IMG/VR virus record: IMGVR_UViG_3300043411_001777
Location: 62,001 to 126,000 of that record
Direction: 5' to 3' (one strand)
DNA length: 64,000 bases
The notes beneath the pieces were generated by a model. That model made no database searches. It saw only the letters and a program-made list of their open reading frames with translations, and was not told the DNA's origin. Made by a program: the position numbers and the translations under genes. Shown piece by piece: positions 1 through 64,000 of the stretch (within the stretch, counting starts at the first letter, position 1; each line of letters begins with the position of its first letter).

Positions 1-117
1 CTTCATATCGGTAAACAGGATCTGTCCGCCCCCGCTAGGGGACCAAAAATCCCGTTCGTAGGCGAATTCTACACGAAGAGACGCGATCATGGCTTGAAGA
101 TGCAAGGGCAAGGACAT
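1..117 (-). CDS. hypothetical protein, runs off the window edge (MSLPLHLQAMIASLRVEFAYERDFWSP...)
   Basis: AAGGAGG SD before ATG at 117; frame open to position 1; hand translated. Confidence 0.6.
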   Translation of the reverse strand, partial: MSLPLHLQAMIASLRVEFAYERDFWSPSGGGQILFTDMK

Positions 118-137
118 AGGGCCTCCTTTGAGGCCTT

Positions 138-368
138 CTACCCAGAAGTTCGCCCGGTAAGCTTAACCGTATTGCACTTGGGGCAAGCCACGGCATGATG
201 ATTTGTAGTGTAGCCGTACTCATCCGTAGACGAAAACGCATTCAAGGAAAGGAATTCGGTGTCCCCTTGCAGGACGTCCCTCCCGAAATTCTTCAACTTG
301 CGCCATTCATACACGTAACCGCACACACAGGTTTCCGTGAAAGTCTGGGTCTCGATATCGTATTTCAT
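138..368 (-). CDS. small Cys-containing hypothetical protein (CVCG...CPKC, putative Zn ribbon)
   Basis: AGGAGG SD upstream of ATG 368; two Cys pairs. Confidence 0.7.
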   Translation of the reverse strand: MKYDIETQTFTETCVCGYVYEWRKLKNFGRDVLQGDTEFLSLNAFSSTDEYGYTTNHHAVACPKCNTVKLTGRTSG

Positions 369-461
369 TCAGCACCTCCTGACTAAGGAACCGAAGAGGC
401 CCCCAAATTTAGGCCCCTAACTTTGAAAACCTCGGCGGTAGCTTCTTTGGAGGCACTGAGT

Positions 462-623
462 ATGAACGTCGCATTTATTTCTGACCTAACGGACGATTTG
501 AACCCTGGGCAGTTCCAGTTGCTAATCTGTCACCTGTTTTCGGTGCAGAACCCCACGGCGATTCGGCTTCGGGCTGCAATTAAGGCTTGGCGAATGAGCG
601 CTGGCCTGGCCAAGGATTGTTGA
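462..623 (+). CDS. hypothetical protein (53 aa)
   Basis: GGAGG SD before ATG 462; abuts the next gene. Confidence 0.5.
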   Translation: MNVAFISDLTDDLNPGQFQLLICHLFSVQNPTAIRLRAAIKAWRMSAGLAKDC

Positions 624-624
624 A

Positions 625-987
625 ATGTCTTACGAAGGTTATGCTCAGGTGCTCTGCGACAACGGGCATCTATACGAGACCGGTGATGACTACATGCCTC
701 AGGAGGATTGCCCCCACTGTGGCCGACCCCCTTGTTGGGTCAACCCGGTGAACGATACGAATTGTGATGCGGTCGGGCGCATCCCCGAGGAGCTGTTCAA
801 GCTCCTCTTCTTGGACAAGAACACGGACCCACCGACCTTCTTCGTTCCTACGGAAGACGAGTGGAAGGCTATCATCCACATGCATAAGCATGATGGCGGC
901 ACCCCGCTCATTCCAATCCACCCCGAACTACTGAATAAGTTGCTCGCTCAACACGGGAAGTCGTTCAAGGGAACGCATTTCCGGTGA
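625..987 (+). CDS. hypothetical protein with Zn-ribbon-like Cys motifs
   Basis: CDNGH...CPHCG...C; operon packing. Confidence 0.7.
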   Translation: MSYEGYAQVLCDNGHLYETGDDYMPQEDCPHCGRPPCWVNPVNDTNCDAVGRIPEELFKLLFLDKNTDPPTFFVPTEDEWKAIIHMHKHDGGTPLIPIHPELLNKLLAQHGKSFKGTHFR

Positions 988-1008
988 GCCTTAGAAAGGA
1001 GAAATGAA

Positions 1009-1218
1009 GTGATTCAGCGTGACCAGCAGATTATTGACCATGTGGCTAAGATTCGTCCTGATATGCTGCCCGCCGTCAAGGCGATTGTTGAGAACCCCTA
1101 CGGTAATCAGCAATATCAGGCAATGCATGTTCTGATGATCTTCGGGTTCGAGGCCGGACGCCAGTTCCAGACCGAGAACCCGAATACCGAGCTGAACAAC
1201 CCGAATGTGTACCTGTGA
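1009..1218 (+). CDS. hypothetical protein
   Basis: AGGAG SD, GTG start, GTGA overlap with the next gene. Confidence 0.65.
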   Translation: MIQRDQQIIDHVAKIRPDMLPAVKAIVENPYGNQQYQAMHVLMIFGFEAGRQFQTENPNTELNNPNVYL

Positions 1219-1436
1219 GCCAAATCTTGAATCCTCAAGAAGAGGCGGCTTTGTGGGAAGACGTAGTTGCACTACGGACGCGGCTCAGGGTGTTTCAAAC
1301 AACGCTTGTTAGCCAGCGTATTAGCCCGAACCTCCAATTTCATTTGGGGGACGCGCTATACCAACTCAACGAGTTGGTGGCTGCCTGGAAGTGGCGTCTG
1401 GACGCAAACCCGGGAAAGGCTGATGTTTCAGGATGA
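1215..1436 (+). CDS. hypothetical protein
   Basis: 4-nt overlaps on both sides. Confidence 0.6.
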   Translation: MSQILNPQEEAALWEDVVALRTRLRVFQTTLVSQRISPNLQFHLGDALYQLNELVAAWKWRLDANPGKADVSG

Positions 1437-1618
1437 AACCCATCAGTTGGCTGCCTGACTACCAGAACATGACTGACGAGGAATTGCTGACTGCTCTTGA
1501 AGAGGAAAAAGCAGCCGTCAAAAGGCTGGAGAAGCTCTCCAAGTGCTCTTATGCACACCTCACTCAAGCACTAGAGTCTGCATTCCACGAGGAATTGGCA
1601 GCAAGGAAAAAGGTCTAA
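1433..1618 (+). CDS. hypothetical coiled-coil protein
   Basis: ATGA overlap upstream, TAATG overlap downstream. Confidence 0.6.
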   Translation: MKPISWLPDYQNMTDEELLTALEEEKAAVKRLEKLSKCSYAHLTQALESAFHEELAARKKV

Positions 1619-1878
1619 TGGCACACATTCAACTCGACGTTACTGGAATCCCTGGTGTGGGAAAGACCGCCATCATTCAGGTCATGACCGAAGCGCTAAT
1701 AGCTAAGGGCATTGACGTCCACTTCTGTGACAGCCCGATTGACCCGAGCCCAAGCCCATTCCCATCGGAGCGTATTCGGACCCCCGAAGAGCTTGATCGG
1801 GTGGTCCAGTCGATCATTTCCACCGGGACGGCGGTGTTTGTCGTGGAACGAACTACACACCCTCATGGTGTCAAGTGA
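1618..1878 (+). CDS. hypothetical protein with P-loop-like GIPGVGKT
   Basis: AAGGA SD and ATG at 1618; only 86 aa. Confidence 0.65.
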   Translation: MAHIQLDVTGIPGVGKTAIIQVMTEALIAKGIDVHFCDSPIDPSPSPFPSERIRTPEELDRVVQSIISTGTAVFVVERTTHPHGVK

Positions 1879-2072
1879 AAGCCTCAGTGTGGGCGGATAT
1901 TCGCCATAATCCAGATGGAACAATGTCTTGGGGCGTGGAATGCGACAACCCAGCCCTTACTATTGACGGGCACTTCTTAACCGTCATCCCGGGTGACGCC
2001 ACTGAGCAAACCCGTAAACAGGCCGAACACCTCGTCGAATCCCTCAAAACCTTTTCCATTGGAAAGCGCTAA
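1875..2072 (+). CDS. hypothetical protein
   Basis: GTGA overlap; operon packing. Confidence 0.6.
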   Translation: MKASVWADIRHNPDGTMSWGVECDNPALTIDGHFLTVIPGDATEQTRKQAEHLVESLKTFSIGKR

Positions 2073-2074
2073 CA

Positions 2075-2461
2075 ATGTTCACTGAGCTGCTCCGTGAAGC
2101 CGAGCTTCGCAAGGACTGCGCTAATCCACCCGAAGCGGCTTTTTATGAAGGTCGGATTACTGCATTTGAGGAAATGATTGCGCTCTTCAACCCTAAACCG
2201 ACAACAGAAGTCCAGCGGAAAGAAATGCTGGCCCAACTCCGGAAAGTTCACCAGGAACTAGGTAAGGCTATTCGGGAACTTCGGTTTCCTATTAACGTCC
2301 CTGACGACCCGGCTCAGCATGATGTGCACACCAGCCACTGTTGTTTCGTGCATCATTGCAAGTATGGGGATGACGATTGTCCAGTTGTCCTAGGGCAAAA
2401 GAAGCAGGAATACCCGTGTGAAACGTGTGGGTGGGAATCAGACGAAGGAATAGAATACTAA
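2075..2461 (+). CDS. hypothetical protein with C-terminal Cys/His cluster
   Basis: HTSHCCFVHHCKYGDDDCP...CETC. Confidence 0.7.
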   Translation: MFTELLREAELRKDCANPPEAAFYEGRITAFEEMIALFNPKPTTEVQRKEMLAQLRKVHQELGKAIRELRFPINVPDDPAQHDVHTSHCCFVHHCKYGDDDCPVVLGQKKQEYPCETCGWESDEGIEY

Positions 2462-2489
2462 CTCCTCATCCCGGTCGGGTATCTAAAAC

Positions 2490-2747
2490 ATGAAGACCTA
2501 CACCACAGTTTACAACTACGGGTTCGGACAGAAGGTGGAGACCATGGTTTTCGAGATCGACCGGTACGTTTGTACCGAAAACATCGAATACCTGTTGTTC
2601 TACACGGATTCCGATCCGACTCATCGTGTCCGTCTCCGCGATTTGGATGCGAACGAGAACGTGGGGATTTACTTCTTTCGCGGTGCACCCGAAAAGGCTC
2701 GCGCTAAGTTCGACGAAATCGTCAGCAACGTAAAGAGCTACGAATAG
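2490..2747 (+). CDS. hypothetical protein
   Basis: ORF in co-oriented cluster. Confidence 0.65.
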   Translation: MKTYTTVYNYGFGQKVETMVFEIDRYVCTENIEYLLFYTDSDPTHRVRLRDLDANENVGIYFFRGAPEKARAKFDEIVSNVKSYE

Positions 2748-2790
2748 GGTAGATTGTATCGCGCAATTCAGCGCGATACGGGAATGAGTC

Positions 2791-3174
2791 ATGGAACACT
2801 GCGAAGTAGTGGATATGCTAGGGGCGACGATTGTCAGCATCTCTGGCATGCAGGATGAAAGCGAAGCGGTCATCTTTACGGCCCAAGATGGTCGTAGCTG
2901 GCATATGTGGTATCAGCCGGATTGCTGTGCACGATGCTATATCGTGCAGATTGACGGCGACGTTCAGGACTTGATCGGGTCCCCGCTCCTCATGTCCGAA
3001 GAAATCAGCAACGAAGGCGCGTCAGCGCCCGAAGGCTACTACGAGTCTTACACCTGGACCTTCTACAAGTTTGCGACCATTAAGGGATATGTCACCCTGC
3101 GGTGGTTAGGAAGCAGCAACGGCTATTACAGCGAGTCAGTTTCATTCGCCCGTGTTGCTCCTGATATGAATTGA
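2791..3174 (+). CDS. conserved phage hypothetical protein
   Basis: QPDCC...DGDVQDLIGSPLLMSEE...TWTFYKFATIKGYVTLRWLGSSNGYYSE, a pattern I recognise from many phages. Confidence 0.8.
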   Translation: MEHCEVVDMLGATIVSISGMQDESEAVIFTAQDGRSWHMWYQPDCCARCYIVQIDGDVQDLIGSPLLMSEEISNEGASAPEGYYESYTWTFYKFATIKGYVTLRWLGSSNGYYSESVSFARVAPDMN

Positions 3175-3190
3175 AACCCTGGGAGGGTTC

Positions 3191-3493
3191 ATGAGCGTTC
3201 CTCTTTCGCATTGGTTTGCCGCGTGTGAAGACACGGGCTTAGAAGAGCCCAGTTGGTCGAATAACAGTTTCCCAGCCATATGGGAACGCGGAAAGACCGA
3301 TGGGGTTAATTGGGTTCTTGCCGTACACCTCTTCTGTGATGAAGCGCATGCTATGCTTCATCCGGACCCGGGTGCTTTCGATAATCCACAGGATGTCCCC
3401 AATACTATTCCTGTCGGAACGTACAAAACCCCCGCAGCGCTTCGTAAAGCGCTATGCAAGCTGGCAAAGCCCAAGCCCGGAGACGATTCGTGA
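3191..3493 (+). CDS. hypothetical protein
   Basis: GGGAGG SD; GTGA overlap downstream. Confidence 0.7.
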   Translation: MSVPLSHWFAACEDTGLEEPSWSNNSFPAIWERGKTDGVNWVLAVHLFCDEAHAMLHPDPGAFDNPQDVPNTIPVGTYKTPAALRKALCKLAKPKPGDDS

Positions 3494-4236
3494 ACAGAAT
3501 TCCTGTACAAGACCTACCTGTTCCGCGCCTTGAACTCTACTGGCGGCCCCTTACAAAGGATGGCGCCTTTGGCGACGGTTATGGGAATAACTGGGTTGTG
3601 GAATACAACCTCGTCAAAACCTTCTTTTCCAAGCAGGAAAAGACGCCCCTCGGGGCTACGAAAATCAGCCGACACCGCCACCCAGTAGATGCCGACGATG
3701 ACACCATCGATACCCCGATTCGGGATGGGTGCCATATCAAATATGATAGTTTCGAACTCAAGCTCCCCGCTTTCGCTCGATGTGAGGGGTTTGATTGGGC
3801 TGTCGCAATCGAGCCGCGAGAATACTTACCTTACCCCGAAGAGGAAACTACTCCCCTGGGGGAAATGGCAAATCCTCTGGAGGTTTGGGGTCTCGTGGCC
3901 GATATCAGCCGGCTAAAGGTTGCTTACAACGGAAGTAGCGAGCCTCTAGAGCTTGAAGTTTTGGAGAAAGCGCATTCTCTTCTGCGAGACCTCTGTCGGG
4001 CTATTGAGTCTCAGTGGGCGAGCAAGGGGCGGGTTGATCCCGATCTGCATATCGCCTATGTGGCTGCTAAGCGCTACGTTGACCCGGATTTCGAAAAGAG
4101 GGAGCTAGACAAGGAATCGCTCATGCGTAACAAGATCCGCGAAGCTTTCAGCCACAGTTCAGTGGGCTGGGATAAGGATTTGGAGGACGAGCTGCTTGTT
4201 ATCATGGCTAAGAATGCCGATACCAGCGGTACATAG
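3490..4236 (+). CDS. hypothetical phage protein
   Basis: GGAG SD, GTG 3490 overlapping the previous stop. Confidence 0.75.
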   Translation: MNRIPVQDLPVPRLELYWRPLTKDGAFGDGYGNNWVVEYNLVKTFFSKQEKTPLGATKISRHRHPVDADDDTIDTPIRDGCHIKYDSFELKLPAFARCEGFDWAVAIEPREYLPYPEEETTPLGEMANPLEVWGLVADISRLKVAYNGSSEPLELEVLEKAHSLLRDLCRAIESQWASKGRVDPDLHIAYVAAKRYVDPDFEKRELDKESLMRNKIREAFSHSSVGWDKDLEDELLVIMAKNADTSGT

Positions 4237-4239
4237 GGT

Positions 4240-4506
4240 ATGAACAGTGATCTGCTACTTACCCTCTCCCGCCTTTTTAGCCGCAGCCCGCGATGGGAGG
4301 CGTGTTTCTGGTCTATAGGGATGCAGAATATGGCAGCAAAGTTTGGCCTGCCGACCCTATTCAAGGAGGCCGCCTATGAAATCTTCATGGACGACTTCAA
4401 GCTAAGCTCAACTGATGTCGACCTAATCCGTCGCCATTGCAGGGCTCTTGCCAAGACTGGGGTTATTGACCACACCCTGACTTGGAATTTGGAAGTGCCG
4501 GGCTAA
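4240..4506 (+). CDS. hypothetical protein
   Basis: starts 3 nt after the previous stop. Confidence 0.6.
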   Translation: MNSDLLLTLSRLFSRSPRWEACFWSIGMQNMAAKFGLPTLFKEAAYEIFMDDFKLSSTDVDLIRRHCRALAKTGVIDHTLTWNLEVPG

Positions 4507-4571
4507 CTCTTAGCCCCCCTCCGGGTAATACCTTTGTGGGCCAAGAAAGGCCCCAGAGAAAAGGAGGGATC

Positions 4572-4817
4572 GTGTTCTACACGCTGACAGAGGACGAATA
4601 CCAGGCGCTACTCAACTCCGCGAAGGAGGCGAAAGCAGCAAATGCGAAGAAACTGCAAGCCTTCTGCACGCGCGTGGCCGACGAATTGCCTGTGATCTGG
4701 AGGTCGGAGGGCACGCCGAGGCCCTGGGGATGCATCCTAACTCAGGGCAGCGGGTACTGCGACTCGTGCCCCGCGAAGGATGTTTGCCCGCACCCCCGAA
4801 AGCACTGGAGCAAGTGA
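4572..4817 (+). CDS. hypothetical protein with C-terminal Cys cluster
   Basis: AGGAGG SD before GTG 4572; WGCILT...YCDSCPAKDVCP. Confidence 0.7.
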   Translation: MFYTLTEDEYQALLNSAKEAKAANAKKLQAFCTRVADELPVIWRSEGTPRPWGCILTQGSGYCDSCPAKDVCPHPRKHWSK

Positions 4818-5119
4818 TGAAGCGCGATCTGTCGAAGTTGATGGAAGGATTGGAGATCAAGGTGTCCCAGGGCCGCAATGGCAGGTGGTACGCTTACGTG
4901 GCCGCCCCCCATGCGTGGGGCAACGTCTTCGGTCAGTATGCTATGGAGGATCCAGGCAAGAACTGGTGGAAGGACGCCTCCGGTGACACCGAGGACGAGG
5001 CACGCGAGAAGGCTTGCCAGCTCGCTGGCGTCGCATTCGGCAACCGCCTGGCCCAGGCCCTGGCACCCATCGCAGTGCCCGCGAAGGTCATCCCCGCGCC
5101 GAGCCAGGTTACCCTGTAA
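4817..5119 (+). CDS. hypothetical protein, weak HicB-like pattern, GC-rich
   Basis: TGATG overlap; IKVSQGRNGRWYAYV...SGDTEDEAREKA. Confidence 0.65.
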   Translation: MKRDLSKLMEGLEIKVSQGRNGRWYAYVAAPHAWGNVFGQYAMEDPGKNWWKDASGDTEDEAREKACQLAGVAFGNRLAQALAPIAVPAKVIPAPSQVTL

Positions 5120-5322
5120 TGGCCTGCCACTACTGCAATCCAAAGGCAAGCTCTAAGCACGTCGAGTGCCCCGCCCATAAGCGGGACCGTCTCCGCTGGG
5201 AGCGAGAACAGGCCGAAGAGGAAGAAGACTACAAGCGCCATGCTTGGGCTTCCGAAGCGGGCCTCATCCCAGCCGTTTACGACACTATGAGCGGTGGCAG
5301 TTTCCTGATGCCTAACTCTTAG
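5119..5322 (+). CDS. hypothetical protein (CHYC...CPAH)
   Basis: TAATG overlap. Confidence 0.6.
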   Translation: MACHYCNPKASSKHVECPAHKRDRLRWEREQAEEEEDYKRHAWASEAGLIPAVYDTMSGGSFLMPNS

Positions 5323-5343
5323 GCCTGCAAGGGTAGTTAGATC

Positions 5344-7077
5344 GTGAACGAAGAAATCCCAGAGAACCTCCCCGCCATTGTTGACGTGATTCGTGCCGAA
5401 ACCGTCGCGGATACAAGCGAACCCGTCGCAATTGGCCAGTGGTTCTGGCGCCGGGCCAAGCCCGAACGCTATCTCGTCTGCGTTACCCATGTAGGTTCAA
5501 ACTTCGCTATGGTTGAAACCGTGGGAGGCCGAACCGAACGAATTCTATTGGAAGATTGGGAACGCCATTGTCGAAAGGCAAAGGCCCCTAATCGCTATAT
5601 CGACACCCAGGTTGGCTTCCACAAGGAACGAGTGCAAGAGCTTCTGTCCGAAGTGCAGGCCGTCACGGCCCGACTCGGACTTCAGCCTACTGAAGCGCTC
5701 GGCAATAGCACGTCCAGCACCAGCCTCGCAGTCGTGCATGGTGTGGGTGACGTCCAGGCCCACAAGCTCGAATTGATCGAGGCGAAGAGCAAGACACTCC
5801 CCGAGCTTTTCAAGGAAATCGAGGGCCAGCATGCCGCTATGGCCATGTGGATGAAAGCCTCACTCATCCCCATGAAGGCAATTGCAGCTCAGGCTAGGCA
5901 GGCAACGTCGAGCATTGACAGTCGGATCATGATGGTCGAGCTATACGCGGGCTTGACTGAGGAACTGACCCAGATCCTGGACGGGGAGCCCGCCCCAAAT
6001 GACACGCGCATCCACCTGTTTCAGCGCCAGCATTACATGGATGAGGAATGCCTGGCTCAATATGAAGCCGGGGGCATGGATTTCCGTGGCATCGGTGCTT
6101 TTGACAAGTGGCTTGCCCGCCCCCAAAACCTGAATCGTATCCTGCCTTTCCCACGCAGTATCGTTGCATTTCAGGTACGCCGAAAGGCTAAGGATTACGG
6201 CGAGGCCCGCTCACTGTCTGAAGCGATCCGCTTCTGGGAAATGGGAGAAGCCGACAAGCTGACGTTCCTGTATATCCGAAACGGAGATACCCTTCACCGA
6301 TTGAGCACGGCTGTTGAATTCGGCGAGAATCTTTTCCCGGACCATGAGAATGAGGAACTTCTGGGCGAGGGTCCGAAGTGGATCGTACAGAGTAGCTTTG
6401 GATTCGAGAGGGTCATTTCAGAGCGCGAGCATGACGCAGTCATGCTAAAGCGGGAAGAAGAAAACGCAAAATACAAGCGTGAGCTGGCGGCGTGGAAATC
6501 AGAGTCTGAAAAGACGCGCAGTCATTTTGAGCCATATAAACCATATGGGCGGGACACCCATGTTCCCCTCTCACGTGACAGCGTCTATTACGATGATGCT
6601 ATGCGGTCGATGGCGGAGAGTGCGGTTGCACACAACCGGATTGCCGTCGTAATCCAGGGGCTTCTGGACCGCTCGATTGCGCTCCACCCTCACCCTCCCT
6701 GGCAGCTTTGGACCCCGGAAGGTTTTACGGGCGCGCTGGAACTCGTTTTTGACGCGTCCCGGGGCATTGCTAATGGGGAGCCGCCGAACTTTGAGGCGTA
6801 CTTTGCCCGGCTTGGAGAGAGCATTAAGGCTGGCTCCATGGTGATTGGAGCGCAGGAGCTGTGGGAACGCGCAGAAGCTGAAAAGGAAAACGACCGGCGA
6901 CGGAGAAGTTATCGATACCGTTCGGACGAGTGTTACGAGAAGTCCAGTTTCCCTATGGGGGAAGCCCTCCAAAGAAGTACGGATGCAACAACGTTCACTG
7001 CGGTAATCCGTTCGCCTACGTCGAAAAGGACTGTCCAACTTCGTGCCCAAGGTGTGGCGCCAGTATGGGACGGCTAA
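5344..7077 (+). CDS. large hypothetical protein (577 aa); C-terminus possibly replaced
   Basis: long ORF with coiled-coil N-half; last ~49 codons overlap a Zn-finger ORF. Confidence 0.8.
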   Translation: MNEEIPENLPAIVDVIRAETVADTSEPVAIGQWFWRRAKPERYLVCVTHVGSNFAMVETVGGRTERILLEDWERHCRKAKAPNRYIDTQVGFHKERVQELLSEVQAVTARLGLQPTEALGNSTSSTSLAVVHGVGDVQAHKLELIEAKSKTLPELFKEIEGQHAAMAMWMKASLIPMKAIAAQARQATSSIDSRIMMVELYAGLTEELTQILDGEPAPNDTRIHLFQRQHYMDEECLAQYEAGGMDFRGIGAFDKWLARPQNLNRILPFPRSIVAFQVRRKAKDYGEARSLSEAIRFWEMGEADKLTFLYIRNGDTLHRLSTAVEFGENLFPDHENEELLGEGPKWIVQSSFGFERVISEREHDAVMLKREEENAKYKRELAAWKSESEKTRSHFEPYKPYGRDTHVPLSRDSVYYDDAMRSMAESAVAHNRIAVVIQGLLDRSIALHPHPPWQLWTPEGFTGALELVFDASRGIANGEPPNFEAYFARLGESIKAGSMVIGAQELWERAEAEKENDRRRRSYRYRSDECYEKSSFPMGEALQRSTDATTFTAVIRSPTSKRTVQLRAQGVAPVWDG

Positions 7078-7124
7078 CCGAATCCGAAATACTCTACTAT
7101 GTAGAGTTTGTTCCTGGAGACTAG
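6930..7124 (+). CDS. small Zn-ribbon protein (CNNVHC...CPRCG)
   Basis: GTG start; paired Cys motifs; stop lies 2 nt before the rtcB start. Confidence 0.55.
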   Translation: MLREVQFPYGGSPPKKYGCNNVHCGNPFAYVEKDCPTSCPRCGASMGRLTESEILYYVEFVPGD

Positions 7125-7126
7125 AA

Positions 7127-8353
7127 ATGCGTGTAATTCAGTCCAATGAGATGCGAGTCCCCGTCAAGATTTGGGACGGCGGCGGAAACGTTCCTTTCGA
7201 GGACGCCGTTATCGGGCAGATTTCCAATGCTGCCACCCTTCCCATCATCCACAACCATGTTGCGCTTATGCCCGACGGGCATTTTGGCATCGGAGCCGCG
7301 GTCGGATCAGTAATCCCCACCGTCAACGCCATCATCCCTGCGGCTGTAGGCGTGGACATTGGTTGCGGTATGGCTGCGGTTCAGACTTCCCTGAACGCCT
7401 CCCAGCTTCCAGACTCACTCGCTGCACTTCGCTCTGCGATTGAGCAGGCGGTTCCCCATGGCCGTTCCGACAACGGTGGGTCGAATGACGTGGGGTCCTT
7501 CCGGGGCAACTCCCTTCCTGCAACCCACGCAAAGGCATGGGCGGATGAACTGGCCGTGGGGTACGCAAGGATCGCATCGAAGTATCCCAAGCTCGGCTCT
7601 GGTAATTCGGCCAACCACCTCGGAACTCTCGGAACCGGTAATCATTTCACAGAGTTGTGCCTTGACGAGTCGGGCCAGGTTTGGGTGATGCTGCATTCGG
7701 GAAGCCGCGGGGTTGGTAACCGTTTCGGTATGCATTTCATCGCCTTGGCGAAGGAGGATATGATCAAGGCTGGCCTGACGGCGGTCGACAAGGATCTGTC
7801 CTACTTGACCGAGGGGACCCAGCATTTCAACGATTATGTTGAGGCCGTGGATTGGGCGCAGAAGTACGCCCGAATCAACCGCCAGCTCATGATGGGGGAG
7901 GTTATCCGCGTGATGCGTGATTTCCTCCCACCATTCACGCTGACCGAGATGGCGGTCAACTGCCACCACAACTATGTGGCGCGCGAGCACCACTTTGGAC
8001 AGGATGTCTGGCTCACCCGTAAGGGGGCTGTTTCTGCTGCACAAGGGCAGTTGGGCATCATCCCTGGATCGATGGGTGCCAAGAGCTTCATCGTTCGTGG
8101 GAAGGGCAACCCCGAGTCCTTCCATAGCTGTTCGCACGGTGCGGGTCGGTCTATGTCTCGGGGTGAGGCCAAGCGCCGTTTCTCACTTGAGGACCACGAG
8201 AAGGCCACTGTTGGGGTGGAGTGCCGAAAGGATGTCGGAGTCATTGATGAGACCCCGGCTGCGTACAAGTCGATTGACAACGTTATGGCGGCTCAGACGG
8301 ATCTCGTCGAGATTGTCTACACACTCAAGCAGGTTCTTTGTGTGAAGGGGTAA
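7127..8353 (+). CDS. rtcB: RtcB family RNA ligase
   Basis: MPDGHFGIG, GVDIGCG, GTLGTGNHFTE, LHSGSRG, HHNY, PGSMG, SHGAGR, DETPAAYK motifs; GGAGA SD before ATG 7127. Confidence 0.97.
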   Translation: MRVIQSNEMRVPVKIWDGGGNVPFEDAVIGQISNAATLPIIHNHVALMPDGHFGIGAAVGSVIPTVNAIIPAAVGVDIGCGMAAVQTSLNASQLPDSLAALRSAIEQAVPHGRSDNGGSNDVGSFRGNSLPATHAKAWADELAVGYARIASKYPKLGSGNSANHLGTLGTGNHFTELCLDESGQVWVMLHSGSRGVGNRFGMHFIALAKEDMIKAGLTAVDKDLSYLTEGTQHFNDYVEAVDWAQKYARINRQLMMGEVIRVMRDFLPPFTLTEMAVNCHHNYVAREHHFGQDVWLTRKGAVSAAQGQLGIIPGSMGAKSFIVRGKGNPESFHSCSHGAGRSMSRGEAKRRFSLEDHEKATVGVECRKDVGVIDETPAAYKSIDNVMAAQTDLVEIVYTLKQVLCVKG

Positions 8354-8356
8354 CCT

Positions 8357-8629
8357 ATGCGAACCATGAAGCCATTTACCCAACCGGCCACGACTAAAAT
8401 GGTCACAGACCGTGTGATTTGTGACGTGTGCAGGAAGGATATCCCGAATCCGGGTTGGTACGAAAAGCAGGAATGCCAGGTTTCTATGGAAACGGGGTCC
8501 ACATATCCCGAATGTGGAGACCTTGAAAAGGTCGAATTCGATATCTGTGTCCCGTGTTTCACGGAAAAGCTGATTCCTTGGTTCGCGGCCTTTAACGCCC
8601 CCCCTAGGGTTTTGGACACGAGTTACTGA
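8357..8629 (+). CDS. Zn-finger hypothetical protein (CDVC...ICVPC)
   Basis: paired Cys motifs; follows rtcB. Confidence 0.7.
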   Translation: MRTMKPFTQPATTKMVTDRVICDVCRKDIPNPGWYEKQECQVSMETGSTYPECGDLEKVEFDICVPCFTEKLIPWFAAFNAPPRVLDTSY

Positions 8630-8812
8630 TGATGACGGGAAGTTTGACCTCTACGACGTTTACGGTAATAGTCCCGAGACCTACATCCCGAACGTGGATG
8701 TTTCGCTCTCGTACAAGAAGCGCCTCCGCCTATTGAATGAGGCTGCTAAACCTTGGATCAAGCAAGTAATTCGGGAGCAGTTTCCAAACCTCCAATGGGA
8801 GTGGGATACATA

Positions 8813-9196
8813 ATGTGGGTGAAATTCTACGCGGATAGCGGCCGATATGCCTATGAAGAGAAATACTTCTGGGAAGACAACCCCGACCCTGAGGCACTAT
8901 CCTCCGAATTAGAGGATTGGGCCGATCGGGCGAGCAGGAACTGGGAACGGGTTTCGGCAGGCTATGATCTGCTGGAAGCTCTCCCGCCTGAGGTTCATGC
9001 GGATTTGCTTGAGGAGTTTACGCGACGTAAGGCATACGCCGAGAAGATGTTAGCGCATCTTGCTGAGGTTCCTCCACCACCCCGTAAATATGGGGCTAGA
9101 ATGCCACAGCCTCTACAAGAAACAGTTGGAGACCGCCCAACAGCCCAGGATTTGGCGCAGCTAGTGAAAGAGATGGTGGACGAGGATGACGAATGA
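8813..9196 (+). CDS. hypothetical protein
   Basis: ATG 8813 in TAATG after GGAG. Confidence 0.7.
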   Translation: MWVKFYADSGRYAYEEKYFWEDNPDPEALSSELEDWADRASRNWERVSAGYDLLEALPPEVHADLLEEFTRRKAYAEKMLAHLAEVPPPPRKYGARMPQPLQETVGDRPTAQDLAQLVKEMVDEDDE

Positions 9197-9365
9197 TCTC
9201 CTCTACGACGAGGTGCCGTTCGATCTACACGCGGCCCTCATCGAAGCATACTTCGACTACATAGCTGAGCTGTTCCGCAACAGATTCAGGCACCTCCAAC
9301 CCATTTCGGTTGAGGTTGACTTTGGCGACAAATGGGGTTGGACAAATGACGCAAACAACGGGTAA
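9186..9365 (+). CDS. hypothetical protein (59 aa, MTNDLLYDEVPF...)
   Basis: hand translated; fills the gap between neighbours. Confidence 0.5.
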   Translation: MTNDLLYDEVPFDLHAALIEAYFDYIAELFRNRFRHLQPISVEVDFGDKWGWTNDANNG

Positions 9366-9660
9366 TGTCGAAAACCCGGCTCTTCTTATCCAAAGCGCTT
9401 TCTTCCTTGCCAAAGCAAAGAAGACGCTCAAACGCTATTCTGAGTTAGATCAGATCGTTGAAGGCCCCCCGCAAGGGATTCTCAAGGCAGAGGCCGACTT
9501 CATAGAGGGCCAACGCGGCCTAAGGCACCTTTGCGGAAAGAACCTGCATTCCAAGCTCAAAGACCTTCCCGACGAGTTGCTTGAAACGTGGCTTTTGGCT
9601 GGGGAGGAACTCAGCAACGCCTGCGCCAAAATTAGAAACGACCGAAAGGGCAGCACATGA
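9346..9660 (+). CDS. hypothetical protein, paralog A
   Basis: shares LLE.W.LAGE....C..IRNDRK with the next gene. Confidence 0.7.
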   Translation: MTQTTGNVENPALLIQSAFFLAKAKKTLKRYSELDQIVEGPPQGILKAEADFIEGQRGLRHLCGKNLHSKLKDLPDELLETWLLAGEELSNACAKIRNDRKGST

Positions 9661-9965
9661 CCAATGATATCCCAAACGGGTATTTCCGACAGGATATGAC
9701 TGCTCCTAGCATTGGGGGCATAGACCCAGTTCTTCTTGCTCATTTCGCGTACTTCTTTGCTAGAGCAACAAAACGCCTCGCAACCGCCACTGTTCCCCAA
9801 GAACTTCAAGAAGCGGATTCCTCCGCAAGTTTCCACGGGCGAAGACTACGCTCAATCCTCGGAAAGCTTCCGAATGATGACTTACTTGAAAGATGGGCGC
9901 TAGCCGGCGAGCAGATTCACAAGATTTGCACCCAAATCAGAAACGACCGAAAGGACAACAAATGA
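9657..9965 (+). CDS. hypothetical protein, paralog B
   Basis: ATGA overlaps on both sides; paralog of the previous gene. Confidence 0.75.
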   Translation: MTNDIPNGYFRQDMTAPSIGGIDPVLLAHFAYFFARATKRLATATVPQELQEADSSASFHGRRLRSILGKLPNDDLLERWALAGEQIHKICTQIRNDRKDNK

Positions 9966-11095
9966 TCAGTTTCGCGGACATTGTAGTAGACCTCCGTTAC
10001 GGCGACTGTGGCAAAGGCGCCGTAGTTTACGAGCTTTGCAAGGACCCCCGTTACGACATCGTCCTCCGGTGGAATGGGGGGTCCAACGCTGGCCACACGA
10101 TTTACCACAATGGGGTGAAATTCGCCACCCACCTCATTCCCACTGGAATCTTCCACGGTAAGCTTTGTGTGATCGGGTCCGGTTGTGTGGTTAACCCGCG
10201 CAAGTTTTTTGAGGAGCTTGAGTCCCTTCGCAATATGGGCATTGAAACCGAGGGTAAGGTTTTCATTGCCAAGAACGCCCATATTGTGACCGAAGAGCAT
10301 ATTGCCTCCGAACAAGCCGAATCCAAAATCGGCACCACTAAACAGGGGATTGGCCCTGCCTACGCTGCAAAGCACGCCCGTACTGGCATTCGAGCAGAGT
10401 CCGTCCCCGAGCTGGCACCTTACCTCGTTGACCTCTATGAGCTGTTCTACAGCTCAACACCCTATGGAGTCCTAGCCGAAGGGGCACAGGGGTTCGACAT
10501 TGATATTGACTGGTGTGCAGAATACCCTTTTAGCAGCTCATCCATTGCGACCGTTGCAGGAGCTATTCAGAATGGCATTCCTTGGGACAAGGTTCGCAAG
10601 GTGTTCGGGGTGGCTAAGGCTTACGACACTTATGTGGGCTCCCGGGACTTTGAACCCAAGAACGCGATTTTCCAAAAGCTGCGCGAGCTGGGCTCTGAAT
10701 TTGGGGCTACTACAGGCCGTCCTCGCCAGTGCAATTGGTTGGACCTATATGGGTTGACCAAGGCGATCGAAGTGAACAGCGTTACAGACGTGGTCATTTC
10801 CAAGATGGATATCCTACGGGAGCTGAACAAACAGACTGACAACCAGAACTGGTGCTTTGCGCATAGCCGCGAATCCCTTCCTGGGGAGGATTCATTCGTG
10901 GCTTATCTCAGCGATCACCTTATGAAGCTGCAAAGCGTGAAACGCCTCCATTGGAGGAATTCGCCAACAGATTCAATGGGGAATGGGACGATGTTCTGTC
11001 GGGGCACAAGCCGAACTGACAAAACGCAATTAGAAATCATGCGTGACATTCTCCGTCAAGAGCAATTTAGGTACATTTCCAAGGAAGGGCTATGA
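9962..11095 (+). CDS. purA: adenylosuccinate synthetase, short form
   Basis: GDCGKG, GGSNAGHT, HLIPTG, GTTKQGIGPAY, EGAQG, EFGATTGRPRQ, SKMD. Confidence 0.92.
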   Translation: MISFADIVVDLRYGDCGKGAVVYELCKDPRYDIVLRWNGGSNAGHTIYHNGVKFATHLIPTGIFHGKLCVIGSGCVVNPRKFFEELESLRNMGIETEGKVFIAKNAHIVTEEHIASEQAESKIGTTKQGIGPAYAAKHARTGIRAESVPELAPYLVDLYELFYSSTPYGVLAEGAQGFDIDIDWCAEYPFSSSSIATVAGAIQNGIPWDKVRKVFGVAKAYDTYVGSRDFEPKNAIFQKLRELGSEFGATTGRPRQCNWLDLYGLTKAIEVNSVTDVVISKMDILRELNKQTDNQNWCFAHSRESLPGEDSFVAYLSDHLMKLQSVKRLHWRNSPTDSMGNGTMFCRGTSRTDKTQLEIMRDILRQEQFRYISKEGL

Positions 11096-11598
11096 CCTCA
11101 GTATTCCTGGATTCTGATGGTGTTTGCGCTGATTTTGACCGCGGATTCCCTGAAATCTTTGGCATTGACCACCGGTCAATCCCAGAAGAAGAGATGTGGC
11201 GGCTGGTTGCGGAACTCCCAACCTTTTTTGATGAGCTGCCTCTTATGCCAGATGCAGAAGAGCTGTTCAATGGGTTGCGGGACTACGATCCTATTATCCT
11301 AACCGCATGCCCTAAGGCTTGTTTTCAAGCGGCTGCAATCGCTAAGAAACGATGGGTTCGGCGGCACTTCGGGCTTCATGTAAGAGTGCTTCCGGTTTGG
11401 GGTGGGAAGAATAAACCCCTCTACATGCACCAGCCTGGGGATATCCTTATTGACGATTGGCAGGACAATATCACGGCTTGGAACGCTTTTGGCGGAACTG
11501 GCATCCTGCACTTGGATGCAGCTTCCTCGCTTGAGGTTGCACGTATGTCCTTAGCCTATGACACGGATAGGGCAGCCCGTCGACGGGTTCGGGAGTAA
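11092..11598 (+). CDS. HAD-family 5'(3')-deoxyribonucleotidase-like
   Basis: FLDSDGV motif I, ILTA motif II, K, LIDD motif IV. Confidence 0.88.
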   Translation: MTSVFLDSDGVCADFDRGFPEIFGIDHRSIPEEEMWRLVAELPTFFDELPLMPDAEELFNGLRDYDPIILTACPKACFQAAAIAKKRWVRRHFGLHVRVLPVWGGKNKPLYMHQPGDILIDDWQDNITAWNAFGGTGILHLDAASSLEVARMSLAYDTDRAARRRVRE

Positions 11599-11601
11599 GG
11601 T

Positions 11602-12354
11602 ATGGATTCAAAGTTTCGTGTTCTTCCTCCCGAGCACCTACTTTCTACGGGGCTTCTGTTCGAGATCAACAGAGCCGTCCTGCACAAGTTCGGACTGGCC
11701 CTCGCATACACCACGGACGACACTGATGCGTCCAAACCAGCCTATCTGTCTATCCTAAAAGTGGATGACCCCGAGGGGCTAATCTTCGGCGAAGACCTAC
11801 GTTCTTCGGGCTACCGCAAGTACAAGGACTTTCTTAACGAAGAAACCCCTAAGCTTGCGTGTCGTCTGGGTACCTTTGGTTGGCTAGATCAGCCTGGGAA
11901 TGTCGTGACTAAGATAGAGCAATTTACAGGGGAGTACCGTTGGTTGTCCAACTTCTTCGATGTCGAAGTGGTTTTGGATGGCGTGACGTACAGCTCCACT
12001 GAGCACGCTTACCAAGCGGCGAAGACTCTTGACCCGATTGAGCGGGAACGTGTCCGATTGGCCCCCACGCACGGGGCCTCCAAGCGGGAGGGGCGAAAGA
12101 TTACCCTCCGCCCCGGCTGGGACAGCATCAAAAACGATGTCATGTTGGACCTTCTTCGGCAGAAGTTCGCGCGTCCGGACTTGAGGCGGCTTCTCGACGA
12201 GACTGGGGAAACTCAGCTTGTTGAGGGCAATCACTGGCATGATGTGTGGTTTGGCGTGTGTAGCGGCAAGTGTCGTAGTCCTCATGCTAAGCCTGAGGGT
12301 GCCAATCATCTAGGCCGAATGCTCATGCAGGTCCGTGACGAGAACAGGAAATGA
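11602..12354 (+). CDS. NADAR (DUF1768/YbiA-like) protein with an extra N-terminal domain
   Basis: WLSNFF, STEHAYQAAK, KF..., LVEGNHWHDVWFG, GANHLGRMLMQVR. Confidence 0.9.
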   Translation: MDSKFRVLPPEHLLSTGLLFEINRAVLHKFGLALAYTTDDTDASKPAYLSILKVDDPEGLIFGEDLRSSGYRKYKDFLNEETPKLACRLGTFGWLDQPGNVVTKIEQFTGEYRWLSNFFDVEVVLDGVTYSSTEHAYQAAKTLDPIERERVRLAPTHGASKREGRKITLRPGWDSIKNDVMLDLLRQKFARPDLRRLLDETGETQLVEGNHWHDVWFGVCSGKCRSPHAKPEGANHLGRMLMQVRDENRK

Positions 12355-12644
12355 AACCGATTACACCCCAAGAGGTTGTCCGCAAGGTTAAACCTATCCC
12401 TCCCGAAATCATTGAGGCTTTCAATGATTTGATCAGGGAGAACATTTCCGGTAATTCGGCCAAAGTCCTGCTGCGACAAGCTATTTCACGGATAGCCCAG
12501 AAGACTGGGTTTAACGAACAAAAGATTCTTCGTTGTTGGTGGTTAGACAACGTGGAACCCATCTTTCGAGAAGCAGGTTGGGATGTGACATATCGGGACT
12601 CACACTACTACGAATCGTATTACCTTTTCACGGTGAAGAAGTGA
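12351..12644 (+). CDS. hypothetical protein, tandem copy 1
   Basis: MKPITPQEV...FTVKK. Confidence 0.8.
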   Translation: MKPITPQEVVRKVKPIPPEIIEAFNDLIRENISGNSAKVLLRQAISRIAQKTGFNEQKILRCWWLDNVEPIFREAGWDVTYRDSHYYESYYLFTVKK

Positions 12645-12949
12645 AACCAATTACACCCCAAGAAGTAGCTGACCGCAAGGTTAAGTCTATCCCACCCGAA
12701 GTCATTGAGGTTTTCAATGACTTGATTGCGGAGAACTTTTCCGGCAATTCCGCAACCGTCACGGTGACTCAAGCAGTCACCCGCATCAAAAAGAGGATGG
12801 GGAGGCGGACTAATGATGAACAAATCGTTGAACGGGGCTGGTTGGACATTGAGCCTATCTTTCGAGAAACGGGTTGGGATGTGGTATACGACCAGCCTGG
12901 GTACAACGAATCCTACGAGGCGAACTACACTTTCACGGTGAAGAAGTGA
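12641..12949 (+). CDS. hypothetical protein, tandem copy 2
   Basis: GTG 12641; MKPITPQEV...FTVKK. Confidence 0.8.
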   Translation: MKPITPQEVADRKVKSIPPEVIEVFNDLIAENFSGNSATVTVTQAVTRIKKRMGRRTNDEQIVERGWLDIEPIFRETGWDVVYDQPGYNESYEANYTFTVKK

Positions 12950-13413
12950 TGGCGTGGACCTCCAACCTCAAAATCCTCGAAATGAACCTGTTTGACGCCC
13001 CAAAAGGGGCTTTGCTGGTTCATGCCTGTAATTGCATGGGCCGATGGGGGAGCGGTATCGCCAAGGTCTTCGCAGAGAAAAAGTCGAAGGCTTACGTTGA
13101 ATACCAACACCTCTGTTCAAGGGGCGTAACCCCAGGTATGGCCGACATTCTTTCTGAGAATGTCGGCGTCCTCTTCACCTCCAAGGGCTACGCCAGCACC
13201 GTTGACAGTCCAGCTCAGATCCTGACAGCGACACGATTGGCCGTCAATGACCTTCTGGCCAAGTGTCGCTCGGAAGGGCTGTCGCTGGTGTACTCCAACA
13301 AGTTCAATTCCGGGCTGTTCAAGGTCCCCTGGGTGGACACTGAGAAAGTGCTGGCAGAGGTTCTGTCGGGTTACCCTGAAATCGAATGGGTGGTTTGTGA
13401 CTACACCGGCTAA
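12949..13413 (+). CDS. macrodomain protein (ADP-ribose processing, Poa1/DarG-like)
   Basis: NLFDAP, LVHACNCMGRWGSGIA, KFNSGLFKVPW. Confidence 0.88.
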   Translation: MAWTSNLKILEMNLFDAPKGALLVHACNCMGRWGSGIAKVFAEKKSKAYVEYQHLCSRGVTPGMADILSENVGVLFTSKGYASTVDSPAQILTATRLAVNDLLAKCRSEGLSLVYSNKFNSGLFKVPWVDTEKVLAEVLSGYPEIEWVVCDYTG

Positions 13414-13588
13414 CGATTTAACCGTTTTGCTTGGTAAAAACACGGCTGAGCTGCACCTTTGGTGTGCTCAGAACGAGATGAGCTTTCGGGTGTGGCGAGG
13501 CCTACTCGCGACCACGGTAGTGGCCAACCGAGTCAATGTCGTTTTGGACGACAACGGTCGTGTTACACAAGTTCTCGGAATTGGATGA
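13397..13588 (+). CDS. small protein, peptidase inhibitor I78-like C-terminus
   Basis: NRVNVVLDDNGRVTQV resembles the I78 RLNxxLDxxGRIxxV pattern. Confidence 0.45.
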   Translation: MTTPANDLTVLLGKNTAELHLWCAQNEMSFRVWRGLLATTVVANRVNVVLDDNGRVTQVLGIG

Positions 13589-13646
13589 TTTGACCCTAAG
13601 TAGAAATTACCTGTGGGTACTACCACTAGGTATCTAACAACGTGAG

Positions 13647-14177
13647 GTGCGGGTGGAATTAGAATTGCATGAGCCTTGGGTCCCTGATCTGGGGCAACTA
13701 CAGCTCCCTACTCTAAAAGGAGAGTTGTTCAGTGTACGTGACCTGTCACTGGCTGATTATGGGCTCGACGAACTGTTTAATGTAGCGCAAGAGGTTTGCT
13801 CCGCCTGTGAGGCGTGGACCCCTGGTAATACGAAAGCCAAAGTAGCCTTTATGAAGGCAGGCCGATCGCTTTTCCACCGATGGTCAAAGCGTTCCAAACG
13901 AAATCAGTTGCCTAGTATGTATGAGGGGTCTCTCACCCATTCTGGGGATGTATTCCTCGAATACGATGAATTTGGGTTACACTTAAACCCGTGGGGGCCG
14001 GCTTATGCTGACCAGCCTTCTGGTTTCGGTTCGCCCTACAAGGTTTGTGCACGTCGCTATGGGTCTAACGTAAACCTTTGGATGACACCGTTTTACCTGA
14101 CGTTAATTACGTACGACCAGCTACGGGCGCTGGCGTTGCAAACTCCCCAGAATGAGCTTCAAAATGAAGAAGAGTAA
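13647..14177 (+). CDS. hypothetical protein
   Basis: ORF after a short intergenic gap. Confidence 0.65.
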   Translation: MRVELELHEPWVPDLGQLQLPTLKGELFSVRDLSLADYGLDELFNVAQEVCSACEAWTPGNTKAKVAFMKAGRSLFHRWSKRSKRNQLPSMYEGSLTHSGDVFLEYDEFGLHLNPWGPAYADQPSGFGSPYKVCARRYGSNVNLWMTPFYLTLITYDQLRALALQTPQNELQNEEE

Positions 14178-14490
14178 TATCCACGCTCATCTCACGGAGG
14201 CAGGTATCACCCCTCCTTCGGAGATCGAATACCACGCGAAGGTGCGCGAGATCGCGTATTTCCTGGGGTGTACTGATGCTGAAACGGTGGCTCTGATTCG
14301 CGATGATCGCGATCGTCTGCTGGAAATTCATGATCTGGCCTCAACCTGGAATGAAATGTGGCGGTCGCAGACCTACTGCCCGAGTGATCGGGCTCAACTG
14401 CTGGTGATGCTTTCAGCCCCCATCATCAATCACGGTGCGGTGCTGGCGAAGTTCTCAGAGATCACGAATAGCGGGCTAACTTCCATCTAG
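14152..14490 (+). CDS. hypothetical protein
   Basis: co-oriented ORF. Confidence 0.65.
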   Translation: MSFKMKKSNIHAHLTEAGITPPSEIEYHAKVREIAYFLGCTDAETVALIRDDRDRLLEIHDLASTWNEMWRSQTYCPSDRAQLLVMLSAPIINHGAVLAKFSEITNSGLTSI

Positions 14491-14507
14491 ATCGTGGTTC
14501 TCTAACC

Positions 14508-14825
14508 ATGATGGGATATCAATCAGCGTTAGAGTGGCTTGGTGGTGCTGGGGCCTTTACCGTGATGACGGGTGGTAGGATCATGCGGGCTGGGGATAAT
14601 CTCCTCATCCTGAAGTTCCCACGTCCGGGAGCGGGAAAGCCTAACTACTGCGAAATCGAATACATGCCAGGCCCGGATCTCTACAAGATGACCTTCAAAT
14701 CGGTCCATGGGATCAATGCGAAGACTCTTGTGGAGGAAGACGGGATTTACGGAGATTCGGTCAAGGGCTTTTTCGAGAGCACTACGGGTCTTTACCTGAG
14801 TGTTCCGAAGATCCGTAGGGCGTAA
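14508..14825 (+). CDS. conserved hypothetical protein
   Basis: LGGAGAFTVMTGG...DLYKMTF pattern recognised from phage/plasmid proteins. Confidence 0.75.
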   Translation: MMGYQSALEWLGGAGAFTVMTGGRIMRAGDNLLILKFPRPGAGKPNYCEIEYMPGPDLYKMTFKSVHGINAKTLVEEDGIYGDSVKGFFESTTGLYLSVPKIRRA

Positions 14826-14837
14826 GGGAGAACTCTC

Positions 14838-15014
14838 GTGTATATCGAGGGCAAGACAATTGAGCGCGTTGTAAAGCGCTCTGAGCCGGATTTCGAGGTT
14901 CTAGAACTGCACTTCACTGATGGAACCTCGGTTGAAGTCGGTTCTCAGTATCGCGGGTCCGAGGGGTATTCACTACTGGAAACCTCTGATATCGATGAAA
15001 CTAAGGGTCTTTGA
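14838..15014 (+). CDS. hypothetical protein (58 aa, MYIEGKTIERV...)
   Basis: AAGGGAG SD before GTG; hand translated. Confidence 0.55.
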   Translation: MYIEGKTIERVVKRSEPDFEVLELHFTDGTSVEVGSQYRGSEGYSLLETSDIDETKGL

Positions 15015-15035
15015 CTGTAAGTTAAGGGGCATAAA

Positions 15036-16013
15036 ATGACGGTCGAATCTAGGACACTGATTCAGTGGCTCCAGGCGCATGGCTTTACGGAGGTGCCGAA
15101 GGCCGGGTCTAGTCACCATAAGTGGCAACACGAAAGCACAAAAGCTAAGGTCACGGCTATTCCAACGCAACGGGAAATGACCCCAAACACACTCACCCTC
15201 TGTTTGCGTGAAATCCAACGTGCGGGTTTCCGAAAGCAGGCAGTCCGAAAGGAATTATTCGCGATGCAAGCAGGCTCTGCAAAGTTGCAAGTTAGCACTA
15301 TCGACCTGAAGAAGCCAGTTGAGGCCCCAGTAGCTCAATCGGCTCCGTTGATTCAGGCGGAAACCTCGGCTCCGTCGGCTCCAGTAACCACGGCTAACGT
15401 GGCCTCACCCTCTCCTCTCCAGAGCCGTGTTGATGCTGTGCTCAGGCGTGCAGGCGAAGTCATTGGTCTACCGGCCTTCGCGAAATTCAAGACCACACCA
15501 GAGACGGTTGGGCTTTTGACGGCTCTCCTTGAGATCCTGACTCAGGTGGAGGATCTCTTTTTGGAGACCGCGTTGAAGGCTGAGGCTCCCAAAACGGAGC
15601 TTGCGCCCCTTCCCACATTTACTATGGTCCCCACCCCCTTTGCACTCCCTACCAAGCTCGTTCCCATTGGGATCCTCACGGAGGAACACCTTCGGGATGA
15701 GGCGCGGTCCCTTCAGCTCCCTAATGGGATGCCGCTGAATGAACTTCGTGAACAGGTTCGAGAGCTTCTTCTCACTGAAAAGTGGCTCCCTCTCGGGTCA
15801 ACTTTTCCGGGGTATGAGCTGTCAAATCACAAGCGAATCCGCTCCTATCGAGAGCGAGGATTTCCAACCACGCATCGCCGAAAGCTTGCTAAGATTCGGA
15901 TGCCCGTCGAAGGACGGATTACCCTTCGTGGTCCGGACAAGAAAACCACCAATATCCTGTTGACCAACATGGATGCCCTTTGGGCAGATTTGGAAAAGTC
16001 AGCGGCCCGGTAG
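15036..16013 (+). CDS. HicA-like N-terminal domain + Ala/Pro linker + NUMOD4-like C-terminal domain
   Basis: LIQWLQAHGFTEVPKAGSSHHKWQH...VTAIP...TL; EKWLPLGSTFPGYELSNHKRIRS. Confidence 0.8.
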   Translation: MTVESRTLIQWLQAHGFTEVPKAGSSHHKWQHESTKAKVTAIPTQREMTPNTLTLCLREIQRAGFRKQAVRKELFAMQAGSAKLQVSTIDLKKPVEAPVAQSAPLIQAETSAPSAPVTTANVASPSPLQSRVDAVLRRAGEVIGLPAFAKFKTTPETVGLLTALLEILTQVEDLFLETALKAEAPKTELAPLPTFTMVPTPFALPTKLVPIGILTEEHLRDEARSLQLPNGMPLNELREQVRELLLTEKWLPLGSTFPGYELSNHKRIRSYRERGFPTTHRRKLAKIRMPVEGRITLRGPDKKTTNILLTNMDALWADLEKSAAR

Positions 16014-16041
16014 TATAGTATAGTATAGAGAGGACCCCATC

Positions 16042-16569
16042 ATGGCCAAGAAAACTGCTCCCATTTCAACCGAACCCAAGCTCCTAAAGGAGCCCGCAAA
16101 GCCCCACGATCCGAGCACGGATCCGCTTCCCGAACGGACTTATCAAGAAACAACTCTTGGGGATAACTTGCTGTACCTTTCTGAGAGTGAGATGGGCCGG
16201 CTTTCTGCGGAAACCAAGCAGCTTCTGATCGAGGCACTCAATACCCATGAAATCGGTATTGAGTGCCTCGGGGAATCTTCCTATTCGTCCCCGTCCATCA
16301 CCTTCCGGAAAGTGGAAACGAAGGAGGTGCTCAACCCTTGGTATACTGGGGCTCTAAAAGAGCGCGAGCGGCGGATTGCGAAGTATCAGAAAGCCCTTTC
16401 TCTTTACAAAGAGAAACTAGCCGCTTGGGAAGCACAGGCACCCTTGCGGAAGAAGCTCGAAAAGGAAAAGAAGGAGAAGGCTGAGGCGGCAGCAAAGGCT
16501 GAGCGCCAGCGCAAGTACGAAAAGTCCAAGAAGGATTACCTTGCCTTGAAGAAGGAATTCGAGCAATGA
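16042..16569 (+). CDS. hypothetical Lys/Glu-rich protein
   Basis: GAGAGGA SD; coiled-coil C-terminus. Confidence 0.8.
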   Translation: MAKKTAPISTEPKLLKEPAKPHDPSTDPLPERTYQETTLGDNLLYLSESEMGRLSAETKQLLIEALNTHEIGIECLGESSYSSPSITFRKVETKEVLNPWYTGALKERERRIAKYQKALSLYKEKLAAWEAQAPLRKKLEKEKKEKAEAAAKAERQRKYEKSKKDYLALKKEFEQ

Positions 16570-17576
16570 CGGACCCCTACGATGAATGGTTCGCCAACAA
16601 TATGCACGTACTCCAAGAGTACGGTTCCGGATATATTGCAATCCACCACACAAAGGGTGTCCGTGCTTTTGGCGCGACTTCTGCGGAGTTTAAGCAGGCG
16701 TTAGAGAAACTGGACCCGAACGAGGGGCCCGACCTTCTTACCACTCACACAGACGTCTACTTGTCAAGCCCTCCTCTGCCCTTCTTTTCCGGGGCTCTCC
16801 CGACCTTTGAAGGCCCCCAAGCTCCTGAATTGGCAATTCCAGACGCAAAACAAACTCGTGACCTGAACATGAGCGAGCGCTGTGCTAGACTCGACCAGTT
16901 TATCGCAGAGGGGCGGCTCGTCCGTGGAAAGTGGGCCGAAACAATAGACGGCAAAGAGTACGCCTGCCTTCTCGCAGCCCTTTCGCCTGAAGCGGGGCGG
17001 TTTTTTAGCCGGGCATCTTGTCCCGCTGAAGTAATGCCCGCCTGGCTTGCTCACCTCACCGTTTGGATGAATGATGCGGGGACCGAAGAACAGTGGCCTA
17101 CGGTCATTAGACATTATGCGTCGCTAGCTAAACGCTGGCACGTTCTATCTCCAGAAGATTGGGACACCCTCGAAAATACCCTTAAGGTTGAGATACTTAA
17201 GCTATGCCTAGGGCATGCAGGCCCAGCTTCCGAATACGGAGAAAAAGCTATCTCGCTTTATGAGCGTAGGATGGCTAAGGAACAGATAGACCCAGAGGAA
17301 TGGCTGAACCTCCGCGTTGAAACGTCTTATTTCACGCGGAAGAATTCCGGCCCACCCTGGCGAGCGGCCTTTGCTGTTTATTATGCAACCCGCTTCGACG
17401 ACGGTTGTAGACTGAGCATCTACGGCGCAGGCAGTCTAGCTTCTATGGCGCGACACACTTGCGGGGATAATCTTCCCGTTGACACCCTCATCTTCATGAT
17501 CCTCGACGAACTCGAAAAAGCCATTTCCGGCAAGTCGTGCGGTCCCTACTGCTGCGGAGTATTTCCCGATGAGTAG
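16566..17576 (+). CDS. hypothetical protein (336 aa)
   Basis: ATGA overlap; long ORF. Confidence 0.75.
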   Translation: MTDPYDEWFANNMHVLQEYGSGYIAIHHTKGVRAFGATSAEFKQALEKLDPNEGPDLLTTHTDVYLSSPPLPFFSGALPTFEGPQAPELAIPDAKQTRDLNMSERCARLDQFIAEGRLVRGKWAETIDGKEYACLLAALSPEAGRFFSRASCPAEVMPAWLAHLTVWMNDAGTEEQWPTVIRHYASLAKRWHVLSPEDWDTLENTLKVEILKLCLGHAGPASEYGEKAISLYERRMAKEQIDPEEWLNLRVETSYFTRKNSGPPWRAAFAVYYATRFDDGCRLSIYGAGSLASMARHTCGDNLPVDTLIFMILDELEKAISGKSCGPYCCGVFPDE

Positions 17577-18291
17577 TGTCCTCCAATTCCATCTGCCACC
17601 AGACTCAACTCCAGAATTGCGGGCCGTGATGCGTGCAATCACGGATGGTGTGCCACTAATCCCTCCGCCTGGCTCCTCCGAAGAGGAAATTGCTAGGATG
17701 GAAGCCGGTGTCATCAAAGGTCGGGCAATGCTGGCCGAAAGCCTTAAAAAGATTGAGGCAACAGGCCCCAGTAAGACTGATCACATTGTGATCAGCGGCA
17801 CACGTCGGGGTCGACCCACACTCGGGTTCGCATGCATGAACTGTGGTCAGGAATACATTTTCGAGGGGGCCCAGAGCATGCCCATCGATGTATTTGCGGG
17901 TGCCAGTAAAGGCTTCACCAAGACGCACCGCAAGTGCAAACCGAGTGAGGCTGGTAGGGCTCGGTTCATTTACACCAACACTTGGGAGTGGTTCAATTCC
18001 TGGGATTGCGGGACTTCATCCTGCGTCATTTACTGTGTATTCAATAATACTTACCCAGATAAACTCGGGATTCCATCCGACTCTTCCGACCTGGGACGTT
18101 GTATCCGTCTTCTAGACGTTGCCCCTAACGAATGGCGCGAGAGCATGCATCGTGTTGCGGATAAATACCCGGAATGGCGGCCCTTAGTTGACAACTGGGC
18201 TGAGCTGGAAGCGCTCTATCGTGAAGAGGCACCGAACCACACCGGGCCGACACCGAAAACCAACACTCGACTAAAGGAGTTGGGATGCTAA
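17569..18291 (+). CDS. hypothetical protein with Cys/His motifs
   Basis: CMNCG...HRKC; conserved-looking PSDSSDLGRCIRLL. Confidence 0.75.
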   Translation: MSSVLQFHLPPDSTPELRAVMRAITDGVPLIPPPGSSEEEIARMEAGVIKGRAMLAESLKKIEATGPSKTDHIVISGTRRGRPTLGFACMNCGQEYIFEGAQSMPIDVFAGASKGFTKTHRKCKPSEAGRARFIYTNTWEWFNSWDCGTSSCVIYCVFNNTYPDKLGIPSDSSDLGRCIRLLDVAPNEWRESMHRVADKYPEWRPLVDNWAELEALYREEAPNHTGPTPKTNTRLKELGC

Positions 18292-18833
18292 GCCAACTGC
18301 AAGATATCATTAAGCACCAACTTCCGGGCCTGCTCGAATCCCACCACATTTGGGATAGCCTGTGCATTAACAAACGACTCCCCCGCACATACCGGGTGTG
18401 GACCCTACTCGGGGACCTGCGGCTGTGCCTTCACAAATTCGACCCCTGTGATACCCACGAGGCGTTCGACCACCCGCACCCATGGCCTGGGGCCTTCGTC
18501 ATCCTGGACGGGGCTTACAAGATGCGTGTGGGCTATTCCAAGGACCGCGAATCCGGGCCGGAACACGTCGCCGAATTCTACATGCCACGGTATTCGGGGT
18601 ACGAGATCACAAACCCACTAACGTGGCACGCTGTGATCCCTCAGGCCACCACATACACGGTAATGCTCAACTCCCCGCCTTTTGCGAGAGACGTGGCCCA
18701 TACTCAAGTGCGGATCCCCCAAGGGGAGGATCTCGACCGGATGACTCCGATGGAGCTTCAAGAGCATCTCGACAAGTTCAAGCTCTTTGCTTGTATGTAT
18801 GAGATGTTTGGGGTGGTTAAGTCAGATCCCTAG
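18285..18833 (+). CDS. cupin-like protein
   Basis: DHPHPW...ILDGAY...WHAV; AAGGAG SD. Confidence 0.65.
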   Translation: MLSQLQDIIKHQLPGLLESHHIWDSLCINKRLPRTYRVWTLLGDLRLCLHKFDPCDTHEAFDHPHPWPGAFVILDGAYKMRVGYSKDRESGPEHVAEFYMPRYSGYEITNPLTWHAVIPQATTYTVMLNSPPFARDVAHTQVRIPQGEDLDRMTPMELQEHLDKFKLFACMYEMFGVVKSDP

Positions 18834-18844
18834 TCAGATCCCTA
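18821..18844. repeat. 12-bp tandem direct repeat GTCAGATCCCTA x2 at a convergent junction
   Basis: read directly from the sequence. Confidence 0.9.
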
Positions 18845-19190
18845 ACCCAGAGAGAATCTTTTCGCCTGCATCGATTAGGTGTAGGCGAACGAAATCGAGA
18901 TAGGTAATCAGCTCCGAATAGGAGCTGACGGCAGCCTTTTTAACAACGGGCTTACCCAGAAGAGTGCATGAACATTGGCAAGTCCCCATCGGAACTCCGA
19001 AAAGGGACTTCGTGCTGATGTTGATTGACAACTGGAATTCCCAAAAGTTGAGGGTGTAGACTTCACACCCAATACCCACTTGGGTAGCCATTTTGGCTGT
19101 TGGGAACCTATCACGGATGATTTGTCGGGCTTCTTCAGGGAGCATGCCTGGTTCTACCCGATCAACTTTTGCTGCACTCCAGAAATCCAC
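18834..19190 (-). CDS. hypothetical protein
   Basis: ORF in the minus-strand block. Confidence 0.65.
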   Translation of the reverse strand: MDFWSAAKVDRVEPGMLPEEARQIIRDRFPTAKMATQVGIGCEVYTLNFWEFQLSINISTKSLFGVPMGTCQCSCTLLGKPVVKKAAVSSYSELITYLDFVRLHLIDAGEKILSGLGI

Positions 19191-19486
19191 TGAAACTCCG
19201 TTTCGAGCGCCTGAAGCCGCTCAATGATTGGCAATGAGGTACTGTTGCGCTTAAGAGCTGGGGTTAGGTCGTTTATCGCTTGAAGCATTTTCTTCACCCG
19301 AACCTGCTGATTGTGTTCCAGTTCAAAGAACCAATCGGCTGTGATTTCGGAAGTCTTACCCAAGAGACCCTTAGTCTGTTTGAGCTTTAGACTCCCCCTG
19401 AAAAAGCCCAAGTTTCTAAGGAGATGGGCGTTATCATGGTTCAGGTATGTCGAAATAGCCTTTTTCAAGGGTTGGGCTTTTCGCAT
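19154..19486 (-). CDS. paralog of the N-terminal domain of the adjacent zincin
   Basis: SEITADW...QQVRVKKMLQ...L..EFQW; GAGG SD. Confidence 0.75.
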   Translation of the reverse strand: MRKAQPLKKAISTYLNHDNAHLLRNLGFFRGSLKLKQTKGLLGKTSEITADWFFELEHNQQVRVKKMLQAINDLTPALKRNSTSLPIIERLQALETEFQWISGVQQKLIG

Positions 19487-19491
19487 CCAAG

Positions 19492-20574
19492 TTACCTCAG
19501 GTTTTCCATGATCTCTTGGATTTCCGGATGCAGAGGCCTGCCCAGCACAAAATGCTTAAATGCTTCCGCGAAGTTTTCCTTCACAGAAGTCCCCCCATAT
19601 GGGGTGACCGCGATGGGAGCCCGTAACACCTCTTTTGTGGGCAACGTGTCTGGCAAAAGCGGGATAATCTCCGCCACAAGAGTTGCGTCCAACGTTGGGT
19701 CTTTCACTGCGGCACGCACGAGCTTACCAAGCTCAACCCATGGGGGTGTTCGCTCAATAACATCCAAGATTTTCCCCATTAGGGGAGTTGAGGTGGCTTT
19801 GCCGCCTTTACGGACTGACTGTACAACACGCAATTGCTGCTCAGCTTCAGCACGCTTCATTTGCGGTGTGATCTCCAAAACCTTATACACAGGTTCAGTG
19901 GACAACTCCACAAACCGCCTGCGCGTTTCCAAGTCCTTCCAAAAGCGATAGTCATACCGATGACCAAACTCGTGAATAATCGTCCCCACATCCTCCGCAG
20001 ACCGAGTGGCCTTCAAACTCAAATAGACCACATCCTTATCGGGAAAGTAAGAGGCGTTGGTTCTGCCCCCAAGACTTTTGGTAATGAACACCTTACAGGA
20101 TAAGAGTGCGGCAGGAAAGCCCCGTAAGCTATTAGCTGCGGCCTCCAAACATTCCAGAGCTTTCGCAGCATTCGCTTTGCTAACGCCAGGCATAAGGTTG
20201 ACAATAAAAGGCCCGAATTCGAATTGGTCTGACTCCGTCTTCACCTTAGGTGCTAGCCACTTGAACTCAAGCACCAGATCGTTAAGGCGAGCAATTGTAT
20301 CGGGATAGGTTTCTTTCCGTTTTACGGCGTGGGTAAGGTTCCAAACCTCTTGGAGCATTTTCTTGACCCGCGTTCTTTGTTGGGGCCCCATTCCATGATA
20401 CCAATCAGCAGTGATTTGGGAGCTGTTTCCGAAGAAGCCTTCTGAGGTATAGATTTGAAGGAGCGCTTCCAAAGCAGTAAACGCCTTTAGCACAGGCCCG
20501 TTGATGCCCTCAGATTGATAATCTGGAATTGCATCAGCCAATTGCTGATACGGAGTTTTAGCTGTTTTTCGCAT
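19492..20574 (-). CDS. zincin-like metalloprotease
   Basis: HEFGH plus distal ENFAEAF; GAGG SD. Confidence 0.75.
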   Translation of the reverse strand: MRKTAKTPYQQLADAIPDYQSEGINGPVLKAFTALEALLQIYTSEGFFGNSSQITADWYHGMGPQQRTRVKKMLQEVWNLTHAVKRKETYPDTIARLNDLVLEFKWLAPKVKTESDQFEFGPFIVNLMPGVSKANAAKALECLEAAANSLRGFPAALLSCKVFITKSLGGRTNASYFPDKDVVYLSLKATRSAEDVGTIIHEFGHRYDYRFWKDLETRRRFVELSTEPVYKVLEITPQMKRAEAEQQLRVVQSVRKGGKATSTPLMGKILDVIERTPPWVELGKLVRAAVKDPTLDATLVAEIIPLLPDTLPTKEVLRAPIAVTPYGGTSVKENFAEAFKHFVLGRPLHPEIQEIMENLR

Positions 20575-20588
20575 ACAAATTACCTCAA

Positions 20589-21137
20589 TTAGGGGATCCG
20601 GTCGGCAATTTGCCCACCCTTCATCGTCCGCAACTCACCCGTACTGCTCGCAGACCAAGTCGTCTGATCTTCTAGCGTCCAGCCTAGCTGGAACACCCCG
20701 GATAGGTCCACAGGCTCGTCCATGAGCACAACGGGAGTGCTGGAAGGTCCGATTGCCCCGCCAGTAATCACATTCATTTGAAGATCAATCCTACCTGTTG
20801 CAATATCACCAATGGCGGTGATATTGAGAGACCCCTCAAAGTAAATCTGACCCGAATCTGCAAAATCGAATAAGGCCAACTCCGCCCCAGCGGTCAGCGC
20901 CGCTGAGGCCAAACCCGCACGTAACCGCAATCTACAGCCGTCACCAGGGTCCACGACCAACTTGATCCAGCCGGCAAAGCAAAGCCGGTTATCCACAACC
21001 GCGGGCATCCCCGTTAGCACACAGGTAAATGCGGTCTCCGCGCTCACGTTGGTAATGGTGGAGGAAGCCCCACCATCCAAATGGAACGGTATCGAGGCTA
21101 GTATGTATTCTAGAGAACCGCCGTTAAAGGTTGCCAT
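20589..21137 (-). CDS. hypothetical protein, possibly virion-associated
   Basis: GGGGGAG SD; Gly/Ala/Thr-rich, beta-type composition. Confidence 0.7.
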   Translation of the reverse strand: MATFNGGSLEYILASIPFHLDGGASSTITNVSAETAFTCVLTGMPAVVDNRLCFAGWIKLVVDPGDGCRLRLRAGLASAALTAGAELALFDFADSGQIYFEGSLNITAIGDIATGRIDLQMNVITGGAIGPSSTPVVLMDEPVDLSGVFQLGWTLEDQTTWSASSTGELRTMKGGQIADRIP

Positions 21138-21187
21138 TTTTAGGAACTCCCCCCTAAGCCTTCAAAAGGGATAAGAGGAATACCATG

Positions 21188-21607
21188 TTACGGCTGCTCT
21201 AAAGACACAGCCTGCCAATCAGGCCACACCGCACTCAACTCAGCAACGAGCGAACCCATAGCATCATAAGCCTCATCACTGTCATTGTCCATAAAGGAGG
21301 AGACAGAATGTGCCAGCTTTAACAACGTCTGAATACGTTTCTGCGCAGTTGGCCGGTCCGGCTTCGCTGACCGGACCCGATCAGCATTGATGATGAGCTG
21401 CTCACGCTCCTTAACCAACCGTTTTAACTGCACCTTCTTTTTGTCGACGGCGAACGTAGCACTGTTCCACCACGTGGAACCAGGCCTCCCCAAATCAGAG
21501 GCCCCTATCTTGGCGTCATTTAACTGACGGGTAATGTCGGCAATGATGCGCTCAAGTTCAGCAATTTCCGCGTCTTTCCGCTTCAACGCAGTAGGTAGAT
21601 CGGTCAT
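21188..21607 (-). CDS. hypothetical coiled-coil protein
   Basis: ORF in the minus-strand block. Confidence 0.7.
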   Translation of the reverse strand: MTDLPTALKRKDAEIAELERIIADITRQLNDAKIGASDLGRPGSTWWNSATFAVDKKKVQLKRLVKEREQLIINADRVRSAKPDRPTAQKRIQTLLKLAHSVSSFMDNDSDEAYDAMGSLVAELSAVWPDWQAVSLEQP

Positions 21608-21624
21608 GTTTAGGGGTAATCCGT

Positions 21625-22605
21625 TTAGAGTAGGTCGGAAACATCCGACTCAAGTATAGCGCCATCCGCTGATGATATGCAATAAGGAGAAAACCAAATC
21701 CGCTCCTTATGCCGGTTTTTCGCATTCCCCTCATCCGAGGACTGCCCATACGCTCGGGTGGCCGAGTAGCTAAAACAACGCCACGACGACGGCATTTCAT
21801 GCTCACCATCGTATCCGCACAACGCAATTCTTATTCGGGGGTCTTCCCCGTGCTCCAGAGCCCATTCCCGAACCTTAGCCGATAGGTCCGGTTCTTCGTG
21901 GGTGTATAGGCCCGCATAGGTGCCCTCATCCGAGTAAGGCGGGTCTAGGAACACCCCTACAGTCTTGCCTCTGTAGAGAGCCCCCGTAGTGACTACCCGA
22001 GACCAATCCCCACAGCACACCCTGACGTGCCGTAGCCGCTCCCTGAGCGAAAACAGATAGTCCCACACGTCCTGCGTAGGTCGGTTGATGCCAACGCCTG
22101 TAGTGACGAGATTGGGGAGCTTACGGCGAACCCCGGGCGTGCCTTCCGGAGCTGGGACTTTACGGCTGTCTAAGACTCGGCCATTATCAATGTACCAGGG
22201 GCCTTTTCCGCTGCACCAGGCCGCGCCGATCCATGAGGAGATTCCCCATACCCACAGCCCAGCAACCTGACTGTCAAAATAGAAGGGGTCAGCCTCTAGC
22301 TTTGCAATCCGTGCAGCCCCCTCGTTCACTAGCCAAAGGTGGGTGGCGATTAGATCCGTCTCATTGACGGGACGATCAGCCCAGACGGCAACCCCTTCCG
22401 GGTCATGTTGAATCGCCCGGAAGAAATTGCAAATGAAGCCGTTCAGGTCATTTACGGTTTCAATGCGTGGTTTGTGGGGTCGTGCCAACAAAACGGCACC
22501 CGACCCCACAAACGGTTCCGCATAATGGTCTACGTCACCGAGAGCCCTCCAAACTTCGGCCCCCACACGACTTTTACCACCGAAATAGGCAAATGGAGAG
22601 CGCAT
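21625..22605 (-). CDS. DNA adenine methyltransferase (Dam/D12 class)
   Basis: YFGGKS, EPFVGSGAV, VNDLN, FLDPPY. Confidence 0.93.
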   Translation of the reverse strand: MRSPFAYFGGKSRVGAEVWRALGDVDHYAEPFVGSGAVLLARPHKPRIETVNDLNGFICNFFRAIQHDPEGVAVWADRPVNETDLIATHLWLVNEGAARIAKLEADPFYFDSQVAGLWVWGISSWIGAAWCSGKGPWYIDNGRVLDSRKVPAPEGTPGVRRKLPNLVTTGVGINRPTQDVWDYLFSLRERLRHVRVCCGDWSRVVTTGALYRGKTVGVFLDPPYSDEGTYAGLYTHEEPDLSAKVREWALEHGEDPRIRIALCGYDGEHEMPSSWRCFSYSATRAYGQSSDEGNAKNRHKERIWFSPYCISSADGAILESDVSDLL

Positions 22606-22970
22606 TAGGGCCGAACGAGCTTCGTCACGTCTGAAATCTCACCCGTCATTTGACGGGAAAGGTCTTCCCAGGAAATGCCGTTCTCTTTCCAATTTTCACC
22701 CGTAACCCACCACTTAGAGCCTAGCTTAATCGCTACGTAACGGTAGGTCCGGCTTGAAAATTGGGGAGTACGACGCCAAAAAATGACGTCTTCATGCCGA
22801 TAGATATCTTCGCCGAGAGGTGAGGCACGCTTAGCGTGCTCCAACTCAACTTGAAGTCGATTTCTCTGCCGGAGAGATTTGGCACGGAATTCTTCTGCCC
22901 TTTTATTGAATTGCAAGGCCTCGATTTCCAAATCATGCAAAGCCTTGTTAAGTTGCTCAACCTTGGTCAT
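22605..22970 (-). CDS. hypothetical protein
   Basis: TAATG overlap with the methylase start. Confidence 0.7.
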   Translation of the reverse strand: MTKVEQLNKALHDLEIEALQFNKRAEEFRAKSLRQRNRLQVELEHAKRASPLGEDIYRHEDVIFWRRTPQFSSRTYRYVAIKLGSKWWVTGENWKENGISWEDLSRQMTGEISDVTKLVRP

Positions 22971-23874
22971 TTGGCACTTCCTTAAGGTACTTATTCCACT
23001 GCTTAAAGGGGATCATGAAGCCCGCCGCGTTCTTGTGCCCACCACCTCCAAATGAAGTGGCAATCTTGCTAACGTCGGCGCGGTCACAAGACCGCAAAGA
23101 CACCTGAGCCATAGGCTCTCCGTCCTTGTAGTGAAGATACCACACCACACCGAAAGGCGCGTCCAAGGCCAAGACGTTTCCGATTTCGGACTGGTAATGG
23201 GCAGAACATACAGCGGGAACCAACCAAGGACGCTTTCGCCAGAAAGCCCACCAGGGCTTATGCCCTAGTCGAATCATTCCCTTATGCTTCACGGAACGCT
23301 TAACCTGCTCCTGCTCTGCCTTATAAAGAGCCGTACCGATCAGCTTGGCATTTTCAAATGCCCCCAGTGCCTGCATCTCTTCGTATGCCGGGATCGAAAA
23401 ATCCAGGTTAACGAGAAACGAGTTGATTTCCTTTGAATCTGGGAGCTTCCACGTCCAAAGGTCGCGATCCTCGGCATAGGCAATGAACCAAGGGACCTCT
23501 TCACCAGGGAAGAAGTGCTCCCAGCACATCCCACAACCAGAATGATCCATATCGAACTTGCAATATGGCAAGTCCCCAAGCTTTTCCTGCGCCGAAATGT
23601 GGTGGTCCAGACAAATGAAGGACTGCGCCCTGGCGTTCCAGGTATCCATTGCTTCGCGGCCTAGGGTCACATCCGCCATAATGACGTGCTTGCCAACAGG
23701 GTCCGCTTTAGGGGTCACCCCTGGAATTGTCGGGACCAGCTCGATATTGGCGTCAGGCACCCCCATTTTCCGGAGGAAGAGAACGATGACCAAAGCTGAC
23801 ATCATCCCGTCAGTACAGTTCTTGTGGAACGAAATAAGGTAAAGGTCGTTAGGGTGCCAATTTCTATTTACCAC
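22957..23874 (-). CDS. DHH/DHHA1 phosphoesterase
   Basis: FHKNCTDG, ADV, LDHH, EDRDLW, SLRS, GGGGHKNAAGF; GTG 23874 follows AAGGA (alternative start 23934). Confidence 0.9.
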   Translation of the reverse strand: MVNRNWHPNDLYLISFHKNCTDGMMSALVIVLFLRKMGVPDANIELVPTIPGVTPKADPVGKHVIMADVTLGREAMDTWNARAQSFICLDHHISAQEKLGDLPYCKFDMDHSGCGMCWEHFFPGEEVPWFIAYAEDRDLWTWKLPDSKEINSFLVNLDFSIPAYEEMQALGAFENAKLIGTALYKAEQEQVKRSVKHKGMIRLGHKPWWAFWRKRPWLVPAVCSAHYQSEIGNVLALDAPFGVVWYLHYKDGEPMAQVSLRSCDRADVSKIATSFGGGGHKNAAGFMIPFKQWNKYLKEVPNDQG

Positions 23875-23884
23875 GGTCAAGTCC

Positions 23885-24202
23885 TTAAAAGGATGAGAGA
23901 AACACATTCCAGCCCAGTATTGGGGGAAACTCATTAGGGTTATGCTTTTTTCCTGTCTCTTTCCAGAGACAAATGACCTTCACCATAAGCTGTTTGCAGG
24001 GGTGGTTCCTGGTGTATTCCTTGATCAGGAAATCAAGGAACTCCGAGGTGGGCTTACTTTGTAAAGCGGGTCCGATAACCACACCCAAATTGTCCGAGCC
24101 CACTAATTGGTGGCCATCCCACCAACGGCAATCCGGGCTTATGGAGCCATAGATAACCTTTTCCCACCACCAATCCTGCAACCAAATGATCTCAGGTCCC
24201 AC
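23885..24202 (-). CDS. hypothetical Trp-rich protein
   Basis: ORF; its stop overlaps the SD of the DHH gene. Confidence 0.55.
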   Translation of the reverse strand: MGPEIIWLQDWWWEKVIYGSISPDCRWWDGHQLVGSDNLGVVIGPALQSKPTSEFLDFLIKEYTRNHPCKQLMVKVICLWKETGKKHNPNEFPPILGWNVFLSSF

Positions 24203-24494
24203 TGTTCCAATCCGGGCGTAAGTCTACCAGAGCCTGGAACTGCTGGCCCGAGCCGAGGCACAAAAACCATTGCCACTTGGGCAAAAGCAATAGCCCAACC
24301 TCGTCCTCCACTAAGAAGTGCTCCGGCAGGGGTACCACGAGCGTTCCTAGCGGAACTACAGGTGTGTAGCCTTGGTCTACTACCCGGAGGAAAGTTTTGG
24401 CGGCCGTCTTCACAAGAACGGCTATGTGGGCCGCTCTTTCCTTTAGTAGGGGAGACGGCTGGGAACGCTCTTCTTTGGTTAGAAACCACGACAT
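24192..24494 (-). CDS. hypothetical protein
   Basis: GAGG SD; first gene of a divergent unit. Confidence 0.6.
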   Translation of the reverse strand: MSWFLTKEERSQPSPLLKERAAHIAVLVKTAAKTFLRVVDQGYTPVVPLGTLVVPLPEHFLVEDEVGLLLLPKWQWFLCLGSGQQFQALVDLRPDWNSGT

Positions 24495-24514
24495 AAGCTC
24501 ACCTCAGCCGGATT

Positions 24515-24558
24515 CTACCCAAGTAGGGCTAAAGCCTGCCATACCTCGGGTAGCATAA
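24515..24558. promoter_or_regulatory. putative divergent promoter pair (GGGTAGAAT on -, GGGTAGCATAAT on +)
   Basis: both fit TAnnnT -10 elements and sit at the strand switch. Confidence 0.45.
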
Positions 24559-24563
24559 TTCCT

Positions 24564-25121
24564 ATGCGTGAAATAAGACGTGTCTTCACAACGAACATCC
24601 TCTGCTGGTCCGATGGAATTAGGCTGGAAGGGCAGAATATCGTATTTGGAAGCCTTTTCGGCCCAAGAAATGCAGTTCGGGCTATCTGGGCTTACCTTGT
24701 AATGAAGAAGTCCGCGGAAGTTACAATTGAGGGCCTCGACAATTACTTCAAGCTCGACACTTCCAAGTACCTCACCATCCAAGCCCCGCTTGATAAGCGC
24801 GGCGGCGGATTACACCTAACGATGCTTCAAAGCGAAGCCACTAATCAGCTCTCTGCTTGGAGCAAGAGTTTTTACCAGCTCGGGTCTGACACCTATCCCT
24901 GGCCTTTCGGGGAAACTCCGTGGGACAGCTTTTGGGGTAAGCTGACACGTATGTGTACCGTACCCTTGCGCCCGGCATGGAAAGACCAAATGTGGGAAAT
25001 CGGTCGCCAATCTGGACTGATTACCGAACTCGACGGTTTTGGGGTCCCCGTCTTTAGCGTGTCGACCGACAATTGGTTTAAGGTCGTGATGCATAACATC
25101 CAAGCTGGAGTGCTCGTATGA
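24564..25121 (+). CDS. hypothetical protein, partner upstream of the methylase-helicase
   Basis: GTATGA overlap with the next gene. Confidence 0.75.
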   Translation: MREIRRVFTTNILCWSDGIRLEGQNIVFGSLFGPRNAVRAIWAYLVMKKSAEVTIEGLDNYFKLDTSKYLTIQAPLDKRGGGLHLTMLQSEATNQLSAWSKSFYQLGSDTYPWPFGETPWDSFWGKLTRMCTVPLRPAWKDQMWEIGRQSGLITELDGFGVPVFSVSTDNWFKVVMHNIQAGVLV

Positions 25122-28100
25122 CGCGTCTCGCGGCCACCCTAAAAATGCTGTATTACCCCACCCAAGATCGAATCCTCGATCTTTTGGGTGAATACATAAC
25201 CTTCACTAAGCCCTATTGGGTGAAAGAGCAAAAGCTCTTCCTTTTGGACCCTTGTTGTGGTGACGGTGCTGCGCTGAGCTTTCTTGCAAGCATTTGGTCC
25301 TCTTCGATTCCTACTGAAACGTGGGGCATTGAACTCCACGAGGAACGAGCTAAGAAGGCCAAGCTGCTGCTTGATCATGCCTATCACGGCAGTATGCACC
25401 AAGCCCTAATTACGGGCAAGTTTCACTGTGTCCTCCTAAACCCACCTTACGACTCTGGAGGTGAAGGGGAGCGCCAGGAAGTTCAATTCCTGCAAGACGC
25501 AACCCCATGGCTTGCCCACAATGGGATGCTCATTCTCATCATCCCGAGAAAGATTCTCCGCTTAGACTCTTTCCGCCAGCATATGGGGGTTCACTACTCC
25601 TACGTAGACGTTTTCGACTACCCCTCTCCCGAAAAGGAGCAATTCAATCAGGTTGTTGTAATCGCACGTCGCGATACCCATGGCTATTACCAGCGGGGGG
25701 TTCCGAATATCGACGCACCCTTCTTCCCAGAGTTGGGGAGCAAGAATTTCAATTGGGAAACTCCCCGAATTGACGAACGCCCCAAAGTTCGGGTGGTGAA
25801 TTTCGATCCTGAGGAATGGGTCGATAAGCTCCCTGGCTATAGCACCCAGCAATGGCAGCGGGCAATGCTGGACCAATCGGCGCAAGCCCATACGCCTTTG
25901 ATGATGCCACGCCCAGGTCACCGGGCACTGCTGCTTGCGGCAGGGCAGCTAAACGGCTATGAGCTGCGGCCTGGGTTGCTTGTTAAGGGCAGTTCAGAAA
26001 AGACCAAGCTGGTCATCCCGCAAGGGGATGAAGTTCTAGAACGGGAGAAGATCGTTACTCGAATCTCCCAGCTCGATATCACCAATGGTGTATTTGACAC
26101 TTGGCTCGTTCACGAGCATCAGGATAAGACCGTTCAATGGTTCTTGGAATACGGCGACGATCTATCAAAGGCGATCATCGCAACCCACAAGCCCCTTTTC
26201 AACGGAGACACCACACCGTGGGCCCCTGAGCTGGCCAAATTGCGGGCTCCTGGAATCCTCCCCGGAAAGACAACCCCCGAGTTTTTCCAGCTTCAAGTTG
26301 AAGCCGCTTGCGCTATCGCTTTGAGGTGGCGAAAGCACAAAAACACTAATGTTTCCGGAGAAATGGGTGTCGGCAAGACCACCCTCGGAATTGTCGCCTC
26401 AGAAATTTCCAAGCACAAGAAAACGATTGTCGTTTGCCCTTCCCACCTCGTAAAGAAGTGGGTTCGGGAATGCGCGATCATTACGGGACAACCTGGGGTT
26501 GCATTTCTGGCAAAGAAGCTCTCCGATGTCGACCGGTTTTTCGCGCCCGGCGCTCCCGCTCGATTCCTGATTATTAGTAAAGAAACCGCTAAGTTGGGGG
26601 CCAAGTGGCGCCATGCTTTCCACGTTAAAACTTCCCTTCATCGGAAGTGGCGTTGGGACGGTCCCGAGAAAGTCCAGGAAAAGCTCACTTATGTGAGTGC
26701 ACACTGCCCTACCTGCGGAGAAACGCCGTTCTTTGCGGAGGAAACCGCAATCCAAGTCAGCCTAGAACAGGCTCTCCAGAACAAGACAAAGGGGAAATGT
26801 CAGGCTTTGACCCCCGTCAAGTATGGCGTCACCACGGCGGAGGGGGCCGCTGTAGCTCCCGTGTTCCCGATCCCGCCCAAAAAGGACGACGATGACCCTC
26901 GCCATCGCTGTTTCAGCTCGCTTTGGCAGAGTGAGCCTTTGTCTGCAAAGGGGACAAAGCGTTGGGCGTTGGCAAAGTACGTCAATACGCATTACCCCCG
27001 CCAATACAGTCTGATTACAGACGAAGCACACATTCTTGCGAAGTCGGATTCGGATCAGGCCCGTGCGGTCCAGCTACTGGAATCCCAAGCGGTAAAGACT
27101 CTTTCAATGACGGGGACGATCTACAGCGGCCGTGCTAGCGGGCTGTTCCATCTTCTCTATAAGACGGATGGGGCTTTCCGACTCCTGTACAAGTACGATG
27201 AGACTCAGCTCTTTGTTGAGCATCATGGGCTGTTTGAAAGGGTCTTCAAGGAAGAAGAATACACGTCAACGTACGGCTATAAGAAGGGGAAAGGAAGTGG
27301 CCGGTTGCGGGAGATTCCGGGAATGTCTCCTGGAATGATTCCGCTATTGCTCCCGTCAACGATCTTCCTAAAGCTCAAAGACCTAGACGTAGAGCTTCCT
27401 CCATATCGTGAAATCGTGGTCTCGCTCAACCATGATGGGGATGTGCTTCGACAGGCTCAACTGTTAAAGGATAACGCGCTCGCAGTGATGCGTAAGCATC
27501 CCGAGCTGTTGGGCCAATACCTAATGGCCTGTCTCGGTTATCCCGACGCCCCCGAGAACGAAGAGAACATCGTTCTTAGGGACGAGGATGGGTATGAGGA
27601 AGTCATCGCGCACGCGGATGCGATCCCCAAGGAATCCTATCCTAAGGACCGTTATGTTGTAAACACGGTCAAAAACGAAAAGGAAGCTGGCCGTAGGGTG
27701 CTGGTGTTCTTCTCCCAGACTCATAAGCGTGATGCCCGAATGCGGGTCCAGCGTTTGCTGGAGGCCGAAGGGCTAAAGGTCGTAGTGCTCGACAGTAACG
27801 TCACGCCCGAAAAGCGTGAAGAATGGGTAGCAGAGCAAGTCGAAAAGGGTTTCGATGTCATGTTGACCAATGGTCGGCTGGTCGAAACCGGCCTTGACCT
27901 TTTGTTTGCTCACACTATCATCCAATACGGTACAGAGTACAGCATCAATACGCTACGTCAAAGCATTCGGCGTAGTTGGCGTTTGGGGCAAACAAAGCCC
28001 GTACGTGTAATTTTCCTCATATATGCGGATACCTTGCAGGAAAACGCGAGTAATCTGATCGCACGTAAGATGCGTGCGGCAGAGCAAGTGGACGGTGACG

Positions 28101-28183
28101 AGGTCCAAGGTTTGGGCTCCACCGATGATACTGGCGCAAACTTCTTCGTGGAGTTGGCGCAAGATGTGTTCTCAAAAAACTAG
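25118..28183 (+). CDS. N6-adenine methyltransferase - SF2 (SNF2-like) helicase fusion (DUF6094-like N-terminus)
   Basis: MTRLAATLKMLYYPT, LDPCCGDG, LNPPY; GEMGVGKT, DEAH, TGT, QSIRRSWRLGQ. Confidence 0.9.
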   Translation: MTRLAATLKMLYYPTQDRILDLLGEYITFTKPYWVKEQKLFLLDPCCGDGAALSFLASIWSSSIPTETWGIELHEERAKKAKLLLDHAYHGSMHQALITGKFHCVLLNPPYDSGGEGERQEVQFLQDATPWLAHNGMLILIIPRKILRLDSFRQHMGVHYSYVDVFDYPSPEKEQFNQVVVIARRDTHGYYQRGVPNIDAPFFPELGSKNFNWETPRIDERPKVRVVNFDPEEWVDKLPGYSTQQWQRAMLDQSAQAHTPLMMPRPGHRALLLAAGQLNGYELRPGLLVKGSSEKTKLVIPQGDEVLEREKIVTRISQLDITNGVFDTWLVHEHQDKTVQWFLEYGDDLSKAIIATHKPLFNGDTTPWAPELAKLRAPGILPGKTTPEFFQLQVEAACAIALRWRKHKNTNVSGEMGVGKTTLGIVASEISKHKKTIVVCPSHLVKKWVRECAIITGQPGVAFLAKKLSDVDRFFAPGAPARFLIISKETAKLGAKWRHAFHVKTSLHRKWRWDGPEKVQEKLTYVSAHCPTCGETPFFAEETAIQVSLEQALQNKTKGKCQALTPVKYGVTTAEGAAVAPVFPIPPKKDDDDPRHRCFSSLWQSEPLSAKGTKRWALAKYVNTHYPRQYSLITDEAHILAKSDSDQARAVQLLESQAVKTLSMTGTIYSGRASGLFHLLYKTDGAFRLLYKYDETQLFVEHHGLFERVFKEEEYTSTYGYKKGKGSGRLREIPGMSPGMIPLLLPSTIFLKLKDLDVELPPYREIVVSLNHDGDVLRQAQLLKDNALAVMRKHPELLGQYLMACLGYPDAPENEENIVLRDEDGYEEVIAHADAIPKESYPKDRYVVNTVKNEKEAGRRVLVFFSQTHKRDARMRVQRLLEAEGLKVVVLDSNVTPEKREEWVAEQVEKGFDVMLTNGRLVETGLDLLFAHTIIQYGTEYSINTLRQSIRRSWRLGQTKPVRVIFLIYADTLQENASNLIARKMRAAEQVDGDEVQGLGSTDDTGANFFVELAQDVFSKN

Positions 28184-28186
28184 AGG

Positions 28187-28720
28187 TTGGTTCAAACTGT
28201 GATTGTTGTGTCAAAGCCCGTGCCGGCTGAAAATAAGCATCGTATCAACCGGGATATCCGGTTTCCCCAAATCCGTGTAATCGGAGCTGATGGCGAGCAA
28301 TTGGGGCTGATGTCCCCCGATGAGGCTCGCCAGAAGGCTCAGGCCGTAGGGCTTGATCTGGTAGAGGTGGCTGCGGATGCTCGCCCACCAGTCTGCAAGA
28401 TCATGGACTATGGGAAGTTCAAGTACGAATCGGGGAAGAAGATGAAGCCCCAGAAGTCTTCTAAGCTGAAGACGATTCAGATCGGAACGAAGATCAGCGA
28501 CCATGACTTGGGGATCAAGCTGGCCCATGCTCGTGCCTTCCTGGGGGAAGGCGACAAGGTGCGCTTCCTCATGCGCATGAAGGGCCGGGAGAATGCGTTT
28601 GCAGAGAAGCTGGCCTCTGAGCTGTACCAGAAGCTAACTGTGCTTGAGGATGCGGGGAAAATGGCTTCTAGGCCCTCGTTTGAAGGACGGGTAATCGTAT
28701 GCCAATTCGATCCGAAGTGA
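28187..28720 (+). CDS. infC: translation initiation factor IF-3
   Basis: RINRDIR...IRVIGADGEQLG...GLDLVEVA...PPVCKIMDYGKFKYE; GDKV...GRE; start uncertain (TTG 28187, GTG 28199, ATT 28202). Confidence 0.93.
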   Translation: MVQTVIVVSKPVPAENKHRINRDIRFPQIRVIGADGEQLGLMSPDEARQKAQAVGLDLVEVAADARPPVCKIMDYGKFKYESGKKMKPQKSSKLKTIQIGTKISDHDLGIKLAHARAFLGEGDKVRFLMRMKGRENAFAEKLASELYQKLTVLEDAGKMASRPSFEGRVIVCQFDPK

Positions 28721-29112
28721 AGAAGAAAAAGAAGAAGGTCCCTCAGCCTGTTAAGCCGCCTCCAAGGCTTGTCCCTAAGAATTCCCGCTCGGAATGGGTC
28801 GATCATAATTCGTGGAAGTGCCTTAACCACCTACCATCGATTAAGCTCCCCGCCAAGTGTGAATTCTGTTGGATTAAGGGTTGCTCACAGCGCCCCTCAG
28901 AAGAGTTTCGTCCTGCACTCGACCTTTCTATGGCCGTGCCGACTGTAGCTCAAGTGGTTGTAGCAGTAACCAACAAGGTTTGTGCTCGCCCCGGGTGTGG
29001 TGAACCAACAGCCCAGAAGAGCAAATACTGTTCGCGTAAGTGCACTACGAAGGTCGCTCACGACCGTGCTAAAGAGCGGGAACGTTCCATGAGGTCGGAC
29101 AAGCATGCCTGA
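28699..29112 (+). CDS. basic Cys-rich protein
   Basis: CEFC..., CARPGC...KYCSRKC. Confidence 0.7.
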   Translation: MPIRSEVKKKKKKVPQPVKPPPRLVPKNSRSEWVDHNSWKCLNHLPSIKLPAKCEFCWIKGCSQRPSEEFRPALDLSMAVPTVAQVVVAVTNKVCARPGCGEPTAQKSKYCSRKCTTKVAHDRAKERERSMRSDKHA

Positions 29113-29386
29113 GACGTACATGACATTGGTCAATCGGCCTTTTCTCCGCGAACTAATGCGAGGTTGGACAAACATGCCTGAGGGTCATTACGAGGACGAA
29201 CTGCAAGCCTTCTTGAGCCGTTGGCACATTGATGTCTGGCCAACCGGCCAACCCCCACAGCCCATACTCCCCGCCAATACCGGGACCATAGAAGAAAAGT
29301 TCTTGGCGGAACTAGATGCCCTCCTGGAAGGGGCCTATGGCCAAGGCTATTCTGACGCGCGAACCGATCTCGGGTGCGAGCCCTAA
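29105..29386 (+). CDS. hypothetical protein
   Basis: overlap with the previous gene. Confidence 0.65.
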   Translation: MPETYMTLVNRPFLRELMRGWTNMPEGHYEDELQAFLSRWHIDVWPTGQPPQPILPANTGTIEEKFLAELDALLEGAYGQGYSDARTDLGCEP

Positions 29387-29387
29387 C

Positions 29388-29714
29388 ATGGAATGCTGCA
29401 CTAAACAGGCAAACCATGAGGATTGGGATTGCGGGTGTACGTTTGGCTGCGGTTGCTGTGACATCACCAAGCGTTGTCGCGTGTGCCACAACGTGGTGGA
29501 CACGCACACCCGCGCCAAAGCCCGCCGAAAGCAAATGCTGTTGAGCGCCTCGACCGCTGCACAGAAAACCGGCTGGCTGCCCTCACAGCGCAACGAACTA
29601 GCTAAAGCAGTGCGGAATGCCGGGCTCGCACCCTCCCTATCCATGGCCATTGAGTATATAGCTGCGCATGGTGGCTATGAGGCTGTAGCCAAAGTCTTAG
29701 GAACAGAACCTTGA
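29388..29714 (+). CDS. Cys-rich hypothetical protein
   Basis: CC...CGCTFGCGCC...CRVCH. Confidence 0.6.
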   Translation: MECCTKQANHEDWDCGCTFGCGCCDITKRCRVCHNVVDTHTRAKARRKQMLLSASTAAQKTGWLPSQRNELAKAVRNAGLAPSLSMAIEYIAAHGGYEAVAKVLGTEP

Positions 29715-30040
29715 CTCTGCAAGAAACCGTAGCTGATGGCCGACAACTCTTCCAGGAAGTCTTGGACTTTCACGAAAATGAAGACTTCCAAACCAAATGG
29801 ATCGCCTGGAAACATTGGGCTTTCCGCTTGGAATTACCCCGTTCAGACACGTTGGACGGACTGGAAGCCCTCATGACAGCTCTTGCCATGCAAGATGCCG
29901 AGGACTGGTCCTTGGAGCAGCTAGAGGCTATTTATCGGGTACTAGCCCATTGGGCGAACAACCCCGAGCCCACACGGAAGAACTACGAAAACTGGTACGA
30001 CTACTTAGCCGACCGCGAAATCCACGTCCTTCCTTGGTGA
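29711..30040 (+). CDS. hypothetical protein
   Basis: TTGA overlap. Confidence 0.65.
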   Translation: MTLQETVADGRQLFQEVLDFHENEDFQTKWIAWKHWAFRLELPRSDTLDGLEALMTALAMQDAEDWSLEQLEAIYRVLAHWANNPEPTRKNYENWYDYLADREIHVLPW

Positions 30041-30065
30041 CCCGATAATCATTTGATGCCCCTGC

Positions 30066-30746
30066 TTGAATGAGGCAGGTATGCAAATGATTACCCAAGG
30101 CACCCAATTCCCTGGTTTTTCCAGGGGCAAAACCAAATTAGACGAAATCGTCCTCCACGAATCGGTCTCCCCTACAAGGGAAAAGTGCATTTCAGACCTT
30201 CTGGGTAAGAAGCTGTCTGTGCATTTCTCTGTAGACCGGGATGGTTCGGTACATCAGCACCTCGACCCCAAGTATGCTGGCGCACACGCGGAAGGCTTCA
30301 ATAAGCCTTCACTGCACAATGAGCGTTCAATCGCCATTGAAGTGATCAACCCCTATTACGGGAGCCGCGCCACTTTAGAGCACGAGGTGATCAAAGCTGT
30401 TTGGGCTCACAAGGGCAAATATATCCTCCCAACCCCAGAACAGCTCAACGCGACCTGGGATTTGGTTGAGTCACAATGCGCCCAAAACGCTGTCCCCTGC
30501 ATCTTTCCCGGGATGACCCTTTCAGGTCAGGTTGCCACCTTCAAATGGGGGCGCCTAATCAAGCACGAAATCCCCGGGGTTATGGCACACGCTCGGTGGG
30601 CACACGCGGACGCGCTCTTCGTAGAGCACTATTGTGCTATGCGGTCTTTGGGTTGGATGGCGGAGTTTGCCTACCAACTCACGGTTGACTCTGGTGCTTC
30701 GGGGAAGCGTAAGACGGACATCCCACTTTTGCAGGGGTCCGTATGA
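30066..30746 (+). CDS. N-acetylmuramoyl-L-alanine amidase (Amidase_2), putative endolysin
   Basis: IVLHES, SVHFSVDRDGSV, AHAEG, NERSIAIEVIN, MAH; start may be ATG 30081 or 30087. Confidence 0.85.
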   Translation: MNEAGMQMITQGTQFPGFSRGKTKLDEIVLHESVSPTREKCISDLLGKKLSVHFSVDRDGSVHQHLDPKYAGAHAEGFNKPSLHNERSIAIEVINPYYGSRATLEHEVIKAVWAHKGKYILPTPEQLNATWDLVESQCAQNAVPCIFPGMTLSGQVATFKWGRLIKHEIPGVMAHARWAHADALFVEHYCAMRSLGWMAEFAYQLTVDSGASGKRKTDIPLLQGSV

Positions 30747-31225
30747 GGGAACTAACAGTCCGGCAACAATTGGACGCTGAGGGTGTCCGTATTGTCCGCA
30801 AGGACAAGTCTTGGGTCATGCGTACTTTAGGGGCTGTGTTTAAGCTCTTCGGCTATGACTTTATGGCGCGAGCTTGGACAACAATTGGCCCCAAAACCAT
30901 TTACGCACCGACTTGGGTTCCGGAAGACATCAACACACGGGAAGACCTTACCCAATGGCAAATTGGGCTGCTTCACGAGCTTGTGCATATCAAGCAAGCC
31001 CGTAAATACCCGGTCATTTGGCAATTCACATACCTTTTCGTTTTCTTTCCCGTTTTACTGGCATGGTTTCGTTGGAGATGGGAGCGGGAGGCATACCTGA
31101 CCGTGAACATCAACAAGTTCGGGCAGAACTCGGACGAGATTGCGGACACGATTTGGCGAGTCTACCTCTTCCCATGGCCTAAAGGGGCCATGAAGAAGTG
31201 GTTCAATAAGCACAAGGTAAGGTAA
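30743..31225 (+). CDS. HExxH protein with a hydrophobic segment
   Basis: LHELVHIKQ...FTYLFVFFPVLLAWFRWRWEREAY. Confidence 0.75.
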   Translation: MRELTVRQQLDAEGVRIVRKDKSWVMRTLGAVFKLFGYDFMARAWTTIGPKTIYAPTWVPEDINTREDLTQWQIGLLHELVHIKQARKYPVIWQFTYLFVFFPVLLAWFRWRWEREAYLTVNINKFGQNSDEIADTIWRVYLFPWPKGAMKKWFNKHKVR

Positions 31226-31265
31226 TGCCAAGCATTGTTTACCTAAACCATCAAAAGGCAAGCTA

Positions 31266-32645
31266 ATGTCACGTAGCGTTTACCTTGAAGTAACCAACAC
31301 TAGCGGAAGCTCGTTAACCATTTCAGACGGTATTGGGTCCCTCTATACAGTATTGGGCAACTCCCCAACGACGGCATACCGGCAGCTAAATTCCGTAACG
31401 ATTGGGAATGGGCTTACGGTTCTATTTCTGTGGGACCACACAACCCCATGGAGCTTTGAACGCGGACATATACGCGGCCTCGCTGATGACGGGGACCTGT
31501 CTGTCTACGTCCGTAAAAACATCACCACACTAGGGACCCCATATGGGGTGTTCCGTGTAAACGTGCTTGGTGTCGGGGGCTCCACTGTTGTGGAGCCGTT
31601 TTGGCTCCCTGAGGATATGGTGGTTGAAAATATCACAGTATTCTCAGCGGCTGCGCCAAGCACGGCGGGGTCCCTCGACTTCACGATCAACATAGAAGGC
31701 GTTGACATTGCGATCGCAGACCTAACCGGATTATCGGCGGATGCTGTAACGGCGGTTCCTTTTGAAGGGGTGTCCCTGGAATTCTTGCGTAATCAGGTTG
31801 GGACTATCACCATTGATAGTGACAACATCGATCTTGGAACGCACACCTTCGTTGTTCAGATCCGATACACGGTATTGGAAAAGGACGAAGGGTTCTATCA
31901 AGGGATTAGCTACCTTAACTCACCCAATACTTCCGGAGCTTATGTTCAGACCGCAAATGCAAACGCAGCGGGCTTGATCATGTCCGGAACAACCCTCCCC
32001 AACTTTACTATTGCAGGCTGGTGGCGGCGTAGCACGGACGGGGATGAAACCGATGCACACCGGCTCTTGGACGTGCGGACGGCGGGCTCGGCCCTTTTAG
32101 ATGTTATGGCCAGAACTAGCGGCACCCCACGCATAGACTTCAACCTCCGCAATGATGCTGGAGTGCTTGCCGCAGGCGGGGCCATCAACGATCCAACCTT
32201 TGGTGGTGCCTACGCCGATATCTGGAGGCACCTAGCAATCACCTTTGACACCTCAGTTAATCGATTGCGCGTCTATCTGGACGGCGTAATGATGATCAAC
32301 TCCGTGCGGGCGGATGTAGATGCTTTCGCGGCGGCGACGTCCATTACGTTTGGCTCAAACGTGGGAGGGACCCTCTCCACCGCAGTACAACAGCGCAACA
32401 ATGCAGTTTGGGGACGGGCATTAACCGCCCAAGAAATTGAATCTCTCTTCAAGGGAGGTCCCTGGCACAACCTGCATGTTGCTCGGGGAGACTATACGGG
32501 CACATCGGGCGGTAATGACCCCGACCATTGGTGGCCGTTGGATACGGACTTTGGGACGGTAGGCACGGACCGAGGAAGTGCAGGTAACTGCAACCTCACC
32601 TTTGTAGGTGCTGCCTCTATCGGTCGTGTCACCTACGGAACCTAA
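31266..32645 (+). CDS. LamG/concanavalin-like domain protein, probably virion-associated
   Basis: FTIAGWW, WRHLAITFD...LRVYLDG, VWGRALTAQEI. Confidence 0.8.
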   Translation: MSRSVYLEVTNTSGSSLTISDGIGSLYTVLGNSPTTAYRQLNSVTIGNGLTVLFLWDHTTPWSFERGHIRGLADDGDLSVYVRKNITTLGTPYGVFRVNVLGVGGSTVVEPFWLPEDMVVENITVFSAAAPSTAGSLDFTINIEGVDIAIADLTGLSADAVTAVPFEGVSLEFLRNQVGTITIDSDNIDLGTHTFVVQIRYTVLEKDEGFYQGISYLNSPNTSGAYVQTANANAAGLIMSGTTLPNFTIAGWWRRSTDGDETDAHRLLDVRTAGSALLDVMARTSGTPRIDFNLRNDAGVLAAGGAINDPTFGGAYADIWRHLAITFDTSVNRLRVYLDGVMMINSVRADVDAFAAATSITFGSNVGGTLSTAVQQRNNAVWGRALTAQEIESLFKGGPWHNLHVARGDYTGTSGGNDPDHWWPLDTDFGTVGTDRGSAGNCNLTFVGAASIGRVTYGT

Positions 32646-33082
32646 TCCAGGTCTCGGATATCGTACAGAATATGTGTTCCATCATGGGTATACCCCACCA
32701 CACCCCCTACTGTGATATAGGGGGTGTGGTGATAGGGACCCTGTTCTAGCAACTTATTGCTGTAAACCGCACCCACGGCCGGATCATGGCTAAGTGTGAT
32801 ATGCGGATGGGCCTTTTCCACAAGTTTGCGGATTTCCGAATCCATATCAATGGATATTGCCTCAGCCCTTTCATCAACGCAATATGCGTCCACCCGAATG
32901 AGGACACGAGCCCCCATGTAGGGGGCGATTTCCTGCATGTGCTCGGCAGTCGGAGCCAACCGGATTGTCACATGGTGACAACGAACCTTTTCAAAGCGAG
33001 GCGGGAAAATTCGTTGAAGGATGGTGACTGACTGGGGTGGAAGAAACACCCCAGTGTATCCCTTGTACCGTTTTGGTTTCAA
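32642..33082 (-). CDS. 2H phosphoesterase (cyclic phosphodiesterase-like)
   Basis: two HxT motifs (HHVTI, PHITLS), YSNKLL; AGGAG SD before TTG. Confidence 0.8.
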   Translation of the reverse strand: MKPKRYKGYTGVFLPPQSVTILQRIFPPRFEKVRCHHVTIRLAPTAEHMQEIAPYMGARVLIRVDAYCVDERAEAISIDMDSEIRKLVEKAHPHITLSHDPAVGAVYSNKLLEQGPYHHTPYITVGGVVGYTHDGTHILYDIRDLD

Positions 33083-33127
33083 GCTTAGCTCCTAAGACAG
33101 GACTACCAAGCCTGACCTATCTAGGTA

Positions 33128-33655
33128 TTAGTGCGAAAGCATCGGATCGATGGTGACCATGGCCTCCAGCCCCTGGGGCTTAGGTGCCTCGACCGCAGGC
33201 TCGACGGCCGCAGGCTCGACAGAGAGCGTCTCATAAACGAGCTGCTTCAGCGTCTTGGTGTCGACGTTATCCGTCGGGATCCCCAGTGCCTTGGCCTCCA
33301 GGATCACCTGCTCCGGCGTGATGTGAGCCTTGGCAGCACCCGTCACCGGGAAGATGAACGGCTTACGTCCACGCTTAGCGTGGCCCTCGTTATCCGTGGG
33401 ATCCGCGGGAGCCGGAGCTGCTGCACGCGCAGCGAGACGGACTGCGGGCTTGGCGGGGGCGGCCACACGCTCAGACTCAGGCTCGGGTTCGGCTTCCCCC
33501 TTGATCTGCACGAGCGTGATCGCCTCCGTAAGATTGGTATCACCAATGAGGCCCATGACGGACAGCTCCTTGATGAAGGTGAGCACCCGGGCACGCTCCC
33601 CCTTGGAGAGGGTGGCGACTTCCTTGACAGAAATAGGCATGAATACGTTGATCAT
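33128..33655 (-). CDS. Ala/Pro/Glu-rich putative DNA-binding protein
   Basis: AAGGA SD; KRGRKP; helical EAKALGI...TLKQLV segment; strong C/G-ending codon bias. Confidence 0.75.
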   Translation of the reverse strand: MINVFMPISVKEVATLSKGERARVLTFIKELSVMGLIGDTNLTEAITLVQIKGEAEPEPESERVAAPAKPAVRLAARAAAPAPADPTDNEGHAKRGRKPFIFPVTGAAKAHITPEQVILEAKALGIPTDNVDTKTLKQLVYETLSVEPAAVEPAVEAPKPQGLEAMVTIDPMLSH

Positions 33656-33743
33656 TAGTAGTTTCCTTGGGAATTGTTGTTAGGGATACTCTCATCCCCA
33701 TTTTGGGCTACCCACTTCTGGGTAAAAGTTAGGCTCGAAAATT

Positions 33744-34283
33744 TCAGTTTTCGCCGATTACAAAGGTTCGGACCGGAAGCCCAGACCCAGAATCGAACAT
33801 ACAAGCGATCTCCACCGCCTTTGCTGCCACTTCTGCCGCAGAACATCCCTTCTGGAGGAAGGCCGCTGCGGCACCCAAAGCGAAATAGGCACCACTACCT
33901 ATTGCGGCAAGCCCAGAAACCTCACAAACGTGCCTGTTTGTGGAGCACTGGAAGACCCCATTCGCATTAACTACTAGTAGTTCCAGGTACTTAAGCTGAT
34001 TTTTCGACTTGCGGTCTCCTGCAAATTGATGGAATGCCGTCCAAAACGTCCACACCTCATGAGTAGAAGAGAGGGCTGGCTTGTTCAACCTCAGGTATTC
34101 CTCTAGGTAGTTAAAACTGACTGCATAGCCGGTCAGAGCAAGGTACGTCCCTTCGTACACTACAACCTTCCCCGTATTCTCCATCTCCTTAGTAGGAGGG
34201 CAAACGAGGTCTCCGCTCGTTATACGAGTATCCGTTGCTAGGACGATGAACCCATCCTTCTTAACAGCTACACAGGTTGTCAT
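33744..34283 (-). CDS. Ntn-hydrolase, HslV/proteasome-beta-like protease
   Basis: N-terminal (M)TTC, ATDTR (D17/R19), GKVV, IGSGA; GGAGG SD. Confidence 0.85.
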   Translation of the reverse strand: MTTCVAVKKDGFIVLATDTRITSGDLVCPPTKEMENTGKVVVYEGTYLALTGYAVSFNYLEEYLRLNKPALSSTHEVWTFWTAFHQFAGDRKSKNQLKYLELLVVNANGVFQCSTNRHVCEVSGLAAIGSGAYFALGAAAAFLQKGCSAAEVAAKAVEIACMFDSGSGLPVRTFVIGEN

Positions 34284-34355
34284 TCAAACCTCCCCCTCAA
34301 TTATACCGCTAACCGGGGAGGGTTCTCTGGTACTGTAGTTCTAGGAGAACAGCTA

Positions 34356-34673
34356 ATGTGGCGTCTTTTTTTGGATGATTTGCGAACCCCCCTTGACAGT
34401 TCCTGGAAGGTGGCCCGCTCAGTCTCGGACGCAAAGGCGCTCGTTTCCGAGAACGGAACCCCAGCACACATCGCATTTGACCATGATCTAGGAGAGGGGC
34501 CCTCTGGGTACGACTTCCTCAAATGGTTGGTTGAGCAAGAGATCAAGGACTTCGACTACTCGATTCACACGAGTAACCCCCCTGGACGTGCTAACCTACT
34601 CGGGCTTGCCCGCCCTTGGACGGAACGCGAGCCCGTCAACGGCCCCGCCTGGTCCGTTCCGGAGGATGCATGA
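34356..34673 (+). CDS. cyclic-phosphate-processing receiver-like protein
   Basis: LFLDDLR.P, FDHDLG, GYD, IHTSNP; AGGAG SD. Confidence 0.8.
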   Translation: MWRLFLDDLRTPLDSSWKVARSVSDAKALVSENGTPAHIAFDHDLGEGPSGYDFLKWLVEQEIKDFDYSIHTSNPPGRANLLGLARPWTEREPVNGPAWSVPEDA

Positions 34674-35296
34674 TCGAATTTCTATGTTGGTGGGTCTTTG
34701 GGGCCACTATATGGTTTTTCATGTCTTTGACGATTGACGGGTTGATCGTCAATCGTCGGGGCCGGCACTATGAAAAGTGGCTCGAAAAGGCGGAACTGTC
34801 GGAGCCCACTTTGCCACGATTCCTACGCTGGCTCCTTCTTTGGCCCTTGGGGCTCATCCTCAGTATCTATGCCTATTCAAAGGGCATGACGCTTGTGGAG
34901 CTTAACCACAAGCTCTTCGAGGCTAAAGAACAAGAACAGCTACAGATCAAGAACAACATCGGGACACCTATCCGCCCCCCGAAGTGGACGGCAATACATC
35001 TAAACGGCAAGACGTGCTACGTTCATTGGGTGACTTTCCCCATCGGGTCGTTTCTAACGCATCTGGCCGTTATTGAACGAAATGGGGTTTCAGTCTACCG
35101 AATAGGGGTGTTTCAAACCCCTAGAAAGGAAGTTAAAATCGTGAAAAAGCCGTTCCCCGATTACAAGATCGGGGACTTCAGCCGTGCAAAAGATTGGGTT
35201 GACGAGGACGCCGATTTCTTGGCCCTGTGCAACCCGTTGCGTTTTGAGCAGCTACAGAATTGGCACGCGACTAACGGCTTTCCTGAGTCTCGATAG
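34670..35296 (+). CDS. membrane protein (2 predicted TM segments)
   Basis: GGAGG SD; hydrophobic N-terminal segments. Confidence 0.7.
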   Translation: MIEFLCWWVFGATIWFFMSLTIDGLIVNRRGRHYEKWLEKAELSEPTLPRFLRWLLLWPLGLILSIYAYSKGMTLVELNHKLFEAKEQEQLQIKNNIGTPIRPPKWTAIHLNGKTCYVHWVTFPIGSFLTHLAVIERNGVSVYRIGVFQTPRKEVKIVKKPFPDYKIGDFSRAKDWVDEDADFLALCNPLRFEQLQNWHATNGFPESR

Positions 35297-35798
35297 TTTG
35301 AAGAATTCTCTCCTGCACAGGAGAGAGCTTCATGTTCCCCCTAAACGTAGGCAGGCCCGTATCTCGGTCAAGCCTTCGACTGGTGAGCCCAATGGCTCCA
35401 GGCTTCAGCATTTTAACCAGCTCGGGATTCACGTGGTGAATAGAGATATCCCAATCCAGGGTAAGTGACATTCCTGCATGAACGATGATTGGGTTAACTC
35501 CGTCAAGCGAAATAGCTTTCTTCTGTCGGTATAGCGAAATACCCCCAGTTGTCCGCAACTCCAAATCGAAGTATTTTACGGGACGTGGGTGGCTAGCCTT
35601 GAATTCCAGGTTGAACCGACAGGACAACCTCTTATCCCCAAGACGGATTTGAGGACGCGAAAGCGTCGCCCACCCATGAATAACCAATTCAATGTCGTCT
35701 CGTTCCACCAATCGGTGTAGGGCTTCTTGCTCGTCTTCAGTGAGAGGGACGTAGAGGCCATTAGGGTTTGCACCGCCAAAGATGTTCTTTTCTGTCAT
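35271..35798 (-). CDS. hypothetical protein
   Basis: AAGG SD before ATG 35798 (MTEKNIFGG...). Confidence 0.75.
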   Translation of the reverse strand: MTEKNIFGGANPNGLYVPLTEDEQEALHRLVERDDIELVIHGWATLSRPQIRLGDKRLSCRFNLEFKASHPRPVKYFDLELRTTGGISLYRQKKAISLDGVNPIIVHAGMSLTLDWDISIHHVNPELVKMLKPGAIGLTSRRLDRDTGLPTFRGNMKLSPVQERILQTIETQESR

Positions 35799-35802
35799 TG
35801 CC

Positions 35803-36324
35803 TTAAACCTTCTGGCTCTTGTTAAGGATCCCAACAACCTTCTTCGTGTTCCAGCGGCCTTTAGGCAACTTGATTTGCAGACTATCTGCCAAGGCCTCCA
35901 GCTCTGCACGAGTCATCGTAATGTTGGCTACAGCACCTTCAGCATCTTCGATGTCATCGTCGTCATCGTCGTCACGATCGGGAATTGTCTCAATCGTTTC
36001 ATCCTGAACGAGAGCCTCTAACTCGCGATCCTCAGCTTCGTAATCGATGGGCGACTCTTCGTAGGCCTGAGGCTCAAATGTAACATCCTCAATGAGGGGA
36101 TCTACGGTGGGGTCTACAGGTGGCTCTGCTTGAGCCACCACAACATCAAACTCCTTTGGAGCTACAACCTCTGGGGCATCCTGTTCGATGCGGGGGGGGC
36201 CAACAGCGGGCCCCCAACCTGGGCCATGCTCGGGTCCGGTATCGATTCGTGGGCTATCCCCAGGGATCGATAGCTTTCCCTTGTTCATTTGATGCATTCT
36301 GGCACTGGGTGGGCGATATGTCAT
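35803..36324 (-). CDS. acidic low-complexity protein with a basic helical C-terminus
   Basis: GAGGAG SD before ATG 36324; poly-Asp; MTRAELEALADSLQI. Confidence 0.75.
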   Translation of the reverse strand: MTYRPPSARMHQMNKGKLSIPGDSPRIDTGPEHGPGWGPAVGPPRIEQDAPEVVAPKEFDVVVAQAEPPVDPTVDPLIEDVTFEPQAYEESPIDYEAEDRELEALVQDETIETIPDRDDDDDDDIEDAEGAVANITMTRAELEALADSLQIKLPKGRWNTKKVVGILNKSQKV

Positions 36325-36325
36325 C

Positions 36326-36643
36326 TCAGAATCTCCTCTGACCTTTACCTGCGAATCGTATAGCGGAAACACCCTTCCGATTCCATGTTGATTGAAACTC
36401 ATCATTACGGCGAGACTCATCCCGTCCAGTAACTAAAGCACGTATCCGCGCCAAACGTGTTTGTTCAGCCGTGGACATATTAGGGAAGAGCCGCTCGAAA
36501 GAACTTAAGGCATCCGGAATCCGGTTAAGCCAATCAAGAATGGTGGTGTCATCAATCATAGCTGGATTCTCTGGGAAATCCTCTGGGGGAGTTAAGCCCC
36601 TCAGAAGATTTTGACCCGAATTGTTGATCCACCATTCTGACAT
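36326..36643 (-). CDS. hypothetical protein
   Basis: GGAG SD. Confidence 0.6.
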   Translation of the reverse strand: MSEWWINNSGQNLLRGLTPPEDFPENPAMIDDTTILDWLNRIPDALSSFERLFPNMSTAEQTRLARIRALVTGRDESRRNDEFQSTWNRKGVSAIRFAGKGQRRF

Positions 36644-36693
36644 TATGACTCCGCCTTCTGGGGCCGTTCTAAATGCTGAACGGCATAGACAGA

Positions 36694-37056
36694 TTATTCC
36701 AGGACTTGGTCCAAGTCCACCTTATTCGCCATAGCTGCAAGCGCCGCCAGTTTGCCGGTCTTGAGAATCGGCTCCGGAGCCTTGAAAGGCACCGCCTCCG
36801 GATTGTCTTTCAAGGGCACAACGGCCGCATCGAAAAAGCAAACCTCTGAGGTTTGGACCGCCTCTGAGGTTTGGACCGCCTCTGAGGTTTGGACCGCCTC
36901 TGAGGTTTGGACCGCCTCTGAGGTAACCACTACAGGGTCGCACAAGTATTCCGTCGTCATTTTCGCAACCTGCTGATCGGAAATCTCCTCTCCGAAAAGG
37001 TCATCCAAAGGAATAACGGGGCCCACTGCTTCTGCATATCGTTTCATACTGCTCAC
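36694..37056 (-). CDS. hypothetical protein with (TSEAVQ)4 repeat
   Basis: GTGA overlap; in-frame 18-bp repeats. Confidence 0.7.
   Translation of the reverse strand: MSSMKRYAEAVGPVIPLDDLFGEEISDQQVAKMTTEYLCDPVVVTSEAVQTSEAVQTSEAVQTSEAVQTSEVCFFDAAVVPLKDNPEAVPFKAPEPILKTGKLAALAAMANKVDLDQVLE
36843..36924. repeat. coding tandem repeat CCTCTGAGGTTTGGACCG x4.5
   Basis: perfect 18-bp units, no spacers. Confidence 0.95.
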
Positions 37057-37250
37057 TTATCGTAACTGTCTTTGTACCAGCCACCACCCTTCAGTTGAAA
37101 GCTGTTCGTGCTGATAAGCCGTTCCAATTCCCCTCGGCACAACTCTTCCAAAAGTTGGGCGGGACACTCTGGCGCTGGTGTATCCCACCGAGCCATCCTA
37201 AACTCGTGAGCAGCACCACACTTCTTACACCGATATTCGTAAATTGGCAT
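37053..37250 (-). CDS. FmdB-family zinc-ribbon protein
   Basis: MPIYEYRCKKCG...CP...LIS..SFQLKGGGWY. Confidence 0.9.
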   Translation of the reverse strand: MPIYEYRCKKCGAAHEFRMARWDTPAPECPAQLLEELCRGELERLISTNSFQLKGGGWYKDSYDK

Positions 37251-38011
37251 CAGATCACACTCAGTACACCGCTCCAGCCCACCTGGCGCGTGTCATAACT
37301 GTCTACCGTGTAGACCTGCAACCGATACGGCAGTTCCTCAGAAACTAACTGCTTTTGCAGCTTTGCTGCAATGGCACGTCCTGCCACATCATAAATCGAA
37401 AACTCCGGATTCCAATTCCGGAAGTTATCCACCGATACAGTCCACGAAGACGAAGCCACCACTTTGGGAGCCTCACCACGAACAACCACAAAAGGAAGCT
37501 GTGTTGCTACTGCCTCCCACAACAGATCCGTAGCCGACCGACGCCCCTGAGTTGTGGACATCGCCACAAAGGCCGCTTCTTGCCTCTCAGAAAGAGTTTC
37601 AGGCATCGAAGGCTCACCTACGTCCTGAGCGGCAGGAAAGCTCCCAGCCCTATAATTCGGGTGCTCACGCTCTCCTGGATTCTCTTCCTGATAGGCACGG
37701 ATGGCTTCTAGCATATCCTGGGATGCCTTTCGCAACTGTGCCCCAACCGCAACAGGGTTCAGGCTATTCGTTCGCACAGGGACCGCAGGATGAACTCCAG
37801 GAGGTAGTGGAGTTGTCCGGAACTCTGGAATATCCCCGTCAAATTGACGACGCTCTATCAAATCCCCTTCTCTAAGCAAGTTTGCCCCCCGCTCCTTACG
37901 GATGAGAGCGAAAACTTGCTTAGCAAGCTCTGGGGAGCGGCTCAGCTTTTGAGCCAGCAACACAGGATTATCCAGCAATAATCGAATCTCAAGTGGTAAT
38001 TCGGCAATCAT
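37250..38011 (-). CDS. hypothetical protein
   Basis: ATGA and TGATG overlaps. Confidence 0.75.
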   Translation of the reverse strand: MIAELPLEIRLLLDNPVLLAQKLSRSPELAKQVFALIRKERGANLLREGDLIERRQFDGDIPEFRTTPLPPGVHPAVPVRTNSLNPVAVGAQLRKASQDMLEAIRAYQEENPGEREHPNYRAGSFPAAQDVGEPSMPETLSERQEAAFVAMSTTQGRRSATDLLWEAVATQLPFVVVRGEAPKVVASSSWTVSVDNFRNWNPEFSIYDVAGRAIAAKLQKQLVSEELPYRLQVYTVDSYDTRQVGWSGVLSVI

Positions 38012-38487
38012 TTCTTAATGTTCCCTTCTCGATCAAGTTTGATGCGTGCTCCGGGGGCAACCCTCTTTTCAGGTTTCGCATCCCAAGCATCTCCGGGAGC
38101 CCGCACTTCCCTAGGAGGGGCTGCCCCGTCACCCACATACAACCCACTTTTGGGCAGAATGGCATTCTTCCCTGAAACCAAAGGTGGGGGCACAGGCCTC
38201 GGAGCTGTCGGAGTTGTCCAGATTTCCAGCGGGGCCGTGTGTTCTAACCCTACGAAATCTGGAAGGTTGGCCCATTTCGAATGTTCCTTCTGAGACACTT
38301 GCGGGGTGTTGAAAAACCGGTCCTCCTGGCTATTGACCCGTTTGCTAAACGGGTCGCCTCCCCATTTAGAACGCTCACAAGCCGTGTTTCGACAGAACTT
38401 GCAAAAGGCAGCTTCCAAATCCTGCTCTGTGGATTTAGGCTCAACCTTGCGCATATCCTCTAAACACCCCCCTCCAAAGTCCTTCAT
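38008..38487 (-). CDS. hypothetical protein (CKFCRNTAC)
   Basis: AAGGAG SD; ATGA overlap. Confidence 0.75.
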   Translation of the reverse strand: MKDFGGGCLEDMRKVEPKSTEQDLEAAFCKFCRNTACERSKWGGDPFSKRVNSQEDRFFNTPQVSQKEHSKWANLPDFVGLEHTAPLEIWTTPTAPRPVPPPLVSGKNAILPKSGLYVGDGAAPPREVRAPGDAWDAKPEKRVAPGARIKLDREGNIKK

Positions 38488-38822
38488 TTCAAAGACTCCT
38501 TACTTCGAGCTGGGGGTGTAGTGTTTGGAACCTGACCAATCGGAGTTGGTGACTTTCCGGCCAAAGTTACCATATGGGGTCTCCCATGAACGATTGCCAG
38601 TTTACGAACATGGGGGCAATCAAGACACTTGAGGGGGTGCATCTCTCTCAGACCACACACCTTCAAGTACACCAAATACTGCTGATACTCTGCTGGTGAC
38701 ACACTGTCTCGAACCTTCTCCGGGTCATCATTCAAAAATGAACACGGTGGGGGGAAGTTCTTCCAGTGGAAGCAAAGCAACAGTTCTTCTTTGCCCTTCA
38801 TGGTGTGTTTTATAGGCCGCAT
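38484..38822 (-). CDS. hypothetical protein (Cys motifs)
   Basis: directly follows the polymerase. Confidence 0.65.
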   Translation of the reverse strand: MRPIKHTMKGKEELLLCFHWKNFPPPCSFLNDDPEKVRDSVSPAEYQQYLVYLKVCGLREMHPLKCLDCPHVRKLAIVHGRPHMVTLAGKSPTPIGQVPNTTPPARSKESLK

Positions 38823-38827
38823 GGGAT

Positions 38828-41800
38828 TTAGGCCCCTTCTGCTTTAAGTGCTTGGAGAATCGAAGGGTGGAACTTCCAACCTGGGTTCCACCCTTCAAGG
38901 ACAGCACCCGTAGAGTCTAATAACCGTAGCTCGCACGTTCCCGCCACATTCTTATGCCACCGATGAAGAAGATCACTCAAATGCTGAGCATTGGAGGGAG
39001 ACAGACTAATACGCAGCTTATATTCCAGAATACTAGAATCGGCCTGGGGCGGACTGGACTGAGGCTGACTGGGCTGCGCAGTAGCTCCCTCTATCACAGG
39101 GGCCATTACGCCCAGAGGGGCCTTTAGCATTTCTTCTGTCCACTGGATATGCTCCCCATACGGAGACTGCGCAAAGGCCTCCAAAGTCTGGAGTTTGAAT
39201 AGTGGTGCCAATGCCTCCGGGAAACGGGGAAGCTGCTCCCAATTCAGGCCCGCTTTAGCAGCCGCGTCAGGGTTCTTGATCTTCTTGTTTCCGACGTAAC
39301 GAACCTCACCAGAACGCATGGAATCCAAATTCCAAGGAACCGACCAATCCTTACCGATTTCAACGTCCGAAGTGAGCGGGACGGGCCACTTCCGACCTTT
39401 AATGAAGTCGTTATTGATCATGATGAGACGGATGGTCTCAATCGCCTCTTCAAGGATTGAGCCGTGGATCCGGAAGACCAATTCGTCGTGCATGGTGATG
39501 AACATCTTGACCTTGTCCAACCACCCCTTCTTCTTCACCATTCGGTAAATAAGAGCCATTGCGATTTTGGTAATGTCCGCCGAAAGACCCTGCACGGGTC
39601 CGTTAATCGAGTTTCGTTCGGATTTGGAGCGAAAGAACCCGTCGGGGCTATTGATATCCGGAAGGCTCAGTTTCCGACCGAAAGCGGTAAACACAAAGCC
39701 ATTCTTGTGGGCGAAACTCTTCTGTGCCTCCCACCACCGAGCGAGGCCAGGATATTGCTTATCGAAGGTCGTCTTAATGCGATAGCCTTCGTTCTTATCG
39801 CCACCAACTGCACGCTGTGCAGCGCTCCCTCCGCCGCCATAAACCATAGCAAAATTAAGCTGTTTGGCCTTCTGACGCAGGAACTTCCAATCCGGCTTTT
39901 GCGCGGAGTTTTCGCCATACACCGACAATGCCGTCAGCGTGTGGAGGTCACCGATCTTATCGGAGCCGCACTTCGGACAACGAGGCGGAGGTGTCTTAGG
40001 CGTACCCTGGGTGAAATCACATTCGAATTTGAACTCGCAAGCACTGCAACGGAAATACTCAGCCAGCCATTTAGGCTCGCGGGACAGATTCGTGACAATG
40101 CGAAGCTCGACGCCCGAGTAATCGCAATTGAAGCTGAACAAATGTCCAGCTAGCGCGAAATTATGACTTCCATCGACGGTAGCGCAAAACACTTTTTCCA
40201 CACGATCAGTCGGCTCCACGGACTTAACAACCCAATAAGCCCTTTCTGAGCCCGTCCCGCCGCAATCTGGGCACTCGTCCTGCCAGACGTTGCCTTCCCC
40301 GTCGCACCGGTCTATTCCGACCCCGAGCCCGCCGCACCCGTGGCACTGGCCACCACCTTCCTCCGGGCCAACGTATATCGAGCGCATTCTAGCCCCCGGC
40401 CTTAACTCCCGGGTGGTAACTTCTACGTAGGTTTTACCTGAGTAATCCCAAACCGACCATCTATGCTCGGCAGTTGCCGATACAACTTTCTCGGACCCTC
40501 TTTGGGTAAAGATGATCTTTTGTAGGGGTTGCACCCCAAAACACCAAATTGGTGCGTCTACCCAAGTTCCGACCCCATTCTTATTTGTCAATAAACGTTG
40601 CGTGGTTCCAGCCAAACCCCCAATCTGTTTGATTCCATCTGCCGTAATAATCTCGGTCTCAGCCGCAAAGCAATTATGAACCACCAAACCGTTAGCTTGG
40701 AAGTTGTTCCCGTCAGGAACGGTCAGATCCCAAACCGCGGCCTCACCGTCGGAGCACACCGATTCCAACTCATCTGTAAACGTCCGACCCCACGACTTGT
40801 CCTTTGGAAGCCGGTTTCCAGTGAGCATCAGAAGCTTCTCTTGATTTCGGGCCTCCGAAAAACCAATCCGATCGGTGAACCGGATGATGTCTGCACTGTC
40901 CTCAATCCTCAGATGGTCATTCGAGCGGACAGAACGAACACCTTGCTTTAGAAGCAGAACCTGCAACTCCTGAGCAACAGGCCCACCTATCAGCAAGTCA
41001 ATGTGGTCAGTAACCTTGGCGTCCAACTCGAAAACACCGCGAAGGAATGAGGCTTGAACCCCAACCGAAGAAAGCCAAACTTCCTCGGGAATGGAATTCG
41101 GTACGTCCCCCCACTTTTTAGTGAAGTCCTGCACCCAACGAGCAAATTGATTCCCCCAGAATCGGAACTCACCGTCTCCTAGGTACTTCTCCTTGAAGCT
41201 CACCCCGAATAGAAACTGGGACCAATCATTGGTGGTCCTCATGTAATCAACACCGCCCAACGAACCGAACTTGAAGCCCACAGAAACAGGGAGCTTGCCC
41301 TTGGACTCCACAAAGCCGGACCCGAACACGCGCCCAAGAAACTCAGCAACCAACTCGTCAAAGTGAGCCGGCACCCTTGCGGCCGTACGGCTCTGTCCAA
41401 GCGATTCTGCGAGCGGAGGCAGGGCGACATAGGGCTGGGCCGTGTACGCGTCTACAGCCGCAAGAACACACCGATCTCCGGGCCGTAGCTTGCCAGCCTC
41501 AACCCACGTCCTCCCCGTGTCGCGCTCAACACGCATAAGATGGTCGGACGTGACCCGTAGTTCATAGCCAGAGCGGGTCCGGACCCGAACCACGGGCTTA
41601 GTGCCATTATAGGTGACCGCACTTACCGGCTTCCAGCCATTTTCGGTCAGAACCAAATCCCCAATGGCCACATCACGAATCCGAAGGTCCCCTCGGGACG
41701 TTGGGATTCGTGCATTTTCATCCACGCAAGCAACTACGAACTCATCCTCTTCCGCTACGATTGTCTCACGCAATCGTGTCATACATTCTGGCCGGGAGGT

Positions 41801-43243
41801 GTCATAGGATGCGGGAATGGCCTGGAGGTTAAGCGCGGGGATACCCTGTTTCCCGGAGCCCTCGCCTGCCGGGGTGGCAAACCGACCCGTGTCAACCTTA
41901 TGTCCGTTGAAGCTGATCTTCATGGATCCGTCGATCGGGTCCGCGTCCTCAGCCATAGGATACAAATAGGTTGACAGTGCCTTTTGCACTTCCCGGAATT
42001 TCTTCACCTTCCCCATGAAAGGGAATTGCTCACTGGCTTCCGTGACTACACGGTCCAATTCGTCTTTGGAGGTCTTAACCTGCTCAGACTTTTCTGTATA
42101 ACGTAGCCCGGGAACCTCTAGCTCCTCAAAAAGGTGCCCCAACTGTTGGGGGGAGGAGATATCGTAAACGTAGGGGTAAGTGACTTCCCCTTTCGGGGTG
42201 GCTTTTGTGATGAGAATGGACGGGTCAACATCCCGTACGGACTTAGCCTTAGCTAAGTCAATCCAACTCGATATCCGCTTCGTTGCATCTTGTGGGTCAA
42301 ACAGCTCAAACAGCTTGCGATAGAAACTAGGGGTACAGTCTCGCCCCAGAAGCTCTGTAGCTCCGGCATACACTTCTTGGATTGCAGCAAGCCATTCAAC
42401 ATGGCCGAGCCTGATTAGCTCCTGGGTCTTATTCAGATCACGAAGAATTCGGCACCGCTCCATCCACCGTGTGGAGGTAACACAGGACTTCTCAATGGCG
42501 TAGATAGCGGCTTGGTCAGCCTGCACTTTCGGCAGGAACTTCTCACATAGCAGGTAAGTGAAAATACCGTCACCGCCGCCATACCAAAGGACAGCCTCAT
42601 CCCTTGGGTCAAGCAAGGCAAAATTAAGGTCTTTCGTCCCTTCGGGGAACAGCTCGTCAAGTTCGATCTGATCGAACCCCAACTCCTTGAAAGTTAGCTT
42701 CTTGAGCTTCTTTTCCTTCTGGTGGGCGTCCGTTAGATACACCAGAATCAAGGAATCTTCCCACGACTTGTGGGAGTCGAAATTCCAATCCAGGCCCGGG
42801 ATGCCTGTAAACTCCAAGAACTCCTGGTCAAACTTGCCATAATGGAACAGGGCAACATGACTGCCTTCCATAAAAGCGGCCATTAGCCTGCCAAATTCCT
42901 TCGTCCAAAGGCTTTGGGGGATATTGGCAGAAGCAATCTCTTCGTCCACCTTCCCTAGCTTCTCGTCGATACCGTGAGAAATTGGAAGGTAGTAGCCATT
43001 GACCCCGTCGGGAGAGAGGCAGATACCTACAATTCGGTCGACGGTCTTCCCGTTGAAAACCCGGTTATCTAGGCCGGTGGTTTCAAGGTCAACGGCAATG
43101 CGTTTGGTAGGGGACGCAAGACACGTATCAATAGCCGCCGTAATGTTGTCTGGCGTAACAAGGTGGAATTTGAAGTTGCTTAACCAATCCCGCTTACGGA
43201 CTTGGATTTTGGAGTTTTCCTCAAGGAAGTCAAAAAAGCTCAT
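38828..43243 (-). CDS. polA: family A DNA polymerase with 3'-5' exonuclease, two inteins and a Zn-ribbon insertion
   Basis: VDLETTG (ExoI), KFD, VDTGRF, LQAIP, CDYSGVELR (motif A), KAKQLNFAMVYG (B), MHDEL (C); AGGAG SD before ATG 43243. Confidence 0.96.
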   Translation of the reverse strand: MSFFDFLEENSKIQVRKRDWLSNFKFHLVTPDNITAAIDTCLASPTKRIAVDLETTGLDNRVFNGKTVDRIVGICLSPDGVNGYYLPISHGIDEKLGKVDEEIASANIPQSLWTKEFGRLMAAFMEGSHVALFHYGKFDQEFLEFTGIPGLDWNFDSHKSWEDSLILVYLTDAHQKEKKLKKLTFKELGFDQIELDELFPEGTKDLNFALLDPRDEAVLWYGGGDGIFTYLLCEKFLPKVQADQAAIYAIEKSCVTSTRWMERCRILRDLNKTQELIRLGHVEWLAAIQEVYAGATELLGRDCTPSFYRKLFELFDPQDATKRISSWIDLAKAKSVRDVDPSILITKATPKGEVTYPYVYDISSPQQLGHLFEELEVPGLRYTEKSEQVKTSKDELDRVVTEASEQFPFMGKVKKFREVQKALSTYLYPMAEDADPIDGSMKISFNGHKVDTGRFATPAGEGSGKQGIPALNLQAIPASYDTSRPECMTRLRETIVAEEDEFVVACVDENARIPTSRGDLRIRDVAIGDLVLTENGWKPVSAVTYNGTKPVVRVRTRSGYELRVTSDHLMRVERDTGRTWVEAGKLRPGDRCVLAAVDAYTAQPYVALPPLAESLGQSRTAARVPAHFDELVAEFLGRVFGSGFVESKGKLPVSVGFKFGSLGGVDYMRTTNDWSQFLFGVSFKEKYLGDGEFRFWGNQFARWVQDFTKKWGDVPNSIPEEVWLSSVGVQASFLRGVFELDAKVTDHIDLLIGGPVAQELQVLLLKQGVRSVRSNDHLRIEDSADIIRFTDRIGFSEARNQEKLLMLTGNRLPKDKSWGRTFTDELESVCSDGEAAVWDLTVPDGNNFQANGLVVHNCFAAETEIITADGIKQIGGLAGTTQRLLTNKNGVGTWVDAPIWCFGVQPLQKIIFTQRGSEKVVSATAEHRWSVWDYSGKTYVEVTTRELRPGARMRSIYVGPEEGGGQCHGCGGLGVGIDRCDGEGNVWQDECPDCGGTGSERAYWVVKSVEPTDRVEKVFCATVDGSHNFALAGHLFSFNCDYSGVELRIVTNLSREPKWLAEYFRCSACEFKFECDFTQGTPKTPPPRCPKCGSDKIGDLHTLTALSVYGENSAQKPDWKFLRQKAKQLNFAMVYGGGGSAAQRAVGGDKNEGYRIKTTFDKQYPGLARWWEAQKSFAHKNGFVFTAFGRKLSLPDINSPDGFFRSKSERNSINGPVQGLSADITKIAMALIYRMVKKKGWLDKVKMFITMHDELVFRIHGSILEEAIETIRLIMINNDFIKGRKWPVPLTSDVEIGKDWSVPWNLDSMRSGEVRYVGNKKIKNPDAAAKAGLNWEQLPRFPEALAPLFKLQTLEAFAQSPYGEHIQWTEEMLKAPLGVMAPVIEGATAQPSQPQSSPPQADSSILEYKLRISLSPSNAQHLSDLLHRWHKNVAGTCELRLLDSTGAVLEGWNPGWKFHPSILQALKAEGA
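40127..40672 (-). mobile_element. intein 2 (182-aa mini-intein) containing a CxxCxGxG zinc finger
   Basis: CFAAETEIITADG...ATAEHRW...VFCATVDGSHNF...FSFN followed by CDYSG. Confidence 0.92.
40673..41728 (-). mobile_element. intein 1 (352 aa) with a LAGLIDADG-like endonuclease region
   Basis: CVDENARI...VTSDH (block B)...EFLGRVFGSG / FLRGVFELDA...VWDLTV...NGLVVHN followed by C. Confidence 0.95.
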
Positions 43244-43688
43244 CAGGTCTCCTAGACAGGGAAAATTCCCCCCCGTCCGCAACTAGAACATACCGATTCT
43301 CACGCCACGCGAGGATCACCTGATTGGCGGCCCACAGGAATTCCTCTTCTAGCGGTGCCTGGTAACAAAGAGGCACTTTCTTATGCGGATAGCAGCTATT
43401 GTCTGCCAACACACACCTTTTGATCAACCCACAATGCATCCCGGTGACTTTAGCCAAACGATATTTGGGCTCGGGACCTATTTCGCGAAATAAGGGCAAA
43501 GAATCCCCATGCAGCGCTTTCGACAGAGATTCTCCGCTCACAATAGGGATCAGAGGTCGGAGAATGGTGTCTCTAAGACAATCCAATTTTCCCCAAGCAT
43601 TCTCACCTATAGGAGTGGGCCGCAATATCAAAACGGGGGTGCACGTATGCGGGTGCAACACCTGAAAACGTCTAAGCCCGTCACTCAC
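43230..43688 (-). CDS. hypothetical protein
   Basis: overlaps both neighbours in the replication module. Confidence 0.7.
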   Translation of the reverse strand: MSDGLRRFQVLHPHTCTPVLILRPTPIGENAWGKLDCLRDTILRPLIPIVSGESLSKALHGDSLPLFREIGPEPKYRLAKVTGMHCGLIKRCVLADNSCYPHKKVPLCYQAPLEEEFLWAANQVILAWRENRYVLVADGGEFSLSRRPDELF

Positions 43689-44268
43689 TTGCTACCCACC
43701 CGACCTTGTTCATCACTTTCAGCCGCAATCCCGCCAAACGTTCAGCCGCCGCTTCCGGGGTAAATTCCTGCTCATGTAGTAGGAAATGAATTCGATCCAC
43801 TTCCTCCCACAGCAAAAACGAGGCCTCCATTTTCAGGATCCGGTCCTCGGTTATGCCTTTAAGGAGTGACATTAGACGCTGCCTCTCCTGCTCATAGGGA
43901 GAGACTTTTTTCTCTACGGGTGTAGTTGTGGGGTTCCAGTCTTCCTGGATTGGAACCTTGATATGGTACTTACGCTCAAGGAGCGTGAGCGCTTCGATGA
44001 AGGTCTTGCGCTCCTTTTCTTGGACAGTCTCGATTACATCGCGACCTTTCACACACGCGAAGCAATACCAAGTGTTACTCTCCGGATAGACACGCGCGGA
44101 GGGCTTTGTGTCTCGCCCGTCACCGTGCAAATCACACTGGAACTGCTGTTCACGATGCCCAGCGTCAGACCGAACCCGGTACCCGTAAGCCTCTAGGATC
44201 TCAAGTATAGATACGGCTTCTTTTACGGCCGCGATGCGGTGTTTTAGGTGGTCGGACATATGAGCCAA
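43681..44268 (-). CDS. CHC2 zinc-finger (primase Zn-binding domain) protein with no recognisable TOPRIM
   Basis: FQCDLHG...KPSARVY...WYCFAC...DVI. Confidence 0.85.
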   Translation of the reverse strand: MAHMSDHLKHRIAAVKEAVSILEILEAYGYRVRSDAGHREQQFQCDLHGDGRDTKPSARVYPESNTWYCFACVKGRDVIETVQEKERKTFIEALTLLERKYHIKVPIQEDWNPTTTPVEKKVSPYEQERQRLMSLLKGITEDRILKMEASFLLWEEVDRIHFLLHEQEFTPEAAAERLAGLRLKVMNKVGWVASE

Positions 44269-44367
44269 ATATGGAAATGACTACGGCTTGTGCAATCAGC
44301 AGCACGATGAAACCCACAATACCCGGAATTACCACACCCATGCCCTTTTACAAGGTGTCCACTATAG

Positions 44368-45882
44368 TCACTCCAGGGCCATCAACTCTCCGTCAATAAC
44401 GTCGCCAACAGAGCGCTTCCCTTCTCCCGTCAAGATAAGGTCATAGCACGTAAGGAAACGGCGCCAAGGCATTTCAGTCCGGATAAGGAAAGTCTCGAAA
44501 GGCTCACTATCACGGGTTTTCAAGCACTGCATTTGCAGCCGATTTCGGGCTCTCAAATCGTCATCGATCCAACCCGCGGTCACCACGTCAGACGACTTTT
44601 CACACTCGTTGGCATAAGCGAGGTCCGTTAGCTGATAACTAGCTTGCCCGCCCTTCTCCAACCGCTTCATTGCGGTCTTGAACCCCTCGCGGTTGATCTG
44701 GAACAGAGCCACTAGAGCCATACCAGCACCACGGTTGAAGCCCAGCGCGATCTTCTTGAGGTCACGCATAACCTCATTGGTGGATTCCGTCGTGGAATTG
44801 TACTTGGTACGGCTCGCCATAAGACCCGCGTGATCAATGAAGATCGTTCGGAACGGGTCCTGCGAGTAAAGCAGCTCTGCCTGAGCCTTCAAGTCCGTGG
44901 ACGTGAAATCCATCTTATCCGGGTCAGCCACCCGAATATGGATTTTGCCATATCCATTTGCCGGATCGTCGAAGTCCGGCACCACGTACTTTAGGAGGAA
45001 CTCCTTCTCAGCCTCCGAAAGAAGAGCATCGCGGATGAGCTTGTATTCCAACCCCCCATTGGGGTTGTCTAGCCCCAATGCCTGCCGGATCTCCTTAAAC
45101 TTCTCGTGGGAAGAGTGGATGGCAAAGAGGATGCGCCTAATCTGATTGTAGGGCATCTCCAAAGAGAAAATGAGCGATGAGTATTTGTACCAGACTGCTT
45201 GGTTATACGCCCAGTTAACCATCAGGGTACTCTTAAAATGTCCTGTAAAGGCGGCATGAGTCCACAGCTCATATTTCTTCGCCCCACCTAGAACACTATC
45301 CATCTGCTCAATACCCGTGTGCTGCCCAACACCTGCTAACGGGTCTGCCTCAATCCTCAGATACTCCTCTGTAAAGTCAACGCCGTCACCCGTTATCTCA
45401 CCGCTTAACTTGCTACTAAGCGTTGGGGTGATTACGTCATGACTAGACTCAGCTACAAATTTGGCAGAGGCTACAGGTCCTTGCAAAAACTGCTCGACAC
45501 CCCGTTTCTTAACCGTTATGCCCGTATTGGCAATTTGCTGGGCCGTTGATAGGATCTCTGCCCATTTGCGCTTACGGGCTTGTTCCGCCAACGTCTCAAT
45601 ACGAGCAACGAAATCCCCATGATACTTAGGGGTTAAAGCCGCTAAAGTAGCAAGGTGGTCCTTGACATCGGTCTTGTTGTTTGAGTCAAAGTAGTTGACA
45701 ATAGTGGAGTATTCGGGCACATGGTTGTGTGCCCCAACGAACTTCTCCACGTAGCTGAAAATCTCTTGGTTGTGTGAGTCGAACTGCAACCCGCTCTGTG
45801 AGAGCATGAGGAAGTTCCTCAACATCAACTCTTGAGAGTCCGTCGGGCCAACCTGAAAGACACTCCGCAGCAACATTCTCAT
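44368..45882 (-). CDS. dnaB: DnaB-like replicative helicase
   Basis: AAFTGHFKST, IFSLEM, IFIDH, LFQINR, ECEKSSDVV, KTRD. Confidence 0.88.
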   Translation of the reverse strand: MRMLLRSVFQVGPTDSQELMLRNFLMLSQSGLQFDSHNQEIFSYVEKFVGAHNHVPEYSTIVNYFDSNNKTDVKDHLATLAALTPKYHGDFVARIETLAEQARKRKWAEILSTAQQIANTGITVKKRGVEQFLQGPVASAKFVAESSHDVITPTLSSKLSGEITGDGVDFTEEYLRIEADPLAGVGQHTGIEQMDSVLGGAKKYELWTHAAFTGHFKSTLMVNWAYNQAVWYKYSSLIFSLEMPYNQIRRILFAIHSSHEKFKEIRQALGLDNPNGGLEYKLIRDALLSEAEKEFLLKYVVPDFDDPANGYGKIHIRVADPDKMDFTSTDLKAQAELLYSQDPFRTIFIDHAGLMASRTKYNSTTESTNEVMRDLKKIALGFNRGAGMALVALFQINREGFKTAMKRLEKGGQASYQLTDLAYANECEKSSDVVTAGWIDDDLRARNRLQMQCLKTRDSEPFETFLIRTEMPWRRFLTCYDLILTGEGKRSVGDVIDGELMALE

Positions 45883-46700
45883 TTGAAGCCCTTCTTCTTG
45901 AACTTAGACTTCTTATCCCCGAAAAGCTCAGAATCGGAGAAAAGCGAAACCGCGGGCTTCGGTGTGGCAGTGGGCCTGTATTCCGGAGTAGGAGGTCTGA
46001 ACTCTACTGGTGCACGGCCATCTTCAGGAAAAGACAATTCAACGGGTCCGGACTGGGCCGCCTTACTCCCAATCTTAACGTGCTCCATTTCCCCTAAGAT
46101 GTCTCCCACACGGTAGTCCCAAAAGAGGTGGCCCTCATTAAGGGGGTTCTGAGGTGAGTCTACAATCCAAGTAGGCTTGTCCATTTGCTCCCGAAGGTGT
46201 AGCGCCTCTATAAGGCAATCCGCAGAACATCGGTTGGGGGCAGCTTTAACCCCTGTCAGTATCACCAGCAAGTCGCTGAACGCGACCAGATCGGATAGGC
46301 TATTGGCCACAGGCATACCCCCTTCTTGACGCTGGGAGGACACATCGGGGTCCAAGGGGGTGGCCTTGCCTAGCCACGCATCCAAGAGGTCTACGTCGGT
46401 AATCCGCTGGAAATAGAACATCGGACCTGAGCGGATCGCTACATGCCTCATATGGCGCTTGAAATCCGAATAGGCTCCAGTCACCCACAGGTTCTCGGTC
46501 TCCTTCCCTAAGAGGGGAGAGCTTTTGATCGGGCTAGACTTTACGAGTCCTTTCCAACGGCGCTCGACGTTAGCCAGAACGTCTTTAGCCAAGCGGCATT
46601 TACATACCTGTACTGCGACTTCGATTCCGGTCTTAATCACCGGAACAACACCCCGACCCTTACATTGGGGGCAGTTTACGTCCCCATCAAAATGCGTCAT
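45879..46700 (-). CDS. DnaC/IstB-like helicase-loader-like protein, degenerate AAA+
   Basis: N-terminal CPQCKGRG...CKC; DLLVI; REQMDKPTWI; no GKT; adjacent to dnaB. Confidence 0.6.
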   Translation of the reverse strand: MTHFDGDVNCPQCKGRGVVPVIKTGIEVAVQVCKCRLAKDVLANVERRWKGLVKSSPIKSSPLLGKETENLWVTGAYSDFKRHMRHVAIRSGPMFYFQRITDVDLLDAWLGKATPLDPDVSSQRQEGGMPVANSLSDLVAFSDLLVILTGVKAAPNRCSADCLIEALHLREQMDKPTWIVDSPQNPLNEGHLFWDYRVGDILGEMEHVKIGSKAAQSGPVELSFPEDGRAPVEFRPPTPEYRPTATPKPAVSLFSDSELFGDKKSKFKKKGFK

Positions 46701-48283
46701 TTAAGCGCGTCCTCCCGCAAGGATGAAAACAGATCGTCTAGAACAGAGGACTCTTGCATAAGCGCCGGATCGGCAAGGTCCGTATCGCCCTTGATCCGTT
46801 TCCCCAGCACCTCTTCTACCAGCTTCATCTTCTTGGACAGAATCTCCATTACCCGATGGTCAATAGTTTTGGCGCGACCGGACCGAGAAAGGATATGGAT
46901 CGCATACACCCGATCGTGCTCTGACCCAATTCGGATCATCCGACCAAGGATTTGCAAGTAATCTCCCGCCGAGAACGGGGCATCATAGAAAACAAGAGCT
47001 TTGGCGGCTTGCAGGTTGATCGCATCGGAAGCCGCCATCGTAATGAGAATTACGTTGACCCCCGAATTCGGGTTCTGGAAGGTCTCCATCGCCTTTAGAC
47101 GATCTTCGGTCTTTGTCTCAGCCCCGGTAATACGGACGCATTTGATCTTCTTAGACGCAAGCACCTTTTCAAGGTGGTCGACGTATTTACGGAAGCGCGT
47201 AAATACAATCACCTTCTCCCCCGCCAGCTCGCCCGGCTCCTCCCCCTCACTCAGCAAATCAAGGAGGGCTTCTTCTTTTCCGGAATCGCCCTCGGCCTCC
47301 ACCAGACACGGGTGGTTCACTACCTGTTGGCAGTAGGTCACAGCGGTTAGCTTCGTAACCTCTTTGTCAACACCACCCACCTCTAGAAGGCCGTTTAGAG
47401 CATCGGCATAGAGCTTTTCTTGCTCATCGGTCAACTGGACTTCAATGGTTTTCTGCTCTAGAACTGGGAGATCCGCGGCTACTTCAAACTTGGCCCGCCC
47501 TAAGAAATAGGGTTCGATGATCTCTCGGAATTGCTTAATGCAACCTGGAGGATACCCAACCACAACCGGAATCTTGCGACCCCCACCGATGGGCTGCATC
47601 TTCGTGATGCAGAAGTTCTGGAGGAACTTCGTCTTAGCGGGCAAAAGTCCGGGGACTATGATCTTGTAGATCGCCCAACCTTCCATCAGAGCGTTCTTTA
47701 TGATAGTGGCAGATAGCCCCCAAACATGACTAGCTTTTTGGGCGAGAAAATGGACAACCTGATGAACTCTGGATTTGTCATTCTTAAAGGCACTACATTC
47801 ATCGGCAACCAACACCCCATTTTCCCAATCTTGCATGGGGGTGAAATCCTGAACAGCGGCGCGATACCCCATAATCAAGACCGCTGGGCCTTCATGCGCC
47901 CGAAAAGCATCCCGAGTCTTTGTTCGCTGCGCAGGGGTTCCCTTACAGAAGAAGGGCGTTATCCCCTCAGTGAACTTGTGGAATTCGCTGACCCACTGCC
48001 CGGTAGCGGATTTTGTTGTCAGGAGCACCACCTTTTTGGTGGGGTCCTTTTCCCAAATCGAGCATAAAGCGGCGATAGTCATCAAGCTCTTGCCCGTGCC
48101 TGTATCGTCTCCAAGAACGAACCTAGGACACACTGCTAGATGCAGAATAGCCTGGACCTGATAGTAACGCAGCTTCAGTTCCCGACTTTGTCCAAAGTGG
48201 TCGAAGTGCGTTCTTAGGTATTTGATCGGCTTAAGGGCTAGGTCTTTAGACTCTCGGATTTGCTTCAAACGGGCGCTTAGCAT
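46697..48283 (-). CDS. SNF2-family SF2 helicase
   Basis: GDDTGTGKS, ADECS, LSAT, VIVFT, AINLQAA, QILGRMIRIG. Confidence 0.92.
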   Translation of the reverse strand: MLSARLKQIRESKDLALKPIKYLRTHFDHFGQSRELKLRYYQVQAILHLAVCPRFVLGDDTGTGKSLMTIAALCSIWEKDPTKKVVLLTTKSATGQWVSEFHKFTEGITPFFCKGTPAQRTKTRDAFRAHEGPAVLIMGYRAAVQDFTPMQDWENGVLVADECSAFKNDKSRVHQVVHFLAQKASHVWGLSATIIKNALMEGWAIYKIIVPGLLPAKTKFLQNFCITKMQPIGGGRKIPVVVGYPPGCIKQFREIIEPYFLGRAKFEVAADLPVLEQKTIEVQLTDEQEKLYADALNGLLEVGGVDKEVTKLTAVTYCQQVVNHPCLVEAEGDSGKEEALLDLLSEGEEPGELAGEKVIVFTRFRKYVDHLEKVLASKKIKCVRITGAETKTEDRLKAMETFQNPNSGVNVILITMAASDAINLQAAKALVFYDAPFSAGDYLQILGRMIRIGSEHDRVYAIHILSRSGRAKTIDHRVMEILSKKMKLVEEVLGKRIKGDTDLADPALMQESSVLDDLFSSLREDALK

Positions 48284-48301
48284 GCACCCTACTACCCGAA
48301 A

Positions 48302-48898
48302 TTACAGCCTCCACAACCCTAGGTAAACCAACAAATCTCCAAGGAAATGACCATTGGAGATATGCTCGGGCCGAAAGCGGAACCAATCCTGTACTTCCAG
48401 CTCGAAGTCGTCGCGATCCATTCCCAATTTGGTGGCGTGTGTGTTTAACGAATGGGCGTAACCTTTAACCGCCTCTACCGTAAAGGTTCTACCCACCCAC
48501 AGCGCCCCGATTTTAAGGGTTCGTGTTAACGCCTCCGTATCGGAAACCAAGCTGGCCGTATGGGTACGGGCAGGGAGCGTGCCCCACCCATTCATGAGAG
48601 ATACAAGGATCTGAAGGTTTTTCATCTCCCGAGGCGTGGCTGTAAAGGGCAACTTTCGAGGTTTAGTCACCAGAACTCGGAACACACCCCCCAATTCTTC
48701 TTTGGGGATACCCTGCTGTAGGGCGTGAAGGCGCAGCACTTGAGGCACGTCATAGGCAAGAGGCTGAATGGTGGAGGCTTCCCACTCTTTAGCAGCCTCT
48801 AAGGAGAGCTTGCGGATGGCGTTAAGTTGAAACGTATCCGCGTCTTTTCCGGTTTGACGTTCATATAACGCGTTAGCCAAGTCTGGTGGAAGTGCCAT
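48302..48898 (-). CDS. hypothetical protein
   Basis: GAGGGA SD before ATG 48898 (MALPPDL...). Confidence 0.7.
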   Translation of the reverse strand: MALPPDLANALYERQTGKDADTFQLNAIRKLSLEAAKEWEASTIQPLAYDVPQVLRLHALQQGIPKEELGGVFRVLVTKPRKLPFTATPREMKNLQILVSLMNGWGTLPARTHTASLVSDTEALTRTLKIGALWVGRTFTVEAVKGYAHSLNTHATKLGMDRDDFELEVQDWFRFRPEHISNGHFLGDLLVYLGLWRL

Positions 48899-48930
48899 TA
48901 AGTCCCTCTGCATACACTGGCTGATAACCA

Positions 48931-48964
48931 AAGAAAAAGGCCGGAGGATTCCCCCGGCCTTTTC
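48931..48964 (-). terminator. intrinsic terminator
   Basis: minus strand GGCCGG-GGGAATCCT-CCGGCC followed by TTTTTCTTT, just after the 48984 stop. Confidence 0.8.
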
Positions 48965-48983
48965 GACTACCCAAAGAAGGGTA

Positions 48984-49505
48984 TTAGACGACTTCTTCCT
49001 TTTTTGCAGGAAGAATGTGCTTGAACACCGCGGACCACAAGAGCGCAGCCGCAGCGCTCGCAATGAACCCAGTCCATAGCGCCGTGAGGATAGACACCCC
49101 AGCCGCCGCCGACAAGGAGAAGGCAAGAACACAACCCAGGGCCAGGTTCACCCATGGGAGAGCATTGGGGGGGACACGCTTATCGAGCCCAAAACGGCGA
49201 AAACCGTACATGAGGATAAGTAACGAGAACCCGATTACAGCTACCCACTTACCTCCCTTTGCGGCGGCTACGAGGTCCCCAATGAGACCGAGGGCCTCTG
49301 CATCCGTAGTGGGCTCCGTAACCACAGGAGCTGGGGCTGCTACGTCTGTAGCCTCCACAACGTCTGTAGCCTCAACCACATCAGTGGCCACTGCCTCAGT
49401 AGAGTCAACCGCCTCGACGGTATCCTCAACAACATCCTCAGCCATGGCAATGGCTGGGGTGAACAAGCAAAACGCAACAAGAACACCAACAAAAACCTTA
49501 GTCAT
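48984..49505 (-). CDS. signal-peptide and multi-TM membrane protein (holin-like candidate)
   Basis: hydrophobic N-terminus ending AIA-MA, ATDVVE repeats, three TM segments, basic/acidic tail. Confidence 0.7.
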   Translation of the reverse strand: MTKVFVGVLVAFCLFTPAIAMAEDVVEDTVEAVDSTEAVATDVVEATDVVEATDVAAPAPVVTEPTTDAEALGLIGDLVAAAKGGKWVAVIGFSLLILMYGFRRFGLDKRVPPNALPWVNLALGCVLAFSLSAAAGVSILTALWTGFIASAAAALLWSAVFKHILPAKKEEVV

Positions 49506-49553
49506 ACTTTCATCCTTCCCGCGTCATGCGGAGCTACACCTTACCCACCAAGA

Positions 49554-52500
49554 TTACGAATCTGTATCCAGCACCGTACCAGTTCGTACGGTCTCAGGAT
49601 AATTGATCAAATCAATTGCAGCCGGATTACGTACCCGACGTGAATTGGTTTTGATCATTGGCCGACCATTTATTCGGAAGCGATCTGCTGCTGCATACCC
49701 CTCCCCGTATCCTGTAGGAGATATAGTCCCGTTAATGGTCAACCCGTTAAGAGCCGTATCCTCATTCCCAAATACAGCATTTGTCAGGATAACCATTTGC
49801 AGCTCATCTCCGTCAGAAACCTTAAACGGCCCCGACAAAGCCTCTTCGTAGAAGTTGCGGACAAGCAATGCCTTGCAGGCCAAAAGACCGCCCTTTAGAA
49901 CAGGACGAGAGGCGGCAGGGAAGGACCCGGAAACCCAATCCACGGGACCCCCTGGAGTTGTCCCCGACAACACAAAGGCCGACCCACCACCCCGGTGGAG
50001 ACGGAATTTCTTGGTTTTCAGCGGATTATCCGTTTCATGGTAGCCCTCGAAATCCGTGGTGCAAATGAACCCGTCACTCATAGCGATTAGCTCACCGGCT
50101 GCACCAGTAAATCGGGTGGCCTCGTCCCCTTCCCCTGTTAGGGGGAGTAGCGACTGCACGGGGCTGATGTTGGAGACCATAGACCGAAGCGCCGAAGTCT
50201 TATCCCCCAGAGGATTCTCGCACAAGAAATCGCTATCCTGAACCAGGGCCCCCAACGGCAAACGCTCTGTCAGACCTGTGAGCTTTAGCTGTGTGGTTCC
50301 GTTGCCAGCATTTAACGGGAGGTCTACACCACCAGACAGATATACAAAGGTCCGGGTGGCACCGACAACCTCAGCGTTGTTAGGTGCCGAAGATAGCTGC
50401 CATACATCCTCAACAGGACCACAAGGAATTTCAGAAACCATCCCGTTGAACTTCGTGAAGTCCTCCGGACCAATCTCAACCCCAATCCCATTGCCCTCCG
50501 CACCAGTAGGAACTGCCTGGAGAATAAGGTCACTTGACCCACGCGAATGGATCGCCGTAACCGTTTCTTTCAAGAGCGGGTGAGCATTGATACAAGCTGC
50601 CATATTTGCCAACGTGACAGACGGATCTGGTCGCGTAGTAATGGCAGTGAGCGTGAGGTCCACCGTGCCGGGTGTGATTGTCCAATTAGCAATCGCCGGG
50701 GGCGAAAACACTACAATTTTAGCAGTTGCAAAAGCACCTGGGGCAACAGCCACACCTGTATGGTTATCGCACCACACGCGAACGGTGTTTAGCAGACATT
50801 CTGCTCGGAACACAAATCCGGCTGGTGGGGTGCTTGGAATTGCCACCAACGCAGCCATGGAGGTTGTTACCCCGGTTACTGTAACATCATACGAATCGGT
50901 GAACCCATCCGCGATCACATCTGGGAAATCAATAGCGGCCGTAAAAACACTAGCCCCATCAAACTCCCCATCAGGCAGCACTTCGAAAGCTGTCGGGTTG
51001 GCATTGTAGATGAGCGTCACAGTGACTTCATCATCATCCGTTACCTCAGCATAGAAAGTAGCGGTTCCCTTATCGTTTTCAAACTTGTCCGTTACGAACA
51101 CTTCTGTCCGGATATCCCCATCCGCAGAGGCACGACGAACACCTGGGAATGCAATCACAGCCGAATCACGCGGAGCCAGCATGGTCACAGGATCAAATGC
51201 CTGTGAAACCTCCAACTGTAGCATTTCAACCTTAGAGGTCTGATCTACAATGAAGACACCGTTTTCGCTTACCCCTTCTGCAAGAAGGTCAGACTCCCAT
51301 AGAGCCGCAGTTCCGTACAGAGGAACCGTCTCACCATTCAGCTTATGGATGGTCACCGGATAGTAGTTTCCGTTGATGTTTTCGACGATTAGCTCGTCCG
51401 CATCCAAAAGTGTTAGCTTTGCACTGGCCCGAGAAGGGTTCGTCTTCTGGCCCTCGGAGAACGCCCGTGGCAGGACCCGCCAATTTGGTGCATCCACGGC
51501 AGACGGACGGCGGACCGCAGCATTAGCGCTGTTTTCGGTGTACCCGATATCCAGCGGAGTGCCGGGATAGAGAGATCCACCGATCTTGCCAGTTCCCAGC
51601 GTGGTGCTGAAATCTAAGGACGCCAGCACCTGGAACGCACGGGTGTTAGCCGTTTGCGGCACGAAACCAGAGGAGTCATACTGCTGAACAGGCGTTGCCA
51701 ACGCAAACTGGTCACTGATCGAAATATGGCCGTAACGGACCGTATAGTCAGTCATAGCCCGAGTTGCCCCATTACGAGTGCCGAACGGATCCCCCTGATA
51801 TACCGGGCGGTTATAGCAGACGTACAGGTCCTCATTCAGTGCGGCTGCACTGGGAAGAACCATCCCGACGCCTTCCAGCTCAGTATTGGCGCCGTCAACA
51901 ACGGTTGCCCCGGCCCCCGTGTGACGGCGCGCAAGAACGAAGTTGTTCTTGTTGATCCATCCCTTGGAGAAAACGAAAACAACAGCCTCAACCACGTACT
52001 CAAAGTCCTCAAACTCATCCCCAGCCACATAACCAGGAATCCGAGTTAGGTCCAAAACATTGGACGGGATGATATACGTGTGGTCATGGTCCTGAGTCGT
52101 CAAGTCCTTAGCCCCGTCTTGGAAAATGAACAGGGTCTGTCTGTCCGCATCCTGACGTAGCAAATTGGTTGCCGGGTCGGCTTCCACTTCCCAACGATTT
52201 GAAAGGAAGGTACGACCACCCTTAGCCTCGTAATCAGCCCGCTCGAAAACGCCTTGAAGACGCGCGATACCGATATGGGGTGGGAGCTGAATTCCCCTTA
52301 GACCACGGCCAAGGTCGGAGGAATTTACCGCTGCAAGCCGGTCGATAATGTCCTGTGCATAGGGATCTGCATCATTGATGTCCGCAGGAACCTTTCGCGC
52401 ACCGTAAAAGGGTTTGTTGAGCACAGTCCCGATAGTTGTGGAGCTGTCCCCGTAATCAGACCCAACCTCATTAGTAACAAAGAAAAGCGGCTTAACCGAA

Positions 52501-55500
52501 GTCCCCGCAGTGACGTTGTCCTCCCCACCAATGATGTTGAACACTGGCGAGGTAAGCGTGAGGTTGTCTAGGAACAGGTGGTTGATGCCCGGCAGGAACG
52601 TCGCCGCTCCCGTATCGTCATCAAAGTACGGGATATCCTGCCGACCAAACCGAGGCATGTATTCCTGAGGAATTGGGTAGCCCATCTTCTGCCCAGCGGT
52701 AGCCAAATTCAACGAATCTTTCGTTGTAGCATCCGGATATGTCATATCCCCGATTAGCGTCTTGCTCCCAGTCATAGGGGCAAGGCCTGTAAACGTCATC
52801 GCCTTTAGCGTCATTGACTGAGCGCGGAAAGGCCGGAACAGAAGGGTCTTTGACCCCTTGTCAATAAAGGCTTCAGCTTCGCGGTCCTGCTCGGTAAAAC
52901 CGACCACAGCCCCACCGTAAGCGACGTCCGCGGGGGCAATGAACCCACGTGCTGGGAGCCGGTTCCATGTTTGGATGTGGGCCGAATCAAACATGATTTC
53001 ATCGTCCGGCATGCCCGAGGCCGCTTCAAACGTAGGATCTAGAACCCCAGGGGCCTGTCTAAGATAGGACGCCCCAGGGCTACGAAGCGCAATCCGGGAA
53101 ATGCCATCCGCCACCCGAGCTTCTGCCCCACGCCCCGGGAAGTATTGGAGTGTGAGGCTGAGAAGCATCTTATCGGCAAAGATGCTTGAGACCGCTACGC
53201 GGTAACTAGCATCCGCCTCATTCATGTTGTATGTGGCCCACGGATAATCCGTAGCATCCGCATCCGTCACACCCGAACCGTAAAGAGCCCCGCCCACGTC
53301 TGTTAGAACAATGGCAAGGTCACCGATACGGGAAGCGTAATCCGAAATGTCGTCGGCATCATGTTCTTGAGAACGGAACTCGACCGTAACCGAGTTTCCT
53401 GTGCCCGTGTCAAACGGGCCTGTATACGGAGCTACCGAAAGGGGCTGCACCACAATGCTCGTAGCGTTGCTGGCATTTACATGCGTATACCCCGCAGTCC
53501 CACAGCCCAGCACCTTAAAAGCTCCGTTGTTGTAGTTGCTGTCAGCATCCCCCCACAACAGAACATAAACCCCGGATGAATTACCCGTGCGATCCAGGCC
53601 GTTGTTGGTCAACATCCCGTAAAGGGTCTTACGGCCGTTCTTGAGAGGCTCCCCTAGGTTACCAGGCTCATTCTCAAACTGCCCATTAGCATCCAAAGAG
53701 AAATAGGTGTCCTCTACATCGAAATCAATCCCAAGGTCGATTTCATAAACGCCATCGGTCGTTACCAAGTTGGTAGCTGCAAGCCCTTCCACGCGAAGTG
53801 TATCATTTAGCAAACCACCAAGCACGAGAAACGGGTGCTCGAAATTAGCTCCGCGCCAAGGGTACATCGGACCGGAATGGTTCTCCGGATTCAAAACATC
53901 AACAGGGGGCGCCTCCAAACCTCGTGATCCCTGGAAACGTAGCGTAATCGGCGTTTGGTTACCGGTCTCATCCGTTGGGGTATGCGTTTTCCAGGCCTCA
54001 GCCGGAGTCAAGAATCGAACAGCACGCGTTGCACCATCACGGAACGTCCCGCGAGCACCCCCATTACCATCCGCCCCACCAATGAACAATTGGATGTGAG
54101 ACCCGTTAACCCAGCTATCAGCAGGAATTCCTGAGGTGTTTTGGAAACCAATCGGCTTGAACCCAGGAGCTACATCCCACTCAACCAAAGTGTCAAACTG
54201 AGAGGAGTCCCCAAACCCAACCCCCCCATCAATCTTTGTGGCCTCGTGGTCCAAAAGAAGGGTTACGTTAGGCTGAATCACCGCCGCATCCGACCAGATG
54301 GTCCGAACCCCGTCCGGACCATCCAAAGCCTCGGTCATATTTGGAACGGCTGTCCCTCCGTCCGCCAGCAAATAGCCCACTTCGCTTACAACAGGGCCCT
54401 GGCTATTGCCAGACCCTGAGGTCTTCCATGCCGTGCGAAGGTTACCTGAGAGCAACGCTTGCACGTTGTGCTCTAGAATACGCTTGTAGTCCCATTCCCC
54501 TTGAGTAACTGCACGCCTCAAATCCAACACGTCCCGCTCAGCGATTTGATCCGCGAACAGCCCATCCGGGTGAGACGTGAAGAACTTCACCACAGAACCC
54601 GCGGGATGACCCACAGCCGCCGTACCATAACGACCACGACCGGAGATTGTGAAAGTACCGCCCCCCGCGTTTACCGCAGACAGACCAACAATCTCATCGT
54701 CAATCATGAGGAAGGTGTTAGCCAACACCAAATCCCCATCCTCTAGACCCGAGCCGTTTAGTCCTGTAACGGTCACGGCCACAGCATCCGTCGTGTGTGT
54801 AATAGCCGCAGTAAGGGTGCCAGTTAGCAGCTCCCGAGCACCGTCAAGCGGGTCGGGGAGGCCCGCCGCACTGGGGTTACGATCAAATGCACCGTTGTGG
54901 TTTGGGTTACCCACAGCAACAGCCGTGAAAGCAGCGGTGTTGCGGCGGAATATCGCTGCAACAGGAATCGCGTAGGTATAGCCATCAATCGTGCCCAGCT
55001 CATTGTCCGGGTCACCATCTCCAGCACGCCAGAGCCCAGCGTCGCCGAGAACAGCACGCATATTGCTAAAGGTGAGGCCAGCGATCGGGTCTGCGGCCGT
55101 TCCCTGTCCGAGAACATCAGGGTCATCTAGACCATCTGGGTATACATCCAAAGCTACACCAGAGCTAGCGGTATTTCCCTGCCCAAAGGTGCGAAGACGG
55201 TACTGCACTTGAACCCGAGCGGCCGTCTCCTGGCCGATGTCCGAATCTTCCAGGTCGTCTGTAATGTTCGTCCCGCCATACAGCACATTTCCGTGCTTCC
55301 AAAGCGTCGAGGCACTCGGCTTATTCGCCGTGGAGGGGTTTGGGCGGATAAGGGCTGCCCAGGCCTCTAGGAACACAAGATCGATGCGGTAGGTGCTTGA
55401 GGGAGGCGGGTACAGCTTTACGACGTTCTCGTACTCACCTTCAGCCTCAACCCGTGTGCCCGTGACTGGGATGATCCAGCCATTGACATTCGCAACAACA

Positions 55501-55793
55501 ACCCCTTGCTCTTCCTCATCCTCTAGAGATCCAACCACATCCTTAGTGGGCCCAAGGACAAAGTAGTTGCTCCAATTCTCATCGAACTGGAAATCGTCCG
55601 TAGCCCGAGTCGGGTCCATAAAGAACCCAGAGGGCATTGCCGCCTGCACACCAGCCCTAAAGCGCTCCCAATCAGCTTGGCCGATAAGGTTGAGGTCCGC
55701 ATCTAGCGGAGGCTTACCCGCCTGCAAAACGACCAAGCCAAAGGATCTGGCCGTTGCACTTAGAGTGCGCGAAACTTTGTCGCCAAGATTCAT
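49554..55793 (-). CDS. very large virion structural protein (2079 aa)
   Basis: length, G/T/D/A-rich composition, position next to baseplate-like genes. Confidence 0.75.
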   Translation of the reverse strand: MNLGDKVSRTLSATARSFGLVVLQAGKPPLDADLNLIGQADWERFRAGVQAAMPSGFFMDPTRATDDFQFDENWSNYFVLGPTKDVVGSLEDEEEQGVVVANVNGWIIPVTGTRVEAEGEYENVVKLYPPPSSTYRIDLVFLEAWAALIRPNPSTANKPSASTLWKHGNVLYGGTNITDDLEDSDIGQETAARVQVQYRLRTFGQGNTASSGVALDVYPDGLDDPDVLGQGTAADPIAGLTFSNMRAVLGDAGLWRAGDGDPDNELGTIDGYTYAIPVAAIFRRNTAAFTAVAVGNPNHNGAFDRNPSAAGLPDPLDGARELLTGTLTAAITHTTDAVAVTVTGLNGSGLEDGDLVLANTFLMIDDEIVGLSAVNAGGGTFTISGRGRYGTAAVGHPAGSVVKFFTSHPDGLFADQIAERDVLDLRRAVTQGEWDYKRILEHNVQALLSGNLRTAWKTSGSGNSQGPVVSEVGYLLADGGTAVPNMTEALDGPDGVRTIWSDAAVIQPNVTLLLDHEATKIDGGVGFGDSSQFDTLVEWDVAPGFKPIGFQNTSGIPADSWVNGSHIQLFIGGADGNGGARGTFRDGATRAVRFLTPAEAWKTHTPTDETGNQTPITLRFQGSRGLEAPPVDVLNPENHSGPMYPWRGANFEHPFLVLGGLLNDTLRVEGLAATNLVTTDGVYEIDLGIDFDVEDTYFSLDANGQFENEPGNLGEPLKNGRKTLYGMLTNNGLDRTGNSSGVYVLLWGDADSNYNNGAFKVLGCGTAGYTHVNASNATSIVVQPLSVAPYTGPFDTGTGNSVTVEFRSQEHDADDISDYASRIGDLAIVLTDVGGALYGSGVTDADATDYPWATYNMNEADASYRVAVSSIFADKMLLSLTLQYFPGRGAEARVADGISRIALRSPGASYLRQAPGVLDPTFEAASGMPDDEIMFDSAHIQTWNRLPARGFIAPADVAYGGAVVGFTEQDREAEAFIDKGSKTLLFRPFRAQSMTLKAMTFTGLAPMTGSKTLIGDMTYPDATTKDSLNLATAGQKMGYPIPQEYMPRFGRQDIPYFDDDTGAATFLPGINHLFLDNLTLTSPVFNIIGGEDNVTAGTSVKPLFFVTNEVGSDYGDSSTTIGTVLNKPFYGARKVPADINDADPYAQDIIDRLAAVNSSDLGRGLRGIQLPPHIGIARLQGVFERADYEAKGGRTFLSNRWEVEADPATNLLRQDADRQTLFIFQDGAKDLTTQDHDHTYIIPSNVLDLTRIPGYVAGDEFEDFEYVVEAVVFVFSKGWINKNNFVLARRHTGAGATVVDGANTELEGVGMVLPSAAALNEDLYVCYNRPVYQGDPFGTRNGATRAMTDYTVRYGHISISDQFALATPVQQYDSSGFVPQTANTRAFQVLASLDFSTTLGTGKIGGSLYPGTPLDIGYTENSANAAVRRPSAVDAPNWRVLPRAFSEGQKTNPSRASAKLTLLDADELIVENINGNYYPVTIHKLNGETVPLYGTAALWESDLLAEGVSENGVFIVDQTSKVEMLQLEVSQAFDPVTMLAPRDSAVIAFPGVRRASADGDIRTEVFVTDKFENDKGTATFYAEVTDDDEVTVTLIYNANPTAFEVLPDGEFDGASVFTAAIDFPDVIADGFTDSYDVTVTGVTTSMAALVAIPSTPPAGFVFRAECLLNTVRVWCDNHTGVAVAPGAFATAKIVVFSPPAIANWTITPGTVDLTLTAITTRPDPSVTLANMAACINAHPLLKETVTAIHSRGSSDLILQAVPTGAEGNGIGVEIGPEDFTKFNGMVSEIPCGPVEDVWQLSSAPNNAEVVGATRTFVYLSGGVDLPLNAGNGTTQLKLTGLTERLPLGALVQDSDFLCENPLGDKTSALRSMVSNISPVQSLLPLTGEGDEATRFTGAAGELIAMSDGFICTTDFEGYHETDNPLKTKKFRLHRGGGSAFVLSGTTPGGPVDWVSGSFPAASRPVLKGGLLACKALLVRNFYEEALSGPFKVSDGDELQMVILTNAVFGNEDTALNGLTINGTISPTGYGEGYAAADRFRINGRPMIKTNSRRVRNPAAIDLINYPETVRTGTVLDTDS

Positions 55794-55869
55794 GTAGTGT
55801 CCTTAGGGATTTAGCGGGCTCTATTAGCCCACTACCCAAGCTGGTATTATAGCCACTTCACTGCTGAAC

Positions 55870-56499
55870 TCAGTGCGTAAGCCGCCAGGTGATCGACATA
55901 ACGAAATTGTTCGGCTTGTTTATCACTGGGAATGTCAAGTAATTGACCAGGATGTCATATGAGGACACATCAATAGTGTCGTCATAATCCCCAGGGCCGT
56001 TCGTATTCGGGTTCAGAACTAGCGGGTTAGAAGAAATTGGGCAGATAATGCCCATTTCATTTAACGCTCCAACGGCTTCTGACGCCGCAAAGGTTGTCAC
56101 ATAATCGACAATGTTGGTCGGATAAGCTACTGCATTCCCAAGAGAATCCCGGTATTGGGTACTTGCAAAAGCCTTACGGGCCAGCTCACTTTCAAGTGCC
56201 CGCTGCTCATTAGTTGCAGCTCCTAAAGAGCCTGTCCCAACCGCCAACATTGCGGGACCGTTGTGTAATCCAACGTTTGGTACAGTTGAGTTTTTCCACA
56301 ATCGGGCCGTCATGATCCCGGCATCCAAGGTCACAACGTTGAGTTTATCCAGCACAACTTCCGATTGACCCGTAGGATCAATCAGTTCTATGAGAACACG
56401 CCCAACTAAAGACGGGGCCCTGTCCAAAAACAACCCCTGCGCGCTCATGCCCCAGGCATCCCTCGGAGCCTTAATGTGTTCTTTTCTCATATCACCCAA
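55870..56499 (-). CDS. baseplate/tail-associated protein
   Basis: AVGTGS...ALESELARK...FAASEAVGALNEMG pattern typical of tail fibre/baseplate N-termini. Confidence 0.7.
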   Translation of the reverse strand: MGDMRKEHIKAPRDAWGMSAQGLFLDRAPSLVGRVLIELIDPTGQSEVVLDKLNVVTLDAGIMTARLWKNSTVPNVGLHNGPAMLAVGTGSLGAATNEQRALESELARKAFASTQYRDSLGNAVAYPTNIVDYVTTFAASEAVGALNEMGIICPISSNPLVLNPNTNGPGDYDDTIDVSSYDILVNYLTFPVINKPNNFVMSITWRLTH

Positions 56500-59400
56500 C
56501 TAGGTTATGTGTTGCTTGGACCACATCAAACTCATCCGTAAGGATGACTTCAACATCTCCGTTGGACAGGTCCCACCCGTCCATGATACCCGACTCCGTG
56601 AAGAGATCCCCAGAAAACTCAATAACTAGGCCAGCAGATTCCTGCAAAGGCACTCCGTCACAGGCAATAGCCAACAGATTGTTATCCCCGTCGTTATCTA
56701 TCGTGAAGTGCTCGGCCTCTTCCAGATAGGTGCCTTCCGGGTCTGTATACGTCAAGAAGTCACGAGCTAAAGCCCCACCCGTGGAATCCTCCCCCTTCAC
56801 GGCTTTTCCGACTTGGCTTAACACAAAGGGAGGTGTCCCTTCGTTCAACAGAGTTGCCGAATCCCAAAAGGGCTCTGCCCTCAAATAAGTTTCCGTCGGG
56901 ACGGACGCGGAGTAAACCACTGTCACCAGTGGGTTCGCAAACTCTTCCTCAAACTTAAGGGTCAGAATTTGAGAGCGGGCGTCAAAGTCCCAGCTTTCCT
57001 GAGTCCAAATGGTACTGCCGTCAACCACTTTGAAAACCGATTTGGCATATACCTGTGTCGGTCTTAGGTTAACGGAATTACCCCCAGTGACTTCTAGAAT
57101 GACAGACTCGGGGGTGGTATCCTTACCCAGCTCTCCGCTATGAATGACATTGAACCGGTTGAGCACCATAGGGTGCGAGAGACTACGGCTATCCGAAGGG
57201 TGGTTGAAAATGCGGTAACGCACATAATCCCACAACTGCTCGGTAATAGCCTCAGCGTTCAAAGACCCAAAGGAAATCTTTCCCACCAACGAGGTGGCTC
57301 GCGGCAATTGCTTGTATTCGACGTTGATCCAACCTGCGCTAGGCTCCACGGTTTCCGTCAAGAACCCCGAACCCGCAGAGCCACTCTCCGCTACATAGTA
57401 AGGGGGTGCTGCCAAATCCGGCCTAATGACCGTCACACCCCATTCCGGGTCACGCAAGACGCGAACCTCAGTGGTGGCGGTCCAATCCATTTCCTCGATC
57501 GCAGGGCCTACCTGAGCCGAATTCAACGCAGAGGAACTATCGGATCTCGGCAACTCCCAAGAGTCAATATCCCACTCATCCGTCCCACGCAATACGCCCA
57601 AGGTCCGTTTAGCAGACGCCGAAGGGATAGCTACAGCAGTCACCGCCCGCCATAGAATGGTTGCGGTGTCCTCAGCATCCCCTGGCAAATCTGGAAAGAC
57701 GCCCCAAGCGAAACTGGTGTTGTTTCCCGCAACAACAAAATCCGTGTAATCCTGAGTAAGGAGCTGCACCTCACCATCAATGGTTAGGGTAACGGAACCT
57801 TCCGCAATAGCCGTGACTCGATAGATATGCTCAACCCCGTCATTCCAATCGAAGGTATAAGCAACTACAGCCGCCCCATCGGAAACCAAATAGACATAAG
57901 GCACCTCTGCAACAACCGCCAACCTAACAATAACCTCACGCTCCGAAGCCGATCCGAAATTGCCTCCGAAGGAGATTGGAGGGCTTCCCACCAAATTGAC
58001 AACCGTAATGGCAGCTTCAAAGATTCGAGAACCCGAATCAAAACCCGCCATTTCGGTTAGGTCTAACTCAGAAGAGTAGTACCCATAACCATTATTGGTT
58101 TCTGGATTAAGGGACCAACCAGTCTGAAAAAAGGCTTGATTGCGAACTTCTGTCAGAACGACCTGTGTGTCTATATCCCAGCCTTGCTCCTCAGGTGTTG
58201 AAAACCCGATGAAGGAAAGCTGTGCGGGCTTCAAAAGCCGACGATAGGGTGCCGAATACCCCTCTGCATAAAGCAAAGTAGCTAAGAGAATCTTACGCTT
58301 GCCATCGTCAATTAGCAGGGAAGCATCCCCAACGCCTCGGGAACCACTTGTGACACTGAGGTCTGCCTGCAAATCAAGGATAGCCTTGGACGTGAGAAAC
58401 GGCTCATACCTGGAGTAGGTGGCATAAACCCCACTGTGCGCCCCCAAATCTTTGAGGGTCAACACGCTACTGGCTACTGCCCCGCTATTAGACACGCCTT
58501 CTCGGAACCACGGCTCTTCGTTGTCTTCGGGGAGGGCTGTCATTTCGGTCTGAACGAGCACACCCTCTTTCAGCTCCGTTCCCAGGTACGGGACAACCCC
58601 CGCGCGATAAAAGCTCCAAGTAGTCTGGTTCGTCGCAGTACGGCTGAAAGACCCGAAGAAGGTTGCCCCTGTTCCTGTAAGAGGGAGCACCAGAGGTAAT
58701 TCCGAAGGAGGTGGGATCCGTACGCTTGAAGCACTAAGGCTTAGTGATCCCCGAGTATCCCCACTCACCGTGAGTGTGCAAGACGACTCTGCGGTATCGA
58801 CTTCCAAACGATAGGTAAACAGCGTCCGCCAATCTGTCTCAAAATAGACTGTGGGGTACTGCCCCCCAAAAGCTTTATAGCTAGCTGGGAAAACTTCCTC
58901 AATCACAATCGTGGTGTTGACGGCACCTCGGCTAAGGGAGCTTATCGTGTAAGTCCCGGCCTGAACCCCGTCCAAGATTTGGAATCGATCATTCTCTTGA
59001 AAGTCTAGCGGGATACTGGCATTTGGGATCTCAAACGAGGAAGCCGTCTTAATGGTTATCTGGCTGTTTGGTCCGATATTCCAAGAGGCCGTGAGGTCCG
59101 GACGTTCCGGGTTACTCAGCACCCCAACATGACGGACACCATTGATTTCCAAACAGCCGACAAAAAAGAGCTTGCGGTTTGTGTGGCAGCCGAAGCCAAC
59201 CCCAGTAAACACACCATCTAAGGTGTAGGCGTCAATCGTAAACCGGGATACGAAATATCCGGTGAAGGCATACGTGCTGTCAATCGACTGTGAGTAAACG
59301 GCACAACTGTTGCTGTCTTCCTCATATGGAGAGGACGATTCATCTAGCAGGTTGTAGGTCCCATCCGTGTTTGGACCACCCGTGTCTGTTCCGGACAACG

Positions 59401-61171
59401 CCCAACCTTCCTCCGTAGGGACTTGCAAACCCTCCCAGGACACAGGGGCTGCACTCAGGGTTCGCCTGAATGGGTCCACAGCATTCCGCATTGGACGGTT
59501 AAATAGGAGCGTGGTAGGGCTATTTAACGCCGAGGTGTAGGCTCGCTCAAACCCCATATAGCGATGGGCGATATACTTGGGGTTGGGGCGGGTAAGCGGT
59601 CCAAGGACCGTTGCCATGGGGAAACGCCCAGAAGACCCAATGAAGTATTGGTTCAGCACCAGCCCAAGGGTGTTCAACGAAGCGAACTCCATAATTGGGG
59701 AATGCATCCACCGATAGTCAATCTCAACATCAACCGTACCCGGAGCCTGATATGGAATCGGAGTCTCCAAAAGGATGGACCCGTTCCAGGGATTGACTGC
59801 CCGAACAGCAACCTCAGTCCCATTAAGCCGCACAGTAACATCGTTAGGAGTCGCAGGCGTCGCGTCTCCCCAATCCTTGACCAATGGGCCGTGGGTAGTC
59901 AGGAGTACGTTATTTGCGTAACCGTCATCTCCCACAAAAGCATCGGTAACGCCATGCAGGAAGTTGAGCGCCGCAGAGTAAACAGTGCTACTGGAAGAAA
60001 CTGACAATCCACTAATGATGAAGCTATTCGTTGCAATAGCGGCCAACACTACGGCTACCCCAGGGCCTCCTACAGTTGCAGAAACACCCAACAGGTCCGC
60101 GAAAGGGGCAGAGATCCATGGGTGGTCGTTGACCAGAACTGTCCAAATCTCAACATCTGGGTTCCGAACTAACGAAAGGGTACCTCCATCAGACCAATCT
60201 GCGTTCACAGTGGTGGTAAAAGCCCCGGAGACTAGACGCAATTGGTAAGTGCCGGCTGCGTATCGCAGAATAACACTCAAACCATGTCCAGCTCCCGTTG
60301 CTGCATCTGCAAAGACAAACTGCAAGGGTTCAATCGTTCCCGCAATCAATGCCCCCGGATGGACTTCAAACTGGAGATCCGCACGCACCGCAGACGTTGT
60401 TGTTATCTTGCCTGAGGTGTCCCAGAAAGCGTAACCATATTCCGAAACCCCAAGACTCTCCATCACAAGAGCGCCCGAATCTATCACAGAAGACCCAGCA
60501 CCCGCGTTGATGGGTATCGCCAGCAGCTCGTCAGTTTCTAACGGCAGAGTGCTGCCATCATATGTAATTGCCGACGCTGGACTAACTGTTACATCATAGG
60601 TAAGTGACGTCTGGTCACTTACTGTGACCAACACCTTATTATCATCCCCATCGTACGGGTGTGTAATAGACTCTACGACGAGAGATATTGGGTAATCAAT
60701 ACGATCAACAATTTCGTAATCCGAAACTGACCCCGGATCTGACAAATCCGTACTGAACTCCAAAACCACTTCTGTGGGGGAAATGGCCTCAGCCGTAAAT
60801 GTAAAATCCTCACCTCGACACAAGAGGGAAACGGAATCCACCAACGGATTTCCAACAAGGTCTACAGGACCGTTAGGAATCAACGTATAGGTCCCACCCA
60901 ACGTTGTGCCCGTGTGTGTGATCACAATCACCGTGGCCCCACCATCCTGAGTTTCTTCTTCTTCGATATCCGTAATGGATACCGCAACTCCGGTAACCTC
61001 TGCAATACTCCAAGAGGCTAAGTCAAGCACACTCGCTTGCTGCATTGGCTCATTAAAGGTGACCTGTATCTGATACCCGTTGATGCTCAACGGGATCATT
61101 GAGGGGTAATCAGTCTCTACGTCACCAAAAGACGCCTGCCCATATGGACTATGTCCGTAGCCGTTTGCCAT
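56492..61171 (-). CDS. large virion protein (1559 aa), Ig-like N-terminus
   Basis: IQVTFNEPM...DLVGNPL Ig-like pattern; structural cluster. Confidence 0.75.
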   Translation of the reverse strand: MANGYGHSPYGQASFGDVETDYPSMIPLSINGYQIQVTFNEPMQQASVLDLASWSIAEVTGVAVSITDIEEEETQDGGATVIVITHTGTTLGGTYTLIPNGPVDLVGNPLVDSVSLLCRGEDFTFTAEAISPTEVVLEFSTDLSDPGSVSDYEIVDRIDYPISLVVESITHPYDGDDNKVLVTVSDQTSLTYDVTVSPASAITYDGSTLPLETDELLAIPINAGAGSSVIDSGALVMESLGVSEYGYAFWDTSGKITTTSAVRADLQFEVHPGALIAGTIEPLQFVFADAATGAGHGLSVILRYAAGTYQLRLVSGAFTTTVNADWSDGGTLSLVRNPDVEIWTVLVNDHPWISAPFADLLGVSATVGGPGVAVVLAAIATNSFIISGLSVSSSSTVYSAALNFLHGVTDAFVGDDGYANNVLLTTHGPLVKDWGDATPATPNDVTVRLNGTEVAVRAVNPWNGSILLETPIPYQAPGTVDVEIDYRWMHSPIMEFASLNTLGLVLNQYFIGSSGRFPMATVLGPLTRPNPKYIAHRYMGFERAYTSALNSPTTLLFNRPMRNAVDPFRRTLSAAPVSWEGLQVPTEEGWALSGTDTGGPNTDGTYNLLDESSSPYEEDSNSCAVYSQSIDSTYAFTGYFVSRFTIDAYTLDGVFTGVGFGCHTNRKLFFVGCLEINGVRHVGVLSNPERPDLTASWNIGPNSQITIKTASSFEIPNASIPLDFQENDRFQILDGVQAGTYTISSLSRGAVNTTIVIEEVFPASYKAFGGQYPTVYFETDWRTLFTYRLEVDTAESSCTLTVSGDTRGSLSLSASSVRIPPPSELPLVLPLTGTGATFFGSFSRTATNQTTWSFYRAGVVPYLGTELKEGVLVQTEMTALPEDNEEPWFREGVSNSGAVASSVLTLKDLGAHSGVYATYSRYEPFLTSKAILDLQADLSVTSGSRGVGDASLLIDDGKRKILLATLLYAEGYSAPYRRLLKPAQLSFIGFSTPEEQGWDIDTQVVLTEVRNQAFFQTGWSLNPETNNGYGYYSSELDLTEMAGFDSGSRIFEAAITVVNLVGSPPISFGGNFGSASEREVIVRLAVVAEVPYVYLVSDGAAVVAYTFDWNDGVEHIYRVTAIAEGSVTLTIDGEVQLLTQDYTDFVVAGNNTSFAWGVFPDLPGDAEDTATILWRAVTAVAIPSASAKRTLGVLRGTDEWDIDSWELPRSDSSSALNSAQVGPAIEEMDWTATTEVRVLRDPEWGVTVIRPDLAAPPYYVAESGSAGSGFLTETVEPSAGWINVEYKQLPRATSLVGKISFGSLNAEAITEQLWDYVRYRIFNHPSDSRSLSHPMVLNRFNVIHSGELGKDTTPESVILEVTGGNSVNLRPTQVYAKSVFKVVDGSTIWTQESWDFDARSQILTLKFEEEFANPLVTVVYSASVPTETYLRAEPFWDSATLLNEGTPPFVLSQVGKAVKGEDSTGGALARDFLTYTDPEGTYLEEAEHFTIDNDGDNNLLAIACDGVPLQESAGLVIEFSGDLFTESGIMDGWDLSNGDVEVILTDEFDVVQATHNLVG

Positions 61172-63138
61172 TAAAAGGTGTACCAGTTAGTGCCGTCGAA
61201 AAACAAATTGACACTACCGTAGTTCGTAGAGATTACCGCAGAGGCACCCCCATCAATAAGCGACCCATCCGAGGTCGTGATGGTGATTGGGTACGAAGCA
61301 GCCGTGCCGGAAATGTCCTTCACCGTTATTTGAGTGCTGATGGTGATACCCCCGCCAGCCCCGGTGGGCGGAGTTGCAGGCAACTCGACCGAAAAAGGAG
61401 CCGCAGCCGGGTCCACCCCAATAATCTCCCTTCCAAAAGGAACCACATAAGGGGTGGCCCCAGGAGCAACAAAGGCCCGGGTTCCAATTCGTGTGCTCAA
61501 TTCGTCGATAGCATCCTGGACATTGTAAACGGATCCAACCAGCCCCGGGCTAGTCGTTAACCGCTTATTCATGGGGACTGTATTCACCCAATTAGGGTTG
61601 TCCGTCCAAACAGAGTAAGCTACGCTAACCGGATGGCCTGTAGACGAAAAGGTTGTAGGATTCCCAGTCGGGAACGTAATCGGGCCACATGCAGTATGAG
61701 TCAAATACACATTGACATCACCGGATGTACACGTCGTGTCTAATTCAAGCCCATCCAAATTAGAATGTTCGGCCGTAACCGTCAAATTGTCAGTTACGGT
61801 TGAAGCTCCACCATGAGCATTTAGAAGAACCGTACCGCATTTCGAAAACCGCAAGGTTAAGTCAACAGGGCCTTGAATCCCATCGCCAAAAGTCTCAATT
61901 CGGGTGTACTCCAAAATCACAACACAGGTGTCGAGATCAGCATTTGGATTTGCCAAAATACCATTGACCCCTGTTATGTGGCAACGGACCAGGCTCAGTT
62001 GGGAAGGAGCATCAAACTCAACAACCCACGAGGTGGGGTCAACAGCGTCTACCGCACAGCTAAAAAAGCAACTGTCCATTAAGGCGTTCACATTAGCATC
62101 AGCCCTAACCACCCGAAAAGCTGGAGCAGTTGCATCCAAAAACTTCTGGAGAAAAGCACAATTGGTGGCATGAAACACACCCCCAGTCAAATCAAACGTG
62201 GGGTAAGCGACGTCCACAATGCATTCAAATTGGAGGTTCTCCACACAGACAATATCCGTTGCTCCTCCGTTAAAAACGTGAGAGCTTCCGGCCGTTCGGA
62301 GTTGAACTCCGGTCGGGTTTCCTGGGAAAAAGACCCCACCTACCTCAAAACCTCTGTAACCCAAACCTACAAGGTTTACGAAGGGCTCTAACGTAAGGCT
62401 CTCTGCGTACAGGCCCGGCTGAATTAGGATTGTCCAGGGGTTCGTGGAACTTGGGGCAGGCTCACCCCGAGACACTGCATCTGCCGCATAATCAATGGCA
62501 TCCTGCACCGAAGAGAAATCTCCGTGTGCAACAGCCGCCATCGTAATGGCTGAGGTTGCCATGCTGCCAGGCAACTCAAACTCATTAGCTAAGGTGTTGG
62601 GAGTCTCCGTATTATCCCGACCCCTATTGGCATCCACGAAGAGCGTACGGCCGCTAGTGGCAGTTCTGCGAAGCAGGGCAAGCATGCGCTGCATGTTCTT
62701 ATTCTGGATACCCGCCCAACCCTTCGTGCTGATATCCACTGGGATATTCTCGGACGGATCCCGCTGCTCTGTGGGTGAGATAAGCTCCAACTGAGCAAAA
62801 TCAGTCTGGCACCGTAACGCTACGTACTGAACGTCTTCCGTTCCCAGCCCAGAATCTATCAACAGCCGAACAAGATAGGTCCCTTCATTGTCCACTACAA
62901 AATTAGCAGTTTGTGAGTTAGCATTATCAGGTGCCAAAAACACAGCGGCTGAGGCCGTCCCGTCTGGACGGTCAGGAATGAATGAAAGGGACCAAAGGTA
63001 TGTAGCCGCCACATTGATAGAGGTAAGGGCTACTTCATACCCAACCAGCAAATCGCTACGGCTTGCATTATCCACCGTTGGTGGGACCACAGGGCCCCCC
63101 AAACTAGAATGTAGCACTGATCGAATGTTAGCAGTCAC
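61171..63138 (-). CDS. tail fibre/spike-like protein (PKD-like N-terminus, beta-helix-like middle)
   Basis: YLWSL...GTYLVRLLI; FSSVQDAID...ILIQPGLYAE; C-terminal TVKDISG...LFFDGTNW; AAGGAG SD. Confidence 0.7.
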   Translation of the reverse strand: MTANIRSVLHSSLGGPVVPPTVDNASRSDLLVGYEVALTSINVAATYLWSLSFIPDRPDGTASAAVFLAPDNANSQTANFVVDNEGTYLVRLLIDSGLGTEDVQYVALRCQTDFAQLELISPTEQRDPSENIPVDISTKGWAGIQNKNMQRMLALLRRTATSGRTLFVDANRGRDNTETPNTLANEFELPGSMATSAITMAAVAHGDFSSVQDAIDYAADAVSRGEPAPSSTNPWTILIQPGLYAESLTLEPFVNLVGLGYRGFEVGGVFFPGNPTGVQLRTAGSSHVFNGGATDIVCVENLQFECIVDVAYPTFDLTGGVFHATNCAFLQKFLDATAPAFRVVRADANVNALMDSCFFSCAVDAVDPTSWVVEFDAPSQLSLVRCHITGVNGILANPNADLDTCVVILEYTRIETFGDGIQGPVDLTLRFSKCGTVLLNAHGGASTVTDNLTVTAEHSNLDGLELDTTCTSGDVNVYLTHTACGPITFPTGNPTTFSSTGHPVSVAYSVWTDNPNWVNTVPMNKRLTTSPGLVGSVYNVQDAIDELSTRIGTRAFVAPGATPYVVPFGREIIGVDPAAAPFSVELPATPPTGAGGGITISTQITVKDISGTAASYPITITTSDGSLIDGGASAVISTNYGSVNLFFDGTNWYTF

Positions 63139-63156
63139 CGATACTCCTTTCCCCTA

Positions 63157-63999
63157 TCAAGGACTATAGAAGAAATGGGAGACGTCCTCTCCCTCAACCA
63201 ATCGAGGGGTCTTTACTCCAAGCCGGTCCACCCCCACAGTATAGGACTGTCCGGTAAGAACTCGTGGCATTCGCTTGTACAAGCGAAGAAGACTGGGAGC
63301 AATTTGGACTTCCGTGTAAGTCCCAACAGGGACCACAAAACCCAATTTCCCCCCATCATTACCAGATAGGGCGTCAATTCGATAAGAACCGAGGTTGGGG
63401 CCTTCCGAAAACGTTAAAACCTCACCCTCAACTACCGATGCGAAATCCTGATCCGGATCGGTTACCGAATAACCACTGACAGTCGCAAGCCCCTCAAGAC
63501 CTGAGCTAGTGGTATATCGCCTGGGTGTGCTGTCATCAAAAACAAAGCCCAACACTTCCCGAACTCGATAGGTATTGGCATTCAGTCCAGCGTGGATTAC
63601 CAGCTCTGCACCCGGCAGGATATGCTCAAAGGACCTTGAGGTGTCCGAAAACAGAGTGCGATCCACCCATGTCGTACCCCCCTCTCCAGAAAGAGACTTA
63701 ACCCCTCCGCAATACTTTCGGTAATCCTCATAGTTGTAGGAGGATCCCGTCGCAAAGAACTCATCCTCAGGAACGGGGATAGTTTCGAGGAAGAGGTGTC
63801 GGTAGCTGTAAAGCACGTGAGCAGGCTTAAGTGCGCGAAGAACAATTCTGGCATTTTCCTGCAACAAGGCAGGGTTTTCGGGAAACTCTGTGCCCTCATC
63901 TTGAGAAACAAGGATTTCAAGTGAGAACTGGCTTCCCAAAGGTGCATTACTTCGCCGATCTCGATAGGTTATCGGCGTCTCAAGCACCGAGATATCCGC
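63157..63999 (-). CDS. baseplate wedge-like protein, 5' end outside the window
   Basis: RALKPAH motif; frame stays open to the window edge. Confidence 0.65.
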   Translation of the reverse strand, partial: ADISVLETPITYRDRRSNAPLGSQFSLEILVSQDEGTEFPENPALLQENARIVLRALKPAHVLYSYRHLFLETIPVPEDEFFATGSSYNYEDYRKYCGGVKSLSGEGGTTWVDRTLFSDTSRSFEHILPGAELVIHAGLNANTYRVREVLGFVFDDSTPRRYTTSSGLEGLATVSGYSVTDPDQDFASVVEGEVLTFSEGPNLGSYRIDALSGNDGGKLGFVVPVGTYTEVQIAPSLLRLYKRMPRVLTGQSYTVGVDRLGVKTPRLVEGEDVSHFFYSP

Positions 64000-64000
64000 G

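What the first reader, a model, noticed from the sequence alone, without database searches (positions are those of the whole stretch)
40127..40672. Mini-intein carrying a DnaJ-type zinc finger and class-3-like residues
Seen: between blocks B and F, where endonucleases normally sit, lies QCHGCGGLG-VGIDRCDGEG-NVWQDE-CPDCGGTG (~40247-40345), i.e. two full CxxCxGxG repeats. Block B ends HRW, block F is VFCATV and block G is FSFN, with Phe instead of the usual penultimate His. Established: CxxCxGxG is the DnaJ Zn-finger repeat; Trp-B12/Cys-F4/Thr-G5 is the WCT signature of class 3 and related inteins (W-C-S here); Zn and redox state can inhibit splicing. Inference: the cargo may make polymerase maturation conditional on Zn or redox state, or may be a passenger domain spread by the intein.
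Basis: partly seen in the sequence, partly recalled or inferred. Interest (0 to 1): 0.85.

Follow-up and report, generated by a model that had tools for sequence, protein, structure and literature searches.

The report
Zinc-knuckle mini-intein in tandem intein pair
A giant-phage DNA polymerase gene is interrupted at one spot by two self-splicing inteins placed back to back, and the second, small one carries a so far unique cysteine-rich (probably zinc-binding) loop where inteins normally carry a homing nuclease; whether that loop does anything is unknown.

Summary
Window 40127-40672 (minus strand) encodes a 182-aa mini-intein, aa 871-1052 of a 1484-aa family A DNA polymerase. Blocks A, B, F and G are intact and the HINT fold is predicted with high confidence. 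A 38-aa insert holds two perfect CxxCxGxG motifs exactly at the canonical nuclease-insertion site. Two things change the picture.

1. The Trp-B12/Cys-F4/(Thr→Ser)-G5 pattern is not special to this copy. It is the signature of a large phage intein family that also keeps Cys1 (153/153 relatives) and Cys+1. By definition this is therefore not a class 3 intein.
2. The mini-intein is the second of two inteins fused back to back at one site in polymerase motif A (…VVA|intein 1…VVHN|intein 2…FSFN|CDYSGVELR).

The Cys-rich insert is a singleton. It is absent from about 230 family inteins and from two word-index searches of 5.8 billion protein clusters. It matches DnaJ, anti-TRAP and λ Q zinc fingers only at motif level, and it is not modelled confidently.

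My best reading is a splicing-competent, nuclease-less intein that came from ribonucleotide-reductase-type relatives. Its lost nuclease was replaced by a single Zn(Cys)4 hairpin acting as a loop staple. A Zn/redox switch is possible but has no supporting evidence. I rate it a new variant of a known kind, of moderate interest.

The parts
38828..43282 (-). Family A DNA polymerase precursor ORF. It is 1484 aa from a TTG start; the database gene call starts at Met14 (43243) and gives 1471 aa. It holds two inteins. The spliced product would be about 937-950 aa, like its intein-free relatives.
   Evidence: One search lists the ORF. One search gives Pfam DNA_pol_A at 1.3e-57. One search shows 100% identity to P0001. 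Searches show relatives of 920-1010 aa.
41729..43243 (-). N-extein, holding the 3'-5' exonuclease-like part and the N-terminal polymerase part. It ends in …EDEFVVA.
   Evidence: Relatives carry Pfam PF01612 and PF00476.
40673..41728 (-). Intein 1, 352 aa (aa 519-870), running from CVDEN… to …LVVHN. It is the resident site-a intein and its LAGLIDADG nuclease has decayed.
   Evidence: TIGR01445 and TIGR01443 pass their cut-offs. One search shows about 36% identity to the allelic inteins of P0157, P0225, P0270 and P0272. Its nuclease motifs read GSG and ELDAK where the relatives have GDG and DADG, and about 75 aa are deleted.
40127..40672 (-). Intein 2, the mini-intein of the finding: 182 aa (aa 871-1052), running from CFAAE… to …HLFSFN.
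40643..40672 (-). Block A of the mini-intein (CFAAETEIIT). Its Cys1 codon (40670-40672) directly follows the Asn870 codon of intein 1 (40673-40675).
   Evidence: Cys1 is invariant in 153/153 relatives.
40457..40480 (-). Block B (SATAEHRW), with Thr-B7, His-B10 and Trp-B12.
40250..40363 (-). The 38-aa Cys/Gly-rich insert at the canonical homing-endonuclease insertion site. It holds CHGCGGLG (40322-40345), a degenerate IDRCDGEG, and CPDCGGTG (40250-40273). I take it to be a putative single Zn(Cys)4 hairpin with C-x2-C-x20-C-x2-C spacing.
   Evidence: alignment with family mini-inteins; shuffles; not covered by the family HMM; pLDDT <50; sub-threshold DnaJ, anti-TRAP and λ Q matches.
40148..40195 (-). 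Block F (KVFCATVDGSHNFALA), with Cys at F4 (intein residue 163).
   Evidence: Cys-F4 is present in 153/153 relatives.
40124..40147 (-). Block G (GHLFSFN) plus the +1 Cys of the C-extein. Residues G4-G6, 'FSF', are unique within the family, whose consensus is L-T-G.
38831..40126 (-). C-extein, starting CDYSGVELR (polymerase motif A).
39959..40054 (-). Zinc ribbon (CSAC-x21-CPKC) inserted in the polymerase itself just after motif A. It is conserved across this polymerase clade and is not part of either intein.
   Evidence: One search gives a weak Zn_ribbon_8 match. One search finds CxxC-x(about 21)-CxxC at the same place in almost all of 119 relatives.

Best explanation
Window 40127-40672 (minus strand) is a splicing-competent mini-intein without a nuclease. 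It belongs to a large, promiscuous family of phage LAGLIDADG inteins marked by Cys1, Trp-B12, Cys-F4, Thr-G5, Gly-G6, Asn-G7 and Cys+1. Its nearest relatives sit in ribonucleotide reductase genes.

Here it lies ectopically in motif A of a jumbo-phage family A DNA polymerase. It is fused directly to the C-terminal Asn of a second, unrelated intein that is native to that site and has itself lost nuclease function. Making an active polymerase therefore needs two splicing reactions. These share one peptide bond, Asn870-Cys871. Cys871 is both the +1 nucleophile of intein 1 and residue 1 of intein 2, and either order of splicing gives VVA-C-DYSGVELR.

The 38-aa Cys/Gly-rich piece replaced the lost homing endonuclease. 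It most likely folds as one Zn(Cys)4 knuckle hairpin using C110, C113, C134 and C137, like zinc centre II of DnaJ, the λ Q zinc finger or anti-TRAP. Such a hairpin would bring its two ends together and so close the loop between the two halves of the HINT fold: a structural staple or neutral filler, not a catalytic part.

Shown here: the intein identity, family membership, position of the insert, tandem arrangement and singleton status. Inferred: that splicing is active, that zinc is bound, and the staple role.
For: - Intein identity. The blocks are intact. There are 503 relatives at E<=1e-10. The family HMM hits both halves. The AlphaFold2 HINT core has pLDDT >90, and Foldseek's top hits are all inteins.
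- Family signature. C1, C-F4 and N-G7 are present in 100% of 153 relatives, W-B12 in 97% and +1 Cys in 98%.
- Nearest relatives. The intein falls in a 49-member clade dominated by ribonucleotide-reductase-site inteins, support 0.87 (loci L002 and L003).
- Tandem arrangement and resident intein 1. Allelic single inteins of about 425 aa occupy the same site in P0157, P0225, P0270 and P0272. Intein-free relatives read VVAI|DFSGVELR.
- Insert position. It sits exactly where family mini-inteins have a 5-25-aa linker and full-size members have the LAGLIDADG domain.
- The motif is not chance (2.5e-5). Its best, sub-threshold similarities are all single-zinc CxxCxGxG hairpins: λ Q, DnaJ and anti-TRAP.
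- No nuclease is hidden in another frame or on the opposite strand.
- Activity is likely because the ORF is open for 1484 codons, every catalytic residue is kept, and the unspliced insert would split motif A of what is probably the replicative polymerase, which sits inside a replication module.
Against: - The insert is a singleton, so no conservation or covariation supports a fold or a function.
- AlphaFold2 gives it pLDDT <50 both in context and alone. No model passes a curated threshold for any zinc-finger family.
- Zinc binding is untested.
- Family mini-inteins manage with short plain linkers, so a staple is not needed.
- Block G (F-S-F at G4-G6) is unlike all 153 relatives. That could mean impaired or altered C-terminal chemistry.
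- Nothing shows that two HINT domains joined without a linker can both splice.
Confidence: 0.6

Rival explanations
1. Conditional splicing switch. The Zn(Cys)4 hairpin sits at the position equivalent to the natural split site and nuclease site. It gates folding of the HINT domain, so polymerase maturation depends on zinc availability or on the redox state of the infected cell.
For: - Four well-spaced Cys ligands plus a fifth Cys lie in a loop that links the two halves of the fold.
- Metal and redox control of natural inteins is established (PMC10663303, PMC6195587).
- Engineered inteins become ligand-dependent when a domain is inserted at this same site. This rests on my own knowledge and was not checked here.
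- The active site already holds three invariant cysteines: C1, C-F4 and C+1.
Against: - Known metal control works by metal binding to active-site residues, not through an added domain (PMC10663303).
- Family mini-inteins with floppy linkers of similar or shorter length are common, so an unfolded loop need not block splicing.
- The insert is a singleton with no sign of selection.
- There is no confident structure.
Confidence: 0.15
2. Metal-free junk linker. The insert is a disordered, Gly-rich remnant or replication-slippage product left after the nuclease was lost, and the CxxCxGxG look is incidental.
For: - pLDDT is <50 in both predictions.
- There are no homologues.
- All zinc-finger family matches fall below threshold.
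- Both inteins of the pair are in the decay phase.
Against: - Two exact 8-residue motifs with DnaJ-like and λ Q-like spacing occur in only 2.5e-5 of composition-preserving shuffles.
- The insert shows no residual similarity to the family's LAGLIDADG region: it scores -4.3 bits, and 29% of shuffles score as high. It is therefore not simply a decayed nuclease.
Confidence: 0.2
3. Class-3-type chemistry that makes the tandem work. Cys-F4, not Cys1, attacks the Asn870-Cys871 bond. This leaves the Cys871 thiol free to act as intein 1's +1 nucleophile.
For: - W-B12 and C-F4 are present and are invariant in the family.
- Thr-G5 mutations have only mild effects in class 3 inteins, so Ser is plausible (PMC5222942, PMC7891396).
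- Same-site tandem arrays recur in this family: P0044 with four inteins and L030 with two.
Against: - Cys1 is kept in 153/153 relatives, which argues that it is used.
- Grafting WCT onto a class 1 intein did not give a class 3 mechanism (PMC7664689).
- Nearly all family members are solitary, so the trait is not an adaptation to tandem life.
Confidence: 0.15
4. Dead relic. Intein 2 no longer splices, and the polymerase is either non-functional or dispensable in this genome.
For: - Block G (F-S-F) is unique among 153 relatives.
- The intein sits on a long branch in the family tree.
- Only one contig is known.
- A decayed, non-splicing intein pseudogene has a precedent (PMC3196547).
Against: - C1, T-B7, H-B10, C-F4, N-G7 and C+1 are all intact.
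- There is no frameshift or stop in 1484 codons.
- The HINT core is modelled with high confidence.
- Motif A would be split by 182-534 residues.
Confidence: 0.05

Closest known systems
[quoted passage not shown]
   Same: They combine Cys1 with Trp-B12 and Cys-F4 and are phage-associated. Tori et al. 2010 counted 3 such inteins among 37 WCT inteins (PMC2807308). They were later grouped as class 1 inteins outside the class 3 clade (PMC3196547).
   Different: Here G5 is Ser and G6 is Phe. The family found here is far larger (963 hits at E<=1e-3) and spans more hosts than the three cases cited: ribonucleotide reductase, primase zinc finger, RecA, PD-(D/E)XK nuclease, RtcB and a CHAP lysin. I did not compare this family with those three named inteins, so identity with them is untested.
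Class 3 inteins (mycobacteriophage Bethlehem DnaB, M. smegmatis DnaB-1, M. chimaera DnaB-1)
   Same: Trp-B12 and Cys-F4 are present. The origin is phage-linked. The solved class 3 structures are among the fold matches (6rix, 6bs8).
   Different: Class 3 inteins lack an N-terminal nucleophile and nearly all have Ser or Thr at +1. This intein has Cys1 and Cys+1. No sequence-level match to any solved intein was found.
DnaJ cysteine-rich domain (Pfam PF00684), anti-TRAP (RtpA) and the λ Q antiterminator zinc finger
   Same: The CxxCxGxG motif occurs twice, about 20 residues apart, as in one DnaJ zinc centre, in anti-TRAP and in λ Q. These are the best hits of the insert.
   Different: DnaJ has four repeats and two zinc centres. 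All matches are below threshold: PF00684 scores 15.1 bits against a cut-off of 32.7, RtpA 15.1 against 65, and λ Q has E 0.35. None of these modules is known inside an intein.
Metal- or redox-responsive natural inteins (Ssp DnaE, Mtu RecA, M. smegmatis DnaB inteins, C. neoformans Prp8, P. abyssi MoaA)
   Same: Their catalytic centres are cysteine-rich, and splicing is inhibited by Zn2+, Cu2+ or oxidation (PMC10663303, PMC6195587).
   Different: In those inteins the metal or disulfide acts on active-site residues. Here a separate Cys4 module lies at the distal nuclease-insertion loop, and no responsiveness has been shown.
Multiple neighbouring inteins in one gene (for example four sites in haloarchaeal MCM)
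   Same: More than one intein must splice to mature one replication protein, and the inteins can interfere with each other (PMC10643990).
   Different: Those inteins occupy separate sites with extein residues between them. Here two inteins share one site and one scissile bond, with no extein residue between them. I found no paper describing that arrangement.

Membership tests
Intein (HINT protein-splicing domain) | Block A nucleophile at residue 1 | tested here: met
   Cys1 is present (CFAAETEIIT).
Intein (HINT protein-splicing domain) | Block B TxxH | tested here: met
   The block reads T-A-E-H at residues 67-70. Both T and H are invariant in relatives.
Intein (HINT protein-splicing domain) | C-terminal Asn followed by a Cys/Ser/Thr at +1 | tested here: met
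   The junction reads …FSFN|C.
Intein (HINT protein-splicing domain) | HINT fold | tested here: met
   The AlphaFold2 model has mean pLDDT 85.5, with the core above 90. Foldseek's top 50 PDB hits are inteins, BIL or Hedgehog domains, at probability 1.00.
Intein (HINT protein-splicing domain) | In-frame insertion whose removal restores a conserved host motif | tested here: met
   Removing both inteins gives VVA-C-DYSGVELR, against VVAI-DFSGVELR in intein-free relatives.
Intein (HINT protein-splicing domain) | Curated profile thresholds (Pfam PF14890, TIGR01445) | tested here: not met
   PF14890 scores 25.0 bits against a cut-off of 35.8. TIGR01445 scores 15.8 against 24.5. The family is divergent from the curated seeds, and the other tests above outweigh this.
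Intein (HINT protein-splicing domain) | Actual protein splicing | not testable with these tools
   This needs expression of the precursor.
Mini-intein (no homing endonuclease) | No nuclease domain between blocks B and F, in frame or in another frame | tested here: met
   The insert is 38 aa. No LAGLIDADG or HNH domain is hit. The family's nuclease region is not matched. Overlapping ORFs in other frames have no Pfam hits.
Cys1/W-C-T LAGLIDADG phage intein family (unnamed; defined here by the phmmer hits) | Significant similarity of both splicing halves, plus the C1, W-B12, C-F4, N-G7 and C+1 signature | tested here: met
   G4-G6 deviate: F-S-F against the consensus L-T-G.
Class 3 inteins | No Cys/Ser/Thr at intein residue 1 | tested here: not met
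   Residue 1 is Cys, here and in 153/153 relatives. The definition is from PMC2807308 and PMC7891396.
Class 3 inteins | Trp at B12 and Cys at F4 | tested here: met
   HRW and VFC are present.
Class 3 inteins | Thr at G5 | tested here: not met
   G5 is Ser here. The change is conservative, and deviations occur in about 4.6% of class 3 inteins (PMC7891396).
Class 3 inteins | Cys-F4 is the obligate first nucleophile (block F branched intermediate) | not testable with these tools
   This needs C1A and C163A mutants and detection of the intermediate.
Class 3 inteins | Membership of the monophyletic class 3 clade | not tested
   No class 3 sequences were placed in the tree. phmmer found no solved class 3 intein at E<=1.
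DnaJ cysteine-rich (CR) zinc-finger domain, PF00684 | Four CxxCxGxG repeats forming two zinc centres | tested here: not met
   There are two full repeats plus one degenerate half-repeat (IDRCDGEG), enough for one centre only.
DnaJ cysteine-rich (CR) zinc-finger domain, PF00684 | Profile score above the gathering threshold | tested here: not met
   The score is 15.1 bits against 32.7, and only one repeat is aligned. The NCBIfam DnaJ and RtpA models are far below their cut-offs.
DnaJ cysteine-rich (CR) zinc-finger domain, PF00684 | Zinc binding by the four Cys | not testable with these tools
   AlphaFold2 models no metal, and the insert has pLDDT <50.

The most novel reading that the evidence does not exclude
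Two natural inteins fused without any extein residue must process one shared peptide bond, Asn870-Cys871. The second intein, which carries three active-site cysteines (C1, C-F4, C+1) and a Zn(Cys)4 module at the split-site-equivalent loop, would impose an order or a condition on that double splicing. Zinc-dependent or redox-dependent folding of intein 2 would decide whether Cys871 serves intein 1 as its +1 nucleophile or serves intein 2 as residue 1, so that maturation of the phage replicative polymerase is gated. This would be a natural conditional intein that uses a dedicated metal-binding domain, and a natural test case for crosstalk between inteins.
Probability: 0.12. Interest if true: 0.8.

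Novelty: new variant of a known kind. Interest (0 to 1): 0.55.

Why it matters
Mini-inteins and cysteine-rich inteins are well known, and so is inhibition of splicing by metal or oxidation at the active site. Two things appear to be undescribed in the literature I could search.

- A discrete zinc-knuckle-type module occupies the nuclease slot of a natural intein. If it binds zinc, this would be a natural counterpart of engineered domain-insertion conditional inteins, and a compact candidate for a metal- or redox-switchable splicing tool.
- Two inteins abut directly at one insertion site, so one cysteine is both the +1 residue of the first and residue 1 of the second. This raises a clean mechanistic question: in what order do they splice, and how are premature cleavage side reactions avoided? 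Two further arrays in the same family (four inteins in a CHAP lysin, two in a ribonucleotide reductase) suggest this is a repeatable outcome of intein invasion in phages.

If the insert is inert, the locus is still a clear example of the late, nuclease-less stage of the intein life cycle in a huge phage.

Tried and rejected
1. The insert as a relic of the family's LAGLIDADG motif. A MAFFT alignment placed GVGIDRCDGEGNVWQ over a LAGLIDADG relic in P0073. Scoring the insert against an HMM of 116 full-length family inteins gave -4.3 bits, which 29% of 2000 shuffles reached. Rejected.
2. The insert copied from elsewhere in the window, including the polymerase's own zinc ribbon. BLASTP against all window ORFs found nothing credible.
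3. A hidden nuclease in another frame or on the opposite strand, as reported for some phage and cyanobacterial inteins. The overlapping ORFs have no Pfam hits.
4. Looking for a second copy of the insert:
   - viral, metagenome and genome contig scans with peptide patterns;
   - two region-restricted searches of the 5.8-billion-cluster protein set, covering proteins of 248-787 aa and 816-2597 aa;
   - the 150 best of 963 hits from the exhaustive representative search;
   - 77 further family inteins from IMG/VR.
   Only the window's own protein turned up. P0001 is identical to it.
5. Structure prediction of the insert, in context with a 24-sequence alignment and alone. Both gave pLDDT <50, so the fold is undecided.
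6. Sequence search of the mini-intein against PDB chains gave no intein hit at E<=1. Only the fold comparison works.
7. Base composition as a sign of recent transfer. GC3 is 0.54 for intein 2 and about 0.60 for the exteins and intein 1, which is not decisive.
8. Tori & Perler 2011 tested WCT inteins that have Ser1 or Cys1, but the paper is not held. I rely on how later papers cite it.
Full report
**1. What is at the coordinates**

The finding lies on the minus strand, inside one long ORF (38828-43282, 1484 codons). Pfam identifies the ORF as a family A DNA polymerase (DNA_pol_A, 1.3e-57) with intein-splicing matches.

Translation of 40127-40672 gives 182 residues, from CFAAETEIIT to GHLFSFN, followed by CDYSGVELR.
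- block B, SATAEHRW;
- block F, KVFCATVDGSHNFALA, with Cys at F4;
- block G, ending FSFN;
- between blocks B and F, a 38-residue stretch (40250-40363) with CHGCGGLG, a degenerate IDRCDGEG, and CPDCGGTG.

In 200,000 shuffles that keep the composition (8 Cys, 26 Gly), two or more CxxCxGxG motifs appeared at a frequency of 2.5e-5.

**2. It is a genuine intein of a large family**

An exhaustive phmmer search of 1.84 billion representative proteins gave 963 hits at E<=1e-3 and 503 at E<=1e-10. I delimited 153 related inteins from the best 150 proteins. They are mostly 308-345 aa with a LAGLIDADG domain; 25 are mini-inteins of 135-187 aa.

An HMM of 116 full-size members matches the window's intein in two pieces. 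Residues 1-103 score 1.1e-37 and residues 142-182 score 1.3e-17. The HMM skips residues 104-141, which are the insert. Alignment with family mini-inteins shows the insert lies exactly where they have a 5-25-residue linker and where full-size members carry the nuclease.

An AlphaFold2 model built with a 24-sequence alignment has pLDDT >=90 for 133 residues. Its best PDB matches are all intein or HINT structures, class 1 and class 3 alike, at probability 1.00. By sequence alone no solved intein is matched, and the curated Pfam and TIGR intein models fall below their cut-offs. The family is therefore divergent from the characterised inteins.

**3. The 'class-3-like' residues are a family trait, and Cys1 is kept**

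Across the 153 relatives the frequencies are as follows.

| Position | Residue | Frequency |
|---|---|---|
| A1 | Cys | 100% |
| B7 / B10 | Thr / His | about 97% each |
| B12 | Trp | 97% |
| F4 | Cys | 100% |
| G5 | Thr | 88% |
| G6 | Gly | 80% |
| G7 | Asn | 100% |
| +1 | Cys | 98% |
| -1 | Asn | 30% |

Class 3 inteins are defined by the absence of an N-terminal nucleophile together with the WCT triplet (PMC2807308). The operational definition is 'no cysteine at the N-end and a cysteine at C2:4' (PMC7891396). That defining feature is not met here.

[quoted passage not shown] What is peculiar to this copy is block G. F-S-F at G4-G6 is found in none of the 153 relatives, whose consensus is L-T-G. 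The missing penultimate His is normal for the family.

**4.

Upstream of the mini-intein, with no residue between, lies a second complete intein. It is 352 aa (40673-41728), running from CVDEN… to …GLVVHN, and it passes the TIGR N- and C-terminal intein models. The precursor reads …EFVVA | intein 1 | intein 2 | CDYSGVELR….

Relatives of this polymerase are mostly 920-1010 aa and are encoded on contigs of up to 536 kb. The nearest GenBank phage is an uncultured 485-kb phage. Intein-free relatives read VVAI|DFSGVELR at this point.

Four relatives (P0157, P0225, P0270, P0272) carry a single intein of about 425 aa at the same site. It ends VHN|C and is about 36% identical to intein 1. Intein 1 is therefore the resident of this site and intein 2 is the newcomer.

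Intein 1's nuclease has decayed. It reads GSG where the relatives have GDG, ELDAK where they have DADG, and it has lost about 75 residues.

In a tree of the splicing blocks, the mini-intein sits on a long branch. It falls within a 49-member clade (support 0.87) dominated by inteins of a ribonucleotide-reductase site, ALNN|…|CAFVST (loci L002 and L003). Both junctions of intein 2 read AAT|TGC, so the exact insertion point is ambiguous by one codon.

**5. The insert**

It is a singleton. None of the 153 inteins or of 77 further family inteins from IMG/VR has two CxxC motifs. Region-restricted searches of the 5.8-billion-cluster set, covering proteins of 248-787 aa and 816-2597 aa, returned only the window's own protein. 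Pattern scans of viral, metagenome and genome contigs found no second copy.

Its best similarities are all sub-threshold, and all are single-zinc CxxCxGxG hairpins:

| Model or structure | Result |
|---|---|
| Pfam DnaJ_CXXCXGXG | 15.1 bits against a cut-off of 32.7; one repeat aligned |
| NCBIfam DnaJ | E 0.013 |
| NCBIfam anti-TRAP (RtpA) | E 0.018 |
| PDB λ Q antiterminator zinc finger | E 0.35 |
| PDB DnaJ | E 2.3-6 |

The spacing, C-x2-C-x20-C-x2-C, fits one Zn(Cys)4 centre, not the two centres of DnaJ.

The insert shows no residual similarity to the family's LAGLIDADG region. It matches nothing else in the window. No nuclease is hidden in another frame.

AlphaFold2 does not model it with confidence, either in context (residues 111-143, pLDDT <50) or alone (mean 45). 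That is expected for a metal site with no alignment depth, and it decides nothing.

**6. How it most likely works**

Shown:
- a complete HINT domain with all catalytic residues;
- its position in motif A of the polymerase, within a replication module of SNF2 helicase, DnaB-like helicase and a DnaG zinc-finger protein;
- no nuclease;
- the tandem arrangement.

Inferred:
- Both inteins must splice to give an active polymerase.
- The Asn870-Cys871 bond is the C-terminal scissile bond of intein 1 and the N-terminal scissile bond of intein 2.
- Either order yields VVA-C-DYSGVELR.
- The Cys-rich insert folds as one zinc knuckle hairpin. Its ends meet, which closes the loop left by the lost nuclease.

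This loop is the conserved nuclease-insertion site (PMC6801210). From general knowledge of intein structures, it lies away from the catalytic centre. I therefore favour a structural staple or filler role (0.6 for the whole reading).

However, known metal control acts on active-site residues (PMC10663303), and family members manage with floppy linkers. The other rivals are a metal-free junk linker (0.2), genuine Cys-F4-initiated chemistry (0.15, not exclusive of the main reading), and a dead intein (0.05).

**7. Comparison with what is known, and novelty**

The intein works like, and is best filed with, class 1-type inteins that carry Cys at F4. It is not a class 3 member, and its insert is not a DnaJ CR-domain member.

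In the held literature I found no natural intein with a zinc-finger or zinc-ribbon insert. I also found no description of inteins abutting at one site. The nearest case is neighbouring but separate MCM sites (PMC10643990). The library lacks many subscription papers, so this absence is not proof.

Same-site arrays recur in this family. P0044, a CHAP/lysozyme tail protein, has four divergent inteins in a row just before its CHAP region. L030 is a ribonucleotide reductase with two in a row.

**8. Verdict**

The sequence observation is correct. The locus is a new variant of a known kind: a unique zinc-knuckle-bearing mini-intein, second in a same-site intein pair. Interest is moderate (0.55). It would rise sharply if zinc binding and conditional or ordered splicing were shown.

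Noticed in passing
window 40673-41728 (-) with 40127-40672 (-): Two complete, unrelated inteins are fused back to back at one insertion site in polymerase motif A. Cys871 is both the +1 residue of the first intein and residue 1 of the second. Both junctions read AAT|TGC (GCAATT on the + strand at 40670-40675 and 40124-40129).
   Followed up: yes
window 40673-41728 (-): Intein 1's LAGLIDADG nuclease looks inactive. Motif 1 reads GSG and motif 2 reads ELDAK, where the allelic inteins of related polymerases have GDG and DADG. About 75 residues of the nuclease's C-terminal part are missing.
   Followed up: partly
P0044 (metagenome protein, 1812 aa), residues 42-1225: Four divergent LAGLIDADG inteins of the same family lie directly one after another (…LVTGN|C…, …VLTHN|C…, …LVTGN|C…). 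The last ends in Gln (…ELTGQ|CVGYAWG), just before the region Pfam assigns to a CHAP domain in a phage tail lysin.
   Followed up: partly
L030 (IMGVR_UViG_3300045256_000188), ORF residues 200-892: A ribonucleotide reductase carries two full-length family inteins (343 and 350 aa, both with intact-looking LAGLIDADG motifs) in direct tandem at the ALNN|…|CGFVST site.
   Followed up: partly
window 39959-40054 (-): The polymerase itself carries a zinc ribbon (CSAC-x21-CPKC) about 24 residues after motif A. A CxxC-x(about 21)-CxxC element at this place is present in almost all of 119 relatives, so it is a hallmark of this huge-phage polymerase clade.
   Followed up: partly
relatives P0154-P0272 of the window polymerase: This polymerase clade has three intein insertion sites: motif A (VVA|C…HN|C-DYSG), LRGxxK|C…HN|S-xNFA, and NGPIQG|C…VHN|S/T-xADI. 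The residue before D[YF]SG is Ile in most intein-free genes and Cys in intein-bearing ones. It is also Cys in five genes with no intein at that site (P0191, P0208, P0232, P0249, P0265), which may be footprints of intein loss.
   Followed up: partly
window 36694-37056 (-): This ORF contains a perfect tandem peptide repeat, SEAVQT, in about four to five copies.
   Followed up: no
window 37053-37250 (-) and 45879-46700 (-): There are further small cysteine motifs near the polymerase. One is a 65-aa ORF starting MPIYEYRCKKCG, a zinc-ribbon-like start. The other is a 273-aa ORF with no Pfam match that begins with a single CPQCKGRG knuckle. This replication region seems rich in zinc-knuckle elements.
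   Followed up: no
window 43681-49132 (-): The genes upstream of the polymerase form a replication module: a DnaG-type CHC2 zinc-finger protein, a DnaB-like helicase and an SNF2-family helicase. None contains an intein of this family.
   Followed up: partly
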